Virus record (IMG/VR): IMGVR_UViG_3300036785_000282
Span: 1-50,776 of that record
Reading direction: 5' to 3' (one strand)
DNA from: a virus
Taxonomy: Duplodnaviria; Caudoviricetes
DNA: 50,776 nt
Shown here: positions 1-50,776 of the stretch, piece after piece
Numbering within the stretch: the stretch's first letter is position 1
How the letters are laid out: every line of letters starts with the position of its first letter
Notes under the pieces: generated by a model
The model's input: the letters and a program-made list of their open reading frames with translations, nothing else
Told to the model about the DNA's origin: nothing
Database searches by the model: none
Translations under genes and position numbers: made by a program

Positions 1-125
1 CCGGATGCGGCACCGTGATGTAACGCCACGATTTCATGAAGTTGATAAAGCTGGGTCAATGCGGAATAAATAGCGTCACGATTATTGTAATCACGACCGC
101 CAGTTACGACGACAATAATTTTCAT
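1..125 (-). CDS. SLOG/YspA-like (DUF2493-type) protein, N-terminal part, truncated by the window edge
   Basis: Not in the ORF track. Manual translation MKIIVVVTGGRDYNNRDAIYSALTQLYQLHEIVALHHGAASG has the vtGGRdy and hhGaA.G motifs of YspA-like SLOG proteins. Confidence 0.75.
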   Translation of the reverse strand, partial: MKIIVVVTGGRDYNNRDAIYSALTQLYQLHEIVALHHGAAS

Positions 126-319
126 AATAGTTTCACCGTATTGAGGTCTAACATTGCGCACGACCATACATCACTGGAAGTACATGAACCCGTGGATTTT
201 CGATATTTAATCCCAGTAGCGCTAACCCAGTAAAGTTTTGTTTCACGTAGTTTAATACGACGGGCGGATGTGAAATGACTAGATATCGTTCCTGAATGTG
301 TCATTTTATTGTTCTTCAC
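122..319 (-). CDS. hypothetical phage protein
   Basis: ORF track; tightly packed in the minus-strand operon; the start may be the later ATG (MTHSG). Confidence 0.65.
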   Translation of the reverse strand: MKNNKMTHSGTISSHFTSARRIKLRETKLYWVSATGIKYRKSTGSCTSSDVWSCAMLDLNTVKLL

Positions 320-548
320 GTTGTTTGATCTCCAACATCTTTTTAATTACTGGCGCGATATTGTCGTTGTATCGATAACTTTGTGATTTTAAACAAAGGT
401 CGTCACCAATCGTTACTGAAACAGTAATATAGTTATTAATTATTTGAACCCTGTGGCTATTATCTTTACTCATTAAATTAACAACGTGATTGTTTGCGTT
501 GTTCAAAACGATATAACCAAGGAATCTAAAATGATCCAGCGGTGTCAT
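306..548 (-). CDS. hypothetical protein
   Basis: ORF track; overlaps neighbours as in an operon. Confidence 0.6.
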   Translation of the reverse strand: MTPLDHFRFLGYIVLNNANNHVVNLMSKDNSHRVQIINNYITVSVTIGDDLCLKSQSYRYNDNIAPVIKKMLEIKQREEQ

Positions 549-744
549 GTTTTTTCCTTAATAAATCACCATCTTTTTCTAACCCCGCTAAATGAGCCAT
601 CCAATAAATATCAATCGGGTCATGAAATGCATGTTCACCCATCATAGATAGTGCGGCATAAATAGCTTCAGGGGAACGACTCACACCATCCCCCATAAGT
701 TTCTGAACCCGTTTTAGGCTAGCGTTAAGATTTTTCATTATCAA
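526..744 (-). CDS. hypothetical protein
   Basis: ORF track; operon packing. Confidence 0.6.
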   Translation of the reverse strand: MIMKNLNASLKRVQKLMGDGVSRSPEAIYAALSMMGEHAFHDPIDIYWMAHLAGLEKDGDLLRKKHDTAGSF

Positions 745-1015
745 TCATCACGGTATCGAATCGATGTCTGGTAATACTATATGATTTTGATTTGGTCAAT
801 CTTGAAACATCATGACCAGTTGGTAATACATGGGTCAACCATAACGCCTTAACTTTACCATTCCGTAATTTATATAAATCAGTTTCTAATTCACTATGAT
901 GTAACCCGTTGCCGTCACATACCAAATCGGGTTTGAAAATATTAATCAAAGTTTTGATATTTTTAGTTTTACCACAACCCTGTGGGCCATGAACTATAAT
1001 TATTTCATTATTCAT
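725..1015 (-). CDS. small P-loop NTPase-like protein
   Basis: Walker A GPQGCGKT after a hydrophobic strand; GGAG RBS upstream. Confidence 0.65.
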   Translation of the reverse strand: MNNEIIIVHGPQGCGKTKNIKTLINIFKPDLVCDGNGLHHSELETDLYKLRNGKVKALWLTHVLPTGHDVSRLTKSKSYSITRHRFDTVMIDNEKS

Positions 1016-1058
1016 TATGAGTTACTCCAGTTATGTGCCCAGTAGGGTGCGGTTGGTG

Positions 1059-1220
1059 TTAGTCCTGTGGCTCGACTTTTATACCGGGCAGATAATAAGC
1101 ATGTTGTTTCTTGTCGCTCCATCGCGCCGCAAGTTCTTTTGCATCGCTCTCATTCAGGTCATCACTTAGCACATAACGTTTATTGTCGAGCGGATTTAAG
1201 TAAGTCACCTTGAACATCAT
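1059..1220 (-). CDS. hypothetical protein, 53 aa (MMFKVTYLNPLDNKRYVLSDDLNESDAKELAARWSDKKQHAYYLPGIKVEPQD)
   Basis: Manual translation; GAGGG RBS supplied by the repeated intergenic element. Confidence 0.7.
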   Translation of the reverse strand: MMFKVTYLNPLDNKRYVLSDDLNESDAKELAARWSDKKQHAYYLPGIKVEPQD

Positions 1221-1291
1221 GATAACCCTCTGCTGTTGTGATACGCCCCGTAGGGCATGTTGTTAAATATTAGTTTAGAGTTACTCCTCTG

Positions 1292-1453
1292 TCACTTAGT
1301 GGCTTTAATCTTAGCAACACATTTTTTACATTTCTTTTCGGTAGGTAGTTTATTCCAACCACTGGGGGTAATTGTACAGGCATAAAACCCACCTATCATC
1401 CCGCTCTGACCACAAAGCGCTGAACCATTCTTACCAGCATGATAAATAGCCAT
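1292..1453 (-). CDS. small Cys/His-rich putative zinc-binding protein, 53 aa (MAIYHAGKNGSALCGQ...KKCKKCVAKIKATK)
   Basis: Manual translation; GAGGG RBS; H..C..C..CxxC pattern. Confidence 0.7.
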   Translation of the reverse strand: MAIYHAGKNGSALCGQSGMIGGFYACTITPSGWNKLPTEKKCKKCVAKIKATK

Positions 1454-1508
1454 CGTGTAACCCTCTGCTGTAGCGATACGCCCCGTAGGGCGCGGTGGGT
1501 GTTATTAA

Positions 1509-1721
1509 TTAACTGCGGCGAGCAACGTGTTCGGACGGGTTTACGCTTGAATCGCTCCACTTACCTATATAAGCAATTTTCATTTGGTCGCGGGGTATTC
1601 CAAGTGCATCAGCATGGCGAGCGCCTTCTATGAGTGACTGCGCCTTATCGACGGCTGGAAATTGAGCATAAGGGCCGTTTGCTGAACCATTGATCATTTG
1701 GCGAACGTAATATCTTTTCAT
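1509..1721 (-). CDS. hypothetical early protein (MKRYYVRQM...)
   Basis: ORF track 1509-1784; the real start is probably ATG 1721 after AAGGA, because the upstream part is promoter sequence. Confidence 0.7.
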   Translation of the reverse strand: MKRYYVRQMINGSANGPYAQFPAVDKAQSLIEGARHADALGIPRDQMKIAYIGKWSDSSVNPSEHVARRS

Positions 1722-1797
1722 AATTTTGTTTCCTTTTATCTGTTTCGTTTCGATGTGGTAAAGATAACTGATCTGGTGCAACACGTCAAGAATTATT
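1715..1797 (-). repeat. 83-bp promoter-leader-RBS cassette, inverted copy of 49813-49895
   Basis: 80/83 identical by manual comparison. Confidence 0.9.
1761..1797 (-). promoter_or_regulatory. sigma70-type early promoter (shared motif class)
   Basis: AATAATTC-TTGACG-17 nt-TATCTT. Confidence 0.8.
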
Positions 1798-2057
1798 TAA
1801 ATAATTATTTCGACACCGCGCCGCTGTAACTCATCAACTATCTGCCATTCGTCACACAATACCTCACCAACCGGGAACATACTCACGCAATCCCATTCAT
1901 CCCACATCGTTTTAAGTACCGATGTTTCAACAGTTTTTAGTGCCGCTACTTGAATTTGCTCAATCTCACTAACATAGGGACAGTTGCGGTAATCCGCGTA
2001 CCGGTTTGTTTCAAACCACCCCCGGCGCTTTTGGATCAGCTCTTGATATCGTGTCAT
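1797..2057 (-). CDS. hypothetical protein
   Basis: ORF track; abuts the upstream gene. Confidence 0.7.
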   Translation of the reverse strand: MTRYQELIQKRRGWFETNRYADYRNCPYVSEIEQIQVAALKTVETSVLKTMWDEWDCVSMFPVGEVLCDEWQIVDELQRRGVEIII

Positions 2058-2912
2058 TTATTGTAACTCACAGATAGAACAACCACCTTCACCAAGGAGA
2101 ATACCTTTATTTACATATTCTGCCATTTTTTCATCTATTGTTTTACCCCTACACAACCCCCGTGTACTACTATTTGGTAGTCGTTTGGTAGCTATATAAT
2201 TATCTTCCAACGCTTTTATACGCAAATAATCATCATGGCTATTCATCTTTAAATCATAAATTTCCTTACCGTTCATATGTGGACAACAAAAACAACTAGA
2301 TTTACCCGGATAATATAAACCGACACGTTTTACAGCTTTAGATTCTCCTTCACCGATATTGAGATCCGCTAAAGGATAAACGTTAATCCACTTATCCTCG
2401 GGTTTCCAACCCTTAAATCGATGTGTTTCATCAGCATTTATACCAACCATTCTTAAAATACTACCTTTATGACTAGAAATTCTACTACCTTTCTTATTTA
2501 TTCCCCATGCTTTTAAAACTTCAGGATGGTTATTAAAATATTTATCTGCGGTTTCAATTTTAAATCTCATACTGCAAGATTTAGCACCGAATGCAGCACC
2601 GGGTAACGTACCGTCTTTTTCAGCAGTTCCTATTACACTAAGCCTCTCACCATTTTTATCGGTTTTATGTAAACATACTACTTTTGACCATTTTTTTTCA
2701 TTACACCAAGATTTTAAAAATCCGATGAATTCATAAGTATGTCCGAATTCCGAACCAGTATCACAAAATACGATTTCATCAGGTTCTAAACCTATTTCAT
2801 ATAATTCGGCAATCAACATGACTGTATCATCACCCATCCCAGCCATAACCACACGGAAAGAAGTTGCCATCCATGCGGCTCGAAAATCAGGACGATCATT
2901 AAAGAAAATCAT
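2058..2912 (-). CDS. PAPS-reductase-like adenine nucleotide alpha-hydrolase family protein
   Basis: Degenerate PP-loop (AGMGDDT), IVFCDTGSE, SCSMRFK, GINADE, YPL, KSSCFCCP and a C-terminal CxxC. Confidence 0.75.
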   Translation of the reverse strand: MIFFNDRPDFRAAWMATSFRVVMAGMGDDTVMLIAELYEIGLEPDEIVFCDTGSEFGHTYEFIGFLKSWCNEKKWSKVVCLHKTDKNGERLSVIGTAEKDGTLPGAAFGAKSCSMRFKIETADKYFNNHPEVLKAWGINKKGSRISSHKGSILRMVGINADETHRFKGWKPEDKWINVYPLADLNIGEGESKAVKRVGLYYPGKSSCFCCPHMNGKEIYDLKMNSHDDYLRIKALEDNYIATKRLPNSSTRGLCRGKTIDEKMAEYVNKGILLGEGGCSICELQ

Positions 2913-5267
2913 TTATTTAGTTCCTGTAAACGGAATGACGTTGTTAGGTGCAATCATAAAACCATCCTTTAATCGTAAGCCTTTCCATCCCTGCACCGTT
3001 GTAGCTACGCCATCCATACGTATGCTGCCCTTATCTGCTCTACCGCGCATAGTGGAGCGCATAGCCCGTGTGAAGGTGGTACGTGTCATAGCTGAACCGC
3101 CTTCACTAACGCGCCACATTTTATAAGCGTTATAAACTGCTTCAGTGGTTTCTTTATAGCCTTCACCAAGTTCACAACGTTCTAAAATAAAGCCCATCAA
3201 TGGTGCCTGCTGACTAATGATCTCTTCACGTTCAATACGACTTGCTTCTGGTTCAGTAAATCTACCATTAGTTCTTAAACGGGCTAGACCTTCTATTGCC
3301 CAATTGCATATCCCCGGTAACTCAGTAAGTAAACGCCCGGTTAGTGTCGGATCTTCCGATCCTAAATAAGTACGGTTGAAAGGAAGAATCAATAGACGGT
3401 TTGCCATAGCGCCGGAATCATCAGCAAATGACGGTACATTGTTTGCTGCCATGGTTATGCGACCCGGTAAACAACCATTCCACGCGCCCTTATATTTGCG
3501 GTTAAATGAAATATTATCGTTACCAGTAATGGCTTTGAATGACTCCATTACCTTATTTCTGTCGTTACCCGTGATACTGTGAGCATCACCCACAAACAAT
3601 ACAGTTTTATCGCTGATGTTTTCTAAAATCGCATCATTAGACAAACCACCTAAAGAAATACCGGCATAAGTCTGATCACCTACCAGTTCTTTCAATATGC
3701 GCCCAATGGTACCTTTACCGGAACGAGGCGCACCAATAAACAACATCGCTTTTTGATATTCATAGCTGGTTACTAACATATAACCTAACCATTCCTGCAA
3801 CAGTCCAATGCGTTCGGCATCACCTTCCAATGTACCGGCTAAGAACGATAACCACTGTGGCGCTTTAACAGCGGGGTCGTAATTATATGGTAACATGCCA
3901 GTAGTGAAATAAGCCGCGTTATGCGGTTCTAACACGCCTGTATGAACGTCTAAAATACCATTTTGACAAACCACCAAGTGTGATGTATCACGGCCCGGCC
4001 ATGTTCCTAATACGATAGCTGAACGAGTAAATAAATAACTCAATACTTTGAATGTACCGTTAATAACATCGGCTTTTGGTTCACTGGCTAACATCGCCAT
4101 AGTGAGTTGGTGTTTTAATTCATCTTCTGTAAATCGTTCCCAAACCTTACCGTTAAAGCGATATGGCTGTTGTTGAACAAATACTAACGTATTGTTGGGG
4201 TAATAGTTTTGTACAAATGTTGCCGCGTTAACAGTATGGTTTTGCGCATAATTACCACCGGGCGACACACGGCTATAGGCTGGTTCGATATTTGGCACAA
4301 CCAAAGTAGGCGCAGGCTGAACCATGTTCATTAACTCAGTGGTTAATTTCGGCGGTTGTTTATAAACAACGTCGCAGCGATCGATAGCACTTAAAATGGT
4401 GTCTTGACGATATTTAGCACGTTCTGACCATTTACCACGGACTAACGCCGATTTATTAAATAAGTGTTCTATACGTTCGCAGTTGCAACCGGTCCAAAAT
4501 GCCAGATGTGAACAAAGTGCCATATCGGCAGAACTAAAGTTAAATTCCTTTCCCTGATCGCTCGGATATGTAGCTGATAAAGCTTCAATGTTGCGATTCC
4601 ATAAATCCTTAAAACTGGCTTTATTATTAAATGTTGTTCCAGCTGATTTACTTTCAAGAGCACGCCGAATTAGTTCCTCATCATCGGTAGGGCCATCCCA
4701 ATCTGGTCTTGGTGCCGTTGTCCAGTTATCTGGATTCTTATCACTGGCTACACGACCATAATCAGATATCATTGATAAAACACCGGCTGTGCAATCAACA
4801 TCCGGGTCACCTTGGCCCTGCATCGTCATGGCAACGAAACGCCACCGATAATACATTTCAAGCCCTAGTTTCTGATCATTCAATGAGCTAAATGATTCCG
4901 GCACTTCTGATGTACTACAAATAATATGTAGGCCGGTGCCAGATTGAGAAACCTCAATATAAGCACCGGGGAAGCGATTACAAATACCTAACGCAAACGC
5001 AGACCATGTATTATCAGGCTGCAAACAGTTGTCTATATCGATAAAGAAATACGGGTCATACTCCGATATCATATATCCGATACCGGTCATTGCTGTTACA
5101 CGTGCCACATTCAACGCAGTGTGATAATCAGACCAATGAGCAGGATTTGTTGAATCGGCACCATAACCGGTGTTTGGGCTATACGGAACTTTAGTAGGCT
5201 TTGGACGGCCTTCTACATGTTCCAACTTCCACATGATCCAGTTTTTACGCTGGTGAAGTCCGTTCAT
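2913..5267 (-). CDS. DNA primase-helicase (Prim-Pol N-terminus plus P4/D5-type SF3 helicase)
   Basis: FIDID and EVSQSGTGLH primase motifs; Walker A GAPRSGKGT; D5-like C-terminus. Confidence 0.92.
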   Translation of the reverse strand: MNGLHQRKNWIMWKLEHVEGRPKPTKVPYSPNTGYGADSTNPAHWSDYHTALNVARVTAMTGIGYMISEYDPYFFIDIDNCLQPDNTWSAFALGICNRFPGAYIEVSQSGTGLHIICSTSEVPESFSSLNDQKLGLEMYYRWRFVAMTMQGQGDPDVDCTAGVLSMISDYGRVASDKNPDNWTTAPRPDWDGPTDDEELIRRALESKSAGTTFNNKASFKDLWNRNIEALSATYPSDQGKEFNFSSADMALCSHLAFWTGCNCERIEHLFNKSALVRGKWSERAKYRQDTILSAIDRCDVVYKQPPKLTTELMNMVQPAPTLVVPNIEPAYSRVSPGGNYAQNHTVNAATFVQNYYPNNTLVFVQQQPYRFNGKVWERFTEDELKHQLTMAMLASEPKADVINGTFKVLSYLFTRSAIVLGTWPGRDTSHLVVCQNGILDVHTGVLEPHNAAYFTTGMLPYNYDPAVKAPQWLSFLAGTLEGDAERIGLLQEWLGYMLVTSYEYQKAMLFIGAPRSGKGTIGRILKELVGDQTYAGISLGGLSNDAILENISDKTVLFVGDAHSITGNDRNKVMESFKAITGNDNISFNRKYKGAWNGCLPGRITMAANNVPSFADDSGAMANRLLILPFNRTYLGSEDPTLTGRLLTELPGICNWAIEGLARLRTNGRFTEPEASRIEREEIISQQAPLMGFILERCELGEGYKETTEAVYNAYKMWRVSEGGSAMTRTTFTRAMRSTMRGRADKGSIRMDGVATTVQGWKGLRLKDGFMIAPNNVIPFTGTK

Positions 5268-5599
5268 TTAATCACCACTTTATTACCTGTTATGGCTTCA
5301 ACGATAGCCGATCCAATATCTGAATTCGTTTTATTACCTAATTGGTCACGGTTACCCGTTATATTTCTGAAACGAAAACCAATATCAGATAATTCTGATT
5401 CACTGAAAATTAATGTTTTATATATTTCAGCAACTAACGATAACTCTGTATTACCTTGTAACGCGACGTAAACTTTTGGAATTTCATTTACCGTACCGTC
5501 AACTTTTACATCAACCACACCTTTTAATACAGTGCCATCAACTTTTACAAAGCTGCCAACTGTGCAATTTTCAGTTAATTTAATTTCTACATTTGACAT
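5264..5599 (-). CDS. hypothetical protein
   Basis: ORF track; ATGA overlap with the primase gene. Confidence 0.7.
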   Translation of the reverse strand: MSNVEIKLTENCTVGSFVKVDGTVLKGVVDVKVDGTVNEIPKVYVALQGNTELSLVAEIYKTLIFSESELSDIGFRFRNITGNRDQLGNKTNSDIGSAIVEAITGNKVVIK

Positions 5600-5631
5600 T
5601 TGACAAGCCCCTAGTGAAATTACGAATTACG

Positions 5632-5668
5632 AGTTTAACACAAAATCGTGCAATCCGTCAAGATTTAT
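5632..5668 (-). promoter_or_regulatory. promoter upstream of the primase operon carrying the TTGACGnnTTGCA motif
   Basis: TCTTGACGGATTGCA...TGTTAAACT on the minus strand. Confidence 0.6.
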
Positions 5669-5840
5669 TAGAAAGCTTACGTTCGACAGATACAAGTTTT
5701 ACTAAATTAATAGCCGATTTCCCAGTTAATAAATTACGTGTAATGTGTGCCGTGGTAAGCCCCATTTCTTTAGCCACTGTATCAATACCATTACTGTTAA
5801 TTACACTTTCTAAGCGATTGACACGATCTTCATATTTCAT
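5658..5840 (-). CDS. small HTH-like putative transcription regulator
   Basis: 60 aa; IDTVAKEMGLTTAHITRNL resembles a helix-turn-helix. Confidence 0.55.
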   Translation of the reverse strand: MKYEDRVNRLESVINSNGIDTVAKEMGLTTAHITRNLLTGKSAINLVKLVSVERKLSNKS

Positions 5841-6325
5841 TTTAACATTTCCTCGAATTGTGAAGGGTGGCTGATAAAATTAAACAATCCCCCTGAATGA
5901 GTGACTACTGCGCCAAAGGTAGCTTGTGCCTGTCCGCGTTTATCACTGGGTATCAAATGCCAGCCCGGCTTTTTCATTTCAGCGGCAATGAATTGACCTA
6001 TTTTTGTACCAACATGATGAGGTTGAATCAGTATCGTTTTAATACCGATATAGTCACTGGATTTCATCACAGTGTTAATACGTTGCGATGTGTTTCCTAG
6101 GCCGTAGCGTATCATTACATCGTCTTCATTTTTTAAGGCTCCGCTATTATTTCGCCATAATCTTTGCCCATAACGCGCCGCTATTAATTCACATTCGCGG
6201 GATGTTGCAGACTCACTTTTACCATCTTCATGACGTGTACCATCGGGTTGAAAAACATAAAATAAATCTACCATAGCTGCATCACTGATACCGTGTTTAC
6301 GTTGCCAATCTTCTAACATAAACAT
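5837..6325 (-). CDS. VRR-NUC family nuclease (putative junction resolvase)
   Basis: LWRNNSG, RYGLG, SSDYIG, FIAAEMK PD-(D/E)xK pattern. Confidence 0.85.
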   Translation of the reverse strand: MFMLEDWQRKHGISDAAMVDLFYVFQPDGTRHEDGKSESATSRECELIAARYGQRLWRNNSGALKNEDDVMIRYGLGNTSQRINTVMKSSDYIGIKTILIQPHHVGTKIGQFIAAEMKKPGWHLIPSDKRGQAQATFGAVVTHSGGLFNFISHPSQFEEMLK

Positions 6326-6849
6326 TAAACCACCCCCAGTTTTTTAAAACCAGCACAGAGGTATTTAATTTGATGCAACGAATCATCTAATGCATTGTGG
6401 TGAACACCTTCACGAATAATAGATTTTGGACCAATACCAGACAGGTCAGCAACAGTTCGTACATCGCGGATATCCCAGAATTTCCATGGGCAAACAACAC
6501 CCATTTTATCAAACCATGCCTCAAGCAATACCATATCGAAAACTGATCCATTGCCCCACGGGATGATGTTTTTACTATTTTGTTTTAACCATGCTGTAAA
6601 ACGTTGAGCAACTTCAAAAGGGTTTTCTGTGCCATTCCATGCTTCATCATATGCAGCTTGTGGTTGGGTTTTCCACCATTTCAAAGTATCTACACTGGAT
6701 GTCCCATACATTAAAGCCTGTGCGCCAATACGGGCATAGAATTTGTCACCTACTGTACCATCACGATCGAATTTCACCGCGCCAATGGTAAGGATTGCGG
6801 AACCCGGTTTAGTTCCCGGCGTTTCAATATCGATCATCACATCGTTCAT
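6325..6849 (-). CDS. DEDDh 3'-5' exonuclease
   Basis: MIDIET, WGNGSVFD, RDVRT and HNALDD motifs. Confidence 0.9.
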   Translation of the reverse strand: MNDVMIDIETPGTKPGSAILTIGAVKFDRDGTVGDKFYARIGAQALMYGTSSVDTLKWWKTQPQAAYDEAWNGTENPFEVAQRFTAWLKQNSKNIIPWGNGSVFDMVLLEAWFDKMGVVCPWKFWDIRDVRTVADLSGIGPKSIIREGVHHNALDDSLHQIKYLCAGFKKLGVV

Positions 6850-8531
6850 TTCATCATATCCCCAAGAATTTTTTTATTTAATTCGGCAGCTTCGCGCTTT
6901 CCTAAAGCTTGTGATGTTAACACATCAACGCCGTAACTTGTATAGAAATATTTATAAGCATCTGAATCAGAAATACCTCTGTCACGCTGATATCCTGCCC
7001 ACATTGCGATGGTATTTCGTAACGTTAATTGAGCATCATTAAGTTCACGGATATTTTTAGCGGCGCTATACGCGGCGATAGAAGAAGCACCGGCATACAA
7101 CATAGAATCCCTAACTGTATTTGGGTCACGGTCTATAATCACTACAGCCCTGCGTAATTCTTCTAACTCTTGTGGTGTTAATTCACGCAGATTACCTTCA
7201 ACGCGATCCGGGCCATGACGTTCTATTTTAATAGGTTCAGCACCACACCATGGGCATCGTGAAAGTGTTGCAGGGTAAGGTAGTAAACATGGTGCGATAC
7301 CTTTTTCTTTATCACCTTTATTTGTACAAACTGTGTTGCTTTTATCATCATCGGATGGTGAATCGCTTTTCTTATCCCTTGAATCTAATGACCAACTATA
7401 ATGGTCATCTGGCAATGGAAAACCACGGGCAATGAACCGGCGAACATTACCAACTTTATCAATGATGAGTGCTTTTTTACCCGGCGCGGGTCGTAATGGC
7501 CTACCCCATTGTTGAGTAAATAAACTATAACTTTGAGTAGGGCGATCCATAACCGCACATTCCATTGCGGGGCAATCATAACCTTCACCAAATAAATCAC
7601 AGTTAACTAAAACAAGGGTGCGACGTTGTTCAAAACGTTCTAAAATTGCGGCCCGTTCTTCATCGCTATCACGGGAACTAATAGACTCGGCAGCGATGCC
7701 CTGATCGCGGAATTCTTTTGCCAATGCTTCAGATGAATCAACGCTGTCAGTAAATACTACTGTTAATAATCCTTCAGCATATTGTTTCCATGTCGAAACG
7801 GTATCACCAACAATATTTGATGCCTTCATGGCTTTACTAAGCTTAGAGGGTACGTAATCACCCGTTGTCGAACTGATCATATCAGCGGTCAAATCAATAT
7901 CAGTTTCAGCCATGATTAATCGATAATCAGCTAAATGGCCTAGACCGATTAAGTCGCGCATACTCGGCCCAATAATTAACCGATCTGCGAATCCTTGAGC
8001 ATGACGCCCCAGCCCTTTACCATCTGCGCGGATTGGTGTTGCAGTAGGTGCTAAACCTTTTGCATTTTTAAATTTAAGCCGGTTCTGTCCCCATGTAGAA
8101 TCGCGGGTTAAATGATGACCCTCATCGGTAAAAAACCGGGTTACACCATCGAACCAACGTTCATTGTTTTTGTTTATCAAAGTTTGTGAACTTGCAATTA
8201 CAATATCAGCATTGGGCGCATAAGTGCTGTAACCCAACTTTTTCATTTGCTGCGATGTGGAAAACTTAACAGTAGGTGTTGCGGCAACAAAACGGTGTGC
8301 TAATCCCTCTTTAGCGATAGCCATAGCGACTTGTGAAACGAGTTCTTTCCTGTGAACTTGAATTACTTTCACGCCGTCTACTTTAACTAATTCAGCCATA
8401 CAGCGTGTTTTACCGGCACCTGTAGGCAAAACACCAGTAACATCTTTATCACCGGATTCCCACGCGGCGTTAATGTTGTCGCAAAACTCTTGTTGGTAGT
8501 GACGTAGTGGAAATTTTGACATTGTTTTCAC
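6846..8531 (-). CDS. superfamily 2 DNA helicase
   Basis: LRHYQ, PTGAGKT, DEGHH, TATP, GEGYDCP and QQWGR motifs. Confidence 0.93.
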   Translation of the reverse strand: MKTMSKFPLRHYQQEFCDNINAAWESGDKDVTGVLPTGAGKTRCMAELVKVDGVKVIQVHRKELVSQVAMAIAKEGLAHRFVAATPTVKFSTSQQMKKLGYSTYAPNADIVIASSQTLINKNNERWFDGVTRFFTDEGHHLTRDSTWGQNRLKFKNAKGLAPTATPIRADGKGLGRHAQGFADRLIIGPSMRDLIGLGHLADYRLIMAETDIDLTADMISSTTGDYVPSKLSKAMKASNIVGDTVSTWKQYAEGLLTVVFTDSVDSSEALAKEFRDQGIAAESISSRDSDEERAAILERFEQRRTLVLVNCDLFGEGYDCPAMECAVMDRPTQSYSLFTQQWGRPLRPAPGKKALIIDKVGNVRRFIARGFPLPDDHYSWSLDSRDKKSDSPSDDDKSNTVCTNKGDKEKGIAPCLLPYPATLSRCPWCGAEPIKIERHGPDRVEGNLRELTPQELEELRRAVVIIDRDPNTVRDSMLYAGASSIAAYSAAKNIRELNDAQLTLRNTIAMWAGYQRDRGISDSDAYKYFYTSYGVDVLTSQALGKREAAELNKKILGDMMK

Positions 8532-8549
8532 CCTTGTTTGATGGGCCTT

Positions 8550-8600
8550 ATCTTAGAGCAGTAAAAAAAGATTTGCAATCCGTTAAGAAATGTTTTAACT
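8550..8600. promoter_or_regulatory. overlapping divergent promoters between the two replication arms
   Basis: Plus TTGCAA-17-TAACTT; minus TTGCAA-17-TAAGAT; contains the TCTTAACGGATTGCA motif. Confidence 0.6.
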
Positions 8601-8646
8601 TCTATCTCGTCAACCCGACAAACAAAAACTTTAATGGAGCAACACA

Positions 8647-9435
8647 ATGTTTGAACTGAAACTGGTAGTTGAAGCGCCCGGCCTTGAAACAGCAATCAAT
8701 AATTTAGCAGCAGCTATCGCAACCGGTGCTGGTCCTGCTCGTACTATTGCGGCGGATAGTGTCGTTACAACTGGTAGTATTCCAACGCTTGTAGTAGCTA
8801 CACCAACTGTTGACGATTCAAGTGATGACGATTTGCCGGGTGCAGCTTTACCTGATATGACCGGGCAACTTGATAAATGGGGTCTACCGTGGGATCAGCG
8901 TATTCACGCCAACGCTGCGGAAAAGATCGCCAAAGGTACAGGCCAGTGGAAAAAACGTAAAGGTGTAGAAGAAACGTTCTTCCAACGTACCCAAACTGAA
9001 CTGATCGCCGCTGCTCATGCTGCGGGTGTTTATACCGGCCCTGAAAATCTCATTCCTAAACCAGCGGGTTATGTCGCACCAGTATTGACCGCTGATCCTA
9101 CTGTTGTACCGGCACCCCCAGTAGTTCCTGCTCCACCTGCTGCTGTACCCGCTCCACCTGCACCAGCACAAACCACAGTGACCGCTGTTTATACTCACGA
9201 TGTGCTTCAGAGTGCGGTAATGAAAATGTTCAGCAATCCTGAAATTGGCGCAAAAGCCGGTGAAATCGCACCGCGTCTGTTAGCACTGTATGGTGTTGCC
9301 GCGATTCATGAAACCCCGGCTGATAAACTGGAAAGTTTTGTAAAATTGGTTGAAGCAATTGAATCAGCACCGGCTGATAGTATGGCAACACTCAGTGCCG
9401 CTGAAGTTAAAAAATCAATGGGGGTAAGTTTCTAA
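8647..9435 (+). CDS. replication-module hypothetical protein with a Pro/Ala-rich linker
   Basis: GGAG RBS; LDKWGLPWDQRIHA motif; precedes the nuclease, SSB and polymerase genes. Confidence 0.8.
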   Translation: MFELKLVVEAPGLETAINNLAAAIATGAGPARTIAADSVVTTGSIPTLVVATPTVDDSSDDDLPGAALPDMTGQLDKWGLPWDQRIHANAAEKIAKGTGQWKKRKGVEETFFQRTQTELIAAAHAAGVYTGPENLIPKPAGYVAPVLTADPTVVPAPPVVPAPPAAVPAPPAPAQTTVTAVYTHDVLQSAVMKMFSNPEIGAKAGEIAPRLLALYGVAAIHETPADKLESFVKLVEAIESAPADSMATLSAAEVKKSMGVSF

Positions 9436-9437
9436 TC

Positions 9438-10598
9438 ATGGGCGCACATAATCTAACATTCCCAGCATCACATAGTTACATATGGATTAAGTGCGCCGGT
9501 CAACCGCAACTATCAGCAAGAGTAGATTTTAAAGAACCTAAAAAAACAAGCACTTTAGAAGGGCTTGTTGGTCACTGGGTAGCTGCTAATTATTTACGCG
9601 GTATCCCAGTGACCATAGGTGTAAAAGATGAAATTGAAATAACAGATGAAATGCATAAAGGCGGTAGTTTTTATTTAGAACATATTTCATCTGTTTTATC
9701 TAATTGTTCATTAGGTAATCAATCAATTTTATCAACGAATGTTGAATATTCAGTTTTTGTTAATTGGCTAATGCCTTCTGTTTATCGCCAAATTACTGAT
9801 TATCGGCATTACGACCCTGTAACCGCTACTTTATACATATGGGATTATAAGTTTGGATTTGATCCCGTGGAAGTAGTCGAAAATATGCAAATGATATATT
9901 ACGCTTTAGATGCGGCAACTAAAGACGTAGTAGAAAACATCATAGTTTTCATCATACAACCACGGGCATTTTCTGCTGACGGCCCGGTAAGATCTTGGCG
10001 GTTCGACCGTAACACTTTAAATAAATGGGCCGGTATTTTTAAAAATGCCTATTTATTAGCACATCGTGAAGATGCGCCATTAGTTGTTGGTGACCATTGC
10101 AAACGTTGTAAAGCTCGCGGGTCATGTCCTGCGTTATATGAAGAGGTGATCAAATTGGCGACTGTATTAGATGCACCACCATCATTAACACCATCAGAAG
10201 TTGGTGAGAGGTTAAAGTTGATGGATCTATTACATACTCGATCAGGTGATGCACGTAGCGCATTACATGCACAAGGTACACACTATGTACAAAACGGACA
10301 GACTTTACCGGGATGGAAACTAATACCAAAAACAACGCAGCGTAAATTGACTGATGAAAAAAAATTAGTCGCGATGTTCACGATGTGTGGAGGTAATCCA
10401 AAAGATTTATATTTGGAATCGTTAAAACCATTAACCCAACTTGAAAAATTATTGCCTAAAAATATAGTTAACGACTGTACAACTAAACCGGCTGGTGCTT
10501 TAGTTTTAGTTCCTGATACACATCAGGCTGAAGGATTTGAAAATAAAGTAGCTGCCACTTTTAACACCGTGCCTGTTAAACCAACTGGCGCAATTTAA
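9438..10598 (+). CDS. Cas4-like PD-(D/E)xK exonuclease (DUF2800-type)
   Basis: WIKCAG, EG..GH, IWDYKFG, QM..YA and HCKRCKARGSC motifs. Confidence 0.85.
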   Translation: MGAHNLTFPASHSYIWIKCAGQPQLSARVDFKEPKKTSTLEGLVGHWVAANYLRGIPVTIGVKDEIEITDEMHKGGSFYLEHISSVLSNCSLGNQSILSTNVEYSVFVNWLMPSVYRQITDYRHYDPVTATLYIWDYKFGFDPVEVVENMQMIYYALDAATKDVVENIIVFIIQPRAFSADGPVRSWRFDRNTLNKWAGIFKNAYLLAHREDAPLVVGDHCKRCKARGSCPALYEEVIKLATVLDAPPSLTPSEVGERLKLMDLLHTRSGDARSALHAQGTHYVQNGQTLPGWKLIPKTTQRKLTDEKKLVAMFTMCGGNPKDLYLESLKPLTQLEKLLPKNIVNDCTTKPAGALVLVPDTHQAEGFENKVAATFNTVPVKPTGAI

Positions 10599-10609
10599 TT
10601 ACAGGAATC

Positions 10610-11590
10610 ATGATTATGTCTAAAGCACCTCGTTTTGATTTTACAACTCCAGTTGGCCGTTTAGTTGGCGGTAGTTTCTTTGAACTGAATAAAACCGATC
10701 ATAACAACAAACCACTGGAAGAAAAAAAATATAACTGGTGGGTAGGTTTGGCGTTTCCAAAAACTGCGGCTAACTGGTGGGAAGAACAAGGCGAATTAGG
10801 CGCTGTATTTACTGCTATTCGTAGTGCCGCTGGTTTTTATACCAATGGTGAAGCGTCGCAACCAACATTCGCATGGAAAATTATCAATGGTGACGATCCT
10901 AAACACGCGGCTAAAGAAGGCTATCCCGGTCATTGGGTCATTGGATTCTCACGCAACGTAGCTATTGATCCTTGCCCGATTTATAAATATCCAGAAAATA
11001 CAGCGGTGATTGATCCACAGCAAGCCAAACGTGGTTACTATTACCGTATCAGTGGCAGTTCATCATCTAATGAAAGTACCGGTAATCAGGCTGGTGTTTA
11101 TATTAACATGTATATGGCTCAACTCTGTTTTGCAGGACAAGAGATCATAAGCGGCCCGGCACCATCATCTGTATTTAATACACCTATTGCTATGCCTGCC
11201 GGAGCATCTGCTGTCCCTGCTGCACCGGGTGGTGTTCCTGCTCCGGCAGCAATGGCCCCTGTTACGCCTCCGGCACCGGGTGGTGTCCCTGCTCCAGCAG
11301 CAATGGCCCCTGTTACGCCTCCGGCACCGGGTGGTGTTCCTGCTCCGGCAGCAATGGCCCCTGTTACGCCTCCAGCACCGGGTGGTGTCCCTGCACCAGC
11401 AGCAATGGCCCCTGTTACGCCTCCTGCACCAGCAGCGGCACCACAGCACGTTATGACTGCTGCGGCTAATGGTATTACTTATGAGGCGTATCGTACTGCT
11501 AACTGGACTGATGAACAACTTATTCAACAAGGTATGATGTTGCCACCGACTGCCCCGGCAAACAACTTTCTCACAGGTAACGGATATTGA
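10610..11590 (+). CDS. single-stranded DNA-binding protein (DUF2815/gp2.5-like) with a Pro/Ala repeat tail
   Basis: TPVGRL start; position between nuclease and polymerase; GVYIN motif. Confidence 0.75.
   Translation: MIMSKAPRFDFTTPVGRLVGGSFFELNKTDHNNKPLEEKKYNWWVGLAFPKTAANWWEEQGELGAVFTAIRSAAGFYTNGEASQPTFAWKIINGDDPKHAAKEGYPGHWVIGFSRNVAIDPCPIYKYPENTAVIDPQQAKRGYYYRISGSSSSNESTGNQAGVYINMYMAQLCFAGQEIISGPAPSSVFNTPIAMPAGASAVPAAPGGVPAPAAMAPVTPPAPGGVPAPAAMAPVTPPAPGGVPAPAAMAPVTPPAPGGVPAPAAMAPVTPPAPAAAPQHVMTAAANGITYEAYRTANWTDEQLIQQGMMLPPTAPANNFLTGNGY
11222..11425 (+). repeat. 4 x 51-bp coding tandem repeat (APGGVPAPAAMAPVTPP)
   Basis: Units start at 11222, 11273, 11324 and 11375. Confidence 0.95.
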
Positions 11591-11625
11591 TATAACAAAC
11601 TGGGATAATATACCACTATAAGGAG

Positions 11626-11647
11626 AACGCCCTACGGGGCGTTTTTA
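11626..11647 (+). terminator. intrinsic terminator after the SSB gene
   Basis: AACGCCC-TACG-GGGCGTT-TTT. Confidence 0.7.
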
Positions 11648-11653
11648 ATAACT

Positions 11654-13489
11654 ATGACACAGCCAGACGATTATATTTATGATGAGGAAGTTTACCCGAA
11701 CTGTTTCCTATTCGGCGCTAAACATAAAAAAACAGGAACAAGATATGTTTTTGAAATATCGTTCCGCCGTGATGATCGCGCTGCGTTATTTGCGTGGTGT
11801 GAATATTTACGTGAAAACAATGGGCGTGTAGTTGGTTACAATAATATTGGTTACGATTACCCGGTATTACATACTATTTTAACTAATATAGAATATGTAA
11901 CCAATAGTGATATTTATGCAAAATCTTGCTCTATTTTCGCACGCCAAGACAGTGATGATAAATTTGCAAATATGCTTTGGGAAAGTGACTGGTTAATCAA
12001 ACAACTAGATTTACTTAAAGTTCATCATTTCGACAATCAGGCAAAAAGAACCAGTTTGAAGCAACTAGAATTTGCAATGCGTATGGATACTATCGAGGAC
12101 CTGCCTTATGTGCCGGGGACTTATTTAACATCTGAACAGATCGATCATCTTAGAAACTACATGTTTCATGATATCGATGCAACTGATGATTTCCACGGTC
12201 ATAGCAAAGAAGAATTAGATTTTAGAACCGAATTGAGTGCCGAATTTGAAAAAAACTTAATGAACTATAGCGATACAAATATTGGTAAAGAATTCTTCAT
12301 TGAAGAACTAAAAAAAGCAGGTGTTATAAATATTAAAAAAGGGGGTACACCACGACACCAATTAGACCTTGGCAGTTTATTATTGCCGTCTATCCGTTTC
12401 GAAACTGAATCACTTATACACACTCATGCGTGGATTTCGTCCCAAACTATTACTGAAACAAAAGGCGTGTTTAAAAATCTAATCGCCCGTGTTGCTGGTT
12501 TTGATTTCGTATTCGGTCTAGGTGGGATACATGGTTCTGTAGAATCTCGTCATGTGAAATCAACAGATCAATATGTAATAATGGATGATGATGTAGAATC
12601 ATATTATCCGAAACTGGCTATTACTCAACGTTGGTATCCGGAACATTTAGGCCCTATTTTTTGTGACGTTTACGAACATCTATTCGAATTAAGAAAAACA
12701 TTTGCAAAAGGAACAAGCAAAAACAAAATGGTAAAACTGGGTTTAAATGGCACATATGGTAATAGTAACAGTAAATATAGCCCATTTTTTGATCCCGCAT
12801 TTACTATGAAAATTACTTTAAATGGTCAGTTATTACTTTGTATGTTAGCAGAACAGTTAGTTAAAGTTCCGGGATTAATGTTAATACAGGCAAATACTGA
12901 CGGCTTAACTTATTATGTACCTCGTGTGTTTTTGCCACAGGTTGAAGCTATTCGCCAATGGTGGATGGAATTCACTAAATTAAAATTAGAACAAAATGAA
13001 TATAGTGATATGTGGATCAGGGACGTAAATAGTTATATCGCACGTTACGCAAAAACAGGCGAACTGAAACGAAAAGGTGCCTACGGCTATGGTAAAGATT
13101 TAGGCTGGCATCAAAACCACAGTATGCAGGTTGTTGCCCGCGCTGCTGAAGCTGCATTAGTTCACGGTAAAGATATCGGCGAATTTATCCGTAGTCATGA
13201 AGATTTCCATGATTTTATGATGTTGGCTAAAGTGCCAAAAACGAATCGGCTTTATGTTGGCGATCGGCAGGTTCAGAACGTAACACGTTATTATGTCGCA
13301 ACCGATGGTGAACCCATGCAGAAGATAATGCCACCGTTGCCCAAGAAACCCGGTGTAGAACGCCCACAAGCGATTTGTAAGGGCTATGTAGTCCATGAGT
13401 GCAATAACATCGCTAAGGCTCGTAGGGACAATCTGAATTATGATTTTTATATCACAGAAGCTGAAAAGCTTGTAAAACCATTGCAATAA
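11654..13489 (+). CDS. DNA polymerase family B with 3'-5' exonuclease domain
   Basis: YDEE and GYNNIGYD exonuclease motifs; DVESYYP, KLGLNGTYG and NTDG polymerase motifs. Confidence 0.93.
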   Translation: MTQPDDYIYDEEVYPNCFLFGAKHKKTGTRYVFEISFRRDDRAALFAWCEYLRENNGRVVGYNNIGYDYPVLHTILTNIEYVTNSDIYAKSCSIFARQDSDDKFANMLWESDWLIKQLDLLKVHHFDNQAKRTSLKQLEFAMRMDTIEDLPYVPGTYLTSEQIDHLRNYMFHDIDATDDFHGHSKEELDFRTELSAEFEKNLMNYSDTNIGKEFFIEELKKAGVINIKKGGTPRHQLDLGSLLLPSIRFETESLIHTHAWISSQTITETKGVFKNLIARVAGFDFVFGLGGIHGSVESRHVKSTDQYVIMDDDVESYYPKLAITQRWYPEHLGPIFCDVYEHLFELRKTFAKGTSKNKMVKLGLNGTYGNSNSKYSPFFDPAFTMKITLNGQLLLCMLAEQLVKVPGLMLIQANTDGLTYYVPRVFLPQVEAIRQWWMEFTKLKLEQNEYSDMWIRDVNSYIARYAKTGELKRKGAYGYGKDLGWHQNHSMQVVARAAEAALVHGKDIGEFIRSHEDFHDFMMLAKVPKTNRLYVGDRQVQNVTRYYVATDGEPMQKIMPPLPKKPGVERPQAICKGYVVHECNNIAKARRDNLNYDFYITEAEKLVKPLQ

Positions 13490-13509
13490 TTCGTGACGTA
13501 TTGTAAAAT
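13481..13509 (+). promoter_or_regulatory. promoter containing a degenerate copy of the shared motif
   Basis: TTGCAA-17-TAAAAT with ATAATTCGTGACGTATTGTA inside it. Confidence 0.65.
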
Positions 13510-13541
13510 GTCGGCATTGATAACAGAGGATTAACAACATC

Positions 13542-14066
13542 ATGAATTATATCTATAAAAATGAAAATGGTACACATGGTGATTTTACTATAGGTAACCT
13601 TTATCATCGCGCTGATGGTTTTGAACGTGACTGTGTGAGTAAAGGTTTTTATGTAGATAACACTGATAATTTTAGGCTGATCCCTGATGAATATTTCAAA
13701 CAAAGTGATGAAATACGTCAATTTAAAGTACCGTTTGTTGCTCATTTACCACGAAATGAACGCATCGTTTTAGCTAAACGTTGGGGTGTCACCGAACAAA
13801 CTATTAATAACTGGCAACGGCCCGGCAACTATTTTCAACCGTATCGTTTAAACGATGCATTAACCGGCATGTTAAATTGTACCCCACGTACTGATGTATT
13901 AAAGCCCGGTGAATTATCAGAAATTGCACAGTCTCACGGTTTTTATATCAGCGAATTATCGGTCCGCTGGGGTTGGCATTATGGCGGTGAAACTCTTACC
14001 AGTATTGTATCTGATCCTAATCGTGTTGCTCTATTCTGGGATATGCTGAATGGAATGAAGAAGTGA
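13542..14066 (+). CDS. putative DNA-binding protein with HTH-like segments
   Basis: LAKRWGVTEQTINNW and a second ELSVRWG segment. Confidence 0.6.
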   Translation: MNYIYKNENGTHGDFTIGNLYHRADGFERDCVSKGFYVDNTDNFRLIPDEYFKQSDEIRQFKVPFVAHLPRNERIVLAKRWGVTEQTINNWQRPGNYFQPYRLNDALTGMLNCTPRTDVLKPGELSEIAQSHGFYISELSVRWGWHYGGETLTSIVSDPNRVALFWDMLNGMKK

Positions 14067-14111
14067 TAGAGTAACATTAGTTTTATTTTTATTCATGTTA
14101 ACGGTGGTTGT

Positions 14112-14462
14112 ATGAAACTTATTTATATAGCTGGACCATACCGCGCAACTTGTGCATTAAAAACACAACGAAACATCTTTGCAGCAGAAAATTTAGGTAA
14201 ACAATTAACATTACAATGCCCTAACTATTACCCGGTAATTCCACATATGAACACGGCCCTATGGGGTTACGACGCTGGATTAATCAATGTACCGGGTCAA
14301 TATTATTTAGATGGTACTATGGAAATGATGCGCCGCTGTGATGGTGTTTTAGTAGTACCTAACTATTTACGATCTCAAGGTACTATTGCAGAAATTGCTG
14401 AAGCCGAACGGCTGGGAATTCCTGTTTATTATTCTGTTACACAGGTTCCAGTAAATGGCTAA
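14112..14462 (+). CDS. nucleoside 2-deoxyribosyltransferase-like protein (DUF1937/DUF4406-type)
   Basis: IYIAGPY, PVIPH, MRRCD and SQGT.AE..EAERLGIPV motifs. Confidence 0.75.
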   Translation: MKLIYIAGPYRATCALKTQRNIFAAENLGKQLTLQCPNYYPVIPHMNTALWGYDAGLINVPGQYYLDGTMEMMRRCDGVLVVPNYLRSQGTIAEIAEAERLGIPVYYSVTQVPVNG

Positions 14463-15195
14463 GGATAATTGGGAAACCCCGTATGATTTTATCGATAATA
14501 TTAAACAGGAATTCCCGTTAATCCTAGATGTTTGCACGGACGGGAAAAATGCAAAAACTGATTTGTTCCTATGTGATAGTTTAAAATATGATTGGGCCAG
14601 TATTGTAAAAATAAATGGCGGGGGTTATATCTGGTGCAATCCCCCATATTCTGACCCCACACCATGGGCGAATAAACTAGTTAAAACAGTAAAAGAAGGT
14701 GTGGGATCGTTATTTCTCGTCAATGCTATGACTAGTTCAAAATGGTATCATATCGCTTTAAAACACTGTGCTGAACTTTGGACGTTTGAGGGACGCATTT
14801 CATTTATTGATCCAGATACAGGAAAACCGGGAAAAAATAATGATAGATCTCAAGTTATGTTTGTATTCGATCCTAATAAAATAGGACAAGCTGTAAACCG
14901 TTCAGTTAAAGTTTCTGATTATCAAACACACCGCAAAAAATATAGAGAATATTTAACTATGTGCACAATCGTAGAATTTGATCCAATGACAACAAAACGT
15001 TTACCAACTGGTCGTTATTGCCGATTACCATGCACACGGGAACAACTACCCGCTACTTTAATGATGATGGGTATAAACGTACCAATGGATAATAAAGGCG
15101 TGTTAGGCTGGCGCTTGTTTGTTTATCGTGGTGAAATTCCAGTAGGATCAGACTGGAAAGAAACACAGATTCATGAATTAGTTAAAGCCCCTTAA
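14455..15195 (+). CDS. phage DNA N6-adenine methyltransferase with a C-terminal extension
   Basis: WETP, LDVC, WCNPPYS and GRISF motifs. Confidence 0.88.
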   Translation: MAKDNWETPYDFIDNIKQEFPLILDVCTDGKNAKTDLFLCDSLKYDWASIVKINGGGYIWCNPPYSDPTPWANKLVKTVKEGVGSLFLVNAMTSSKWYHIALKHCAELWTFEGRISFIDPDTGKPGKNNDRSQVMFVFDPNKIGQAVNRSVKVSDYQTHRKKYREYLTMCTIVEFDPMTTKRLPTGRYCRLPCTREQLPATLMMMGINVPMDNKGVLGWRLFVYRGEIPVGSDWKETQIHELVKAP

Positions 15196-15202
15196 CGGGG
15201 CT
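15184..15202. terminator. hairpin between convergent operons
   Basis: AGCCCC-TTAAC-GGGGCT. Confidence 0.55.
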
Positions 15203-15449
15203 GTTGTATCGCATCAACTAATCCATTATGCCACGCCGCACATTCTATATATTTATCCCGGTACCACTCAGCAGTATTAAAAAGGTCTAGACCAGTTACC
15301 CCCTTCATTTCGTACAAATCATTTATTTGGCACTTTTGTATTAATGCCGCTTGATAAACGGGTTGTTGCTGCTTTAGTTTTTTCGTTGAACAACCTAACA
15401 GCGTCATCAGTAGCACAGATATTAACAAAAACTGGATTGGTTTTTTCAT
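15192..15449 (-). CDS. o-spanin (Rz1-like lipoprotein)
   Basis: Lipobox LLGC; Y.ECA..HN.L motif; overlaps the i-spanin gene. Confidence 0.85.
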   Translation of the reverse strand: MKKPIQFLLISVLLMTLLGCSTKKLKQQQPVYQAALIQKCQINDLYEMKGVTGLDLFNTAEWYRDKYIECAAWHNGLVDAIQQPR

Positions 15450-15690
15450 GATAAGTTTTCTCTACAATAGTTTCGGTGTTTTGTTTCCAGTCACTTAATC
15501 CTTTTAGCACAGTATCGGCAACTTGTTGCTGTGCTAATTGCCGCTGTTGTTCCTGTACCGCCAGATCTAACTTTTCACTTTTTACCAAACTATCCCGCGC
15601 ATCATAACCGTTCTGGTAAGCAAGATAGCAGCTACCAATAAAAGCAACCACAACCAGCGCCGAAACAATGAGAAATGATTTAATACCCAT
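15319..15690 (-). CDS. i-spanin (Rz-like)
   Basis: N-terminal TM helix, coiled coil, NPVF.N.C motif. Confidence 0.85.
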   Translation of the reverse strand: MGIKSFLIVSALVVVAFIGSCYLAYQNGYDARDSLVKSEKLDLAVQEQQRQLAQQQVADTVLKGLSDWKQNTETIVEKTYHEKTNPVFVNICATDDAVRLFNEKTKAATTRLSSGINTKVPNK

Positions 15691-15875
15691 TCTATTACCT
15701 GCCTTTGTGAAATTAGTCTAGCCACCATTGCTAAAATCATCATGATAAATGAAATATACCATGGGAAATAATCACTATAAAACTGGTCTACACCTTCTAT
15801 TATGGTGGCTATAGCAATTAACCAAATTGACCACATCTTGTAAAAGGATTTCCAATCTGGAACAAGTTTACTCAT
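15582..15875 (-). CDS. putative holin/membrane lysis protein
   Basis: MSKLVPDWK..WS start overlapping the endolysin stop; two or three TM segments; ARLI.Q motif. Confidence 0.7.
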   Translation of the reverse strand: MSKLVPDWKSFYKMWSIWLIAIATIIEGVDQFYSDYFPWYISFIMMILAMVARLISQRQVIEWVLNHFSLFRRWLWLLLLVAAILLTRTVMMRGIVW

Positions 15876-16401
15876 AACGGCATAACTCCAATTCATCAGC
15901 CCGGCGCACAGGTTGCCCCGCACAGTTATTAGAACGTATTCGGCAATCCTTACCGCCATCATAAATCCATTTCGGGATCTGTTCACATGCGCCTTTTATA
16001 TCACCTGCATTTATCTTTTTATAAAAAGTAGATGAAAAACATTTTGCCGGGCCGATGTTATAAGGACAAAATGAGGCGATGCCGATTTTCTGAATATCAT
16101 TCAATGGGTATTTTATATTACGATTTACCCATGCTAACGCTTTTTGTGCCTCAATGTTATTGTAATAATCGCACTGGTTCTTACTGAGTTTCATTCCCTT
16201 AGTAATGGATTTACCATCAATGAACGTTACCCCACGGCATATCGTCCAAATACCACCCCCATCACGGTATGCATAGCTATAACCATCTTTGCTTAAACCG
16301 GTACCCTCTTTTTCATCAAGGAATAGGCTTAAGCCACCCGCAGCTGTGAGGGTACCGGCTAGTACCCCAGCTATGATTTTTGAAACGATTTTACTTTTCA
16401 T
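15868..16401 (-). CDS. SAR endolysin, GH24 lysozyme
   Basis: Gly/Ala-rich N-terminal SAR segment; EG..AYRDGGGIWTICRG; YNIG; RR..E. Confidence 0.93.
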   Translation of the reverse strand: MKSKIVSKIIAGVLAGTLTAAGGLSLFLDEKEGTGLSKDGYSYAYRDGGGIWTICRGVTFIDGKSITKGMKLSKNQCDYYNNIEAQKALAWVNRNIKYPLNDIQKIGIASFCPYNIGPAKCFSSTFYKKINAGDIKGACEQIPKWIYDGGKDCRIRSNNCAGQPVRRADELELCRYE

Positions 16402-16729
16402 TTCGTTTGGCCTCTGCTGCTAATTGTGCTCGGAACCCTTCTACTGCAACACGTAGATCGCTTGTGCTTTGGGTTAACTCTTTTACACTGCTTAAAACCT
16501 GTACGTTCTGTTCGGATTGATAGGTCAATTTGATGTCGTGGATGTCCACACGGGATTCTAATTTTTTAACCTGCCCGTAAGTGTTGTTAGTGTATGATTT
16601 TAAACCTTCTATTGATTTTGATTGTTCTTCAAAGGCTTTCTGGAACATGCCATACTGGACTGCCAAGCCGATAAAAAAGGCCGCTAATGGCCAATATTTT
16701 AGAACGGATTTTTCAATGGCATCTGACAT
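16391..16729 (-). CDS. putative holin/antiholin (one TM helix plus coiled coil)
   Basis: First gene of the lysis cassette; one TM helix. Confidence 0.6.
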   Translation of the reverse strand: MSDAIEKSVLKYWPLAAFFIGLAVQYGMFQKAFEEQSKSIEGLKSYTNNTYGQVKKLESRVDIHDIKLTYQSEQNVQVLSSVKELTQSTSDLRVAVEGFRAQLAAEAKRNEK

Positions 16730-16813
16730 AGGTTAAGACTCTCTATATGGGTGATTTAACCCCAGTATATGATAAACTAAACACGTTTTGAACAATCATC
16801 AGGAGTTTATGTT

Positions 16814-18838
16814 ATGGCTAGTTGTGACGGGTTTCCTACAAAAAATGATTTAATCATTGCCAAACAGTCGATAGATCATATAAGTCACGTTGCTAAAAGC
16901 CGTGACAGTGAAAATAATCAAGCGGATTCAGTAACTGATCCGATCGGGGATGGTAATTTTACAAATTTAACATTGGATGGATTAGAGAAATTATATTACG
17001 AAGCTATTTCTAAAGCTGGTTATATTTTAATTGATAGTTTTAATATTGGTGCAACTCTTACTTTACCCAATCAAGTTTTAAGATGGGCAATAGCAGATGG
17101 TGGCAATGGTGAATATTATCGATGGGATGGGATGTTTCCTAAAACAGTCCCAGCTGGGTCTACACCGGCAACATCAGGTGGTGTAGCACTTGGTGCATGG
17201 GTAGGCGTAGGTGATGCATCATTACGTGCAGCTATGGCTAGCTCAAATGGTGCCAATCTTTCTAAATTTACCCCCTATTCGGGGCCAGAAAGATTCTTGC
17301 AGGACTATTTAAGAGAAGGATACATAAGAGTAGCATCCCGTGATGAATTAGTCGCGGCTCAAACAATTATTAAAACGATTATTCACAAACGTACTGAGAT
17401 TAGGTTATCTAGAAATTTCGCGCCATGGACTGCTCCCCAAACAGATATCGATTTAGCCTATGTCACTATTGTCGGTGAAGCAGATGGTGTAGTTATTGAT
17501 GCTACAGGTATACCGAATGTTGCCGGAAACTATTGGATCAGAGCTTATAACTCAGGCACAGCAGAAACGTTAATTAATGGATTACCATTTCTTGATGGCT
17601 TTAGATTAAAAGGGGTTAATGTTAGAGGCCCAAGTCGATCCTCTAATACAACTGGCCTTTTTTGGCATAGTCCAGAAGGTGCTTTAGGTAATATTTCATG
17701 GGCCGGTGTACAAATACAAGAATTTGGAAAAGGTGTATCGTATGGACAGAACGCCTATATAATTAAAGCATTCGGATGTTATATATTACGATGCAATACG
17801 TATTGTGTAGGTATGGATTCAGGTTACGCTAATTCCGGTGAAAATATTTCATTCTTCGGATGTACTTTAGGTGTTAGTGCTGGGCCTGCTATTTATAACG
17901 CAAATGGTAATGGTGGGTTTGATTTCCACGGAACATCTGTTGACTACGCGGGTCAGGTTGCAGTCGTAGATGCGGGATATGTAACATTCACAGGCGGTCA
18001 CCACGAACAAGAAAATACTGCTAATCCAGCTACAGGCCCTTGGTATGTTGCAGGCCCTGCCGCAACATCGCGAATCTCATGTAACGGTGTTAAACAGGTT
18101 TGTTTTAGAGGTGCTGGATCTTTACAAAACTATTTCGTTCAGACAAACGCCACTGGCGATGGTGTTTATTTTACTAACTGTATGTCGCAAAATATGCGCA
18201 CGGCAACGGGCATTATCAATACCGGCGGTGGCGTTTTTAGACAAACAGGAACGCAAGTTCAAAGTGGTGGTGGTAATATACAAACTTCAGTAAAGCAGAC
18301 TAATTTACAAAGTTTGGTGTTAGATGGTACAAGTGAAACAGCTACTGTTTACGACTGGTATATTCGCCGTGTAAATAATGCGGTAACCAGTCGCACGAGT
18401 GGTGATAACATAACATTATCTAACAGTACCGATTTTGCTTTAGTAGGTAATCAGTCATTAAAGGTTACTAAATCAACAGCGTCAACTAACCACGGTATAG
18501 CTTTAATTGCGCCAATAACCCGCGACGGTCAATGTCACTATGATTTTTCAATAAGGCCGGGGGCATCAGGAATTTCCGGTGATGTTTTTACTGATAGTTA
18601 TTTTGTTGCACTAGGTGGATATGATCAGTTTGGTCGTCCAATATTTTCAAAAATTTCTTCAACACTTGGAAGTCGTACAACTGTATTAACTGGTTCGGTT
18701 GTTTGGCAACCTGTACAGTCGTTTGCATCAAAGGCAGTCGTCCCAGTTTGGGCAACACATATCATGGTGGATATAAATTCATCAGGTTTAGGAATCGGAT
18801 CATATTACATCGATTCCTATGGAGTATGGGAAATTTAA
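16814..18838 (+). CDS. tailspike / polysaccharide depolymerase
   Basis: N-terminal GEYYRWDG..PK.VPAGSTP..GAWV.VGDA.LR anchor motif, then a G/N-rich beta-helix-like body. Confidence 0.88.
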   Translation: MASCDGFPTKNDLIIAKQSIDHISHVAKSRDSENNQADSVTDPIGDGNFTNLTLDGLEKLYYEAISKAGYILIDSFNIGATLTLPNQVLRWAIADGGNGEYYRWDGMFPKTVPAGSTPATSGGVALGAWVGVGDASLRAAMASSNGANLSKFTPYSGPERFLQDYLREGYIRVASRDELVAAQTIIKTIIHKRTEIRLSRNFAPWTAPQTDIDLAYVTIVGEADGVVIDATGIPNVAGNYWIRAYNSGTAETLINGLPFLDGFRLKGVNVRGPSRSSNTTGLFWHSPEGALGNISWAGVQIQEFGKGVSYGQNAYIIKAFGCYILRCNTYCVGMDSGYANSGENISFFGCTLGVSAGPAIYNANGNGGFDFHGTSVDYAGQVAVVDAGYVTFTGGHHEQENTANPATGPWYVAGPAATSRISCNGVKQVCFRGAGSLQNYFVQTNATGDGVYFTNCMSQNMRTATGIINTGGGVFRQTGTQVQSGGGNIQTSVKQTNLQSLVLDGTSETATVYDWYIRRVNNAVTSRTSGDNITLSNSTDFALVGNQSLKVTKSTASTNHGIALIAPITRDGQCHYDFSIRPGASGISGDVFTDSYFVALGGYDQFGRPIFSKISSTLGSRTTVLTGSVVWQPVQSFASKAVVPVWATHIMVDINSSGLGIGSYYIDSYGVWEI

Positions 18839-18845
18839 TAAGTGA

Positions 18846-18867
18846 AGCCCCTCATTAGAGGGGCTTG
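18846..18867. terminator. bidirectional terminator
   Basis: AAGCCCCTC-ATTA-GAGGGGCTT between convergent genes. Confidence 0.7.
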
Positions 18868-21416
18868 TCATCTTTATAATAACGATTGTCATAATTAATG
18901 CATGTCAAACCCACTTGATAATTGTTATCTCTTCCTGATGGTTCCATTGACTGGACTAACATTGCAAGGGATGAACGTAAATCATCAGCAGATATAACAT
19001 ACGCCGTTTTATCTCTAAACCATCCTGTGTAAATATCCACAGATGGTGATGAACCTAATACTATTTCAAATTCATCATTACCTTGAGTGATAGGTATATT
19101 TTCCAAAGTACCTAACCTACCTGTCAAAGTGATACTATAATTTACACCGGTTTGTAATGTTACAGGATCTGATAAAGTTAGGACTAGACCATTTACTGAG
19201 TTTACATAACCTTCGGTTTGATTCAATCGTGTATTATCAATCATATCTATACGCATTCCCGGCGATGTCTGTAACCCTATACTAAGGGTGCTTGTCTCAT
19301 GAGTAATCCGCTGATATCTGAGTTTGTTCATTTCTCTGTTTGCTTTAATATTAGCCAAATAAAGAGACTGACAAGCCAACAGATCTATTTTATTTAAGTT
19401 AGTTTCTTCACCAACTGTTGTATACATATAACTTAATTTGTCGTGATCGAAATATTTAATTTGCACTCCTGTATAGTTTTTAGGTGGTGAAAAACTACGT
19501 GTACGTTTATCTGTATCAGGAACTTTAAAAGCATGGCCGAATTGCATGGCTGATTTTTCCTGTGGTAGTTCAGGCCATAAATGAATAACATTACCTAATT
19601 GAAACGGCATACAGTTAACAGGTGAACAAATTGTTTGCAATGCTTCTTCATACGTCGTAGATACATCATCAAATGTATAACCTACTTGTATTGCTCTCAC
19701 ATCACCGAAATAATCTAATAATGATTGTTCTACTAATCTTAAATCGGTTTCATCTATAGTTGCTAATGTACGTCTGCCAAAATAAGGATCGGTATGCATT
19801 GATAAAATAACATCAGCCATATTTTCATAAGCCACACCATTATAGCGCCTTACCGCTTTCATATTAAGCTTACGTTCTTTCTGTTTTAATGCCGCATTTG
19901 TAGCTTTAGCCACAGAATGAACTAAAGATACATTTCCGTAATTTCGGGCAGGTACGTTATTGATTGCATATAGATCACGCCATTTTATAGAATCAGATAC
20001 AGAACCTTCAAAATCTTTATCTGTGTTATCGATTCGACGCATAGTTACATTCACGGCATCAGGCCATGGGTTATCTACTCGCAAAGTAGCACCGACAGAT
20101 TCAGAAAACCTACCGGATATAGAAACATCATGGGTTATTTCCGGTGATGATGGATCAGCTGGGTTAGTTAAAATCATCTGACAAAGTACAGTTATTGGAT
20201 AAATATCACCATCTGTTTTATACACCCCATTTTGAGCATACAAATTAACCATTATCTGATCGCAGTTTTCCAATAAATAAGGGCCTACCTGATAAGGTCT
20301 TTCCGCGTCTAAAATGGGCGTAAACATAACTTGAGCACCACCATGTGAGTCATCTAGTGCCCAATTACCTCCTCCTAAATCCCACGCTTTTAGATACGCA
20401 GGTTGACCAGTGGAACTTAAGTAACCCCAGTCCGTTTCCTTACCAGTTATATCTAAGCTTAAAATATCTTCACCAGAAAATACTACATCATATTCCCCGG
20501 ATAAATCATGACGTTTATAAGTACCGTCGGGAATACCTAATACCATATTAGGTTCGAAACTATAAAAATCAGTAATTAATATTGTTGTACCGATCGGTGC
20601 TCTATCTGACCAATCTAATGTTGTACTTTCATCTGTACTAGTCGTTTCTATATTACCATTCGAATATAAAGTGAAATTCAAATTTTGCACACTGCTATAG
20701 TTCGGTGGTCGTAATTCCGAACCATCTGCCTCATTTGATGATTTAGCCGTCATGATTGGGAATTTATTTAAATCGATATCTTCACCAATTTTTAGATATG
20801 GCGAACCCATTCCCGGTGAGTTATCGGGACGATAAAATGATAAAGATGTACCGGTTATATTACTAGCCGGTGTTAAACCATCACGTATATCTGATAAATC
20901 ATATTCCCCTGACCCTATACACAGGAATTGAACCTCATATTCAGATCCTTCATAGAAAATACGATAGTCCATTAATAGGTCTGGGTAAGCCCTTACTCCA
21001 CCTCTAATATCCGCAATACGCTCACCCGGTCTAGGGCTGTTTGTACGCCCTTGTAACGAGTTATTAGAAGAAGATACTCGGCTATTTCTACCTACCCCAT
21101 TCAACCCCGGACGTGGCGCAAGAACATATGCCGCTACAAACGCTACAGCTGCTATGATATATGGGATGAATGGTATAGCAGGGCCAGCAGGAAGGATCAC
21201 TAATATATAAGTGCCGTTTTCATCCATTAACACGGATTCATCAGTTACCCACTTTTGAGTAATATCATTTTCATTACAAACTGAATCTTTATAGATTTTC
21301 ATCCCCCGTGGGCGAACTGAACCAACCGGCCATTGTTCTAACATCCAGTCACCCAACAACGGCGCTTCTGCTTCTATATATTCAGATGGATTAGGAAAAT
21401 ATAATATTTTAGCCAT
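18855..21416 (-). CDS. tail tip / host-specificity protein (lambda J-like)
   Basis: 853 aa; SNNSL.GRTN.PR..ERI.DI.G motif; last gene of the tail operon. Confidence 0.85.
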   Translation of the reverse strand: MAKILYFPNPSEYIEAEAPLLGDWMLEQWPVGSVRPRGMKIYKDSVCNENDITQKWVTDESVLMDENGTYILVILPAGPAIPFIPYIIAAVAFVAAYVLAPRPGLNGVGRNSRVSSSNNSLQGRTNSPRPGERIADIRGGVRAYPDLLMDYRIFYEGSEYEVQFLCIGSGEYDLSDIRDGLTPASNITGTSLSFYRPDNSPGMGSPYLKIGEDIDLNKFPIMTAKSSNEADGSELRPPNYSSVQNLNFTLYSNGNIETTSTDESTTLDWSDRAPIGTTILITDFYSFEPNMVLGIPDGTYKRHDLSGEYDVVFSGEDILSLDITGKETDWGYLSSTGQPAYLKAWDLGGGNWALDDSHGGAQVMFTPILDAERPYQVGPYLLENCDQIMVNLYAQNGVYKTDGDIYPITVLCQMILTNPADPSSPEITHDVSISGRFSESVGATLRVDNPWPDAVNVTMRRIDNTDKDFEGSVSDSIKWRDLYAINNVPARNYGNVSLVHSVAKATNAALKQKERKLNMKAVRRYNGVAYENMADVILSMHTDPYFGRRTLATIDETDLRLVEQSLLDYFGDVRAIQVGYTFDDVSTTYEEALQTICSPVNCMPFQLGNVIHLWPELPQEKSAMQFGHAFKVPDTDKRTRSFSPPKNYTGVQIKYFDHDKLSYMYTTVGEETNLNKIDLLACQSLYLANIKANREMNKLRYQRITHETSTLSIGLQTSPGMRIDMIDNTRLNQTEGYVNSVNGLVLTLSDPVTLQTGVNYSITLTGRLGTLENIPITQGNDEFEIVLGSSPSVDIYTGWFRDKTAYVISADDLRSSLAMLVQSMEPSGRDNNYQVGLTCINYDNRYYKDDKPL

Positions 21417-21762
21417 TGTATCGCCCGTATCTTATGATTTTATGTGTTAATTTAACGATATATAATGGTGACCGTATCGCTTGACCTATGGAATTTGCAG
21501 GTTTATAACAATGATGTACCATACCATCATCCCATACACCGATGTGTAAGCCACCACCATAACGGTTTTCCATAACTACTAAAGCACCTTGTTCTAATTC
21601 ATCAATAGGCGTGAAGTGCTTACGCATCCATTTTATAAAACGTATATCCCATTCTGATTTGGCAACGGGTGTTAATACTTGGCCTAGACCGTTTAACTCG
21701 TACCATTGAGCCACTTCATGTGTACAATTCCAATGGTCGGTATTATAGATGTCACCAATCAT
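21409..21762 (-). CDS. NlpC/P60-like tail tip assembly protein
   Basis: WNC.H, HIGVW and V.H motifs. Confidence 0.8.
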   Translation of the reverse strand: MIGDIYNTDHWNCTHEVAQWYELNGLGQVLTPVAKSEWDIRFIKWMRKHFTPIDELEQGALVVMENRYGGGLHIGVWDDGMVHHCYKPANSIGQAIRSPLYIVKLTHKIIRYGRYNG

Positions 21763-22274
21763 ACCGAATACGCTAATAATGTAGGAAATCTAGTAAAAGT
21801 GAATATCTCACCAGTACCCGCAAAATTAGTTATAGGAGGGCTTGCCGTGAATGTACAGCCATCTGGTGAAAAAGTAATATCCCCAGCCTGTAGATCATAA
21901 GGGCCATCCTGTATATCTGAAACTGTACCATCTTCACGATATACAAATGTTCGTAGTATAACCTGTGGCTTTTCTTCAGATTCAAGTGGTATCAAGTCTA
22001 AATGTTCACCTACTATTTGATTCAGATCCTGAATAGTAAAAGTGAAGTCTTGAGATAAATCCGTTTGCTTACTCGCTTTTTTTACAGCCATGGGTACATA
22101 TTGATATTCGTAGCTATTAGCATCTTCTTCTACCCCAATAAATCCGGGATATGCTGCCGATAGTCTTATAGAATCAGGCCATGCTGAATGACGTATTTCT
22201 ACACCATCTAAGATACCTTTACCGGTTGTGGCAGTAGTAAGGAGTTCTTTTAATTCATCTTTCATGATCACCAC
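21759..22274 (-). CDS. minor tail protein (DUF1833/gpL-like)
   Basis: Synteny; EIRHS motif and C-terminal TGEIFT..RFP.L. Confidence 0.75.
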   Translation of the reverse strand: MVIMKDELKELLTTATTGKGILDGVEIRHSAWPDSIRLSAAYPGFIGVEEDANSYEYQYVPMAVKKASKQTDLSQDFTFTIQDLNQIVGEHLDLIPLESEEKPQVILRTFVYREDGTVSDIQDGPYDLQAGDITFSPDGCTFTASPPITNFAGTGEIFTFTRFPTLLAYSV

Positions 22275-22756
22275 ACTCCATTTAAATATTTACCTAAATC
22301 AGTGATTGCATCAGTCATTGACTTACTGCAATCACCGTAACATTGCTGGAACAGTTGCCGTGCTCCAGCGGTACAGCGGTCAAATATAGGTACAGCCTGT
22401 AAAGATAAATTCAGTGTACCTGACCAGCCATTAGTTGTTAAATTTGGCCTAGCCATCAACTGAACAACATGTGTTTGAATTATGCCGTTCACCAATAATT
22501 CCATATTAAACCGTTTAGAACCTTCAGCTATAGTATAATTGTAAAAATCATCCCACCAAATTAATTTAGCTGGTGAATTAAACATAACCGAACAAGTTAC
22601 ATCAAACGGCCCACCGAACACACTACGCCCCAACCGGTTTAATGTGCCTGCTTGACTGGATGAAGTAATACCCCACGGGTTAGCAAAACTATAGCTGTCC
22701 CGTTCAGGTCTTAAAAATTCACCACCATATTTGAAATCTGGTAATTCTTCATCCAT
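22268..22756 (-). CDS. distal tail protein
   Basis: Immediately after the TMP gene; G...F.M.L motif. Confidence 0.7.
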   Translation of the reverse strand: MDEELPDFKYGGEFLRPERDSYSFANPWGITSSSQAGTLNRLGRSVFGGPFDVTCSVMFNSPAKLIWWDDFYNYTIAEGSKRFNMELLVNGIIQTHVVQLMARPNLTTNGWSGTLNLSLQAVPIFDRCTAGARQLFQQCYGDCSKSMTDAITDLGKYLNGVW

Positions 22757-22757
22757 T

Positions 22758-25652
22758 TTAGTTTCTCCGAACCATGTTATAATTCGCGTTTAGTGACTTG
22801 TTAGATTTACTATAAGGATCTGCGATCTGACCCGCAACTAATGTAGGTACCATTTCGCCTACTATCACACGAACCTCATCAGGTGTCGCCCCTTTCTCTA
22901 CTCTTACCCTGTCACCACCGTAATTATTCACTGTTACTTTTGGTTCCGATGTCTGTGTACCTTCACGATACGTACCATTGTTCATTGCCTCAAGGGTGTT
23001 CCTGTATCGGGACGTGGCGGGTGCTGTACTGACAAACTCACCATTGGATAGGTTTGCTCTAACAGAGTCACTACGGCCCGTTCCCGGCCCGGAAACATAA
23101 CCACCATCCGCATAGTTAAGACTGCTCAAACTTCCTAATATCTGTGTCCCCTGTGCTAATGCACCAGCGATGAATGGAATGTTATACGGAAACCCGAATT
23201 TCATCGCTTCAGCAACGTTTTGATAAAGTGCGATACTTGCTTGTGCAATAGCAAAAGCTTTAGATGCAGCAAATAAACCCTTATATATACCTGATTGTTC
23301 ACCGGCATAGTTTTTTGCCAGATTGGCAGATGCACCAAAGAAATCCGCTGATGCGCCGAGTAACATACCCTGTGCACCTAACATTATATCTTGTCGTTGC
23401 TTTTCTGCATCTGCTTGTATTTGTGTTTTAGTATCTTGATATTCTTGTTCATTGACTAAATCAGCTTGACGAGCCTGTTCTAAAACACTTTGACGCTGTG
23501 CCTGTTGTGCACCCACATCGGCCAGTTCATTCTGTAACGGACTCTGTGAAGCACGAGTTAACTCAGTAGTCAGATCGCCGTACTGTTTAGCAGCCTGTGC
23601 TGCCTGCTGTTGTTTATAAAGTGATGCAACATACTGATCCACAGCAGCACGTTCTTTATCAGTAGCATTTTTATTTAACTTACTCTGTGCTTCTTTTTGT
23701 TGTGATGCTAACGCATATTTACTTTGTTCAGCAACTAGCCGTTGTATCGTTGTGACCTGATCATCATTGGCTGTACTTTCTGCTTTTTTCAGTTGGATAG
23801 CAATTTTAGTTGCTTCTAAATCCAATGCATCAGCTGCTACTTTTACTTTCAAAGTGTCAATGTATTTCGCGTTGGCTATCTGATTTCTTTCTAATTCTTT
23901 TTGTGCACGTTTTGCAGCAGACTCTTGTTCGCGGGTCGCTTTCTTATCTGCTTTTTTTGCTTCTGTAAGATTGTAAATTTCAGCCGCATTTTTACGAGCT
24001 AATTCGATTTCCTCTTTAGTCGCTTTCGCACCTAATCGTTGTTCGGCACGTAATTGCGCCGCTGCTACGCCGCTCAATCTGGCAACAGCTAACTGTTCTT
24101 GCTGGGTCTTGAGTGCTCTTTTTACTTCTTTATCTTGAACAGGTTTAACTGTAGCAGCAGTAATATCGGATTGTAATGCACCTGCTTTTTGAGCAACACC
24201 CGGTGGAATCGGTTTAGAATTTTCTAAATCTTTACCAACTTTGAGTTGCTGTTTCGCTAAGTCAATATCTAACTTACGACGCCGTGTTAATTCTGCCTGT
24301 GCTTCAGATGTATTATTTACAAATTTGGTATAACCACCGAATGTATTAGTTGTATAACCGTTTGCAATACTAGCTTCTAATTCATCAATAGCTTTAGTAT
24401 TTTTTGCACGTTCTTCTGTTACTGAATTTAATCGGTTTGTTGCCCCTGCTATTTTATCTAATTCAGCGGCACTTTTCATCATACCGCTAACATCTGCCAC
24501 ACCACCGGCTAACCAGTCTAAGAAACGTGCAAGATATTTAGATGATCCTATTTGAGTATCTAATTGTTCAATTGCTACTTGTAAATTATTGGTTAATGCA
24601 TTACTTGCTTGCTCAACAGTACGCGGCATTTTCGCAAATTGAGCATTAACTTCATCAGATGCGTTATTAATAAGCAATAATTTATCGGTAGTAATTTGTC
24701 CTTCACTACCAAGTTGTTTTAGTTCACCTACAGTTACACCCATTTCTTTTGCAAGAATACGCAAAAGAACCGGCATGTTTTCACTTACCGATCTAAATTC
24801 ATCACCCTGTAAACGTCCTGATGCAAATGCTTGTGATAATTGATATAACGCACTTGATGCTTCTTTCGCACTTGCGCCAGAAACTACAGCCGATTTTTGA
24901 AGGGTATCAGTAAATTTTAAAAGTCTATCCGAACCAATACCAAGAGATTGACCAGTAGCGGCAAAACGTTGAAATACTTGAGCCGTATTTTCTAATGGTG
25001 CACCAGCTGCGTTAGCGATATTCACAAGCTGGGAAAACGTATCATTGGCTTGTGCTTGGCTAGCTGAATAAAGTGAAATACGGGCTTGTAATAACTGTAT
25101 TTTATCAGCAGTGTCTACAAATGCTTTACCCCAGTTATAGATTTGGTTAGCAACCGCTAAACCAGCCAATAGTTTTACAGTAGATATTAGACCATCTACT
25201 GCTGTCTTTGTTTTTTGGATCGGCTGTTCTGTATTTTGCTGCACCGATTGCAAACGTTTTAAAGCCGCCGTTAATTCATCGGTGGCTTTCTTTTCATCAG
25301 CAGTGGCTTGTTTAATTGTACGAGAAAGCTGTATGTATTTAGATTGATTATTTACAGTTTCCCCGGCTTGACGGGCAATAGATGCTTGCGTAGCTAATAA
25401 GCGTGATTGTTCCTGTGCCATAGCCTTAGTAGCTTGAGCAGCGGCAACAGTCTTAGCAGCAGCGTTAGCCTGACGTTGAGCTAATTTGACGGCTTGGTCA
25501 TTAACTAGTTTTTGTGCATCAGAAAGGGTATTAGCTGCATTGGCAGCGGCAATTGTAGATTTTGCAGTTGTTTGTAATTTATTATCTAAAGAATCAAGCC
25601 CCCTTTCGGCGGGGGCTGTTTCAATTTTAATATCAATTGGATATTGGGCCAT
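22758..25652 (-). CDS. tail tape measure protein
   Basis: 964 aa, A/Q/K-rich helical; QLSQAFASGRLQGDEFRSV motif; GGYVSGPGTGRSDS near the C-terminus. Confidence 0.95.
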   Translation of the reverse strand: MAQYPIDIKIETAPAERGLDSLDNKLQTTAKSTIAAANAANTLSDAQKLVNDQAVKLAQRQANAAAKTVAAAQATKAMAQEQSRLLATQASIARQAGETVNNQSKYIQLSRTIKQATADEKKATDELTAALKRLQSVQQNTEQPIQKTKTAVDGLISTVKLLAGLAVANQIYNWGKAFVDTADKIQLLQARISLYSASQAQANDTFSQLVNIANAAGAPLENTAQVFQRFAATGQSLGIGSDRLLKFTDTLQKSAVVSGASAKEASSALYQLSQAFASGRLQGDEFRSVSENMPVLLRILAKEMGVTVGELKQLGSEGQITTDKLLLINNASDEVNAQFAKMPRTVEQASNALTNNLQVAIEQLDTQIGSSKYLARFLDWLAGGVADVSGMMKSAAELDKIAGATNRLNSVTEERAKNTKAIDELEASIANGYTTNTFGGYTKFVNNTSEAQAELTRRRKLDIDLAKQQLKVGKDLENSKPIPPGVAQKAGALQSDITAATVKPVQDKEVKRALKTQQEQLAVARLSGVAAAQLRAEQRLGAKATKEEIELARKNAAEIYNLTEAKKADKKATREQESAAKRAQKELERNQIANAKYIDTLKVKVAADALDLEATKIAIQLKKAESTANDDQVTTIQRLVAEQSKYALASQQKEAQSKLNKNATDKERAAVDQYVASLYKQQQAAQAAKQYGDLTTELTRASQSPLQNELADVGAQQAQRQSVLEQARQADLVNEQEYQDTKTQIQADAEKQRQDIMLGAQGMLLGASADFFGASANLAKNYAGEQSGIYKGLFAASKAFAIAQASIALYQNVAEAMKFGFPYNIPFIAGALAQGTQILGSLSSLNYADGGYVSGPGTGRSDSVRANLSNGEFVSTAPATSRYRNTLEAMNNGTYREGTQTSEPKVTVNNYGGDRVRVEKGATPDEVRVIVGEMVPTLVAGQIADPYSKSNKSLNANYNMVRRN

Positions 25653-25929
25653 GTGTTTTCTTCCTCGCTGCTCGCATGGTGGTTATGATCCGCCATAACA
25701 GATCTGTACTCACACCATAATACACCGCGTACTGATTACACGCTACCCATGGCTGATCCAATAAATCAAGGAAAGCATACCAATAAAATATAGCGTCTGG
25801 CCTAAGTACAGGCCGTTGTTTCACAATAACGGGTGTAACTTGCCCACGAGCGGCGGCCCCCTCTGCTACCCAGTCGAGATCATCCCCGTCTGTGCTATCC
25901 ATCCAGAGGAGGAAAGTTATTAGTTTTTT
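25633..25929 (-). CDS. tail assembly chaperone, frameshift-extended part (gpT-like)
   Basis: Reached from the upstream gene by a -1 shift at A AAA AAC; W.AF.DL motif. Confidence 0.75.
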   Translation of the reverse strand, partial: KKLITFLLWMDSTDGDDLDWVAEGAAARGQVTPVIVKQRPVLRPDAIFYWYAFLDLLDQPWVACNQYAVYYGVSTDLLWRIITTMRAARKKTHGPISN

Positions 25930-26336
25930 GTTACTTCCTCTTCCCATTTAGTTTCGAAATTTTCCGAAACAATGGTATGGCTTATAATTTTTGTAAATAC
26001 AGATGACCCGAAACGTGGGTCTTTTAAAAGTTCAATAGCATCACCTACTGAAAATTCAACTTTATTACCATCATCATCTGAAAGTTCCCAATCTAAAATG
26101 ATGACGTTAGCCACAAAATTAATAATATCATCTGAATAATCAGATTTATAAAGCCGTGTAAAGAAATCCTCTGACGATGGGTTATTACGAAAATAATCCG
26201 CCGAACGAGCATTATATGCTTGGTTAGATACAGCCAGATGTAAAATTACCATTTTAAAACTATCATTAAGTTCTAAAATAGATGATGCAGACAGTGATAA
26301 TGGTTGGAGTGCTTTAGATAATTTATTGAATTTCAT
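25920..26336 (-). CDS. tail assembly chaperone (gpG-like)
   Basis: Between the tail tube and TMP genes; ILDWE..DDDG.KVEFS motif. Confidence 0.8.
   Translation of the reverse strand: MKFNKLSKALQPLSLSASSILELNDSFKMVILHLAVSNQAYNARSADYFRNNPSSEDFFTRLYKSDYSDDIINFVANVIILDWELSDDDGNKVEFSVGDAIELLKDPRFGSSVFTKIISHTIVSENFETKWEEEVTKN
25923..25929 (-). other. -1 ribosomal frameshift slippery site AAAAAAC
   Basis: ACA AAA AAC TAA ends the chaperone gene; the -1 frame stays open to 25633. Confidence 0.8.
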
Positions 26337-26425
26337 TTTAATTTCCTAGTCGGGTTAGGGTGTGTGGTACTGCCCGACACAGTACCACACGTTTCACTGA
26401 CATAAAGCCGGGCCAGTTACTTTTA

Positions 26426-27865
26426 TTAAGGTATATATTTAAACAAACTAATGCCTATAACATAACCTAATTCAGTTTCTTGATATGCAGTACCTGTTAC
26501 AGTGACTTTAATCTTTTCACCTGCTGTTAGATTTTTTCCACCATCCCCTAGTGTCAATGATGGTAGGTTTAAAACAAACATCCCTTCGCCATTTTTACCA
26601 GCTAATTCAAAATTAACACTAATGTTATTTCGGATAGCTGCTAATACCGCGCCGTTTGTCATTACAGTTTCAGTATCTAAAGTAATATCTAAATTACCTA
26701 AGTTAGTGAATGCCGCACCTTCAATACCTAATACGTTTTCACCTGCCACATTGTTATTGATAGTAACAGTTGTATCTTTTAGATATGTACTCAAACCATT
26801 ATCATCAATATCACTTAAACGTACACGGTTTAAATTTGTTACTGTGTTATAAGCTTCACTATCAATGTAATTGGTATAACCAATACCCGGTAATGCTACA
26901 GTTACGGGTTCTTCCATATCCTGTGCGACAAATGTAAGATCCGTCGTCATTTTATCATTCAATGGCGCATTGATAGTCATTTGGTTAGCTGCTACACCAC
27001 GGGCATATTCATATATCACAGGGTCAGTATTATAACGTGCTTCCATAGTATAATCTTGTTTTACATAATCAGCGCTACCGACATCAACATTTCTTACGAA
27101 TTGAGAAATATAAATACTAACGGTTTTTCCTGTACCAGCTTCAGTAACAAATTCACTATTTTGCAAAACAATAGCGTTTTCTGTCACATCGCCCACACGG
27201 GCTAATTTACTTGTAACGGTTTGGGTAAACCCTGATAAGTAAATATACTGACCTTTCACTAAACCTAAAGTGGTCAAGTCCAAGTCTGTAGTAATTAAAT
27301 CACCATTAGCGTCAATTGACACATCACCTACAGCAGCGGTGCGCCCTACAGCATGTAATCGAGCAGTAACAGGAACATCAGTTTCAACTGTCAAGCCAGC
27401 AACGACCACTTTAGTAGCTGTACTTGCTGCGCCAACAGTTTTTAAGCCATTGTTCGCCGTTTCGTTAAACCCGGTAGCATAAACTAAAGTGCCTTGTGGT
27501 AATGCACCATTAGCCACGACTACATAGCCATCTGCGGCAACATCAGCCACACTTAGATCAGTGGCACCTAAGCCCCGCCATTTCGAATAAAGGAACCCAT
27601 CAGCCCAATACTCTATCGCATCAAGTGTGATGTCATGCTGGAATGCAGGTGCTGATTCTAAATTAGTTACGGTACCCTTGCGTGCTACACGATCAACACT
27701 TATAGGGTTACGTGCCACTTTAGTAATATCGGCACTATATGATGTAATTTCGTTGGGTTGCTGAATAGTCCACTCAGTGGAACTGGTTGGTTCGCAGATC
27801 TTAGCCACGGAAAGCCGCGTAGCATTTACATCTGCTGCTGGTATTTGAGTACATTTAAAAACCAT
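26426..27865 (-). CDS. major tail tube protein
   Basis: 479 aa; beta-rich; synteny; R.PIS..R..RKG motif. Confidence 0.85.
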   Translation of the reverse strand: MVFKCTQIPAADVNATRLSVAKICEPTSSTEWTIQQPNEITSYSADITKVARNPISVDRVARKGTVTNLESAPAFQHDITLDAIEYWADGFLYSKWRGLGATDLSVADVAADGYVVVANGALPQGTLVYATGFNETANNGLKTVGAASTATKVVVAGLTVETDVPVTARLHAVGRTAAVGDVSIDANGDLITTDLDLTTLGLVKGQYIYLSGFTQTVTSKLARVGDVTENAIVLQNSEFVTEAGTGKTVSIYISQFVRNVDVGSADYVKQDYTMEARYNTDPVIYEYARGVAANQMTINAPLNDKMTTDLTFVAQDMEEPVTVALPGIGYTNYIDSEAYNTVTNLNRVRLSDIDDNGLSTYLKDTTVTINNNVAGENVLGIEGAAFTNLGNLDITLDTETVMTNGAVLAAIRNNISVNFELAGKNGEGMFVLNLPSLTLGDGGKNLTAGEKIKVTVTGTAYQETELGYVIGISLFKYIP

Positions 27866-27884
27866 AGTTGCGGTTCTCCATAAA

Positions 27885-28307
27885 CTAAGCTACGTTGTCA
27901 AATTCATATGTTAGCACACAGTTGCATAAATACCACGCCTCAGATCGACCTTGTGCACGGATATCTACGCCAGTATATTTTAATGGTAGATCCTGCCATC
28001 GTCCCTCGAAAAGATTACCCAACTGTTCAGCAATTGCTATACATAATTGGTCTTGACCATATCCGACGGGTGTACGAACTTGTAAAAATATATTACCCGT
28101 TCTTAAACGTCTACGACATACCCCGTCACCACCTAATGTAGTTATAGCCCATGGGCCGGGAACATGACTAAGTATTAATCCGGGTATTTCAGTATCATCA
28201 TTCGGAATATTACCTGACAAAATAGTAAATCGTTCTGGCAATATTTCAGAAGGTAATGAAGCCGCTACTACTTTATAAACTATATCTGAAACATCGGACT
28301 GATTCAT
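27885..28307 (-). CDS. tail terminator protein
   Basis: Synteny; G....Q..TP.G.G motif. Confidence 0.7.
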   Translation of the reverse strand: MNQSDVSDIVYKVVAASLPSEILPERFTILSGNIPNDDTEIPGLILSHVPGPWAITTLGGDGVCRRRLRTGNIFLQVRTPVGYGQDQLCIAIAEQLGNLFEGRWQDLPLKYTGVDIRAQGRSEAWYLCNCVLTYEFDNVA

Positions 28308-28729
28308 GAGTTAAACCTCACTTTAATACCAGCTGAAAGAATGGCACGTTCTACATAACCACTTGGTGTTTGTCTACTATGTCCGCCATTCAAAACGCCA
28401 ATATATGGAACATTGTTAGTTATATAAAGAGTTTGCCCATTTACTTTTATACTTGATATTGACATTGTGTCTTGATCTATTCTGGCTTTACTTGTTTCGA
28501 TATTACCAGTATCTGTATTTGGACTGTTAGCACTAGCACCTTCAGCAAACCACCAGTTGTTGGTTGCCCATCCTGTATCTACTGGTGTACCTATTGGTGG
28601 TTCACTGATTAAAATATTACGCAAGGTTAATACATAACGAATTACCTCACGATCTGTAAAATCGCGAAGGTCGGCACTGATATCTTTAAATACACCAGTT
28701 ATTTTATTGATATCGTTAAGCCTGCTCAT
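28304..28729 (-). CDS. neck/tail completion protein (HK97 gp10-like)
   Basis: TPVDTG..NW and ITNNVPYI..LN.GHS.Q.P.G motifs. Confidence 0.85.
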   Translation of the reverse strand: MSRLNDINKITGVFKDISADLRDFTDREVIRYVLTLRNILISEPPIGTPVDTGWATNNWWFAEGASANSPNTDTGNIETSKARIDQDTMSISSIKVNGQTLYITNNVPYIGVLNGGHSRQTPSGYVERAILSAGIKVRFNS

Positions 28730-29121
28730 TACGCTGCACCAAGTGGATGAATATAGGCCATTGCATCACCTAATAATCGGGGGTGTTGTTCAGTTAATAA
28801 TTTATATTTTTTACCACTCGTTTCTGTGATTATATCACCAAGTTGAGTAACACAAACGATATCTGGGAATCCGGGATTAACAACCAAAGATCGTTTGTCA
28901 AAAATAACCATGGTTGTAGTTACTCGTGTTTGTGTACCGGCATCCCATTTTATTTCCGGGTAGATATATCCCCGACCCGTCCATGAATAAATTGTGTCTA
29001 TACCGGGCTGTGTTGGCTTATTAGGGTCTTTGACAGTTACTTTACGGGTAACTGTCAAATCTTCCCCAGTCTCCAATAGCGCCCGTGTGACGCCATCTAA
29101 AACGTTAGCACGTTGATCCAT
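28729..29121 (-). CDS. head closure / head-tail joining protein
   Basis: Synteny and size. Confidence 0.65.
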   Translation of the reverse strand: MDQRANVLDGVTRALLETGEDLTVTRKVTVKDPNKPTQPGIDTIYSWTGRGYIYPEIKWDAGTQTRVTTTMVIFDKRSLVVNPGFPDIVCVTQLGDIITETSGKKYKLLTEQHPRLLGDAMAYIHPLGAA

Positions 29122-29500
29122 TATCTGAATCCTCTAATGTGATAGGTGGGTTATCAAATTGACCACGGCGAATTACTGGTGGGGCTACGCCTGTTAATGT
29201 TACCGAACCAGCTCCCATTAATGCACCAAACCCACCACCCGGAACACCAGCACCTAAATTTTTACGCAGAATTAAATCTTTTTTGATCTTATTCCACGCA
29301 TCAGCAGATTGGCTACCTGATAAACTAATTGGGCCAACTTTTATATCTGTTGAATTTGCTACCAATGATGCCATGTAATCACAAAGAGCGATTGCAACAT
29401 CGATATCTGAAGTATAACCGCCATCAATTAAATATTGGATCTGTTCATCTGGCAGATCAGGAACCGCAACAAGATAACGCACACCCTGCACTGTTGGCAT
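29105..29500 (-). CDS. head-tail adaptor protein
   Basis: VRYLV...L.DE.I.Y motif; synteny. Confidence 0.7.
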   Translation of the reverse strand: MPTVQGVRYLVAVPDLPDEQIQYLIDGGYTSDIDVAIALCDYMASLVANSTDIKVGPISLSGSQSADAWNKIKKDLILRKNLGAGVPGGGFGALMGAGSVTLTGVAPPVIRRGQFDNPPITLEDSDNGSTC

Positions 29501-29562
29501 TTTATCTACTCTTGTGATATGGGATTTAAATAACAGTGTATCATGACAATATAGCAGAAATC

Positions 29563-29583
29563 AAAAAACCCGCCGAAGCGGGT
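29563..29583 (-). terminator. intrinsic terminator closing the RNA cluster
   Basis: ACCCGC-TTCG-GCGGGT-TTTTT. Confidence 0.85.
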
Positions 29584-29719
29584 ATAATGACTGGGACTTC
29601 ATCATAGGATAATTTACGAGGGCTGCCAGAAACCTCGATTACCGCCTATGCGGGGTGATGCTACTTAACCTTCACATTCACCAATTCGCGCGGTTTTTAA
29701 GCCGGGGTTCCGAATCAAT
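29563..29719 (-). ncRNA. putative ~155-nt stand-alone small RNA
   Basis: Own promoter and terminator; no ORF; hairpins CCGC-ATAG-GCGG and CGAGG..CCTCG. Confidence 0.55.
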
Positions 29720-29725
29720 ACGGTA

Positions 29726-29755
29726 ATAATATTCTATTTCGGTCTATCTTGTCAA
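29726..29755 (-). promoter_or_regulatory. sigma70 promoter right after the tRNA-Leu CCA end
   Basis: TTGACA-18-TATTAT. Confidence 0.65.
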
Positions 29756-29756
29756 C

Positions 29757-29842
29757 TGGTATCAGATGTGGGACTTGAACCCACACAGCCATAAGCCGAG
29801 GGATTTTAAATCCCTTGTGTCTACCTATTCCACCAATCTGAT
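29757..29842 (-). tRNA. tRNA-Leu(TAA)
   Basis: Acceptor ATCAGAT/ATCTGAT-A-CCA; anticodon arm AGGGA-TTTAAAA-TCCCT; long variable arm; GTTCAAGT T-loop. Confidence 0.95.
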
Positions 29843-29846
29843 AAAA

Positions 29847-29923
29847 TGGTGCGTCTTACTGGACTTGAACCAGTGACCAAGCGGTTATGAGCCGCGTGCT
29901 CTAACCAACTGAGCTAAAGACAC
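29847..29923 (-). tRNA. tRNA with CAT anticodon, most likely tRNA-Ile2 (lysidine) rather than Met
   Basis: Cloverleaf with encoded CCA; GCGG-CTCATAA-CCGC; body resembles enterobacterial ileX-type tRNA. Confidence 0.9.
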
Positions 29924-30420
29924 AAAATGAAACACCATCGTAAATTTTCCTGAAACGCCCCCGTTCCAATTGGTTAAATAAAGAATGATGTTTCGTTTTG
30001 TGCACTACAATGCTAACTGCTTTTAACTCTCACCCTAACAATCGTAATGCTTTGTACCACCGATCGGGGTCATTGTACAATATATTAAAAACAGTTAGCG
30101 TTGTATGCCGGTTACGTTTATCCGGCGTCATATGACCGATTTAGCCCAAAGGTAGCACCTTGGTAGACTGTGGTCGCAACAGGTTATTGTTGCCTTCCCC
30201 CTTTCGGGTGGCCCTTTTACCACAAGGGTATGAATCATTTCCCCGAGCCTTCACTTTCTCGGTAAGGTTCCCCGCGCTTAACTCCACTCGGGCCAGTTTG
30301 CGTTCTGGCTTGTGTGGCTACCCGACAAGATTCATTCACAATGATTAACGAGCCGGAAATGATTCATACCGTTGTGTACCGGTCTTTCCCGGCTGTCAGT
30401 TATGCAATCTTCCCATCGTA
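29921..30420 (-). ncRNA. structured non-coding RNA array (three long stems with enclosed segments and repeated small hairpins)
   Basis: Inverted repeats 29921-29938/29985-30002, 30006-30026/30085-30105 and 30227-30242/30355-30370. Confidence 0.7.
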
Positions 30421-30435
30421 GCCAGCGTGGGGAAG

Positions 30436-30479
30436 TGTCGCGACCTTTCGGTTTCTGCCTATAGCTTCATCAGGCGACA
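30436..30479 (-). ncRNA. type I hammerhead-like ribozyme
   Basis: TGTCGC-CTGATGA-AGCTATAGGCA-GAAA-CC-GAAA-GG-TC-GCGACA; full core with a GUC cleavage triplet. Confidence 0.75.
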
Positions 30480-30561
30480 TAAATAATGCTGGCCTACACC
30501 TATCTACTTTACATAACAACGATAGGAAACGCTCATTCGAGTAATATCAACTCACAAACAA

Positions 30562-30590
30562 AGAATACGTTAAGAAATATCGTAAGTCAA
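30562..30590 (-). promoter_or_regulatory. sigma70 promoter of the RNA cluster
   Basis: TTGACT-17-TATTCT. Confidence 0.7.
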
Positions 30591-30899
30591 ATTTTGTTTT
30601 TCACACCATTCGACCGCTGGTTTTTTACCTTTAGTTTCAGGCTTATGCATAGGCATACCGCCAACATACACGATAAAGTAACCGTCTTTGTCTTTCTCGA
30701 TCTTAGCCTGTGCTGCCGGTGGCGGTGGTGTCTCAGGTTCGACAACTACCGGTGCTTCACGAATAATATGATGTTGCAGAAATAAATCTAAGGTATGGCG
30801 CGGTAGTTCTGGCACAGGTGACCCATCTTGGCACAACTCACCTTCGATAACTTTTGTTTGACTCATTACGTAATTTTTAGAAGGATCGTAATGTTTCAT
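30570..30899 (-). CDS. hypothetical protein downstream of the capsid gene
   Basis: GAGG RBS; ORF track. Confidence 0.75.
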   Translation of the reverse strand: MKHYDPSKNYVMSQTKVIEGELCQDGSPVPELPRHTLDLFLQHHIIREAPVVVEPETPPPPAAQAKIEKDKDGYFIVYVGGMPMHKPETKGKKPAVEWCEKQNLTYDIS

Positions 30900-30917
30900 A
30901 ATAATTACCTCTGATAT

Positions 30918-30939
30918 AAAAAAGGCGACCGAAGTCGCC
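30918..30939 (-). terminator. terminator after the major capsid gene
   Basis: GGCGAC-TTCG-GTCGCC-TTTTTT. Confidence 0.85.
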
Positions 30940-30958
30940 AGTTTATTTTTAATGCTGA

Positions 30959-31984
30959 TTATGCAGAAAGAGCATTATCAAACAAGATACCCAAATCTGG
31001 TGATATCATGGAAATATCGATAGCAAATTCTGCTTCAACGAAATTACCACGGCGGCCTTCAACGCCCGGATACTGACGAATTGCTGGGCCATTTTCCGCA
31101 CCCAGTGCCACAAAGTCATTCCATGCGAAACCAGCAGCGGCAACTGGTGACATATCACCAACGGTTGGCACAACATGGTTCAACATCAGTTTACCTTTTG
31201 CCATGAATTGCAGATCGTTAACTGGGTTACCGTCTGAATCTTCGATACCATCTGAATTCATGTTAACTACGGACTGCATGATCTCAATTTCTTGAACATG
31301 CAGCAATGCAGCTAGCGCATCTTTAGTAATTGCCGCTGGGTTAGTATTGTTACCACCGTAAATAACACGATTCAATACCGCTGGGTGACGTGACAGGGCG
31401 TTAAATACGTCCAGTGTCATCAGCGCTTTGTTCCATGGGCGACCACCTGAACGCAGTGAGAAACCAACTTCCTCACCCAGAATCGTATCGATCGGGTCAG
31501 ATGTTGGATCATCCCAGAATTTAAACTCATTCGTGCCGGTACCGGCAGCAGAACCAGTTAAAGTTTTAGTCCACTTACCGGTTTGCAAAAACTTCTCAGT
31601 AAAGTCAATTTCTTTATTGATCAGCAATACATCAGTAACTAACTGAGTTGCTTCAAAATCAAGATTTTGACCGTTTTGGACGTTTTTACGTTTTTTATCC
31701 GAAATAAAAACACGGATCGCATCGTCATCAACGGCATAACTACCACGGGTGGTTTTATACCCGATGGTATTCGCTACACCATCTTCAGCACGTTTTGAGT
31801 TAACAGGACGGCTAAAGTAACCGGATGGGTATTTAGTAAATGTACCCGCTGCGAAATTAACCGGGACAACCGGGAAATAACGCGTACCGACAAATAAACT
31901 AGTATCCTGCCAGTAAGCAACCGAAAAGTTACTAAGCGGTAGGTCTAGATTAACGTCGCGGTAATCCTGATGATATTGTGGCAT
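30959..31984 (-). CDS. major capsid protein
   Basis: 341 aa; D.PLSNFSVAY start; W.D.TSDP motif; follows the scaffold and decoration genes. Confidence 0.9.
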   Translation of the reverse strand: MPQYHQDYRDVNLDLPLSNFSVAYWQDTSLFVGTRYFPVVPVNFAAGTFTKYPSGYFSRPVNSKRAEDGVANTIGYKTTRGSYAVDDDAIRVFISDKKRKNVQNGQNLDFEATQLVTDVLLINKEIDFTEKFLQTGKWTKTLTGSAAGTGTNEFKFWDDPTSDPIDTILGEEVGFSLRSGGRPWNKALMTLDVFNALSRHPAVLNRVIYGGNNTNPAAITKDALAALLHVQEIEIMQSVVNMNSDGIEDSDGNPVNDLQFMAKGKLMLNHVVPTVGDMSPVAAAGFAWNDFVALGAENGPAIRQYPGVEGRRGNFVEAEFAIDISMISPDLGILFDNALSA

Positions 31985-32000
31985 ATTTTAATTCTCCCGC

Positions 32001-32411
32001 TTAGGCTTTAGCATATGGCGCAATGCGCAATGCAGTTGTGATCTGGTCTACTGCTGTTGAAGCATTTACCGATTTTGCAACAACTAACTGGCCAGTGGTT
32101 GCAGTAATCATTTTACCGGCAGCATTTACAGCCAGTTCGACACCTACACCGAATGTTGCACCAGCAACGATCGGAATGTATTTATCATTTTCAGTTACCA
32201 GATCAAAGAATCCGCCAACTGTTGATTGTGCCGTAAAAGCTACACCATCGATCGCCACACCGGCACCCGGCAGTTTATAACGTGGTACACAACCATTGGT
32301 ATCACCCAAAGTTGTATCCAATACAACCGCGATCCCCTGTGTTACTGCGGAACCGGCTACAGCACGAATAGGCCGTTCAAAGTTCCAATAAATTTTGCCG
32401 TTATTAGCCAT
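32001..32411 (-). CDS. head decoration/cement protein
   Basis: A/V/G-rich, 136 aa; between scaffold and capsid genes. Confidence 0.75.
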   Translation of the reverse strand: MANNGKIYWNFERPIRAVAGSAVTQGIAVVLDTTLGDTNGCVPRYKLPGAGVAIDGVAFTAQSTVGGFFDLVTENDKYIPIVAGATFGVGVELAVNAAGKMITATTGQLVVAKSVNASTAVDQITTALRIAPYAKA

Positions 32412-33685
32412 TATTCGCCACCTCGCAGTTGAGCATTAATTTTTTTACCTTCCGGGGTATTCGCTACAGCCTTCATAGCATCGGTACGTTTTTTACCCGG
32501 ATTCGCAGCCAACCAATCATTGACCAGTTTAGCCATTTGGGTTTTAGCATCGCCCATATCTTCAGAAAGGCCAGTAGCAGGATTACGGCGTGCTTTCCAT
32601 AATGTGTTGGCTTGTGTCAGCTGTTTTTCCACTGCGTCACGTTGATCCTGTGGCAATGAATCTAGCGCCATAATCTGTGCGATTTTTTCATCAGCTGTAC
32701 CCGGCAGATCTGGGAAATCAGCCGCTACACGTTCACGGGCTTTTTGAAGTTTTGCAGCATCACGGGCTTTTACTAATTCGGCATCTTGAGATTTCAATAC
32801 CGAAAACAATGGCCCGGCTTTGGATTTGTGAATAGTTTCACCAGAAAGAGTGGTAAACGATTCATCTTGGTTCATCGCGATAAGAGCATCACGGGCGGTA
32901 GGTTCCATAGTGCGGAAACCCTCTTGATCGGCTTCTGGCAGAGCGTCATGATACGTCTTGTGGACGTCACTCATCTTTGCAAGAGCTTTATATTTTTCCA
33001 ATTCAGACATATCATCATTCCCCACTTTTTTTAATACATCCGGCAGATCGTCTTTCGACTTTTCCGGGTTAGCTTTCAACCATGCCGATTCTACACGTTT
33101 AATTACGGCTGGTAAATCTGATTCAGGAATTTCTACTTTATTACCGCGATACCCTTTGCCTAATGCTGCTACTGCTGCGCCAACAATACGTGGGTCGGGT
33201 TCACCACCCGGCGTTGAAGTAAGGCGCAATTTCCATGTGCTAGGTTTTTCAGCATCAGGAACATATGCATAATCGCTTGCCGGGAATTCTACACCATCTT
33301 CTGTTTTCTTTGCTTTATATACAGGCTGATTTAATTTGCCTTGCGCTGCAATTTGCATTGCCATGATGTATTCATTCACTGCCTGCGATAATGCCGCATT
33401 TTTATCAATAATTGAGTCGTCTTTTGCAATATCTTCTGCTGCTTCACGTAATGCATCATTTAAAGGCCACGCATTAGAAATTATATCATTAACCTGTTGC
33501 TGCAAATTTGATTCGGCTAATGCTGAACTAAATACTGACTTGAGTAATTTAGTTCCTTCAGTTTCAGATTTAAATTTCATAATTTTTGCCGTCGCTCCTT
33601 CATGAGCTGGTTCAGTTACGCCAGATAAAAAGCCGATCGTCATCTTTTTAGCCCGTCGCAGGTTTGTTGTGTTGTCGGTTCTCAT
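32411..33685 (-). CDS. capsid scaffolding protein with an N-terminal protease-like segment
   Basis: Helical and charged; N-terminal I.FLS.V..PAH..A; position in the head operon. Confidence 0.75.
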   Translation of the reverse strand: MRTDNTTNLRRAKKMTIGFLSGVTEPAHEGATAKIMKFKSETEGTKLLKSVFSSALAESNLQQQVNDIISNAWPLNDALREAAEDIAKDDSIIDKNAALSQAVNEYIMAMQIAAQGKLNQPVYKAKKTEDGVEFPASDYAYVPDAEKPSTWKLRLTSTPGGEPDPRIVGAAVAALGKGYRGNKVEIPESDLPAVIKRVESAWLKANPEKSKDDLPDVLKKVGNDDMSELEKYKALAKMSDVHKTYHDALPEADQEGFRTMEPTARDALIAMNQDESFTTLSGETIHKSKAGPLFSVLKSQDAELVKARDAAKLQKARERVAADFPDLPGTADEKIAQIMALDSLPQDQRDAVEKQLTQANTLWKARRNPATGLSEDMGDAKTQMAKLVNDWLAANPGKKRTDAMKAVANTPEGKKINAQLRGGE

Positions 33686-34098
33686 TCGGTCACATCCTCA
33701 TAATCAGCATAACCGCCAATGCTAAAACCGGTATAGTCGCCGCTATTAAATTTTTGTAACACCTCGTCATCTTCTACCAAGGCACCTACAATAACACCGG
33801 TCTGATCTAAGGCTTTAGTTAAACCAAATGCCTCGGCTATATCTTCCGTCAAAGGAAACGCAAATACAACTTTTCCGATCGATTTTTCATTATGCATGTT
33901 ATCCATGATCCGGTGGTCACCTTTCATGAAATCTATCCACGCTTCTAATGTTGGTTCTTCTGGAAACTGTTCATTATCGGTATCTGTATAGATTTGAAAC
34001 TTGCCATCTTCACCGCGTTTTTTACAAATCGAACCCCAACCGAAAACGATTCGCTTACCGAAATCAACTTTGCATACCTTCACGTTTACATCGGACAT
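33682..34098 (-). CDS. prohead protease (XkdF-like)
   Basis: RIVFGW, D.MH and G.YTGFSIGG motifs. Confidence 0.85.
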   Translation of the reverse strand: MSDVNVKVCKVDFGKRIVFGWGSICKKRGEDGKFQIYTDTDNEQFPEEPTLEAWIDFMKGDHRIMDNMHNEKSIGKVVFAFPLTEDIAEAFGLTKALDQTGVIVGALVEDDEVLQKFNSGDYTGFSIGGYADYEDVTE

Positions 34099-34138
34099 TT
34101 GTTTGCCTCCCGGCTTGTTTCTTGATTAACACAAAAAT

Positions 34139-34484
34139 GATGTTTCAGTGTGTCACATCATTCTCTATACTTTTATAATATACATTATTACTTACTTTGG
34201 TAGCTTTTTAAGAGTTTTGTATTTTAAGTGAAACAAGTGAAACATAGTATAAAATAGATTATAAACTCTTAAAAATTAACACTTTTTTCTGTTTCACTTC
34301 TGTGTCACATTGTCGTTTTTGTTTCACTTTGAAGTGACACATACCGGAACGGTATAACTAAATCAAACAATTCGCGTTTCACTGTGTCACTTTGTGTTAC
34401 TTTAACCTGACACAAATACCGAATCGGTATAGTTGTTTATTTTCATACACTTACGAAACTTTGTTTCACATACCGGAACGGTAT
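34139..34484. other. candidate replication origin (iterons, AT-rich core, palindromes)
   Basis: About a dozen TGT(T/G)TCAC-like octamers in both orientations; ATACCG-NNN-CGGTAT at 34341, 34416 and 34470. Confidence 0.65.
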
Positions 34485-35440
34485 CAAACAGATCCGATAT
34501 CTTCAGGTAAACTATATTGAACCCTACACCGGCAATTAATTATATTAGATGCTGTTCCTGCCGGGTCACGTGGAAACATCAACGGCCCCAACGGCGTTGT
34601 AAAAGGTCGGTCTATGGGTATCCATCCATTATTTTCACCAGTACTGATATGAGCATCACGCGCCCTTCCATCGTGACGATAAAGCCAACGTTTCAAAAGT
34701 TCGTTAGATATCGCCCCAGTGACTAATCCCGTGCGTATCGCCTGATCTTGACCCACGCTTACAGCAGTTAGTGATTCGGTTCTGGCAATCGTTTCTGTGC
34801 GCAATTTGACGTATTTAGCACGTTGTTGTTCAACCATAGAATCAATACGCGATTGCGATAATTTAGCCGCTGATTCTACGGCTTCTTTTACTGCTTTATT
34901 CGGTGTAGTTAATGTATTTATATAAGCAGCGTCACCAACTTCTAAAGCTTTTTTAAAACGTTGAACCGTTTTTTCCTGATTAACTGTTAACCCAATCGAT
35001 GACCTAAAATCACGAGCAGTTTGTTTTGGACTTCTTCCAGTAACGATACTATCTGAAACAGCTAACCTAACTGCTTCACGGGTTTCATTGCTTATTTCAC
35101 GAATACGTATACCAGTATAATTTCTGACATACGATGACACCGATGGTAATACTAAACTAAAAGCCAATGGTGCAGTAACAGCAGCGGCTGGAAGAATAGA
35201 AATAACAGATCTTCCAGATTCTAAAATAGCTTGTTCTAATACCGGCATTAATTGTGCCGTTACTTCATCTTCCATATTAGAAAGTAATTGCATTACACCA
35301 GCCACACCTTGTGTAGCAATGATGTTTTCTAATTCCGAAAGTGACCTAGACCGTCTAAGCGTGTCCCATATTAGATAGATCGCCGCTTTTACTTCAGCGT
35401 TATATTTTTCAGCAATTGCGGGATAAGGATCGCGTGACAT
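34484..35440 (-). CDS. head morphogenesis protein (SPP1 gp7 / Mu gpF-like)
   Basis: R.ETIARTE, R.R..H and P.DP..INCRC motifs; start moved to ATG 35440 (MSRDPY). Confidence 0.88.
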   Translation of the reverse strand: MSRDPYPAIAEKYNAEVKAAIYLIWDTLRRSRSLSELENIIATQGVAGVMQLLSNMEDEVTAQLMPVLEQAILESGRSVISILPAAAVTAPLAFSLVLPSVSSYVRNYTGIRIREISNETREAVRLAVSDSIVTGRSPKQTARDFRSSIGLTVNQEKTVQRFKKALEVGDAAYINTLTTPNKAVKEAVESAAKLSQSRIDSMVEQQRAKYVKLRTETIARTESLTAVSVGQDQAIRTGLVTGAISNELLKRWLYRHDGRARDAHISTGENNGWIPIDRPFTTPLGPLMFPRDPAGTASNIINCRCRVQYSLPEDIGSV

Positions 35441-35470
35441 AAAAAAGCCCTTATGTAAATCAATAAGGGC
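35441..35470 (-). terminator. terminator hairpin abutting the head morphogenesis start codon
   Basis: GCCCTTAT..ATAAGGGC-TTTTTT-ATG. Confidence 0.65.
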
Positions 35471-35480
35471 CATTTTAACA

Positions 35481-35624
35481 CTATTTCTTAGAATTTCGTG
35501 ACTTTCTTTGTCTGCAACGTTCCCTACACACCACATGATCTGTTCTTTTCGGTGAAAACCATTCTCCACAAATCGGGCACTTATGCTGTTTGGTTCCACA
35601 ACACGGACAGTAACGCCTATCCAT
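35481..35624 (-). CDS. 47-aa zinc-finger-like protein (MDRRYCPCCGTKQHKCPICGEWFSPKRTDHVVCRERCRQRKSRNSKK)
   Basis: Manual translation; GAGG RBS; CxxC, CxxC, CxxxC and a basic tail. Confidence 0.75.
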   Translation of the reverse strand: MDRRYCPCCGTKQHKCPICGEWFSPKRTDHVVCRERCRQRKSRNSKK

Positions 35625-35708
35625 CACATTTCCTCGCAACTCTATCTTCTTACCGTTTAACGATCATAATGTTTCCCGAGTACCTCACATACTCGAAAAG
35701 GTGAATAA

Positions 35709-36617
35709 ATGGCTACTGAAATTGAAGAAGATTTAGTTACAAAAGATGGTGTTGTGCATAAGCATACCCATAAACACATGCATAAGCAAAAGGCGGAAAA
35801 AATGAGTGAACCAGTAAACGTTTTTGCAGGTCAGCCAATGATGGGCGGCTTCGGTGGCGGTGACGGCTTCGGGCTAGGCGGTGGTGGTATGATCGGCGGT
35901 CTGCTTGTTGGCGCACTGTTAGGCCGTGGCGGATTCGGTGGCTTCGGTGGTGTTGAAGGTCGCGGCTTCGGTGGCGAATCGATCAGCGGCCTAAATAACC
36001 TTCAAGGTGCTATTGATACTAACATCATCCTGCAAAGCCTCGGCGATATTAAAGCCGCTGTTCCGCTGGCTGAATCTCAAGTTCAGTTAGCACTTGCTGG
36101 TTCGACTTCTGATATCACCAGTCAACAGTTGCAACAGACAATCGCGTTACAAAATCAGGGTTTTAATGCCCAATTAGCAACGCAAGCTTCTTTCGCGAAT
36201 ACTGGCGATAAAATCGATAATCTGCAAGCATCAATGGCACTGGCAGTTGCTACGAATCAGTTTAACTGTGTTCAGGCAACCATGGCAGATGGTGAAAAAA
36301 CTCGTGATCTGATCAGTTCCATCGATCGTGATAACCTGAACCGTCTGATTACCACACAGGCTAACGAAATCACTGAATTACGCAATGAACGTAATCGTGA
36401 CGGCGATCGCCATGGTCTGGAAATTAACATGATTAATAACCAGAACCAAAATCAGATGCAGTTCCAGCAGCAGGCACAGGCATTGAATACTTTGGCTCAC
36501 GGTTTAGTTGAAATCGGTCAGATTGCCCGTGCAACTAACTCTAACGTCATCGTGGGTAACACTGGCGCAAGCACTACCGGCGCACAAACAGCAAGCCCTA
36601 CAAACGTTCGTGCGTAA
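35709..36617 (+). CDS. Gly-rich membrane-segment / coiled-coil / Q-N-rich protein of unknown function
   Basis: AAGGTG RBS; own terminator; His-rich N-terminus. Confidence 0.85.
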   Translation: MATEIEEDLVTKDGVVHKHTHKHMHKQKAEKMSEPVNVFAGQPMMGGFGGGDGFGLGGGGMIGGLLVGALLGRGGFGGFGGVEGRGFGGESISGLNNLQGAIDTNIILQSLGDIKAAVPLAESQVQLALAGSTSDITSQQLQQTIALQNQGFNAQLATQASFANTGDKIDNLQASMALAVATNQFNCVQATMADGEKTRDLISSIDRDNLNRLITTQANEITELRNERNRDGDRHGLEINMINNQNQNQMQFQQQAQALNTLAHGLVEIGQIARATNSNVIVGNTGASTTGAQTASPTNVRA

Positions 36618-36627
36618 TAAATAATTT

Positions 36628-36650
36628 AAGCGCCTTTCGGGGCGCTTTTT
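36628..36650 (+). terminator. intrinsic terminator
   Basis: AAGCGCCT-TTCG-GGGCGCTT-TTT. Confidence 0.8.
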
Positions 36651-36664
36651 AAGGAATATTTAAA

Positions 36665-36988
36665 ATGAGTTATAACTTGCAGCAATTGCAACAGCAGCTT
36701 CAATCACAGTTAGACCAAGTTAACCAGATGATCAGTAAACCCGCTGTACAGCCAGCACCGGCTCAAAATATTGAAGCCATGATAAGTGCTGCGGTACAAC
36801 GACAGATAGCCGCTATGGCTCCGAGCGTCAGTTTAATGACGGCTATAGGTGCGGGAATGTCAGAAGATGATCAACGCTGGTTAAGCACTAAGTTAAATGG
36901 CTTACCAGCGTTTTTACAGACCAGTGAAGGGAAAGAAATTATTGCATTAACTTTAGAAGCTTATAAAAAACATCACGGTGAAGAGTGA
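36665..36988 (+). CDS. Gln-rich hypothetical protein (probable partner of the 35709 gene)
   Basis: AAGGA RBS; ORF track. Confidence 0.8.
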   Translation: MSYNLQQLQQQLQSQLDQVNQMISKPAVQPAPAQNIEAMISAAVQRQIAAMAPSVSLMTAIGAGMSEDDQRWLSTKLNGLPAFLQTSEGKEIIALTLEAYKKHHGEE

Positions 36989-37239
36989 CCCCATTTATCT
37001 AAATCGCTGGCGTCTTTAAAAATATCATCACAATATGGCAATCGTGGGTCATTGGTACAAGCCATAGCCGCAAAATTTACACGGTACGCCGATGCCAGCA
37101 TTTTCTTTGCCGCTCTTTTACATTGGCCCGGCGTTTTATGATCTTTACATAACACTTTTATTTGTTCTTCAGCACTAGGGAAATCACTAGCAAAACTGTT
37201 AAAACTTAGCAGGGTAATTAATATCATCGCGTATTTCAT
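36973..37239 (-). CDS. small exported protein with four Cys
   Basis: Signal-peptide-like MKYAMILITLLSFNSFA. Confidence 0.7.
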   Translation of the reverse strand: MKYAMILITLLSFNSFASDFPSAEEQIKVLCKDHKTPGQCKRAAKKMLASAYRVNFAAMACTNDPRLPYCDDIFKDASDLDKWGHSSP

Positions 37240-37438
37240 TTATAAATTTCCTTTGGTTATATAATTGAATTGCCCGTTTTTGTGACTCATTTTTAAAGCT
37301 TTTACGATCTATTACCTTCCCATCATCTAACACTGACCATGACGCCGATTCAAACCTGATCGCTATTTTGGTATCCTTTTTATCTATGTATAAAAGATAG
37401 TGTTTGTTAAACAATACCTTCCATTCAATTTTCATCAA
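37199..37438 (-). CDS. hypothetical protein
   Basis: ORF track; AGGAG RBS. Confidence 0.65.
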   Translation of the reverse strand: MMKIEWKVLFNKHYLLYIDKKDTKIAIRFESASWSVLDDGKVIDRKSFKNESQKRAIQLYNQRKFINEIRDDINYPAKF

Positions 37439-37586
37439 TTTCTCCTTCTATTAGTTCTATCAATTTTTCAAGGTCTTTGGGATCGGAATACTCTAAATTT
37501 AGAGTTGCAGATTTGTATGTCATATTGATTGAAATCTTTGATTTTTCTTCTAATTTGATTGAATTTGGTAATTCTGTATTGTCCAT
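37425..37586 (-). CDS. hypothetical protein (MDNTELP...)
   Basis: Start at ATG 37586 after AAGG; the upstream part of the track ORF is promoter sequence. Confidence 0.65.
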   Translation of the reverse strand: MDNTELPNSIKLEEKSKISINMTYKSATLNLEYSDPKDLEKLIELIEGEIDEN

Positions 37587-37620
37587 TTTATGTGCCTTGT
37601 TGTGTGTGAAAGTGCTTGCA

Positions 37621-37657
37621 ATCATCGCTGACGATGTGTAATGTGTCAAGAAATATT
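37621..37657 (-). promoter_or_regulatory. early-class promoter
   Basis: ATATTTC-TTGACA-17-GATGAT. Confidence 0.6.
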
Positions 37658-37674
37658 TAAACGAGGAAACAACA

Positions 37675-37773
37675 ATGGACTACGATTTTATTGCTAAACT
37701 AATGGTCGGTGCCTGCTTTGGTGCGGTTGCGCTGGTTATCTTCTGGATCATCTTTGCTGTGGTGAAAAAATGA
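37675..37773 (+). CDS. 32-aa single-TM protein (MDYDFIAKLMVGACFGAVALVIFWIIFAVVKK)
   Basis: Manual translation; GAGG RBS; ATGA overlap with the dUTPase gene. Confidence 0.7.
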   Translation: MDYDFIAKLMVGACFGAVALVIFWIIFAVVKK

Positions 37774-38270
37774 CAAACCTTTATATCGAACGTATCAGTG
37801 ACCAAGCAGTTTTGCCTTATCGGGCTACAGAATTATCAGCAGGTTTAGATGTGTGTGTTTGCTTTCATGAACCTACTGTTACTTGTTTTTATGGCAAGAA
37901 ATCACAGCAGTATCGTATCAAAGATGGTGTTTTAGCTCTGCTGCCCGGCGAACGTGCCATGATACCCACGGGATTACGTATGGCTGTAGATCCGGGTCGG
38001 TGTATCAAGATTTACCCGCGTTCGGGCTTGAGTCTTAAACAAGGATTAACACTGATAAATTCTGTAGCAGTTGGTGATTCAGAATACCGTGATGAATACT
38101 TTATTTTATTGGTCAACCATTCGAAACATGCTCAAATCATTAATCATGGTGACCGAATTTGTCAAATCATGGTGGAGCCGGTTTTGTTTACCCCAGTTGT
38201 TGAGCTAAAAAAACTACCAGTAGCGCGGGATAGTCGTTGCGGTGGTCTTGGTAGCACAGGGGTAAAATGA
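37770..38270 (+). CDS. dut: dUTPase (trimeric)
   Basis: SAGLD, PRSGL, DSEYR, GDRICQ and R.GGLGSTG motifs. Confidence 0.95.
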   Translation: MTNLYIERISDQAVLPYRATELSAGLDVCVCFHEPTVTCFYGKKSQQYRIKDGVLALLPGERAMIPTGLRMAVDPGRCIKIYPRSGLSLKQGLTLINSVAVGDSEYRDEYFILLVNHSKHAQIINHGDRICQIMVEPVLFTPVVELKKLPVARDSRCGGLGSTGVK

Positions 38271-38509
38271 TGAACATATTCAAAAATTTCTTTGGTCAGT
38301 TTGTAGCATATTTACCAAGTGTTCGGATCGTTGATCCAGCTTGTGTTAGTTATGAACACTCGAAACAAGAAACTTACCAAGATTGTTGTAAAGATATCAT
38401 AAATGGTTGCGATATCGGGATAAAACAACTTCAGGAATTACGCGAACGGTATGAAAAACGAATGGTAACTAATGCAATGGGTGTATCTTATGACAAACTC
38501 GAAAAATGA
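38267..38509 (+). CDS. hypothetical protein
   Basis: ORF track; ATGA overlap. Confidence 0.65.
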   Translation: MMNIFKNFFGQFVAYLPSVRIVDPACVSYEHSKQETYQDCCKDIINGCDIGIKQLQELRERYEKRMVTNAMGVSYDKLEK

Positions 38510-38564
38510 TTGGTTATATTGCTTATTATTAATTTCATGTGTTATAGCAATGGGGATAGTATAA

Positions 38565-38744
38565 ATGTTTGAATTTATTTTATATGTGTTTTTATGTTGT
38601 TTGGTTGGTGCCATTGGTCGTAAATCAGGCCGTAGCATGACGATATGGACAATTATCGCGGTTATGACAACACCACTATTTGGCGGGTTATTATTAGCTA
38701 TACGTTGGCTAATGAATGGTAGTATCATTAGAACCACCACCTAA
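38565..38744 (+). CDS. 59-aa two-TM membrane protein (MFEFILYVFLCCLVGAIGRKSGRS...)
   Basis: Manual translation; GGGGA RBS. Confidence 0.7.
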   Translation: MFEFILYVFLCCLVGAIGRKSGRSMTIWTIIAVMTTPLFGGLLLAIRWLMNGSIIRTTT

Positions 38745-38758
38745 GAGGAATCCTAGAA

Positions 38759-39103
38759 ATGACACCAACAGAAATCCGTTTCAACATCTTGAAATTGGCG
38801 CAGTATGATAAAACCGCTGCCGAAATCATGGTAGATTTTGTAAAAGACGACGAAACTCGTTATAACTTATACGTGCTAGCTTTTGAAAATACAGCATATA
38901 TGGGGCAACAAGTTACTGAACGTGCGTCATCTGCTAAAGATGCTGCTGAAATCATGGTTGCATTTACAGGTAAAGATAACGCTGACAAATATCAGCTGTA
39001 TACTCAATGTTTCTCGCGCACTTCACCAAATACCGATGTTAAATCCCGTGCTGTTGCCGCAAGTGATGAAGCCAGTAAACTGTATTCCATTTTCGAATTG
39101 TAA
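38759..39103 (+). CDS. hypothetical protein with an internal duplication
   Basis: GAGGA RBS; AAEIMV.F..D..Y.LY...F occurs twice. Confidence 0.8.
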   Translation: MTPTEIRFNILKLAQYDKTAAEIMVDFVKDDETRYNLYVLAFENTAYMGQQVTERASSAKDAAEIMVAFTGKDNADKYQLYTQCFSRTSPNTDVKSRAVAASDEASKLYSIFEL

Positions 39104-39104
39104 T

Positions 39105-39128
39105 AAAAAGGGGCCAATCGGCCCCTTA
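39105..39128. terminator. terminator between convergent genes
   Basis: AAAAAGGGGCC-AATC-GGCCCCTT. Confidence 0.75.
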
Positions 39129-39131
39129 CCT

Positions 39132-40481
39132 TTAATCCCCGATCCCCGGTAATCCACCACCTGCACTATCTATACCATCTGTTGGTAAACCCAACTCCTC
39201 ATATAAATGACGTTGTAATTCTTCATCTGGGAATACCGTCGCGCCAGCTTGTGCTAATTTCTGCAATGCAGTAACCAGTACATCAGCAGATTCTTTAGTT
39301 ATTGAACCTGCTCGTAACGTTGGTTTGTATTCTTCAGGAAACGCATTTAATTTCCATAACTGATCAACTAATTGCCGGTTAATGCAAGAGGTATTTGATT
39401 CGACACGGGATTGCATGGCCTTGATCCAAAGCTCTGTGCGGTCACCTAAGTTAGATTGGTTACCGGTGTTACCATTTGTACCAAAAAACAAGAAATCCGC
39501 CAACAAGGCACGGGCTATACCTACATCTAAACGTTTAATTGTCCGGTCGATATCCACGGGATTACTTGCCGATGGTGTAACTAATTCTAATTTAACTTGC
39601 TGTTCACTTGAGTAAGATAAATTTCCATCAGCATCAACGTTTTGATAAGGCTTACTATAAATTACAGCACCTGATTGTTCATTACGCTTGATCCCCTTTA
39701 CCATTTCTTCATAGCTGTTGATGGCTTCAGCGGCGTTGTTCCGTTGCCATTCAGGTATGGATGTGTCAGCAGCAATCTTTTTCAAATCACTATTTACAGT
39801 TAAAACCGGGAAGCCTGTACCGCGTTCAGCTAATACGGATTCTATTTCAAGATGCATTTTCTTGTAATACCATAAACGATACGCGGTTCTTAAAATAGAG
39901 CGACCTTCTGGACTTCCTTTGTTTACACCGGCAATAATATGTAACGATCTGTCTCGTGGGATTATTTTAGAAATACCAGTAGATGGCCCCATTTGTTTAA
40001 CACCGATTACATAGCCATAGGGTTCTTCAATTTCCCATCCCGTGACTGTTTCCGGTGCCACTGCGACTAAACGGGCAATCCCAATAGAACCATCGTCTAA
40101 ATCTTTAATCCAAATGTCATACCACATGAAACCGAAAACATCGTTGTCCGTCCATGTTTGTACAAATGCATCCCATGTGTCATCAGGTAATGCACCGCGC
40201 GGGTCACCCATTGATTCGAATAACGTTTTATTCAGCCAATCGGCATAGCGTACAGATTCAGGATCTTCTTTATCACTAGCATCTGTATACCATGGAATTG
40301 TGCGATATACGCTATTCATAGCCAGCAATACGCCACCTATGGTTTCATCATTTTCGGCCATCTGGCGTAATATTCTACGGCCTGACTGACCATTTAATTT
40401 AGGTAAAAAGTCATCGATTACTTGACCGCCAGCGCGACGATAACCGGCTACGGCTAGTTGATCATATTGGTTTTCTGCCAT
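39132..40481 (-). CDS. portal protein (DUF935/Mu gp29-like)
   Basis: 449 aa; M..ND.TIG, SPEGRSILR.AY..W..K and I.R.D..IAR..LA.F motifs. Confidence 0.9.
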   Translation of the reverse strand: MAENQYDQLAVAGYRRAGGQVIDDFLPKLNGQSGRRILRQMAENDETIGGVLLAMNSVYRTIPWYTDASDKEDPESVRYADWLNKTLFESMGDPRGALPDDTWDAFVQTWTDNDVFGFMWYDIWIKDLDDGSIGIARLVAVAPETVTGWEIEEPYGYVIGVKQMGPSTGISKIIPRDRSLHIIAGVNKGSPEGRSILRTAYRLWYYKKMHLEIESVLAERGTGFPVLTVNSDLKKIAADTSIPEWQRNNAAEAINSYEEMVKGIKRNEQSGAVIYSKPYQNVDADGNLSYSSEQQVKLELVTPSASNPVDIDRTIKRLDVGIARALLADFLFFGTNGNTGNQSNLGDRTELWIKAMQSRVESNTSCINRQLVDQLWKLNAFPEEYKPTLRAGSITKESADVLVTALQKLAQAGATVFPDEELQRHLYEELGLPTDGIDSAGGGLPGIGD

Positions 40482-40550
40482 TCTATGCGGCCTCGATACG
40501 GTAGTTTAAAAGGATTTTACCACGAATAATTTTAGTGATATAGGTGTAAA

Positions 40551-40586
40551 ATAATTCTAGACACATTGCCGTAAGTGGTCTAGACT
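40551..40586 (+). promoter_or_regulatory. early-class promoter
   Basis: ATAATTC-TAGACA-17-TAGACT. Confidence 0.7.
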
Positions 40587-40622
40587 AGGTTTTAAGTTAA
40601 ATGTCAGATAGAGGAACGAATT

Positions 40623-40865
40623 ATGGATAAGTTTACGACAGACGGGACAGGTTCTGTGCTGGATTCAGAAGGGTGTGAAGTTTGCTATGTTCATGGTGTT
40701 GATGATTTTAGAGAAACTGCGGTTTTATTTTCTGCTGCACCAAAACTATTAAGCGCCTTGCAGAATATGGTAAACCGTACTTGTCCATACGGTCATAACT
40801 TCGATTGTAACTGTGCTTATAACGACGCAAAACTGGCGATCAAAGAAGCATTGGGGGAACAATGA
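40623..40865 (+). CDS. hypothetical protein
   Basis: GAGGA RBS; L.SAAP.LL.AL motif common in small phage proteins. Confidence 0.75.
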   Translation: MDKFTTDGTGSVLDSEGCEVCYVHGVDDFRETAVLFSAAPKLLSALQNMVNRTCPYGHNFDCNCAYNDAKLAIKEALGEQ

Positions 40866-41101
40866 AACACGTATTTGATTTAAAATTAGATGATGGTTGT
40901 TATATTGGTGCGGTTTTAAATCATCGTGTATATTCGCATCGACGTTTTATTATTTTTGGTAAACGCAAACTAGTAGCGGAAATTAATTATTACTGTGTTA
41001 ATTACAGTAGAATCGGCGCAGAATGGATTGCTGACAATTGTAACATTCATACTCTTCGAAACGATGAAGAAATAAATAAGGTACTGAAAAATGAGCAATG
41101 A
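40862..41101 (+). CDS. hypothetical protein
   Basis: ORF track; ATGA overlap. Confidence 0.7.
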   Translation: MKHVFDLKLDDGCYIGAVLNHRVYSHRRFIIFGKRKLVAEINYYCVNYSRIGAEWIADNCNIHTLRNDEEINKVLKNEQ

Positions 41102-41708
41102 AAAATATTACACTTATTATAAATCTACAAAAGAAGAGGCGAAAGAGCGTCTCGAATTTTACCGCACAAATTTTGAAGGTAAGCGGGAAGAAGTATTAAC
41201 AAAACTTTTGGCAGATTCTGGCGCAGTTGGTTTTACTACAACAAGTAGCTGGGGTAACGATCCAATATTGATTTCGTATTTGGCTTATCCTCACGATTAT
41301 GATTTCGGTATACCTTACGGCAAATTAAAAATTGTTCGTTACGATTGGCTCAATAATAAAAAAGTCATCATTGCCCGTGGTAAAATGAACACGGTAGAAG
41401 GGCGCGAACTTAATAAAAAACTGGAAGGTTTTATTAAACCAGTTAATGATTTACTTAAAAAACTACCGACATTGAAACAATGGTTGGTTAATGAATACAA
41501 TATCGCATACCAGTCAACAGGTGAGGCTACCGGTTCTGGTATTGCTTTAATTAGTACAGTTGCTGGTACAGATTCCAAAGGTGAATTAATTCTTATCCGC
41601 ATCCCTAACAAAGAAAAAGGTGCTCGAGGTAGTACACCACCAAAAGCACCTAAAGGTTTTGAACAAATCACCTATGGCCAATTTTACGATTTAGCGAATA
41701 AGGAATAA
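41091..41708 (+). CDS. hypothetical protein
   Basis: ORF track; operon packing. Confidence 0.8.
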   Translation: MSNEKYYTYYKSTKEEAKERLEFYRTNFEGKREEVLTKLLADSGAVGFTTTSSWGNDPILISYLAYPHDYDFGIPYGKLKIVRYDWLNNKKVIIARGKMNTVEGRELNKKLEGFIKPVNDLLKKLPTLKQWLVNEYNIAYQSTGEATGSGIALISTVAGTDSKGELILIRIPNKEKGARGSTPPKAPKGFEQITYGQFYDLANKE

Positions 41709-41710
41709 TA

Positions 41711-42376
41711 ATGGACACTTTAGAAATTATCGCACTAATTGCCGAACCTGATTCTGATGCACGCATGGCGTCTATTAAACGTTTGGCACTTTTGGAAACT
41801 CAACCTAAAATAGATATTGAACAGCTTTTTAAACCACAACCTCGTTTAGATATTAAATCGGTTCAACCTTCGCCGTTTCCAAATGTTGCTGTGTCTGTTG
41901 TTTTATCAAATGACAACCAAGTTGATTTGAAACATCAAGATATTGAACAGATTAATGAACTTATTCCGAAACCAGCCTTCGAACCGGCAGAAGTTTGCGG
42001 CGTTACAAAAACAATAGATGTAATCAGAAACACTATTAATTATAAACTATCATTAAATGACGGGTCATATTGTTATATCAATGAAAATAAAGCTACCGAA
42101 TTATATACATTTATTCCAAGACCGATAGTTGAACATAAAATCAAAGGTTGGACTAAACATGTAGGTACACCGATACAGGCTGAACTTGATACCGGTGATA
42201 TTCTCGATATTTCCGATCTACAAATTGCAGCAATGTATAACAGACTGGTAAAAGTTGAAAATAAATCACGACCAATGGATGAACTTGTTGAAATGTTAGA
42301 TAAGTTGAGTAAACCTAATTACGATTTGTGTGACATTTTAGAGGATTATAAAAGATGGAGAAGAATGAACATGTAG
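41711..42376 (+). CDS. hypothetical protein
   Basis: AAGGA RBS; ORF track. Confidence 0.75.
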   Translation: MDTLEIIALIAEPDSDARMASIKRLALLETQPKIDIEQLFKPQPRLDIKSVQPSPFPNVAVSVVLSNDNQVDLKHQDIEQINELIPKPAFEPAEVCGVTKTIDVIRNTINYKLSLNDGSYCYINENKATELYTFIPRPIVEHKIKGWTKHVGTPIQAELDTGDILDISDLQIAAMYNRLVKVENKSRPMDELVEMLDKLSKPNYDLCDILEDYKRWRRMNM

Positions 42377-42468
42377 CAAAACGTTATCAAGATCAGTATT
42401 ACTGTTCACGATGTGGTAAATCGTGGGATATCGACGACCCGGAACCCCCAGAATGTGAGGAAGAATAA
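42355..42468 (+). CDS. 37-aa putative zinc-binding protein (MEKNEHVAKRYQDQYYCSRCGKSWDIDDPEPPECEEE)
   Basis: Manual translation; GAGGA RBS; H..CxxC..C pattern. Confidence 0.65.
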   Translation: MEKNEHVAKRYQDQYYCSRCGKSWDIDDPEPPECEEE

Positions 42469-42472
42469 AAAC

Positions 42473-42508
42473 AAATGCCCGGTAAGTTATCAGCCTGCCG
42501 GGCATTTT
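42473..42508. terminator. bidirectional terminator
   Basis: AAATGCCCGGTA..TGCCGGGCATTTT. Confidence 0.7.
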
Positions 42509-42510
42509 CA

Positions 42511-43032
42511 TTAACTCAGTACGATACCTGTAATAACACCATTAGCAACTGAGATAGTCGCAGTAGTGCCAGTACCTGTTACACCGGTTATCGTCGCACC
42601 GTTGACCACAGCAGCCACTGTAGCCGCTAACTTGACATTAGATAACACACCGGCAGACACAGCGGCGTTATGAGTACCAGCAATAGCAGTACCGGCGCTA
42701 TTCTGAATCGTGACAGTATCGGCGTTATCAACCATCGCAACCGTAGCGGCTAAATTAATGCCTGTAACCGCGCTGGCAGCTACAACAGCCGTCCCGTTGT
42801 GACTATCTGCCCCGGCACTATTTCGAACCGCTACAGTGGCCCCGTTGGCTAAAATAGCACTTGTGGACGGCAACGGATCACCACCTACAGCTTGAAAGAA
42901 ACGAGAAGTGTTGAAACTATCCGCTGCCACAACCACGGGGTTACCCTGAATGGTTTGTCCACCACCTAATGCAGCTGCCACTTTCTGTGATAACTCCATT
43001 GCTGATTGTGCTTCAATTAACGTATACGCCAT
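42511..43032 (-). CDS. putative virion decoration/fibre protein (DUF1737-like N-terminus, A/V/T repeats)
   Basis: Follows terL; repeated NSAG..AATVA units. Confidence 0.6.
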   Translation of the reverse strand: MAYTLIEAQSAMELSQKVAAALGGGQTIQGNPVVVAADSFNTSRFFQAVGGDPLPSTSAILANGATVAVRNSAGADSHNGTAVVAASAVTGINLAATVAMVDNADTVTIQNSAGTAIAGTHNAAVSAGVLSNVKLAATVAAVVNGATITGVTGTGTTATISVANGVITGIVLS

Positions 43033-43043
43033 TTTTATTTACC

Positions 43044-44831
43044 TCACCAGACTGAACCATATTGAGGTGTTCCCACTGTAGAAACACCCGCCATTCCTAA
43101 CACTTCATTATCTACTGCCTTTGGTTTAGGACTCGCACAAATTACCAAGGCATCAAATAAGTTAGGGGATTTTGAACCATTCGGTTTTTTATTGATAGCA
43201 ATTTTACCTGCACCGTTATTATCGTAAGTCGGTTGTGATAATTCGGCTTCCAACTGTTGAGCAAACGGTAATTTACTGTCGATACAAATAATTTCATCAG
43301 GATCTTGCGGTTCGTTTTCCACAACCCATTTATATGTGCGGTGGAATCTCATGCGTAACGCCCATGATGATTGTGCTTTATAATTAGCAAAATAATCTTT
43401 GTTACTGCGTCGGTCAGGGTCGCCCGGTCTAGACCCCGCAATGATATCGCCCGATGGGTCAACAACTTTTGCATTCGGCACCCATGGTTTAACCGGCATT
43501 TTCAAATCGGGCATCAAACTTGCCGCAACTTTTACACCCGTACCAACGCCGGTTGATTCATACCAGTATTCGTCAACACCCATCATATTAGCCATTCCGA
43601 GCATTCCCGGCGCGGCTTTTTCAGCACCACGGTTATCTTGTGCCAGAAAATTAACTAACACACCTTTCATGGTAACTAATGCTGAACTATCTTCACCACC
43701 ATCAGCAGCATCTTGCCCGGCGACTTTCTTCCCTGTTGGCTCTATGCCAAGTTTAATATGAGCGTCGATAGCAGCACGAACCCATGCCGCAGGAATCAAT
43801 ACACCTTGTACCGACGCGGCATAATCTCTATCCACTTCCTGCGCAAATATATGTGATAAGCCATCATCTTCTTTAGATTTCTTCTCTATATTGTACCATT
43901 CCTGATCTTTGCCGGGATGATCGCGCCAATCTAAAATAAGAACCCATGTTTTACCTTTGGGTATCTTTTTATCGGGTTCCCATTCTACGCCAGCCATTCT
44001 ACGCCGGTAAAATACGTTACCTATACCATTTACAGACGATATATCTATACGAACGTTGGTGTTAGCTGACAATGACGCTTCAATCAACTCAGGTCGGTCT
44101 ACGTGCGCGGCTTCATCCAGAAAATAGATAGATTTACGACCGCCGCGACCAATGTTATCACCGGCCTCACCTGTTATCGTTGCACCGTTCTCAGGGTTAA
44201 TACATTTCATAAAGGTGCAGTGATCTTTTTCTCTAAATCCCCGTGGTTTTAACTCATCAGGAAGATAGCGAATAATTAACCTGATTTTCTCAAAAATACT
44301 GTCTGGGTCGCCTAACTTATCTACCAAAATTTCTTTTCGGCTTCCCCAACCCACCGACGAACCGTTGCGATATTTCCAGATCCACACCGACATAGCAGCG
44401 GCTACCCATGTTGCGCCATAATCACGGGACTTTTCCAACAAACCTTTGGCTTTCTTTTCCAGCGCCTCATAAATGAATTGAACCAAGTCAATTTGGCGCA
44501 AGAACATGCCGAAAGGCATAGTTGTAGGTATTTCGGTACCGGCGTTACGTGGGTCATAGGTAATGCACCAGTCAAGAACAAATGCCACCGGGTTAGTAGA
44601 ATAATATTTATCCATGATCGTTTTCGCTTGCGGGTTAGTTCGCAGCTGGTTGATCATTTCGATACGGTCACGGAAACAACGCGTGTAATCAGGGCGCGGC
44701 TTGTCATGCAACCACACACGGTAATCATCGCGGTAACAGTCTGCCCATCTTCCACGTTGTGGTAACAAGCCGGTGTATTTATCCATAGCGGGTACGAGTT
44801 TCCAAAGTCGGGTATTGAGCGATTGTATCAC
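43044..44831 (-). CDS. terL: terminase large subunit
   Basis: KSRDYGATW, GRGGR..YFLDEAAH, GQDAADGGED and SPNLFDAL motifs; the true start may be ATG 44786. Confidence 0.95.
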   Translation of the reverse strand: MIQSLNTRLWKLVPAMDKYTGLLPQRGRWADCYRDDYRVWLHDKPRPDYTRCFRDRIEMINQLRTNPQAKTIMDKYYSTNPVAFVLDWCITYDPRNAGTEIPTTMPFGMFLRQIDLVQFIYEALEKKAKGLLEKSRDYGATWVAAAMSVWIWKYRNGSSVGWGSRKEILVDKLGDPDSIFEKIRLIIRYLPDELKPRGFREKDHCTFMKCINPENGATITGEAGDNIGRGGRKSIYFLDEAAHVDRPELIEASLSANTNVRIDISSVNGIGNVFYRRRMAGVEWEPDKKIPKGKTWVLILDWRDHPGKDQEWYNIEKKSKEDDGLSHIFAQEVDRDYAASVQGVLIPAAWVRAAIDAHIKLGIEPTGKKVAGQDAADGGEDSSALVTMKGVLVNFLAQDNRGAEKAAPGMLGMANMMGVDEYWYESTGVGTGVKVAASLMPDLKMPVKPWVPNAKVVDPSGDIIAGSRPGDPDRRSNKDYFANYKAQSSWALRMRFHRTYKWVVENEPQDPDEIICIDSKLPFAQQLEAELSQPTYDNNGAGKIAINKKPNGSKSPNLFDALVICASPKPKAVDNEVLGMAGVSTVGTPQYGSVW

Positions 44832-44857
44832 TGTTTCAGCAGTTTAAAAATATTCAT

Positions 44858-44894
44858 AATAATTCTTGACGTTGGTTCTGAAGCGGTCTAGACT
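44858..44894 (+). promoter_or_regulatory. early-class promoter
   Basis: AATAATTC-TTGACG-17-TAGACT. Confidence 0.8.
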
Positions 44895-44932
44895 GTTTTA
44901 CAAGATGAAAAATTAACTGAAGGGGTGATAAG

Positions 44933-45130
44933 ATGGCTGCTAAGCGAATTGCTAAAAACAGATACGGTAATTGGGTAGGTTATGTAAGTGGTCAGCGCTG
45001 GCACGAATTCGGCGACCATGCTAACTCTGAATCAGACGCCAACGAGTGGCTCAATAACCCTAATCTGATCCGTAACCGTACTGAACAACCGGTATTAACC
45101 AATCGATTCAAATTATCAAAAGGTAAATAA
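44933..45130 (+). CDS. hypothetical protein
   Basis: AAGGGG RBS; first gene after the promoter. Confidence 0.75.
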   Translation: MAAKRIAKNRYGNWVGYVSGQRWHEFGDHANSESDANEWLNNPNLIRNRTEQPVLTNRFKLSKGK

Positions 45131-45131
45131 A

Positions 45132-45440
45132 ATGAAACAACCTAATGAAAAAATTACCGGTACTGATGTAGCATTTGGCCCAAAAAACATTGGTGACTTT
45201 TTACCTCTAATGAGTGACATCCCGAAAGAGTTTTACGATCGTGATAACGAATGGAATAAGTATATCTGTAACTGGTTCTTCAACGGCATGAAAGAATGGC
45301 CCGTTGCTGTAGAAGGTGTACATTTTAAACAAGCCGCCGCACATATTCGGGTAATTCTCGGATCATGGGAACCTAAACATGAACATAAAATAGCAGGTTG
45401 CGCGTATCTCGCATCACTTTGGTTTAAGGAACCTAAATAA
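45132..45440 (+). CDS. hypothetical phage protein
   Basis: ORF track; SWEPKHEHKIAGCAYL segment. Confidence 0.8.
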   Translation: MKQPNEKITGTDVAFGPKNIGDFLPLMSDIPKEFYDRDNEWNKYICNWFFNGMKEWPVAVEGVHFKQAAAHIRVILGSWEPKHEHKIAGCAYLASLWFKEPK

Positions 45441-45667
45441 TGAAAACAGTTGCTATTAAAATCAATGGTAGATATTTTCGTGGTGGTCGCAATTCACCAT
45501 CATTATTTTTACATGACGCTCAATTATTTGACGCTGATTCATCAAGTTTCAAATTCACAATTCGTAATTTGAAAAGTATGGATGTTAAACACGCTGTTGT
45601 CACTATCGGTGAGACAGAACCGTTATTAGATAAACTGGCGTATTATCAACAAGAGGTAATTTTATGA
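45440..45667 (+). CDS. hypothetical protein
   Basis: ORF track; overlaps neighbours. Confidence 0.7.
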   Translation: MKTVAIKINGRYFRGGRNSPSLFLHDAQLFDADSSSFKFTIRNLKSMDVKHAVVTIGETEPLLDKLAYYQQEVIL

Positions 45668-46149
45668 CAGTTGCTTATCAAGCAATGGTGTTTGCGCGAT
45701 ATGTTCATAGTGAACAACGCCGAAAGTATACCAATAACCCATATGCCGATCACCTTGCTGAAGTCGCCGGAATAGTGGCAACTGTTGATTGTCACCCTGA
45801 AACAATCGCAACTGCATGGCTACATGATTGTATTGAAGATCAGAACGTAACTCATTTAAGATTACATCATTTATTCGGTAAGGAAATTGCAGATGGTGTA
45901 ATGCTGCTTTCTGATCTTGAAACGGGCAATCGTGCAGAGCGCAAAGCAATGAGTCGTAAACGCTTAGCCGGTGCGCCGGGATGGATACAGACAATCAAGG
46001 TTGCTGATTTAATATCAAATACATCAAGTATTGTTGAACATGACCCGAAGTTCGCTAAAACCTATTTGGAGGAAAAGCGTTTATTATTGGATGTGTTGAC
46101 CGATGCTGATCCGAGATTGTTAACTATTGCATGGGGACAAATAAAATGA
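45664..46149 (+). CDS. HD-domain RelA/SpoT-type hydrolase (small alarmone hydrolase, Mesh1-like)
   Basis: FA..VH..QRRK.T..PY..H..EVA, AWLHDCIED and IKVADLISN motifs. Confidence 0.88.
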   Translation: MTVAYQAMVFARYVHSEQRRKYTNNPYADHLAEVAGIVATVDCHPETIATAWLHDCIEDQNVTHLRLHHLFGKEIADGVMLLSDLETGNRAERKAMSRKRLAGAPGWIQTIKVADLISNTSSIVEHDPKFAKTYLEEKRLLLDVLTDADPRLLTIAWGQIK

Positions 46150-46505
46150 CACTTCATTACCGATATTGGAATGATAACAGCGGTAGTATTTATTTAGATA
46201 AGTTTGTCACCGTGGGTGAAACAGCAAAAAGTTACTGGGTAATTCAGTGCTGTTATGCAACTTTTTCTGATGATTTTATAAAAACACATCGCAAACTTGT
46301 ATCAAAAACGAGTCGTAAACGTTACTGCTATCCGAGCAAGGTTGAAGCATGGGAGTCTTTCATCCATAGGAAGCATCATCATATCAATCGTCTAAGAACC
46401 ACGTTAGAAGCGGCTGAGTATGTGTTAAACGTTGCCAAAGAACGCCACTGTGCCCCACCGGGTGAAACAGTAATAAGAAAAAAAGATACCGGGGATTTCT
46501 TTTAA
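46131..46505 (+). CDS. hypothetical protein
   Basis: ORF track; the start is probably ATG 46146 (MTLHYRY). Confidence 0.75.
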   Translation: MGTNKMTLHYRYWNDNSGSIYLDKFVTVGETAKSYWVIQCCYATFSDDFIKTHRKLVSKTSRKRYCYPSKVEAWESFIHRKHHHINRLRTTLEAAEYVLNVAKERHCAPPGETVIRKKDTGDFF

Positions 46506-46540
46506 TAATTCTTGACGTGTTGCGAGGAGTACGCTATGGT
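46504..46540 (+). promoter_or_regulatory. early-class promoter
   Basis: AATAATTC-TTGACG-TGTTGC..17-TATGGT. Confidence 0.75.
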
Positions 46541-46609
46541 TAAGTTGTCAGTTATTATTTTTATCTACACAATTTTCCCATTTGTTTTAGAACTTTATGA
46601 GGTATTGAA

Positions 46610-46768
46610 ATGAGCAAAGCTAGATTTAGTAGTACCGGCACTATGATAGCGCCACGCAACATGATCGACGCGGTAGAATTATGTTGCTGGGTTCACGTTG
46701 CCACATCACGTTCTATGGAAGCGGTACAACGTTCACGTAAAGTTATGTGTGGGGTAAACAAGAAATGA
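46610..46768 (+). CDS. hypothetical protein, 52 aa (MSKARFSSTGTMIAPRN...)
   Basis: Manual translation; GAGG RBS; ATGA overlap with the next gene. Confidence 0.6.
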   Translation: MSKARFSSTGTMIAPRNMIDAVELCCWVHVATSRSMEAVQRSRKVMCGVNKK

Positions 46769-46992
46769 AAGTTACAGTTAACCTGAATGATACCGTTGTT
46801 TTAAAACTGAACGCCCACGGGGCAAAAATATACAACGATTATTATTCTCCAATTTGTGCCGATCAACGCGTTAATGTAGACGACGTTATTAAAGTTACGT
46901 TATGGCATATGGCGCATATATTTGGGCCTCATCTTTATAACGGCGGTAAACTACCTTTTGAATCAACAACACTGGAAATAACTCACTCATGA
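46765..46992 (+). CDS. hypothetical protein (MKVTVNLND...)
   Basis: ORF track; start adjusted to ATG 46765. Confidence 0.75.
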   Translation: MKVTVNLNDTVVLKLNAHGAKIYNDYYSPICADQRVNVDDVIKVTLWHMAHIFGPHLYNGGKLPFESTTLEITHS

Positions 46993-47192
46993 AAACAACA
47001 GATCAATGTAAAGGTTTGTTTGGTTTATTATTCGGTCACCGGTTTGAACCGATCGTTACCCGTGATGCGCCAACAAATTCAATCGATATCAAAGGTAGTT
47101 TAACCGGTGATAATTTTGTTAAAATGGTGAATCAATTACGTAAAGAAAACTACTGTGGTATTTATTGCACTCGTTGTGGTACTAAGTTATGA
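46989..47192 (+). CDS. hypothetical protein with C..H..CxxC
   Basis: ORF track. Confidence 0.75.
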   Translation: MKTTDQCKGLFGLLFGHRFEPIVTRDAPTNSIDIKGSLTGDNFVKMVNQLRKENYCGIYCTRCGTKL

Positions 47193-47350
47193 AATCAATA
47201 TTATTCCTTGCGTTATTCTTATTATCTTATACGATGTTTGCAACATCTTTTACCCGTTATCTAGAACACCGTGATTTATTCGATGTAGGTTACAAGTTCA
47301 TGTTAACGTTTATTTTCGGCATACTGTTCTTTATGGCTAAGGAAAAATAA
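47189..47350 (+). CDS. 53-aa two-TM membrane protein (MKSILFLALFLLSYTMF...)
   Basis: Manual translation; fills the gap exactly with an ATGA overlap. Confidence 0.65.
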   Translation: MKSILFLALFLLSYTMFATSFTRYLEHRDLFDVGYKFMLTFIFGILFFMAKEK

Positions 47351-47749
47351 ATGATTAAGTATCATTGTCAAAACTGCGGGAAAGAATACGCATCTGGTTT
47401 ATCTAAATCAATGTGTGAGGCACAGCATATTTTAAGTAAGTCAACCGATCCTAAATTCGCGCTGTTAATGAAAGCTGCTAGAAATTTAGATTACATTGAT
47501 TGTTATCATGGTGACAAATTCTACAATGGGTGTACGGATTTACCATGGAACCCGTTAGACAGTGACGCAGATGCTTTTCAATTAATGACAGAATTGGGAA
47601 TTAGTTTATTCTTTGGCTCACGTGGTTCTGTTCTGACTATCACCACAATTCTAGATGGCCGACGCCGTAAGACTGAATTCAGATGTGGTGAAGATGAACC
47701 GGCAATTGTTCGGCACGCCATTGTAAGAGCTGCTGCGGGGGTAGATTGA
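47351..47749 (+). CDS. hypothetical protein (N-terminal Zn finger; WNPL..DADAF.L motif)
   Basis: ORF track. Confidence 0.75.
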   Translation: MIKYHCQNCGKEYASGLSKSMCEAQHILSKSTDPKFALLMKAARNLDYIDCYHGDKFYNGCTDLPWNPLDSDADAFQLMTELGISLFFGSRGSVLTITTILDGRRRKTEFRCGEDEPAIVRHAIVRAAAGVD

Positions 47750-47974
47750 ATGAATGTTTATATCGTGATGTGTGATGAAAACATGTTAAGTTCGCCGGGC
47801 ACTGTTCCAGTGATTGAGGCAATATTTTTATCTTATGAAAAAGCACAAAAATATATTGATGATAAAAACATTGTCGCTAAGCGGTTAAGTTTCGGTAAAG
47901 AAAATGAATACGATCCTGATTATTACCCTTTCCCTTATTCTATTGAAGAACACGAGGTGATGGATGAAGATTAA
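47750..47974 (+). CDS. hypothetical protein
   Basis: ORF track. Confidence 0.7.
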   Translation: MNVYIVMCDENMLSSPGTVPVIEAIFLSYEKAQKYIDDKNIVAKRLSFGKENEYDPDYYPFPYSIEEHEVMDED

Positions 47975-48359
47975 ACCCGGAACAATATTTTATGGTTGCT
48001 ATCCATATACCGATGAAAATGGCAAAGTAGAAATCACGGTTGATGAGTGGGTAGTTCGATCCATTCGTAAGAAACGCAACAGTCAAACACGTTACGGTAT
48101 TCCGTTAGCTTATCCAGATACGCAGGACTATGTTAATTTGGTTCAAAAATATGACGGGTTAACATGGTCAAAAACAGGGTGGTTGAAAAACATTTCGCCG
48201 ATGTTTAGGCGTCAATTTGTATTAGGTGGTGACTTACCTCACGACTTGTTTACTACACCATTGCAGGCTTTGAAGTATGCCGAGAAAATAGCTGACACAC
48301 CCGGTGAATTGAAAGCTGTACGAACCCGAATAACTAAGTTAAGGAACAGTAAGAAATGA
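47964..48359 (+). CDS. hypothetical protein
   Basis: ORF track; GAGG RBS. Confidence 0.75.
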   Translation: MKIKPGTIFYGCYPYTDENGKVEITVDEWVVRSIRKKRNSQTRYGIPLAYPDTQDYVNLVQKYDGLTWSKTGWLKNISPMFRRQFVLGGDLPHDLFTTPLQALKYAEKIADTPGELKAVRTRITKLRNSKK

Positions 48360-48661
48360 ACATCCTAAATTTCTTTCGCAGGAAACCAAAACGCGAACCG
48401 GTAATTCACGATTACACTAAAATGTTTTGGGGTCATTGTTTGCATGGCCTAAATGCGTTCCATATAGCAAAATGCTTTAACGTAACTGGTCATGGTCCTA
48501 TTGGTATGCCATGGAAACCTTGTATTCAGGTTGGTGATTTTATTGTAATCAATTCACAGGAAGGCCCGATGATGCGGCTAAAAGTAAAAAAGATTAAGTA
48601 TTTTAGAGATCCATCAGATATGTTTTCCGCAACTCTCAAATATGACGGGATAGAAAAATGA
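48356..48661 (+). CDS. hypothetical protein
   Basis: ORF track. Confidence 0.75.
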   Translation: MNILNFFRRKPKREPVIHDYTKMFWGHCLHGLNAFHIAKCFNVTGHGPIGMPWKPCIQVGDFIVINSQEGPMMRLKVKKIKYFRDPSDMFSATLKYDGIEK

Positions 48662-49017
48662 AAGCGATATCAATCAAACAGCCGTGGGCGTGGTTAATCG
48701 TGAATGGTTATAAAGATATTGAGAACAGGACGTGGCGAACTAAACACCGTGGTGAAATAATGATCCATACCGGCAAAGGTTTAGATATGGCGGAATATCA
48801 TCGGGCCAAAGAATTATGCGATAAGTTAGGCATCGAATTACCGGCACCATTCGACCTACCAACGGGCGGTTATGTTGGCAAATGTCACATAGTCGATGTG
48901 GTTACGTCCACTTGTTCGCCGTGGTTCTTTGGCCCCGTTGGTTTCGTTTTAAAATACCCTTCTACGATCTACTTTCAACCCGCCTGCGGTAAATTAAACG
49001 TTTATAATATTTCTTGA
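48658..49017 (+). CDS. ASCH domain protein
   Basis: KAISIKQPWAWLIVNGYKDIENRTW.T.HRG signature. Confidence 0.9.
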   Translation: MKAISIKQPWAWLIVNGYKDIENRTWRTKHRGEIMIHTGKGLDMAEYHRAKELCDKLGIELPAPFDLPTGGYVGKCHIVDVVTSTCSPWFFGPVGFVLKYPSTIYFQPACGKLNVYNIS

Positions 49018-49041
49018 CGTGTTGCACCAGTGTGTTATCCT
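49006..49041 (+). promoter_or_regulatory. early-class promoter
   Basis: TTC-TTGACG-TGTTGCACCAG..TATCCT. Confidence 0.75.
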
Positions 49042-49078
49042 TACCGCATCGAAACAATAAACGGTAAGGATAATTATC

Positions 49079-49462
49079 ATGGGCAAGAGCAAATTAGAAC
49101 AACTCATTCAATCTTTCGGCTTAGTTATCCAAACTATGACGTGCGTTCGTAGTTCTAAAAACCTTGATAAAGTAGCGTTTGTTGTCGTTACTGAATGCGG
49201 CAAGGTATTTACCATCGAAAACAATTTAGAACAAGCTGTAGCCATTCTGGAAACTTTCGCACCGATCCAAACCCGTTACGCGGCATTTGTTTATTTCAAC
49301 AAAGGTGTAAAAAAGCCGGGTCATTATTTCGTAGCTTTCATTTCCAATATGGTCTCGGCTTATGCCAAATTCAAAGGTTTGGACACTTCCCCAGTTGGTG
49401 GGCCATATCTTGACCAAGATGATCATTGTTTGTTGTCTAAATTTATCTGGCAAAAGGTTTAA
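49079..49462 (+). CDS. hypothetical protein
   Basis: AAGGA RBS after the promoter. Confidence 0.75.
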   Translation: MGKSKLEQLIQSFGLVIQTMTCVRSSKNLDKVAFVVVTECGKVFTIENNLEQAVAILETFAPIQTRYAAFVYFNKGVKKPGHYFVAFISNMVSAYAKFKGLDTSPVGGPYLDQDDHCLLSKFIWQKV

Positions 49463-49498
49463 ATAATTCTTGACGTGTTGCACCAGATCGGTTATCTT
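49462..49498 (+). promoter_or_regulatory. early-class promoter
   Basis: AATAATTC-TTGACG-17-TATCTT. Confidence 0.8.
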
Positions 49499-49641
49499 TA
49501 CTTCAAGCCCGGAGCAGGGTTAGCTAAAACGTAACACGGATAGCGACAAAGGCGGAAAACCCAAAAAGATAGGTAGTTGCAAGCGTAGGCCGAAGCAACG
49601 AAACCCGCCATACACCATACAAAGTTAAGCAGGGGGTTACA

Positions 49642-49824
49642 ATGATGAGCAAATCCTACGAATATGGTCAAACAGACTTTGCACGCGGAATGACTATTAA
49701 ACAAAACCCCTATCGTGGGACTGACCCACGGGCTAAAGAATGGGCACGAGGTTTTATTAGGGCAAGTCTTGAATGGGATGCAGAACAGAAAAATAAAACC
49801 ACAACGGTTAATAATAATTCTTGA
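49642..49824 (+). CDS. hypothetical protein (Y..G..NPY..W.RG motif)
   Basis: AGGGGG RBS; ORF track. Confidence 0.7.
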   Translation: MMSKSYEYGQTDFARGMTIKQNPYRGTDPRAKEWARGFIRASLEWDAEQKNKTTTVNNNS

Positions 49825-49895
49825 CATGTTGCACCAGACCGGTTATCTTTACCACATCGAAACGAAACAGATAAAAGGAAACAAAATTATGAAAA
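49813..49895 (+). repeat. 83-bp promoter-leader-RBS cassette (copy of 1715-1797)
   Basis: TTGACA-17-TATCTT through AAGGAAACAAAATTATG. Confidence 0.9.
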
Positions 49896-50011
49896 CTTAC
49901 AACATCATCGAAAATGGCAAAGTGATCCACACCGGTAGCGACCTGAAAAAAGTTCAAGAATGGGCATTCATTTTAACAAACAGTCAAGGCCGTAAGGTTG
50001 AGGTGAAATAA
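49889..50011 (+). CDS. 40-aa hypothetical protein (MKTYNIIENGK...)
   Basis: True start at ATG 49889 after the cassette RBS. Confidence 0.7.
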   Translation: MKTYNIIENGKVIHTGSDLKKVQEWAFILTNSQGRKVEVK

Positions 50012-50200
50012 ATGAAAATTATCGCTAAATCAGTAGTAGAAGATCAGTTAGACGTAATTTTATCAGCCAGACCAACAGCTACTGACAAAATCGAATACAC
50101 AGTGACTTTCGGCAGCGTGTATGAAACTTTTAACAAAGCTGATGCGGTGTTTCATTACATCGCCAACGTTGAAATGCAATGTTCACTTCTCTGTGACTAA
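50012..50200 (+). CDS. hypothetical protein
   Basis: GAGG RBS; ORF track. Confidence 0.7.
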   Translation: MKIIAKSVVEDQLDVILSARPTATDKIEYTVTFGSVYETFNKADAVFHYIANVEMQCSLLCD

Positions 50201-50212
50201 AATCATCGCTGT

Positions 50213-50232
50213 ACGCCCCTGTGCGGGGCGCT
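50213..50232. terminator. hairpin between convergent genes
   Basis: CGCCCC-TGTGC-GGGGCG. Confidence 0.55.
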
Positions 50233-50233
50233 A

Positions 50234-50776
50234 TCATTTCTTCTGACCGGTAAGCATCTTGGTATACATGATCGCTACATCTTCCGGTGTGGCACTTTCT
50301 GGCAGCTGTGCCGCTACTTGTCCCAACACACCAGATAGTTCGATACGCTCAATCGCATTACCTACCAGTTTATCCAGCTGTTGCCGGGCGGTGTTACGCG
50401 CTTTGGCGTCATACAAATCTTGCTCGATGACCAGCCAACCACCTTCCCATGGTAAATAACCCTCAACATAACTTTGATACCGATCTGGTATATCTCGCAT
50501 CGACTTAACCCACAGACGAACGCCCGACGCTTGACGCTCGTTATCAGGGGTATATTCAATTAGCTGACAATAAGGCTGCAACAGTTCTTTGGCTGGTAAT
50601 GAACGGGTACGCCAATACTCGACGCTGGAGTCAAAAGATTCCCCCACCATCTCCATCGCATTAGCACCCATCGCACCAAGATAGTTTAATACCCGATCGG
50701 TATGTAATAAACGCCATGCCGTAGTTGCTGCTGCTTTTTCATCTTGGTGACCCGGATAAGCTTCTAATACACATTT
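50234..50776 (-). CDS. terS: terminase small subunit, 5' end missing
   Basis: Frame open to the window end: KCVLEAYPG..AATTAWRLL..RVLNYL; also LYDAK..ARQQL, typical of TerS. Confidence 0.75.
   Translation of the reverse strand, partial: KCVLEAYPGHQDEKAAATTAWRLLHTDRVLNYLGAMGANAMEMVGESFDSSVEYWRTRSLPAKELLQPYCQLIEYTPDNERQASGVRLWVKSMRDIPDRYQSYVEGYLPWEGGWLVIEQDLYDAKARNTARQQLDKLVGNAIERIELSGVLGQVAAQLPESATPEDVAIMYTKMLTGQKK

Follow-up and report, generated by a model that had tools for sequence, protein, structure and literature searches.

A modular array of structured RNA cassettes and tRNA genes in a tailed-phage genome

The window, the whole stretch of viral DNA that was analysed (50,776 nucleotides), contains a genuine non-coding block on the minus strand at positions 29563–30590. 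The block is built from conserved modules that covary on the strand of the tRNA genes, that keep a fixed orientation and that have been exchanged between relatives. The favoured reading, to which a probability of about 0.55 is given, is that it represents a terminator-bounded RNA operon in which exchangeable structured RNA cassettes and tRNAs are cut apart by host RNases. In an earlier note the region was described as a ribozyme-led RNA operon; the layout, tRNAs, stems, promoters and terminator given there were recovered, while the hammerhead and the small RNA (sRNA) were not as it had stated them. Its interpretation likewise holds for an ORF-free, co-oriented array of structured RNA modules and tRNAs between a promoter and a terminator, but the hammerhead call fails a covariance-model test.

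Layout of the block

No open reading frame inside 29501–30569 exceeds 62 amino acids, as expected from the earlier remark that the block holds no credible ORF. Promoter P1, the tRNA genes and the terminator are all co-oriented, and a terminator scan of the block interior found none. The 647-nt leader folds better than 20 out of 20 shuffled versions (z = −5.46). An inverted-repeat search of the block gave three long repeats, which lie in the cassettes M1, M2 and M3 described below.

Both promoters and the terminator proposed previously can be placed on the minus strand. P1 (30562–30590) is a promoter-like TTGACT-17-TATTCT sequence that overlaps the end of a 109-aa ORF and is a weak match to the sigma-70 consensus, agreeing at 9 of 12 positions. 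The second site, P2 (29726–29755; TTGACA-18-TATTAT), agrees at 11 of 12. The P1 region (30610–30557) is 83–89% identical in five Klebsiella 9NA-like loci, a conservation that might equally stem from the end of the 109-aa ORF. As 7 promoter-like sites were found against 4.8 ± 2.2 expected, the sites by themselves are weak evidence. The terminator scan places a terminator at 29583–29568; as the end of the putative sRNA, the intrinsic terminator is taken as 29583–29561.

Two tRNA genes, both previously recognized, were found by ARAGORN on the minus strand, and their Rfam scores lie above the RF00005 gathering score of 29. The first (29847–29923; 64.7 bits) has the anticodon CAT and is labelled Met by ARAGORN; its closest E. 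coli genes are annotated as tRNA-Ile (87.8% identity) and it is most like tRNA-Ile2. The second (29757–29842; 57.1 bits) is a tRNA-Leu (TAA) with a long variable arm. The tRNAs were the only families above threshold when the block was searched against Rfam, and no single known Rfam family explains the block.

The sRNA that had been proposed at the end of the block (29561–29720, minus strand; about 155 nt with the intrinsic terminator at its end) is not borne out. The P2 match and the terminator are its only signals, its fold is no better than that of shuffled sequences (z = 0.05), and its Rfam matches are weak and driven by the terminator. A contig from the public sequencing run X2 spans this region (29483–29823) with 17 changes. 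A Pfam scan of 20 window ORFs, shorter ones being excluded, gave no RNA-processing or RNA-binding family, and 9 of the 20 had no match at all. No reverse transcriptase domain, as a retron would have, was present among the same 20 ORFs.

Hairpin motifs A and B

Motif B (30378–30397, minus strand) is a CCGG-GAAAGA-CCGG hairpin directly before the closing stem of M1, the first in the block. Locus L057 has CUGG...CCAG at this position, a compensatory change, and small hairpins resembling motif B precede stalk modules in other loci.

Motif A (30105–30163, minus strand) consists of H1 (30163–30146), H2 (30138–30126) and H3 (CCGG-AUAAACGUAA-CCGG, 30125–30108), followed by CAU, and scores 59.1 bits with covariance model R1. 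The window copy fits the consensus of a C–G closing pair, a bulged G, a variable stem and CYGG-AUAAACGUAA-CCRG followed by CAY. The hairpin singled out in the earlier note is thus real and widely conserved, its 18-mer being present in at least 119 IMG/VR viral stretches. Covariation of the Y/R pair is seen in 116 of 119 instances. Of the 119, 101 contain H2, whereas 200 shuffles gave 27.7 on average and at most 40; H2 occurs as 45 distinct sequences. Aligned with the covariance model, the instances have 98.6% of their cells paired (89.5% in shuffles) and 56 double-change cells against 17.2, and none of 500 shuffles reached 56. Motif A is therefore a covarying two-hairpin element. tRNAs lie near it in 15 of 122 other stretches, always on the motif A strand. 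The 10-nt loop is invariant across phages of several proteobacterial orders and probably marks an interaction with a conserved host component. The loop of H3 may resemble the 3′ end of a type I-E CRISPR repeat, a likeness on which no claim is based. The motif A string was not found in the literature searched.

The position of motif A elsewhere bears on an alternative in which the array works in cis as a leader. Its hairpins, and motif A especially, would then act on the connector and tail genes downstream, at the level of read-through, stability or translation, instead of yielding RNAs that act in trans. They could do so by put-like antitermination, as a processing signal or as a 5′ stabilizer. 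In many other contigs motif A stands 15–40 nt before a Shine–Dalgarno (SD) sequence and start codon, and by eye the loop of H2 shows complementarity to the SD region, the pair differing between loci L021/L027, L099, L019/L096, L120 and L033/L107. About eight clusters have, also by eye, a −10-like hexamer 6–7 nt upstream of motif A, and a 350-nt stretch of L031 contains three H3-type hairpins, with a gene immediately after the third. The array of lambdoid prophages is flanked by the Q gene on one side and the lysis genes on the other, and that of the window ends 60 nt before the connector gene. Since motif A occurs in the mRNA leaders of other phages, at least this element can act in cis. As an account of the whole array, however, a leader is unlikely: there is a strong terminator between the array and the next gene, the window copy of motif A precedes another RNA cassette and no ORF, the genes downstream of motif A elsewhere are mutually unrelated (primase, Sak4-like, methyltransferase-like and unknowns), and the 55 different cargos inside one stalk (see below) would be left unexplained.

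The stem-closed cassettes

The three long stems reported before were all found as inverted repeats, and the enclosed lengths given for them (about 110, 58 and 46 nt) were right to within a few bases. Cassette M1 (30219–30376, minus strand; 158 nt), delimited by its inverted repeat and by a family alignment, has a 22-bp closing stem (arms 30376–30355 and 30242–30221) around a 112-nt structured cargo. The 22-nt arms of the repeat are 95% complementary, lie 112 nt apart and include a 16-bp perfect stem.

M1 is a structured RNA family. Its alignment comprises 19 distinct sequences, with 98.8% of 853 cells paired and compensatory changes in 14 of 45 pairs (5.8 ± 1.5 in shuffles), whereas sliding the structure along the alignment leaves only 40–49% paired. 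Many of the pairs are U·G on the tRNA strand, where the other strand would have A·C mismatches. The window row in this alignment (A5) keeps every helix, and a 20-nt core of M1 is found in 26 IMG/VR stretches. Together with motif A, the family thus provides the structural covariation among relatives that had been put forward as a check, in both alignments by comparison with shuffles.

The inter-module or ‘multi-stem’ element (30164–30226, minus strand) is closed in the predicted fold by UUGUGGU/ACCACAG and contains two inner hairpins; it is homologous to a cargo inside the conserved stalk of L057 and L061. Cassette M2 (30006–30105, minus strand), defined by its inverted repeat and fold, has a 21-bp closing stem with one C·A mismatch (21-nt arms, 90% complementary) and encloses 58 nt. 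In a relative from run X2 one change restores C–G and another gives U·G on the tRNA strand. Cassette M3 (29921–30002, minus strand), defined in the same way, has a closing stem of 18–19 bp and about 44 enclosed nucleotides; its repeat has 27-nt arms, 78% complementary and 28 nt apart, with the 18–19 bp as a core. The final three bases of M3 are the first three of the CAT tRNA. For M2, M3 and the putative sRNA no homologue was found among about 270 loci compared, their structure resting on one sequence and a few variants.

Substrates of E. coli RNase III need a helix of about two turns (at least 20 bp). M1 (22 bp) and M2 (21 bp) reach this length and M3 is shorter. When the cargos, the leader and the putative sRNA were compared with the rest of the phage genome, only 10–12 nt of complementarity was found (E > 0.3), which is the chance level; this indicates no trans target there, and an antisense role against the phage's own genome was rejected. 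A search of E. coli for host targets of the array RNAs returned a homologue of M1 as the only match.

Both the window and L170 have closing stems that adjoin true tRNAs, which bears on whether the enclosed segments could be tRNA genes that have decayed or been rearranged, or could imitate tRNAs in the manner of Y RNAs and bind the host proteins that handle tRNA. L057 and L170 contain tRNAs with large insertions, a T-arm-like GTTCRANTC hairpin occurs in 7 of the 55 cargo clusters of relatives, and bacterial Y RNAs join a long stem to a tRNA-like domain, as passages of PMC4201824 describe. Nevertheless such an origin or mimicry is highly improbable. The window's three cargos show no tRNA signal with ARAGORN or Rfam and, by eye, no T-arm-like hairpin; a TROVE/Rsr domain is found in none of the 20 window ORFs scanned; no Y-RNA family in Rfam matches at E ≤ 10; and the T-loop-like hairpin is missing in 48 of the 55 clusters.

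The hammerhead-like 5′ element

The 5′ leader element (30405–30534, minus strand), delimited by comparison with locus L071, consists of a hairpin and an outer stem that encloses a hammerhead-like junction. The two loci are 91.5% identical over 94 nt, and a two-sequence alifold gives 30 pairs, of which 4 are compensatory and none is broken. A pattern scan places the core at 30436–30479 (minus strand), with helix I of 6 bp, CUGAUGA, helix II of 3 bp, GAA, helix III of 3 bp with a GAAA loop, and UC. The elements CUGANGA, GAA and UH are in the right order around a three-way junction, which is present in both the minimum free energy (MFE) fold and the alifold. The pattern occurs 3 times in 1.15 Mb of loci, compared with 0–1 in shuffles. 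L071 carries the same element with one loop change and was the sole other locus found with the exact pattern; a distant BLAST search of the 5′ element against E. coli genomes gave no match.

In its core order around three helices the element shares the architecture of the type I hammerhead (Rfam clan CL00010), from which it differs in that helices II and III have only 3 bp. Helix II is non-canonical, with A·A at positions 10.1/11.1 unless two insertions are allowed, and no Rfam hammerhead model matches the window copy even in a permissive search (1351 nt, E ≤ 10). Of the earlier hammerhead call, the core and the three helices therefore remain, without a match to any known model. A near-canonical hammerhead does occur directly after motif A in a related array, L092 (24.4 bits against HH9, E = 0.0024).

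A constant stalk with exchangeable cargos

Judged by sequence comparison, nearly every module of the window recurs elsewhere in other combinations, and the array is not peculiar to the window phage, its modules being common to 9NA-like, lambdoid and P1-like elements. Motif A, the M1-type RNA and the stalk are present in the cultivable phages Sasha, Bas82, Carvaje and KP13-27 and in prophages; in the P1-like plasmid the stalk alone was seen, not motif A or M1. A capsid-protein search of viral contigs gave no relative of the window phage.

In relatives one constant stalk of about 20 bp encloses at least 55 unrelated cargos. The survey of this stalk comprised 144 modules with 90 unique cargos of 35–176 nt in at least 55 unrelated clusters, so that the stems are kept while the enclosed segments vary, as the earlier note had asked. 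Stalk and motif A point the same way in 31 cases and opposite ways in 3. Cargo lengths fall at 20, 14 and 21 over the three remainders modulo 3, which argues against coding; a single cargo, from Sasha, can be read as a Cys-rich peptide, but with lengths spread over three frames coding cargos were rejected.

Compared with the window, its relatives in public sequencing runs have whole modules replaced at module borders. An X2 contig has 158 other letters in place of window positions 30230–30556. A contig from run X4 matches 29796–30003 and is then unlike the window, diverging at the border between M3 and M2; the end of an X4 contig at 30374, two bases from the M1 arm, was not counted, as the end of a contig is not a junction. 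The contigs compared are DNA or of unspecified type and carry no information on expression, and no RNA run was found to contain the stretch.

This replacement, the occurrence of the same modules in unrelated phage types (9NA-like, lambdoid and P1-like plasmid) and the conserved inverted sequences at module ends would also be expected if the modules were DNA cassettes of a selfish or neutral nature, similar to MITEs or invertons, or recombination scars, and spread via short conserved inverted ends, RNA structure being incidental. That the modules are of this kind is nonetheless quite improbable. Orientation is fixed relative to motif A and to the tRNAs, no two of the 90 unique cargos are reverse complements of each other, many G·U pairs occur on one strand only, and compensatory changes lie within the cargos. 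Counted over every long stem up to 1.5 kb from motif A, G·U exceeds A·C by only 94 to 69, because many chance stems in coding DNA are included; the M1 alignment is the cleaner test of strand.

Motif A, the M1-type RNA and the stalk are all well conserved, with covariation support for motif A and the M1-type RNA, and all three are absent from Rfam 15. No description of such arrays was found in the literature searched. Passages of PMC10690425 present a catalogue of 10,006 viral structured-RNA candidates, and its supplements may list the motifs.

Proposed mechanism and significance

In the favoured reading of an RNA operon, the block would be one sigma-70-driven non-coding transcription unit, and one member of a family of modular RNA arrays that is widespread in phages. 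It would form a chain of independently folding cassettes, each closed by a long helix with the base (C/U)ACAA...UUGU(G/A) and preceded by a small hairpin, either motif B or motif A, with the Ile2-like CAU and Leu-UAA tRNAs after the cassettes, and phages would swap cassettes at the helix borders. A primary transcript would run from P1 to the terminator at 29583 and host enzymes would cut it into separate stable RNAs. RNase P would cut the 5′ ends of the tRNAs and thereby also free the 3′ end of M3, RNase III would cut the closing helices of at least 20 bp, and the hammerhead-like element may self-cleave. The released RNAs would then act in trans as accessory factors.

A broader proposal, advanced tentatively, is that of a widespread, undescribed phage RNA-cassette system. 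Here the stalk and the punctuation hairpins, motif A being the best conserved among these, would frame dozens of unrelated structured cargos (hammerheads, T-arm mimics, M1 RNA) beside tRNAs in hypervariable accessory loci. Such a system would be an RNA counterpart of anti-defence islands, each cargo being released by host RNases to neutralize or mimic a different host factor; a decoy role for the array RNAs is speculation. A counter-defence role is by now established for phage tRNA loci, a 2026 report for example linking T6 tRNA loci to escape from Septu (PMC13096335). If the cassettes are functional, a large, fast-changing RNA repertoire would be added to the accessory genomes of phages. As motif A, the M1-type RNA and the stalk occur in cultivable phages and in prophages, these elements are open to direct testing.

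Comparison with known systems

The int-alpA RNA motif (RF02996) is, like the array modules, a structured RNA of phages and prophages with an unassigned role. It follows motif A directly in L024 (45.2 bits), so that int-alpA is one cassette of such arrays, and it is absent from the window (Rfam, E ≤ 10). The Y RNAs, as passages on YrlA in PMC4201824 describe them, have a long terminal stem and a structured, sometimes tRNA-like interior and also occur in phages; the window differs in having no T/D-arm domain, no Rsr gene among the 20 ORFs scanned and no Rfam match. The Y-RNA motif presented there fits H2 only where the loop is GAAA, which is not the case in the window, and was taken as a coincidence. 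The put RNA of HK022, in the relevant passages of PMC9378689, lies close to its promoter, has two hairpins and works on host machinery in cis, and some copies of motif A are similarly placed; put measures about 70 nt and its stems are long and bulged, its likeness to motif A being one of description only.

Large RNAs offer a further comparison. GOLLD and ROOL are found beside tRNA genes. Like the window block they are non-coding RNAs of phages, large and ornate according to bioRxiv 10.1101/2024.12.08.627333, but the block has no Rfam match to them and is a string of small exchangeable units in place of one large fold.

Processing offers two more parallels. Stalks cut by RNase III are known from rRNA operons and from the early mRNA sites of T7. 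There, as in the array, each unit is flanked by the two strands of a helix of 20 bp or more that now and then has a mismatch, cleavage of the array being a prediction; in contrast, the stalk sequence of the array is itself conserved across phages while the cargo changes. The tRNA cluster of T4, a phage tRNA operon with stable small RNAs, carries two extra stable RNAs. In phage tRNA operons the tRNAs and other structured RNAs are co-transcribed and then separated by host RNases, and the window is predicted to be alike in this. It differs from the T4 type in that its non-tRNA part comprises 650 nt of stem-closed modules, which recur, reshuffled, in many unrelated phages.

Genomic setting of the RNA block

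The 50,776-base IMG/VR virus record has a completeness estimate of 91%. Its major capsid protein (30959-31984, minus strand) shares 66-68% identity with those of the Salmonella phages 9NA and Sasha and the Klebsiella phages KP13-27 and Carvaje; a search with this protein matched 140 records, 24 of them at 60-80% identity. The RNA block (29563-30590, minus strand) occupies the gap between the small ORF that follows the capsid gene (30570-30899) and the first ORF of the connector region (29105-29500). The same gap holds ~480 unannotated nt in Sasha, ~860 nt including a tRNA-Ser in Carvaje, 1,079 nt in KP13-27, ~200-340 nt in 9NA and almost no DNA in the Proteus and Morganella relatives. As this unannotated DNA differs so much in length and content among relatives, the gap is a variable non-coding hotspot of this phage group.

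A bidirectional-looking terminator hairpin (30924-30939) lies directly past the capsid gene and ahead of the 109-aa small ORF, and this ORF and the RNA array may therefore be a separate unit. At the connector side, 9NA, Sasha, Carvaje and KP13-27 have a conserved element of ~150 nt in common (L001 3160-3390; L007 4090-4240; L003 7250-7400, minus strand; and L008 4810-4960), which ends in the terminator ahead of the connector gene. At this site the window carries the putative sRNA, whose sequence is unrelated to that element. Between RNA modules in the KP13-27 gap (L008 4070-4230) is a short ORF with a Shine-Dalgarno (SD) sequence, resembling a small hydrophobic peptide.

Composition of the block

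The earlier note had described the block as a ribozyme-led RNA operon, and this account is partly confirmed. Both tRNAs are detected by ARAGORN and Rfam, the three long stems by an inverted-repeat search, and the terminator is in place; no open frame within the block is longer than 62 aa, in keeping with the claim that it holds no credible ORF. The CAT tRNA (29847-29923, minus strand) is labelled Met by ARAGORN, but since the closest E. coli genes (87.8% identity) are annotated as tRNA-Ile it is probably of the AUA-reading Ile2 type. It is accompanied by a UUA/UUG-reading tRNA-Leu. The two promoter-like sites, P1 (30562-30590) and P2 (29726-29755), do exist, although such sites are not enriched (7 found against 4.8 ± 2.2 expected). 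The claimed sRNA has its terminator and promoter-like site but an ordinary fold (z = 0.05 against shuffles). The fold of the 647-nt leader is far stronger than that of shuffles (z = -5.46). Rfam gives only the tRNAs at gathering level and no single Rfam family covers the block; at E ≤ 10 the only additions are weak, terminator-driven matches on the putative sRNA.

Conserved stems and variable cargos

The cassette M1 (30219-30376), together with the adjoining hairpin motif B (30378-30397), is 84.9% identical to related locus L057 over 30399-30216, and the 20-nt core of M1 occurs in 26 IMG/VR stretches. Nineteen distinct sequences were aligned, giving 45 pairs in 7 helices. Pairing holds in 98.8% of 853 cells (shuffles, 93.6%; structure slid, 40-49%), and 14 pairs show compensatory change (5.8 ± 1.5 in shuffles, none of 500 reaching 14). 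Several stem positions are mostly U.G on the tRNA strand (for example 16/19, 15/19 and 11/19); these would be A.C mismatches on the opposite strand, so the selected fold is that of the tRNA-strand RNA. A P1-like E. coli plasmid (L170) has an M1 homologue next to a tRNA-Met of 129 nt; the array and tRNAs of this plasmid lie just upstream of a Tad2 anti-Thoeris gene, lpa and pacA (L170 3549-4124), the M1 homologue by ~1 kb. This tRNA (L170 2601-2729) and a 125-nt tRNA of L057 (7511-7635; Rfam 38.9 bits) carry insertions of ~50 nt, and each comes straight after a stalk module; introns or a chimeric origin may account for them.

Among relatives, one closing stem, or stalk, is common to many loci, its 3' arm alone occurring in at least 120 IMG/VR stretches. 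The fetched loci contain 144 stalk modules in 142 loci, whose enclosed cargos (35-176 nt) comprise 90 unique sequences in 55 unrelated clusters. Stems are thus conserved while the enclosed segments vary, the pattern that the earlier note had proposed to look for. Cargo lengths are spread 20/14/21 over the three classes modulo 3; the cargos are therefore non-coding. Seven clusters contain a T-arm-like hairpin and one a hammerhead-like sequence; no reverse-complement pairs occur among the 90 unique cargos. Upstream of the modules is an intrinsic terminator or a small hairpin resembling motif A or motif B, and the stalk runs in the direction of motif A in 31 cases against 3 opposite. The three window stems have only the base (C/U)ACAA...UUGU(G/A) in common with the constant stalk; their helix sequences otherwise differ among themselves with pairing kept. 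The 'multi-stem' sequence between modules (30226-30164) is homologous to a cargo inside the conserved stalk of L057 and L061. The fetched loci yielded no homologue of M2 (30006-30105), M3 (29921-30002) or the sRNA.

Close relatives show exchange of whole modules. A relative assembled from public sequencing run X2 is collinear with the window over 29857-30230 and 30556-30700, with 158 other letters replacing the 325 nt that carry the 5' element, motif B and M1. A contig from run X4 matches 29796-30003 and is unlike the window beyond the M3/M2 border. Among the differences listed for X2, 30011 T>C restores a C-G pair where the M2 stem of the window has its C.A mismatch, 30103 G>A leaves U.G in the RNA strand where the other strand would have C.A, and the pair 29928/29995 changes from C.A to U.G.

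Motif A

The 18-mer of motif A (30105-30163), CYGGATAAACGTAACCRG, occurs in at least 119 IMG/VR stretches, which with the window and three named loci form 67 sequence clusters. In 596 Gb of bacterial genomes the pattern has only 36 matches, of which ~7 were judged by reading to carry the flanking signature (Erwinia, Raoultella, Serratia, Castellaniella, a Rhizobiales isolate and an Ohtaekwangia MAG; L144 and L160 are doubtful). Motif A is thus strongly phage-enriched. Among the 119 instances listed, the Y/R pair is C-G in 70 and U-A in 46 (116 in all), and 101 have the hairpin H2 alongside (shuffled flanks: mean 27.7, maximum 40). The stem of H2, 3-8 bp long, is closed by C-G and bears a bulged G; 45 different H2 sequences occur. 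A covariance model built from 15 copies finds exactly one copy in the window (30105-30142, 59.1 bits). Its alignment of 89 matches (78 distinct) has 98.6% of cells paired (shuffles, 89.5%) and 56 cells with both sides changed (shuffles, 17.2; none of 500 reaching 56). In these values, three of the four H3 pairs are preset because the search pattern fixed them, and the model itself shaped the alignment. Structural covariation among relatives is therefore present for both M1 and motif A.

Loop variants elsewhere (ACGCGUAA, CGCGUAA, AUAAACAUAA, ACAAUCAUAA and AUAGAGUAA) all end in RUAA. Part of the H3 stem and loop (30108-30125, minus strand) may, as a tentative lead, resemble type I-E CRISPR repeats at their 3' end. 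L031 (4033-4375) has three H3-type hairpins, with differing loops, inside 350 nt; an SD and start codon come immediately after the last, and this arrangement points to a signal repeated in a single phage.

What follows motif A varies. In the window it is a long-stem cassette; in L048, L058, L085 and L088 it is a tRNA 6-10 nt away, and tRNAs lie near motif A in 15 of 122 other stretches, all on the motif's strand. The Rfam int-alpA RNA directly follows in L024 (438-504, minus strand; 45.2 bits), and by eye the same sequence follows in L071, L047, L064, L113 and L122. The int-alpA orphan motif is thus one of the cassettes that make up such arrays. L086, a prophage-type contig, has a member of the Salmonella sRNA family STnc100 (1846-2041; 86.2 bits) some 1.3 kb downstream of its motif A. 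At other loci motif A stands ahead of an SD and start codon, and the genes concerned (primase, Sak4-like, methyltransferase-like and unknowns) are unrelated. This location in mRNA leaders makes a role of motif A in cis a serious rival to the accessory role considered below. Judged by eye, the H2 loop of leader-type copies appears complementary to the SD region, with a complementary pair that varies between loci.

The hammerhead-like element

The claimed hammerhead stands in part. Over 30479-30436 are a 6-bp helix I, CUGAUGA, a 3-bp helix II, GAA, a 3-bp helix III with a GAAA loop, UC and the return of helix I, and both the MFE fold and a consensus fold of two sequences contain the three-way junction. 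However, no Rfam hammerhead model matches this copy even at E ≤ 10 and it would require A.A at positions 10.1/11.1, so it is named hammerhead-like only; self-cleavage is a tentative prediction, on balance doubtful. A simple scan of the 1.15 Mb of fetched loci gave three matches against 0-1 in five shuffles: the window, L071 (near-identical, one loop base changed) and the nearly canonical L092, which directly follows motif A and reaches 24.4 bits with the HH9 model (E = 0.0024, below gathering). The surrounding 5' element (30501-30408) is 91.5% identical to L071, a lambdoid-type contig where it lies after a promoter-like site and before lysis genes; 4 of 30 predicted pairs are changed on both sides and none is broken.

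Proposed working and relation to known systems

The simplest reading is that the block is one RNA operon. P1, or upstream read-through, would drive a ~1-kb transcript, a scan having found no internal terminator in the block; P2 would contribute a short RNA at the 3' end, and both transcripts would stop at the terminator at 29583. RNase P cuts at tRNA 5' ends; the cut expected at the tRNA-Ile2 would release M3 at its 3' end too, since the M3 stem and the tRNA share three bases, the last of the one and the first of the other. Helices of 21-22 bp, the length of those of M1 and M2, should suffice for RNase III. No RNA enzyme, reverse transcriptase or Ro-like protein is recognisable among the 20 window ORFs scanned, so host factors must do the processing. 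Judged from locus context only, an accessory, arms-race role for the released RNAs would fit, since the locus is hypervariable, tRNA-associated and in one case beside an anti-defence gene.

Rfam 15 has no entry for motif A, the M1-type RNA or the stalk modules, and the motif A string was not found in the literature searched. Nor was a description of such arrays, although a catalogue that lists 10,006 candidate structured RNAs of viruses (PMC10690425) may include pieces in its supplements. Phage tRNA operons that also carry stable RNAs are known as a general kind; what seems new is the architecture of constant stalk and variable cargo, together with its punctuation motif.

Follow-up and report, generated by a model that had tools for sequence, protein, structure and literature searches.

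The DNA considered here, hereafter the window, is a virus contig of 50,776 bases (IMGVR_UViG_3300036785_000282) that was analysed over its whole length; CheckV estimates it to be 91% complete, and it belongs to a siphophage, and the major head protein shares 65-68% identity with those of the 9NA/Sasha-like phages of Salmonella, Klebsiella and Escherichia. A region of about 1 kb that lacks credible ORFs separates a small conserved gene (30899-30570) from the head-tail connector genes, and its minus strand carries a compact element resembling a hammerhead ribozyme. Hammerheads are the best-studied small ribozymes, and their roles in bacteria and phages are still largely unknown. This locus raises the question of whether the element is a ribozyme, an inactive relative or a coincidence, and of what larger RNA it might be a part.

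Read directly, positions 30479-30436 of the minus strand give UGUCGC-CUGAUGA-A-GCU-AUA-GGC-A-GAA-A-CC-GAAA-GG-U-C-GCGACA. A 6-bp stem I (30479-30474 with 30441-30436) encloses the CUGAUGA core segment (30473-30467), stem II (30466-30456), the GAA core segment (30455-30453), stem III (30452-30443) and C17 (30442); the cut is predicted between 30442 and 30441, with C17 on the 5' side of the scissile bond. The helix order, namely the 5' strand of stem I, CUGANGA, stem II, GAAA, stem III, the cut site and the 3' strand of stem I, is that of a type I hammerhead, and the core nucleotides C3 U4 G5 A6 N7 G8 A9 and G12 A13 A14 are all in place. A15.1 (30452) pairs with U16.1 (30443), and H17 is not G, in the window as well as in the relatives described below. 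By most criteria the RNA at 30436..30479 is thus a type I hammerhead; it fails on the canonical 10.1-11.1 pair, stem II opening with A10.1 (30466) opposite A11.1 (30456) instead of a Watson-Crick pair, and on the Rfam gathering thresholds, which the window does not reach. The motif, its parts and its predicted cut site lie exactly where the first-pass annotation had placed them, as both this reading and our own descriptor scan confirm.

In that scan the motif is the sole match on either strand of the whole window. A loose descriptor (stem I of at least 4 bp, stem II of at least 3 with a 10.1/11.1 mismatch allowed, and stem III of at least 3 pairs including 15.1-16.1) gave 27 matches in 3000 first-order Markov random windows, four of them with a stem I of at least 6 bp, i.e., a chance expectation of ~0.001-0.009 per window for random windows of the same dinucleotide make-up. 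A chance motif is hence improbable in the window, yet not negligible across many scanned windows, and the motif alone is weak evidence. Searches with the Rfam hammerhead models, a check that the first-pass annotation had proposed, came back empty, both for the whole window at gathering thresholds and, at E<=10, for 29600-30700 and 30400-30520 (121 nt); the cmscan of the window and its subregions recovered only two tRNAs and one spurious antisense match. Canonical hammerheads outside the present family in the loci examined also score below gathering, so that the test is low-powered for type I hammerheads with short stems. Minimum free energy (MFE) folding gave no signal against shuffled sequences (z 0.06 for 131 nt; z -0.10 for the 163-nt module described below). 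The view that AT-rich intergenic DNA matches the hammerhead consensus by coincidence could draw on the ~0.009 loose-descriptor matches per random window, the empty Rfam searches and the fold z near 0; it is already refuted by the comparative data, in which the same RNA recurs with compensatory changes in 38 distinct phage loci, and we regard it as vanishingly improbable. It is because the motif is conserved with compensatory changes in other phages that it stands above chance.

The relatives were recovered by blastn and by pattern searches. The blastn match to Klebsiella phage Magnus had an E-value of 2, too weak to trust alone; Magnus is an unrelated phage of the Ackermannviridae, in which direct reading of the sequence gives CUACGC-CUGAUGA-A-GCU-GAU-AGC-A-GAA-A-CC-AUUU-GG-U-U-GCGUAG. 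Compared with the window, this RNA has three compensatory Watson-Crick changes in stem I and keeps the A.A opposition; a hairpin, UUCCCC..GGGGAA, follows it, and the loop of that hairpin contains UGUUCCGG, complementary to the 5' flank CCGGAACA. The first pattern used on IMG/VR, CTGATGAAGC-N3-9-GCAGAAACC, which fixes CUGAUGA, A10.1, A11.1 and GAAACC, found 38 loci against ~5 expected by chance on our own estimate, and 36 of them carry the same extended RNA; the other two were set aside, L034 as a chance match outside the family and L006 as a hammerhead in another context without the extended RNA. Counted as distinct phage loci, the module is present in 38, including named Klebsiella and Pectobacterium phages: it is found in 13 Magnus-type Klebsiella phage records, in the Klebsiella phages KlebP_265 and DP01, and in the Pectobacterium phages Pappous and Taid together with Dickeya phage Setonix, one member having been read in each of these three groups.

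Other searches delimit this distribution. The exact 32-nt core has no match in IMG/VR, a related-locus search of IMG/VR by the major head protein returned no relative, and a group A member has no blastn match among named phages. Our descriptor found no hammerhead in the head-gene neighbourhoods of Salmonella phage 9NA, Klebsiella phage VLCpiS10a and Proteus phage 2207-N35. A pattern scan of 185,579 species genomes returned 90 stretches, with ~30 expected by chance on our own estimate; among the 80 of these 90 matches that were listed, the covariance model detected no full module, only core-sized matches, one of which (L099) is a separate A.A hammerhead.

Alignment of the relatives shows how far the conserved RNA extends beyond the hammerhead. 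A covariance model, R1, built from 34 distinct members with nested helices only, matches the record once, at 30383..30545 on the minus strand (124.9 bits, E 2e-30); the window is in the seed alignment, so that its own score is high by construction, and relatives outside the seed (L145, L146 and L147) score 100-115 bits. From 5' to 3' the module consists of a block ending in AAAGAGCR, hairpin Pa, a conserved GUAGG/CAAG stretch, the PK1 5' strand with a short linker, the hammerhead, hairpin Pb directly after stem I, and a 3' tail, often followed by UGAC and a hairpin with a GAAAGA loop (Pc). In the window, Pa occupies 30499..30526 (CCUAUC, 30526-30521, with GAUAGG, 30504-30499), and its loop carries the PK2 5' strand GUUAUGU (30511..30517), which pairs with GCAUAAC (30399..30405) in the tail after Pb, a pairing established by comparison. 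The PK1 5' strand GGCCAGC (30488..30494) pairs with GCUGGCU (30426-30420), which lies together with a conserved CUACGAU in the loop of Pb (30409..30435; CUUCCC, 30435-30430, with GGGAAG, 30414-30409). Stem I is of 6 bp and is followed by the junction of PK1 and Pb; loop II is often GNRA or A-rich, and no covarying contact with it was found in the aligned members. The UGAC-A and Pc (GCCGG-GAAAGA-CCGGU) at 30378..30398 recur 3' of the module in many members, and the same UGAC/Pc element stands directly 5' of unrelated canonical hammerheads in L045, L049, L051 and L053.

Stem I, PK1 and PK2 nest within one another as a single long, interrupted rod; PK1 and PK2 are pseudoknots only because Pa and Pb each close around one strand of them. 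Since the rod is nested, the MFE fold of the 163-nt module holds the hammerhead stems with PK1 and PK2 formed, and leaves Pa and Pb unformed. The first-pass annotation had noticed the complementarity of GGCCAGC to GCUGGCU and had offered two alternatives for it, an extension of stem I or a pairing with the loop of the downstream hairpin; each is borne out, and the choice between them dissolves, as the two are one structure. The double-pseudoknotted RNA of ~160 nt, of which the motif is the core, had been overlooked there.

These helices are supported by covariation among the 34 members realigned to R1. Overall, 84.0% of the cells are paired, against 68.1 +/- 0.9% in shuffled alignments (none of 500 reaches the observed value) and 38-46% when the partners are slid. 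Stem I is paired in 95.1% of cells, with five of its six pairs changed on both sides, and Pb in 85.0%, with all six so changed; the hammerhead three-way junction postulated earlier is thereby borne out as a conserved structure. Stem II has changes on both sides at 3/3 pairs, almost wholly owing to two canonical members, and stem III, half of it fixed by the search pattern, is invariant within the 34. Five of the six Pa pairs are changed on both sides, yet only 57.8% of its cells are paired, the model-fitted alignment being poor here across subgroups; by eye, sequence by sequence, a 6-bp Pa hairpin is present in most members. As the R1 alignment is fitted to the nested helices, PK2 and a plain MAFFT alignment served as controls: in an alignment whose model holds no PK2 information, PK2 is paired in 80.7% of cells with 7/7 pairs changed on both sides, and stems I, II and III, Pb and PK2 are also recovered when RNAalifold is run on the unfitted MAFFT alignment. 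For PK1 the pairing in column register is 62.8%, one subgroup being shifted by one column; taken per sequence, the longest complementary run between the linker and the Pb loop measures 6-13 nt in 34/34 members (median 8, versus 5 between different members), with 24 distinct versions of the 5' strand, which substantiates the GGCCAGC/GCUGGCU pairing. The corresponding median for PK2 is 7 versus 5, over 29 versions. Stem I, Pb, PK1 and PK2 therefore all covary.

A circularly permuted form provides a further line of evidence. In Pectobacterium phage Pappous the same four peripheral helices are present, and the part comprising Pa and the PK1 5' strand has moved to the 3' side, so that the order becomes a small other hairpin, the hammerhead, Pb, the PK2 3' strand, a connecting hairpin, Pa and the PK1 5' strand. 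Here PK2 is formed by the Pa loop sequence GAACCCA, complementary to an upstream UGGGUUC, and PK1 by CCCGCC, whose complement GGCGGG lies in the Pb loop. Relatives with the standard order, such as L018, have matching unpaired sequences. In Pappous a tRNA-Met begins 10 nt after the PK1 5' strand. The recurrence of the same four helices with their strands in another order argues for one defined fold. The occurrence of the peripheral domain in two circular permutations speaks strongly for a definite three-dimensional architecture and makes the family a good target for structure determination.

The conservation of the core has to be read with the searches in mind, as in 32/34 aligned members the search pattern itself accounts for part of its invariance. 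We therefore turned to samples free of this bias, which are small, comprising eight loci and the three phage groups found by blastn with one member read in each. A pattern drawn from the periphery only, GTGTAGGYCRG..CTACGATGGG, specifies no core letters; it found eight loci, two of them new, and all eight keep CUGAUGA, GAAA and U16.1, with C or U at H17. The conservation of the core in related phages, whose failure the first-pass annotation had named, together with a lack of cleavage in Mg2+, as grounds for abandoning the idea, thus holds. The core is likewise kept in the blastn-found copies of Magnus (L004), KlebP_265 and Pappous, which include L144 and L145. At positions left free by the first pattern, U16.1 is present in 34/34 members, and H17 is C in 29 and U in five, never G or A. 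The sole stem III covariation seen is in Pappous, with AUAC/GUGU in place of ACC/GGU. We also considered a k-turn or C/D-box reading of CUGAUGA..GA; this was dropped, because stem III covaries in Pappous and the strand expected to pair in front of the 3-nt bulge lacks complementarity.

The A-A opposition that opens stem II, noted earlier from the window alone, proves to be a trait of the family and not an error. With a pattern that leaves positions 10.1 and 11.1 free (CTGATGA-N8-18-GAAACCGAAAGGTC), 24 loci were obtained, 16 from the family and eight carrying other hammerheads. The family loci have A.A in 14 of the 16 and G-C in the remaining two (L044 and L050), whereas the non-family hammerheads from the same scan keep G-C in 8/8. 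Elsewhere in the family, U.U is found in L146 and C.A in L147 and KlebP_265 (L145). A non-Watson-Crick 10.1-11.1 is therefore the normal state of this family, and it goes with the peripheral domain. With the Rfam model Hammerhead_HH9 (RF02275) the core of the canonical member L044 can be aligned at 24.7 bits (E 1.3e-4), far below the gathering threshold of 52, and the window gives no match; this alignment links the family with the hammerhead clan and accounts for the mismatched window escaping detection. A lineage that has lost what is described in the literature as the most conserved stem pair, with the loss coupled to a peripheral fold, amounts to a natural experiment on how scaffolds may offset a weakened core.

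Does such an RNA still cleave? The 10.1-11.1 pair closes a helix and is not a catalytic residue. In the covered part of Perreault et al. (2011; PMC3088659) it is called the hammerhead's most conserved pair apart from 15.1-16.1; a natural U.U variant is on record there, with earlier work cited to the effect that U.U supports more activity than other mispairs. As U.U is the only natural mismatch cited as tolerated in that part of the paper, A.A may lower activity. On one reading, the RNA is a structured element with a hammerhead-like junction that is catalytically dead and has another role, e.g., as a protein-binding or nuclease-resistant leader. The prevalence of the mismatch at so conserved a pair (14/16 loci, with C.A and U.U besides), the large peripheral domain with its conserved unpaired blocks and the lack of an Rfam hammerhead match in the window would all suit such a derivative, and hammerhead-like RNAs with changes in the core were reported inactive by Perreault et al. 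(PMC3088659, as covered). We nonetheless consider it unlikely: C3, G5, A6, G8, G12, A13 and A14, which matter for catalysis only, are kept and H17 is never G, while the surrounding helices vary freely; the same family includes canonical G-C members; and the mismatch affects a helix-closing position for which the U.U variant offers a natural parallel.

Comparison with known systems shows what the RNA shares with described ribozymes and where it departs from them. Pseudoknot-stabilised hammerheads are already known from phage intergenic regions (PMC3088659, in the part covered). With the pseudoknotted type I hammerheads of bacteria and phages described there (Rfam clan CL00010), the present family shares the core, the stem order, an open stem I, short stems II and III, the intergenic phage setting and base-paired peripheral elements that would take the place of loop-loop contacts. 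The pseudoknots in the covered part of that work join loop I, or the sequence flanking stem I, to loop II or the tail of stem II; in contrast, the present family extends stem I by two helices of 6-13 bp, which are themselves held in two hairpin loops, so that a domain of ~160 nt results. Unlike those hammerheads, as far as that part of the source describes them, it also has a mostly mismatched 10.1-11.1, a permuted version of the peripheral domain and no Rfam model that reports the window at E<=10. It resembles the natural U10.1-U11.1 hammerheads of the same source in its non-Watson-Crick stem II base, L146 being exactly U.U, but is mostly A.A (also C.A), and here the mismatch is the family majority and not a rare variant. 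RAGATH-1 (RF03152), a hammerhead with a conserved 5' hairpin, aligns the UGAC..GAAAGAC hairpin and hammerhead of L045 at 19.3 bits and L044 at 13.3, far from its gathering threshold of 56.3, and has no match in the window, whose UGAC/GAAAGAC hairpin lies 3' of the module and not 5' of the hammerhead. In the literature searched, no description of this family or of a natural A10.1.A11.1 hammerhead was found; the supplements of Perreault et al. and the work of Weinberg et al. (2015) may list members. The ~160-nt double-pseudoknot domain, its permuted form, the coupled family-wide mismatch and the absence from Rfam 15 appear to be undescribed in that literature.

The genomic setting offers clues to what such an RNA might do. 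Just upstream of the module is a putative sigma-70-like promoter, TTGACT-17-TATTCT (30562..30590, minus strand; 9/12 consensus matches), from which transcription would start ~10 nt before the module. It is contained in a block of 54 nt (30610-30557) with counterparts at the equivalent genomic position in Klebsiella phage VLCpiS10a (87% identity) and Salmonella phage 9NA (73%); the block overlaps the end of the upstream gene, and its conservation may be partly coding. In VLCpiS10a and 9NA the promoter block is shared and the sequence after it differs. Contigs of two related phages replace the cassette, passing from 30230 to 30556 with 158 letters between and from 30234 to 30560 with 194 letters between (flanking sides of 145 and 129 letters, matched at 80% likeness), which indicates that it is dispensable. 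The cassette begins where transcription is predicted to start, and it can be exchanged between closely related phages, as judged from these alignments.

On the other side of the module lies a non-coding RNA of 459 nt (29924..30382, minus strand) that would stay attached to the 3' cleavage product. It is far more stable than its shuffled counterparts (MFE -154.4 vs -121.2 +/- 5.5 kcal/mol; z -6.03, with 0/100 shuffles as stable), and it contains neither an ORF with a family match nor an Rfam match at E<=10. It is followed on the same strand by tRNA-Met (CAU; 29923-29847), identified by Rfam cmscan 460 nt downstream of the module, tRNA-Leu (UAA; 29842-29757) and a terminator-like hairpin with a U-tract (29568..29583) that would end the unit. 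Among sequencing runs, a single DNA run, which may be the source of the stretch, contains it, and no RNA run does; the RNA run compared with it (X19) covers parts of the tRNAs only. In several members, as in the window, the module is succeeded by UGAC, Pc, an ACUAAC/ACACAAC block and a long variable hairpin; these recurrent downstream blocks imply that the unit is often longer than 160 nt.

The proximity to tRNA genes recurs in the family. A same-strand tRNA lies within 110 nt of the module in 6/38 distinct loci: in L147 the module fills the gap between tRNA-Asn and tRNA-Gly, in L041 it is inside a tRNA array, in L145, L144 and L027 it is directly upstream of a tRNA, and in L011 directly downstream. 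Four more loci (the window, L009, L013 and L016) have a tRNA 460-1004 nt downstream, and 28/38 have none in the DNA examined, so that tRNA processing cannot be the whole story. The recurrent setting is either that of a promoter-proximal leader of ncRNA/tRNA units or that of a slot within tRNA arrays. In recurring beside phage tRNA genes as a small self-cleaving class, theta ribozymes, which are minimal HDV-like ribozymes, offer a parallel (Kienbeck et al. 2024; PMC10879173, in the part covered); they are a different class, linked there to tRNA-based recoding in gut phages, whereas the RNA considered here, a hammerhead, is mostly found between tRNAs or upstream of them and implies no recoding.

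Overall we favour, with a probability of roughly two in three, a self-cleaving hammerhead at the centre of a clamped RNA of ~160 nt, whose cut would trim phage ncRNA/tRNA transcripts at their 5' end. A non-coding transcript started from 30590-30562 would carry the module at its extreme 5' end. The open stem I is prolonged by the long-range helices PK1 and PK2, whose strands in the loops of Pa and Pb make the whole a double pseudoknot that clamps the ribozyme, and this peripheral domain would supply the tertiary stabilisation that other hammerheads obtain from loop-loop contacts. By the established hammerhead mechanism, a cut after C17 (30442) would release a 5' piece of ~114 nt with a 2',3'-cyclic phosphate and a 3' product with a 5'-OH, the latter beginning with Pb and continuing through the PK2 strand and the 459-nt folded RNA to tRNA-Met and tRNA-Leu. 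Biologically, the ribozyme would then serve to process or protect the 5' ends of phage ncRNA/tRNA precursors. The two products would still share ~20 bp through stem I, PK1 and PK2 and may remain together.

This last feature bears on another reading, under which cleavage is controlled or reversible: the clamp and the mismatch would make it conditional on a protein, a ligand, Mg2+ or co-transcriptional folding, or the products would be held for an equilibrium of cleavage and ligation. The base pairs still shared after cleavage (six in stem I, seven in PK1, seven in PK2) are compatible with it, as are the association of the mismatch with the peripheral domain (14/16 family loci vs 0/8 non-family hammerheads) and the nested MFE fold, in which PK1 and PK2 form without Pa and Pb. 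No other conserved pairing able to disrupt the core was found, however; all four peripheral helices covary, as fits one final fold rather than two, and no ligand-like conserved pocket can be argued for from sequence alone. We hold this reading to be about as unlikely as that of a dead junction, or slightly more so. A further proposal, which we rate as doubtful, is that the clamp and the unpaired 10.1-11.1 together make either a non-covalent 5' cap or a regulated or reversible hammerhead that cleaves and ligates in dependence on the peripheral domain; as a cap, the ribozyme fragment of ~100 nt would stay bound after cleavage by ~20 bp and shield the 5'-OH of tRNA/ncRNA precursors from host nucleases. 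If true, either form would constitute a functionally new class of hammerhead, confined to Enterobacterales phages and the uncultured relatives of these phages.

For the favoured reading, a self-cleaving ribozyme at the 5' end of ncRNA/tRNA transcripts, as for its alternatives, the presence of the family in cultivable Klebsiella and Pectobacterium phages makes the biological role directly testable. The family escapes Rfam-based annotation, and in the deposited phage records examined the module is unannotated or overlain by small hypothetical ORFs; in both Magnus and Pappous an annotated CDS overlies it.

The region that holds the hammerhead module (the ~160-nt conserved phage RNA around the hammerhead) is replaced in contigs of two other sequencing runs: these contigs match the flanks of the cassette at about 90%, with the cassette itself (30231-30559) swapped out for 158 other nucleotides in one case and 194 in the other. 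The left boundary of this cassette coincides with the predicted transcription start. Between the module and the tRNA-Met lies an ORF-poor stretch of 459 nt (29924-30382, minus strand) with a folding z-score of -6.03, its stability being equaled in none of 100 shuffles; it includes a 16-bp helix pairing about 30372-30355 with 30244-30226. A comparable long hairpin, with ACGCAUGAG and CUCAGCUGUGUUGG as its closing strands, occurs in other members of the family of phage loci with the module, and an Rfam search with the 459-nt stretch recovered no match at E<=10.

The minus strand also carries a second small module at 30100-30144, which reads GGUC-AUAU-GAC, followed by GCCGG-AUAAACGUAA-CCGGC and then AUACAACG. 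This segment shows 87-89% identity to unannotated DNA of the phages Sasha, Sergei, Solent, Bas82 and PDP46, where it is situated right behind the same promoter as the predicted sigma-70-like one of the window; no hammerhead was seen in Sasha, the one phage of these five that was inspected. In Klebsiella phage Magnus it occurs ~20 nt 3' of the hammerhead module, and in Pectobacterium phage Pappous a variant form (GCCGGACGCGUAACCGGCACACAA) is found immediately upstream of the hammerhead. The peripheral domain of Pappous is moreover circularly permuted (2464-2626 of locus L144); it ends 10 nt ahead of the tRNA-Met and is partly overlain by an annotated 38-aa hypothetical protein.

An element of the form UGAC-A-GCCNGG-AAAGAC-NGGC is present 3' of the module (30378-30398, minus strand). 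At four loci on other phage contigs (L045, L049, L051 and L053) it instead lies immediately 5' of canonical hammerheads, which are of a different kind from that of the module; its alignments there, with the Rfam RAGATH-1 hammerhead 5' hairpin (19.3 bits, E 0.21) as well as with Zeta-pan (18.1 bits), are weak. The A10.1.A11.1 mismatch at the base of stem II extends beyond the clamped family, since it is seen in two non-family hammerheads, one with an 8-bp stem I on a Saprospiraceae MAG contig (L099 994-1040, minus strand) and one on an IMG/VR contig (L006 3016-3181, minus strand).

At L047 (5724-6566, minus strand), 382 nt separate a canonical hammerhead (6566-6528) from a full-length GOLLD RNA (189.5 bits) downstream of it, both within a large phage tRNA array. 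In L017, an Rfam isrJ match (58.4 bits) at 3283-3359 precedes the module by about 260 nt. In Magnus (L004), STnc100 (52.9 bits) matches at 2768-2982 and follows the module at a distance of about 1.2 kb; the annotation of that region consists of many hypothetical proteins of 30-60 aa. Finally, TTGACA-18-TATTAT (29726-29755, minus strand; 11/12 matches) is the best of the promoter-like sites in this region; it begins right behind the 3' end of the tRNA-Leu, upstream of the connector genes.

Follow-up and report, generated by a model that had tools for sequence, protein, structure and literature searches.

Membrane proteins that phages use for exclusion include HK97 gp15, P22 SieA and T4 Imm, and small zinc-finger regulators of phages include P2 Ogr and Mu Com. 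VacA is a channel former with a transmembrane glycine zipper, and Pfam holds the glycine-zipper families Gly-zipper_Omp, Gly-zipper_YMGG, Gly-zipper_OmpA and Rick_17kDa_Anti; members of the OsmB/SlyB type carry a lipoprotein signal peptide, with a lipobox Cys before the zipper. As a rule of thumb, tail fibres have a conserved N-terminal virion anchor and a variable C-terminal receptor-binding end. Excerpts of two papers describe phage morons that encode superinfection-exclusion membrane proteins (PMC3594210, PMC10883804), and an excerpt of a third describes a glycine zipper in the T6SS effector Tde1 (PMC10240207). The nearest relatives of the locus analysed here are KPP23 ORF074, a full-length member of phrog_8119, P400 gp43 (and the Segz_24 type), likewise a full-length member of phrog_9288, and KPP23 ORF073 (phrog_7894). 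All three PHROGs are labelled 'unknown function' and so offer a family but no mechanism. The phiPLPE, KPP23 and P400 papers, in the portions of their main texts that were covered, make no mention of these genes, and literature searches on glycine-zipper, prophage and coiled-coil proteins, and broader ones, returned nothing on the main family.

The window (the whole 50,776-nucleotide stretch of DNA analysed) comes from a 9NA/Sasha-like siphovirus with full head and tail gene sets and with holin, endolysin and Rz-like spanin genes at 15319-16729. No integrase was found among its PHROG matches, so that the phage, judged from its sequence, is probably virulent. An earlier note had described a 302-aa gene, a downstream 107-aa gene and a divergent 47-aa zinc-finger gene inside the head module. 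All three open reading frames exist (Table 1), the last with 47 aa when counted from the ATG at 35624 and 52 aa when counted from a TTG (35481-35639, minus strand). A GAGGAA ribosome-binding site sits 5-7 nt upstream of that ATG. The description 'inside the head module' holds by position only, since the trio occupies an accessory island flanked by the MuF-like and portal genes rather than forming a part of the head machinery; its main and partner genes run opposite to the head genes.

Table 1. Features of the three-gene locus (positions are those of the window).
Feature	Position	Strand	Basis or remark
47-aa Zn-ribbon gene	35481..35624	-	ORF and RBS; two CxxC pairs, then C..RCR.RK
Main gene, 302 aa	35709..36617	+	ORF, family profile, phrog matches
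Partner gene, 107 aa	36665..36988	+	ORF, HMM homologues, AlphaFold2
Terminator-like hairpin, 9-bp stem and U6 run	35441..35471	-	just 3' of Zn-ribbon gene
Terminator-like hairpin (36628-36647) and U5	36628..36652	+	separates 302-aa from 107-aa gene
Divergent intergenic region, 84 bp	35625..35708	.	between Zn-ribbon and 302-aa genes
His/Lys-rich stretch, residues 17-31	35757..35801	+	variable N-terminus, predicted disordered
Gly-rich hydrophobic segment, residues 46-81	35844..35951	+	G60-x3-G64-x3-G68-x3-G72
Single long alpha-helix (predicted), residues 104-280	36018..36548	+	AlphaFold2
Invariant DGEKTR..LI motif, residues 194-202	36288-36314	+	within predicted helix
Gln/Asn motif NNQNQNQMQFQQQAQ, residues 243-257	36435..36479	+	invariant
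C-terminal tail, residues 281-302	36549..36614	+	conserved, predicted disordered

Hairpins with U-runs follow both the 302-aa and the Zn-ribbon gene, as expected of a moron with its own terminator. The one after the 302-aa gene, already noted as a terminator, has a folding energy of -12.2 kcal/mol (z -2.08; equalled by 5 of 200 shuffles); our terminator scan reported this hairpin on the minus strand only. Its counterpart after the Zn-ribbon gene is more stable (-14.8 kcal/mol, z -4.05), with none of 200 shuffles folding as well. It abuts the probable start codon of the MuF gene (ATG at 35440); homology to MuF relatives begins at residue 48-57 of the window's long MuF open reading frame. No comparable hairpin was seen 3' of the 107-aa gene, whose end runs 16 nt into a convergent gene. 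Both transcription units should have their start signals in the 84-bp divergent region. A promoter scan restricted to the sigma-70 type found no such promoter there, and no promoter-like motif was shared between this region and other intergenic regions of the window. A 6-bp inverted repeat lies just upstream of the ribosome-binding site of the 302-aa gene; a 5' hairpin before that site was rejected as not significant (z -1.5).

That these are conserved genes, above chance, is borne out by the breadth of the main family. The 302-aa protein matched 424 proteins at E<=1e-3 and 690 cluster representatives at 50% identity (403 at E<=1e-10, 186 at E<=1e-30), a phage and prophage family that is spread over unrelated phages of Gamma- and Betaproteobacteria. 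Among PHROGs it matched phrog_8119 (1.7e-10) and phrog_9288 (1.8e-4), and it belongs to their superfamily by this profile match and by a shared Gly zipper and helical architecture. The Gly-zipper region is common to the window protein and both KPP23 ORF074 (hhalign, 96.1%) and P400 gp43/Segz_24 (97.3%). At profile level only the N-terminal ~50 columns align between the window protein and the KPP23 and P400 families, and the P400-type proteins, at 231-238 aa, are shorter, contain CCC and terminal CC motifs and have different small genes downstream.

The main family had no Pfam, NCBIfam or PDB match and no credible PADLOC match, and Pfam at E<=0.01 gave nothing for the window's own protein. None of the Pfam glycine-zipper families appeared among the matches of 28 family members at E<=1, no head- or tail-category PHROG matched the main protein, and in the ESM Atlas only unnamed viral clusters lay near it. 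The earlier note had recognized no standard siphovirus function in this locus; Pfam, PHROG and the other profile searches agree, with no such match for the cassette. The main family, which comprises hundreds of clusters with strictly invariant motifs and a fixed neighbourhood logic, has no assigned function. Three kinds of match were set aside. A PADLOC-DB 2.0 match to PDC-M63A (E 0.003) was judged spurious because it occurred in 1 of 28 family members; a search of the family profile against PDB sequences returned DnaJ G/F-region matches only (E 0.04-0.1), which are composition-driven; and a single 699-aa protein fused to terminase GpA domains was taken as a gene-calling or assembly artefact. 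A megablast search of 35400-37100 against the phage collection gave no match.

The 302-aa protein begins with the His-rich stretch pointed out in the earlier note; relatives carry H/K- or K/R-rich stretches at the same place, though not in all cases. The Gly-flanked hydrophobic segment that follows is likewise present. In a 28-sequence alignment G55, G57, G58 and G63 are invariant within it, and a GxxxGxxxGxxxG pattern with Leu, Ile or Val between the glycines occurs in 103 of 120 homologues, with a median 15-residue Kyte-Doolittle hydrophobicity of 1.78 for the segment across the 120. Its hydrophobic core is short (12-15 residues). Many relatives have 8-10 K/R residues immediately upstream of the zipper, although across the homologue survey charge is only weakly biased (median K+R of 2 upstream versus 1 downstream). 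The likeness to VacA and Tde1 is the GxxxGxxxGxxxG in a hydrophobic stretch and stays at motif level. The first 60 residues contain no Cys and no signal-peptide-like start, so that the lipobox Cys and lipoprotein signal of the OsmB/SlyB type are lacking.

AlphaFold2 models the region previously called heptad-like as a single ~175-residue helix (block pLDDT 61-95, pTM 0.23), with a length of ~26 nm if straight. Its hydrophobic periodicity near 3.5 was not above that of shuffled controls, however, and no significant heptad or other rod period emerged, so that a canonical coiled coil is not supported. The NNQNQNQMQFQQQ tract within the helix is present as described, but the label 'low-complexity' does not fit, since it is the family's most conserved motif: N246, Q247, Q249, Q251, Q253 and Q255 do not vary among 28 sequences, and used as a search pattern the motif brought back relatives. 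The C-terminal tail, with invariant Q293, A295, P297 and N299, always closes the protein: profile positions 311-315, the last of 315, fall within ~6 residues of the protein's end in nearly all 150 relatives listed.

The 107-aa partner combines a Gln-rich, variable N-terminal half with a conserved C-terminal helical module of ~45 residues. AlphaFold2 predicts it as all helices (mean pLDDT 80.7), with residues 61-107 in blocks of 89-97. No signal peptide was detected, and the protein has no Cys and hence no lipobox. Foldseek found nothing in the PDB at E<=0.001 for the partner model, the ESM Atlas gave no usable feature match and only helical look-alikes at TM 0.5, tblastn against the phage collection gave no match at E<=0.1, and PADLOC-DB 2.0 returned nothing; the 71 database homologues are all unnamed. 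A prediction of the complex between main protein and partner scored 0.00 in two runs that were made without controls and so speak neither for nor against binding.

We retrieved 74 loci (70 distinct main sequences) by motif patterns, so that the co-occurrence counts describe this sample rather than the whole family. An HMM-detected partner homologue adjoins the main gene in 26 of the 74 loci listed and a second type (B) does so in 9, one locus having both. Counted by distinct main sequences among the loci listed, a partner of either type is adjacent in 32 of 70; in the best-scoring loci among those listed the partner homologue is adjacent in 14 of 14. KPP23 ORF073 is a type-B partner (hhalign, 96.5%). 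Comparison of the type A and B sequences (hhalign 61.6%, E 7.8e-5) is only suggestive of a single family.

An HMM placed the Zn-ribbon gene immediately 5' of the main gene in 13 of the 74 loci listed. Ten of these are divergent and 3 co-directional; the spacing is 17-176 bp in 12 and 1090 bp in 1. Of the 14 best-scoring loci among those listed, 8 have the gene immediately upstream, in most cases divergent. A tblastn search yielded 11 phage records, with 72% identity to an unannotated open reading frame in Dickeya phage Sucellus. These include 8 distinct cultured phages; in 5 of the 6 neighbourhoods inspected (At2, Sucellus, P400, Segz_1 and KPP23) the Zn-ribbon gene diverges from a main-type gene, an arrangement that KPP23, P400 and Segz_1 share with the window. 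A lack of co-occurrence of the three genes in other phages had been named in the earlier note as refuting its reading; they do co-occur, in other and unrelated phages. In At2, Sucellus, KPP23, P400 and Segz_1 the Zn-ribbon gene is mostly unannotated or has been annotated in a different frame. Since it was missed in several GenBank phage annotations, the cassette has not been visible as a unit until now.

With two CxxC pairs and a basic tail in ~50 residues, the Zn ribbon resembles the N-terminus of lambda NinG/Rap as well as P2 Ogr and Mu Com. It matched NinG weakly, both as phrog_171 and as Pfam PF05766 (16.2 bits against a cut-off of 25.4; residues 16-49, first ~37 profile positions), but unlike NinG/Rap it has no nuclease domain. 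Other sub-threshold matches were to Prok-RING_1 and YacG, the Ogr/Delta model gave no match at E<=0.01, and PADLOC-DB 2.0 gave only matches at E>0.2. The Zn-ribbon gene may do no more than open the leftward transcription unit of the MuF and head genes. In P400 the prohead protease gene comes immediately after it, and phage Pollock carries it without the main gene.

The cassette occupies very different positions in other genomes. It lies beside MuF and protease genes in another head module (L010), 3' of holin and endolysin genes (L014) or before them (L033), at a prophage end next to purB, following tail-fibre genes (L004), in a lambdoid prophage in reverse orientation with Q and Rz on either side (L005) and near thymidylate synthase (L011). 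Conversely, tblastn of the main protein matched 4 of 50,697 phage records, none of them of the 9NA/Sasha type, and 9NA itself carries other genes at the cassette position, upstream of its MuF gene. The locus thus shows the moron-like pattern of presence in some phages and absence at the same place in relatives. These results indicate that the cassette is outside the host phage's core head, tail or lysis machinery, and we read the trio as one conserved, horizontally mobile accessory ('moron'-like) cassette, not head machinery.

Like exclusion morons, this cassette is a self-contained unit among late or structural genes, with patchy presence, terminator-like hairpins and a predicted membrane-associated product. 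Unlike them, it comprises three genes, among them those of a Zn ribbon and a soluble partner, no sigma-70-like promoter was found and its host is probably virulent. Our preferred explanation, a mobile accessory cassette acting at the membrane or envelope with a partner and a regulator, is held tentatively and at somewhat less than an even chance. The 302-aa protein would self-associate through its GxxxGxxxGxxxG in or on the cytoplasmic membrane, and the invariant Gln motif and C-terminal tail of its helical rod would touch a conserved cellular target or each other. From such self-association and contacts we infer that the cassette may act on the host envelope, where it would exclude or abort other phages or condition the membrane in some other way. 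The helical protein of 107 aa would be a cytoplasmic partner (a modulator, immunity factor or chaperone), and the 47-aa Zn ribbon with its basic tail a candidate nucleic-acid-binding regulator of the divergent promoter region. Conservation, cassette structure, portability, accessory status, moron-like anatomy and the membrane leaning speak for this explanation; the missing Pfam, NCBIfam, PADLOC and PDB matches, the short hydrophobic core, the weak charge bias, the P400 gp43-type relatives without a basic N-terminus, the lack of a sigma-70-like promoter in the divergent region, the very frequent head, packaging or tail-fibre neighbours, the collagen-like gene downstream and the chance that the Zn-ribbon gene belongs to the MuF/head unit speak against it. 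The earlier interpretation, an oligomeric membrane-inserting or filament- or amyloid-forming module with a partner and a regulator, survives in part: the layout of main gene, partner and divergent zinc-finger gene stands and the heptad periodicity does not, while membrane insertion, oligomerization, filaments or amyloid, an exclusion, toxin or anti-defence activity and a regulatory Zn ribbon stay conjectural.

A virion role is rather unlikely in our estimate but a serious rival that accounts for several observations. The 302-aa protein would be a fibre, a whisker or an ejected 'pilot' protein, its Gly-rich hydrophobic segment inserting into the host membrane at infection as in tape-measure or ejection proteins, and the small downstream gene would encode an assembly chaperone. 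Head or packaging genes adjoin the cassette in the window, L010, L029, P400, Segz_1 and KPP23, and tail-fibre or spike genes do so in L004, L012, L014, L034, PhiPLPE and Sucellus. A collagen-like gene lies within 700 bp downstream in 28 of the 70 distinct relatives listed (a regular-expression count that may be too high by a few) and between main and partner genes in L036 and L039. The frequency of these neighbours and the downstream collagen-like gene fit a structural role, as does the order of a long rod-like protein followed by a small helical one, which recalls pairs of tail fibre and chaperone; depositors named PhiPLPE gp38 a 'putative tail-fiber protein'. However, the gene is absent from 9NA/Sasha-type relatives that share the head genes, and it occurs in genomes of sipho-, myo- and podovirus type and at the end of a P2-like prophage, so that virions this diverse are unlikely to share a docking site. 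The main protein lacks a tail-fibre PHROG or Pfam match and any head or tail PHROG match, and its variable N-terminus and invariant C-terminal motifs are the reverse of the pattern in receptor-binding fibres. The gene is opposite to the structural genes in the window, L005 and L029, and PhiPLPE gp34 and gp35 are noted as 'confirmed by MS' whereas gp38 lacks that note. If the protein is structural, it would represent a portable virion appendage of a new kind, served by a chaperone and a regulator of its own.

Weaker again, and improbable in our view, is a soluble cytoplasmic scaffold, intermediate-filament-like or condensate-forming, in which a Gly/Phe-rich head, a helical rod and a Q/N-rich zipper organize an infection step in the cytoplasm and the Gly segment serves self-association rather than membrane insertion. 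The head-rod-tail layout is consistent with it, and so are the family's weak, composition-driven matches (DnaJ G/F region, keratin head), the lack of signal peptides in partner, Zn ribbon and collagen-like neighbours, and the P400-type relatives, whose Gly segment is less hydrophobic and whose N-terminus is not basic. The strict spacing of the glycines in the 103 homologues and the aperiodic rod argue against it. A lysis accessory of the spanin kind, with an inner-membrane-anchored, periplasm-spanning rod that disrupts or fuses the envelope at lysis, is very improbable. The main protein does have a type-II-like layout, with a basic N-terminus, a hydrophobic segment and a helix long enough to reach ~26 nm, and as in Rz/Rz1 a putative N-terminal anchor precedes a long helical region, with a conserved C-terminal end that could meet a partner; lysis genes are neighbours in L014, L033 and L005. 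Yet it is about twice the length of an i-spanin, and the Cys-free partner is not the small outer-membrane lipoprotein with a lipobox that an o-spanin would be. Nor does the placement suit a spanin, which belongs in the lysis cassette of a phage otherwise without one: the window already has its Rz-like gene, L005 also has Rz, and the main gene is far from the window's lysis genes and on the other strand. KPP23 and 9NA, too, are listed with two-component spanins in the part of the source covered (PMC6139136).

The preferred reading of an envelope-acting accessory cassette has a bolder form, which we consider unlikely: that the trio is an unrecognized, widespread phage-borne system, a device of a new class that spans the envelope and serves superinfection exclusion, abortive infection or membrane fusion. 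An inner-membrane Gly-zipper oligomer would carry the helical rod, its Gln ladder and C-terminal tail would engage a conserved envelope component, the Zn ribbon would control the device and the small helical partner would restrain or assemble it; a sister clade might work jointly with the collagen-like protein. An envelope-acting exclusion or abortive device would bring a new protein architecture into phage-phage competition. The cassette has cultured carriers in Pseudomonas phages KPP23 and RSP, Yersinia phage P400, Acinetobacter phage At2 and Salmonella phage Segz_1, which makes its role directly testable.

We placed the cassette in the context of its phage, a record of 50,776 bases with a completeness rating of 91% and a siphovirus gene set that is complete by PHROG matches. 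The MuF-like head-morphogenesis protein shares 63–66% identity with its counterparts in Salmonella phages 9NA, Sasha, Sergei and Solent, as well as in related phages of Escherichia and Klebsiella. In 9NA a small-gene island that includes a dUTPase likewise lies between MuF and portal, and the cassette occupies the equivalent island of the window. The three reading frames that an earlier note had described here, encoding proteins of 302 aa (main), 107 aa (partner) and 47 aa (Zn-ribbon), are present in the window sequence.

Features of the window, in order of position where one is given
Feature	Position	Strand	Basis
Replication genes (primase, helicase, polymerase)	window		PHROG matches
Tail genes (tape measure, central fibre, tail fibre)	window		PHROG matches
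PAPS-reductase-like protein	2058-2912	-	phrog_424
DNA methyltransferase-like protein	14455-15195	+	
Lysis cassette (holin, endolysin, Rz-like spanin)	15319-16729		PHROG matches
Major head protein	30959-31984	-	PHROG match
Scaffold-like and XkdF-type protease genes	head genes	-	PHROG matches
MuF-like gene	34484-35599	-	PHROG match
Hairpin	35441-35471	-	
Zn-ribbon gene	35481-35624	-	
302-aa main gene	35709-36617	+	
107-aa partner gene	36665-36988	+	
88-aa ORF	36973-37239	-	phrog_21025 (unknown function)
Small ORF	37199-37438	-	
Small ORF	37425-37649	-	
Portal	39132-40481	-	PHROG match
Large terminase	43044-44831	-	PHROG match

No relative of the 302-aa protein was found in Pfam, NCBIfam or PDB sequences, and the only PADLOC match was rejected because just 1 of 28 family members has it. 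A word-indexed search matched 424 proteins at E ≤ 1e-3, and an exhaustive profile search gave 690 cluster representatives at 50% identity, 403 at E ≤ 1e-10 and 186 at E ≤ 1e-30. Metagenomes or phage-sized contigs supply most relatives, and the chromosomes of Citrobacter, Klebsiella aerogenes, Serratia, Enterobacter and Lelliottia encode some. One 699-aa database protein (P0123) joins the ATPase and nuclease domains of terminase GpA to a C-terminal part of main type; this fusion is probably a gene-calling or assembly artefact. The family is conserved in layout, as read from an alignment of 28 sequences with indels around residues 150–190: a variable N terminus that in many relatives is rich in His/Lys or Lys/Arg; an invariant Gly-rich hydrophobic segment; conserved blocks around residues 110–131; an invariant DGEKTR..LI motif (residues 194–202); and NNQNQNQxQFQQQAQ (residues 243–257), which had been taken for a low-complexity tract and is the best conserved part of the protein. 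The conserved tail is always the protein end. GxxxGxxxGxxxG occurs in 103 of 120 homologues, with a median hydrophobicity of 1.78. AlphaFold2 on the family alignment predicted disorder in residues 1–61 and 281–302 and a single helix across 104–280, with pLDDT up to 95 in blocks and a pTM of 0.23, in a monomer model that is blind to fold-back or bundling. This helix agrees with the long region noted earlier, but its heptad-like character was not supported: no 3.5-residue hydrophobic period was significant against shuffled controls, and the strongest period, 2.25 residues in 104–160, barely exceeded the shuffled 95th percentile (40.4 versus 35.2). Since a significant 3.5-residue period is lacking, we describe the protein as a predicted helical rod and make no claim of a coiled coil.

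Directly 3′ of the 302-aa gene stands an 8-bp GC-rich hairpin with U5 (−12.2 kcal/mol), with the 107-aa gene beyond it, behind an AAGGA ribosome-binding site. The AlphaFold2 prediction of the partner is all-helical (mean pLDDT 80.7), with best confidence in residues 61–107 (short helices 67–75, 77–84 and 87–103); the protein has no Pfam domain, its model has no Foldseek match in the PDB, and its 71 database relatives are all unnamed. Neighbours were surveyed in 74 loci with a main-type gene among the matches listed (5 bacterial genomes, 66 IMG/VR, 3 GenBank phages). These were found by motif patterns, and all k-of-n figures for loci apply to this sample. Each ORF in it was taken mechanically as the longest available, which makes start sites and spacers approximate, and L005/L013, L020/L021, L043/L045 and L063/L064 are duplicates. 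Type A partners, detected with an HMM grown from the window's partner, adjoin the main gene in 26 of the 74 listed loci, being downstream and co-directional in 23 and on the opposite strand in 3. Type B, a small protein ending in a KFARFxQS-like motif, occurs in nine listed loci and probably represents type A in diverged form, judging from profile alignment (hhalign 61.6%, E 7.8e-5); L006 matches both. Either type is present in 14 of the 14 listed loci with the best main-gene scores (two share one sequence) and for 32 of the 70 distinct main sequences listed. In a more distant main-gene clade a collagen-like neighbour replaces the partner; by a Gly-X-Y regex, such a gene lies within 700 bp downstream in 28 of the 70 distinct sequences listed, although a few of the loci so counted have a Dps-like gene as the nearest neighbour. 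The order in L036 and L039 is main, collagen-like gene, partner. Ten distinct main sequences among those listed lack all of these neighbours; a contig end lies within 113 bases of at least five. The collagen-like family directly 3′ of the distant relatives (L040–L074; for example L041:5623-6222, L056:5713-6207 and L063:5581-6555) is conserved in a Pro-rich N-terminal motif and in a C-terminal domain of ~90 residues, and its genes are placed among RNR, PhoH and dUTPase genes, not in a tail module.

The Zn-ribbon gene most likely starts at ATG 35624 behind GAGGAA, giving 47 aa. Directly 3′ of it is a strong, terminator-like hairpin with U6 (−14.8 kcal/mol; 0 of 200 shuffles as stable); next comes ATG 35440 (residue 54 of the long ORF), which coincides with the point where other MuF proteins begin to align. 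The hairpin stops 1–2 nt short of this likely start codon, so MuF transcription would need read-through, and its descending arm carries the only SD-like AAGGG. In the window the Zn-ribbon gene may also serve as leader of the leftward transcription unit that contains MuF; the gap between hairpin and MuF start leaves no room for a promoter. By tblastn the gene was matched in 11 phage records representing 8 distinct phages, and a main-type gene is divergent from it in five of the six cultured phages inspected: Sucellus (82 bp from a shortened main gene of 121 aa), At2 (119-bp spacer), P400 (gp44 against main-type gp43), Segz_1 (against Segz_24) and KPP23. In Pollock the gene beside it resembles N4 gp69 and is not of main type. 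The ORF is unannotated in MH059634 (Sucellus), PQ656108 (At2), MH791402 (Segz_1) and MK803322 (RSP), and its frame differs from the annotated CDS in KPP23 (AB910392, ORF075) and Pollock (KM236242, gp80). The main-type gene of Dickeya phage Sucellus (L003:5788-6153) stops after the first conserved helix block beside an intact Zn-ribbon neighbour, and may represent a decaying cassette or a short variant. An HMM placed the Zn-ribbon gene directly upstream of main in 13 of the 74 listed loci, ten divergent and three co-directional, twelve within 17–176 bp and one at 1090 bp; 8 of the 14 closest loci listed have it, and one more begins at the main gene and is uninformative here. The earlier note would have been refuted if the three genes did not co-occur in other phages; they do co-occur there, and the trio forms one unit.

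The gene-neighbourhood survey that the earlier note had proposed showed the trio recurring in unrelated settings, with no fixed neighbourhood across the loci inspected. The cassette lies between a different MuF gene and the head protease, on the same strand as the head genes, in L010; divergent from head genes in L029; near terminase in KPP23; after tailspike, holin and endolysin in L014; after tail-fibre genes in L004 and L012, in L004 where a prophage ends next to purB and HicAB-like genes; in reverse orientation between Q and Rz of a lambdoid prophage in L005; and next to thymidylate synthase in L011. In P400 a prohead protease directly follows the Zn-ribbon gene, and in the collagen clade the main-type gene lies behind ribonucleotide reductase. 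Across 50,697 phage records, tblastn with the main protein found At2, PhiPLPE (two records) and Sucellus only, with 0 matches in the 24 records whose MuF is 60–80% identical. The cassette, absent from these relatives, thus behaves as a portable accessory element rather than a set of core morphogenesis genes, and is independent of the lysis, head and tail sets that the phage itself has. More distant relatives occur in cultured phages: KPP23 ORF074 and P400 gp43 are full-length members of phrog_8119 and phrog_9288, respectively, both matched by the window's 302-aa protein, and their Gly-zipper regions match the family profile with 96.1% and 97.3% probability. KPP23 ORF073 is a type B partner (96.5% probability). 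P400 and Segz_1 have, behind the main-type gene, three more conserved small genes of unknown function (phrog_9157, phrog_8329, phrog_7239) in place of the partner; P400 gp42 (L077:1326-1634) is His-rich.

We propose that the cassette has a host-directed, envelope-associated role. Self-associating membrane helices are known to carry hydrophobic stretches with glycine-zipper spacing, and the presence of this motif in the 302-aa protein fits the proposal. The same conserved elements recur across phages with very different hosts and morphotypes, which argues that they address a conserved target in the cell, not a docking site on the virion. Exclusion, abortive-infection and toxin–antitoxin modules often combine an effector, a small soluble partner and a small divergent nucleic-acid-binding protein, and the similar layout of the cassette also fits it. 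Charges around the hydrophobic segment of homologues are only weakly biased; the partner could bind a cytoplasmic rod but not a periplasmic one. That the main protein is instead a virion component retains real weight, given the recurrent head and tail-fibre genes beside the cassette and the collagen-like neighbours. A spanin-like function is unlikely, since the window phage and L005 already have their own spanins, as does KPP23 according to PMC6139136, and the partner is not a lipoprotein.

The nearest named entities to the cassette are three PHROGs of unknown function, and each functional family considered fails at least one testable defining feature. Phage morons with membrane-acting proteins are most like it in kind but differ in protein architecture and three-gene layout, neither of which we found described in the literature; the passages and abstracts consulted on phiPLPE-like phages, KPP23 and P400 contain nothing on the cassette genes. 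The family is large and strikingly conserved, and its cultured carriers make the cassette testable. Beside it in the window, the 88-aa ORF, whose product begins like a signal peptide and contains four Cys, is convergent with the 107-aa gene, whose 3′ end overlaps it by 16 nt, and two further small ORFs follow. Elsewhere in the window, the methyltransferase-like protein also weakly matches PAPS-reductase-like proteins, and its gene and the PAPS-reductase-like gene may function in DNA modification.
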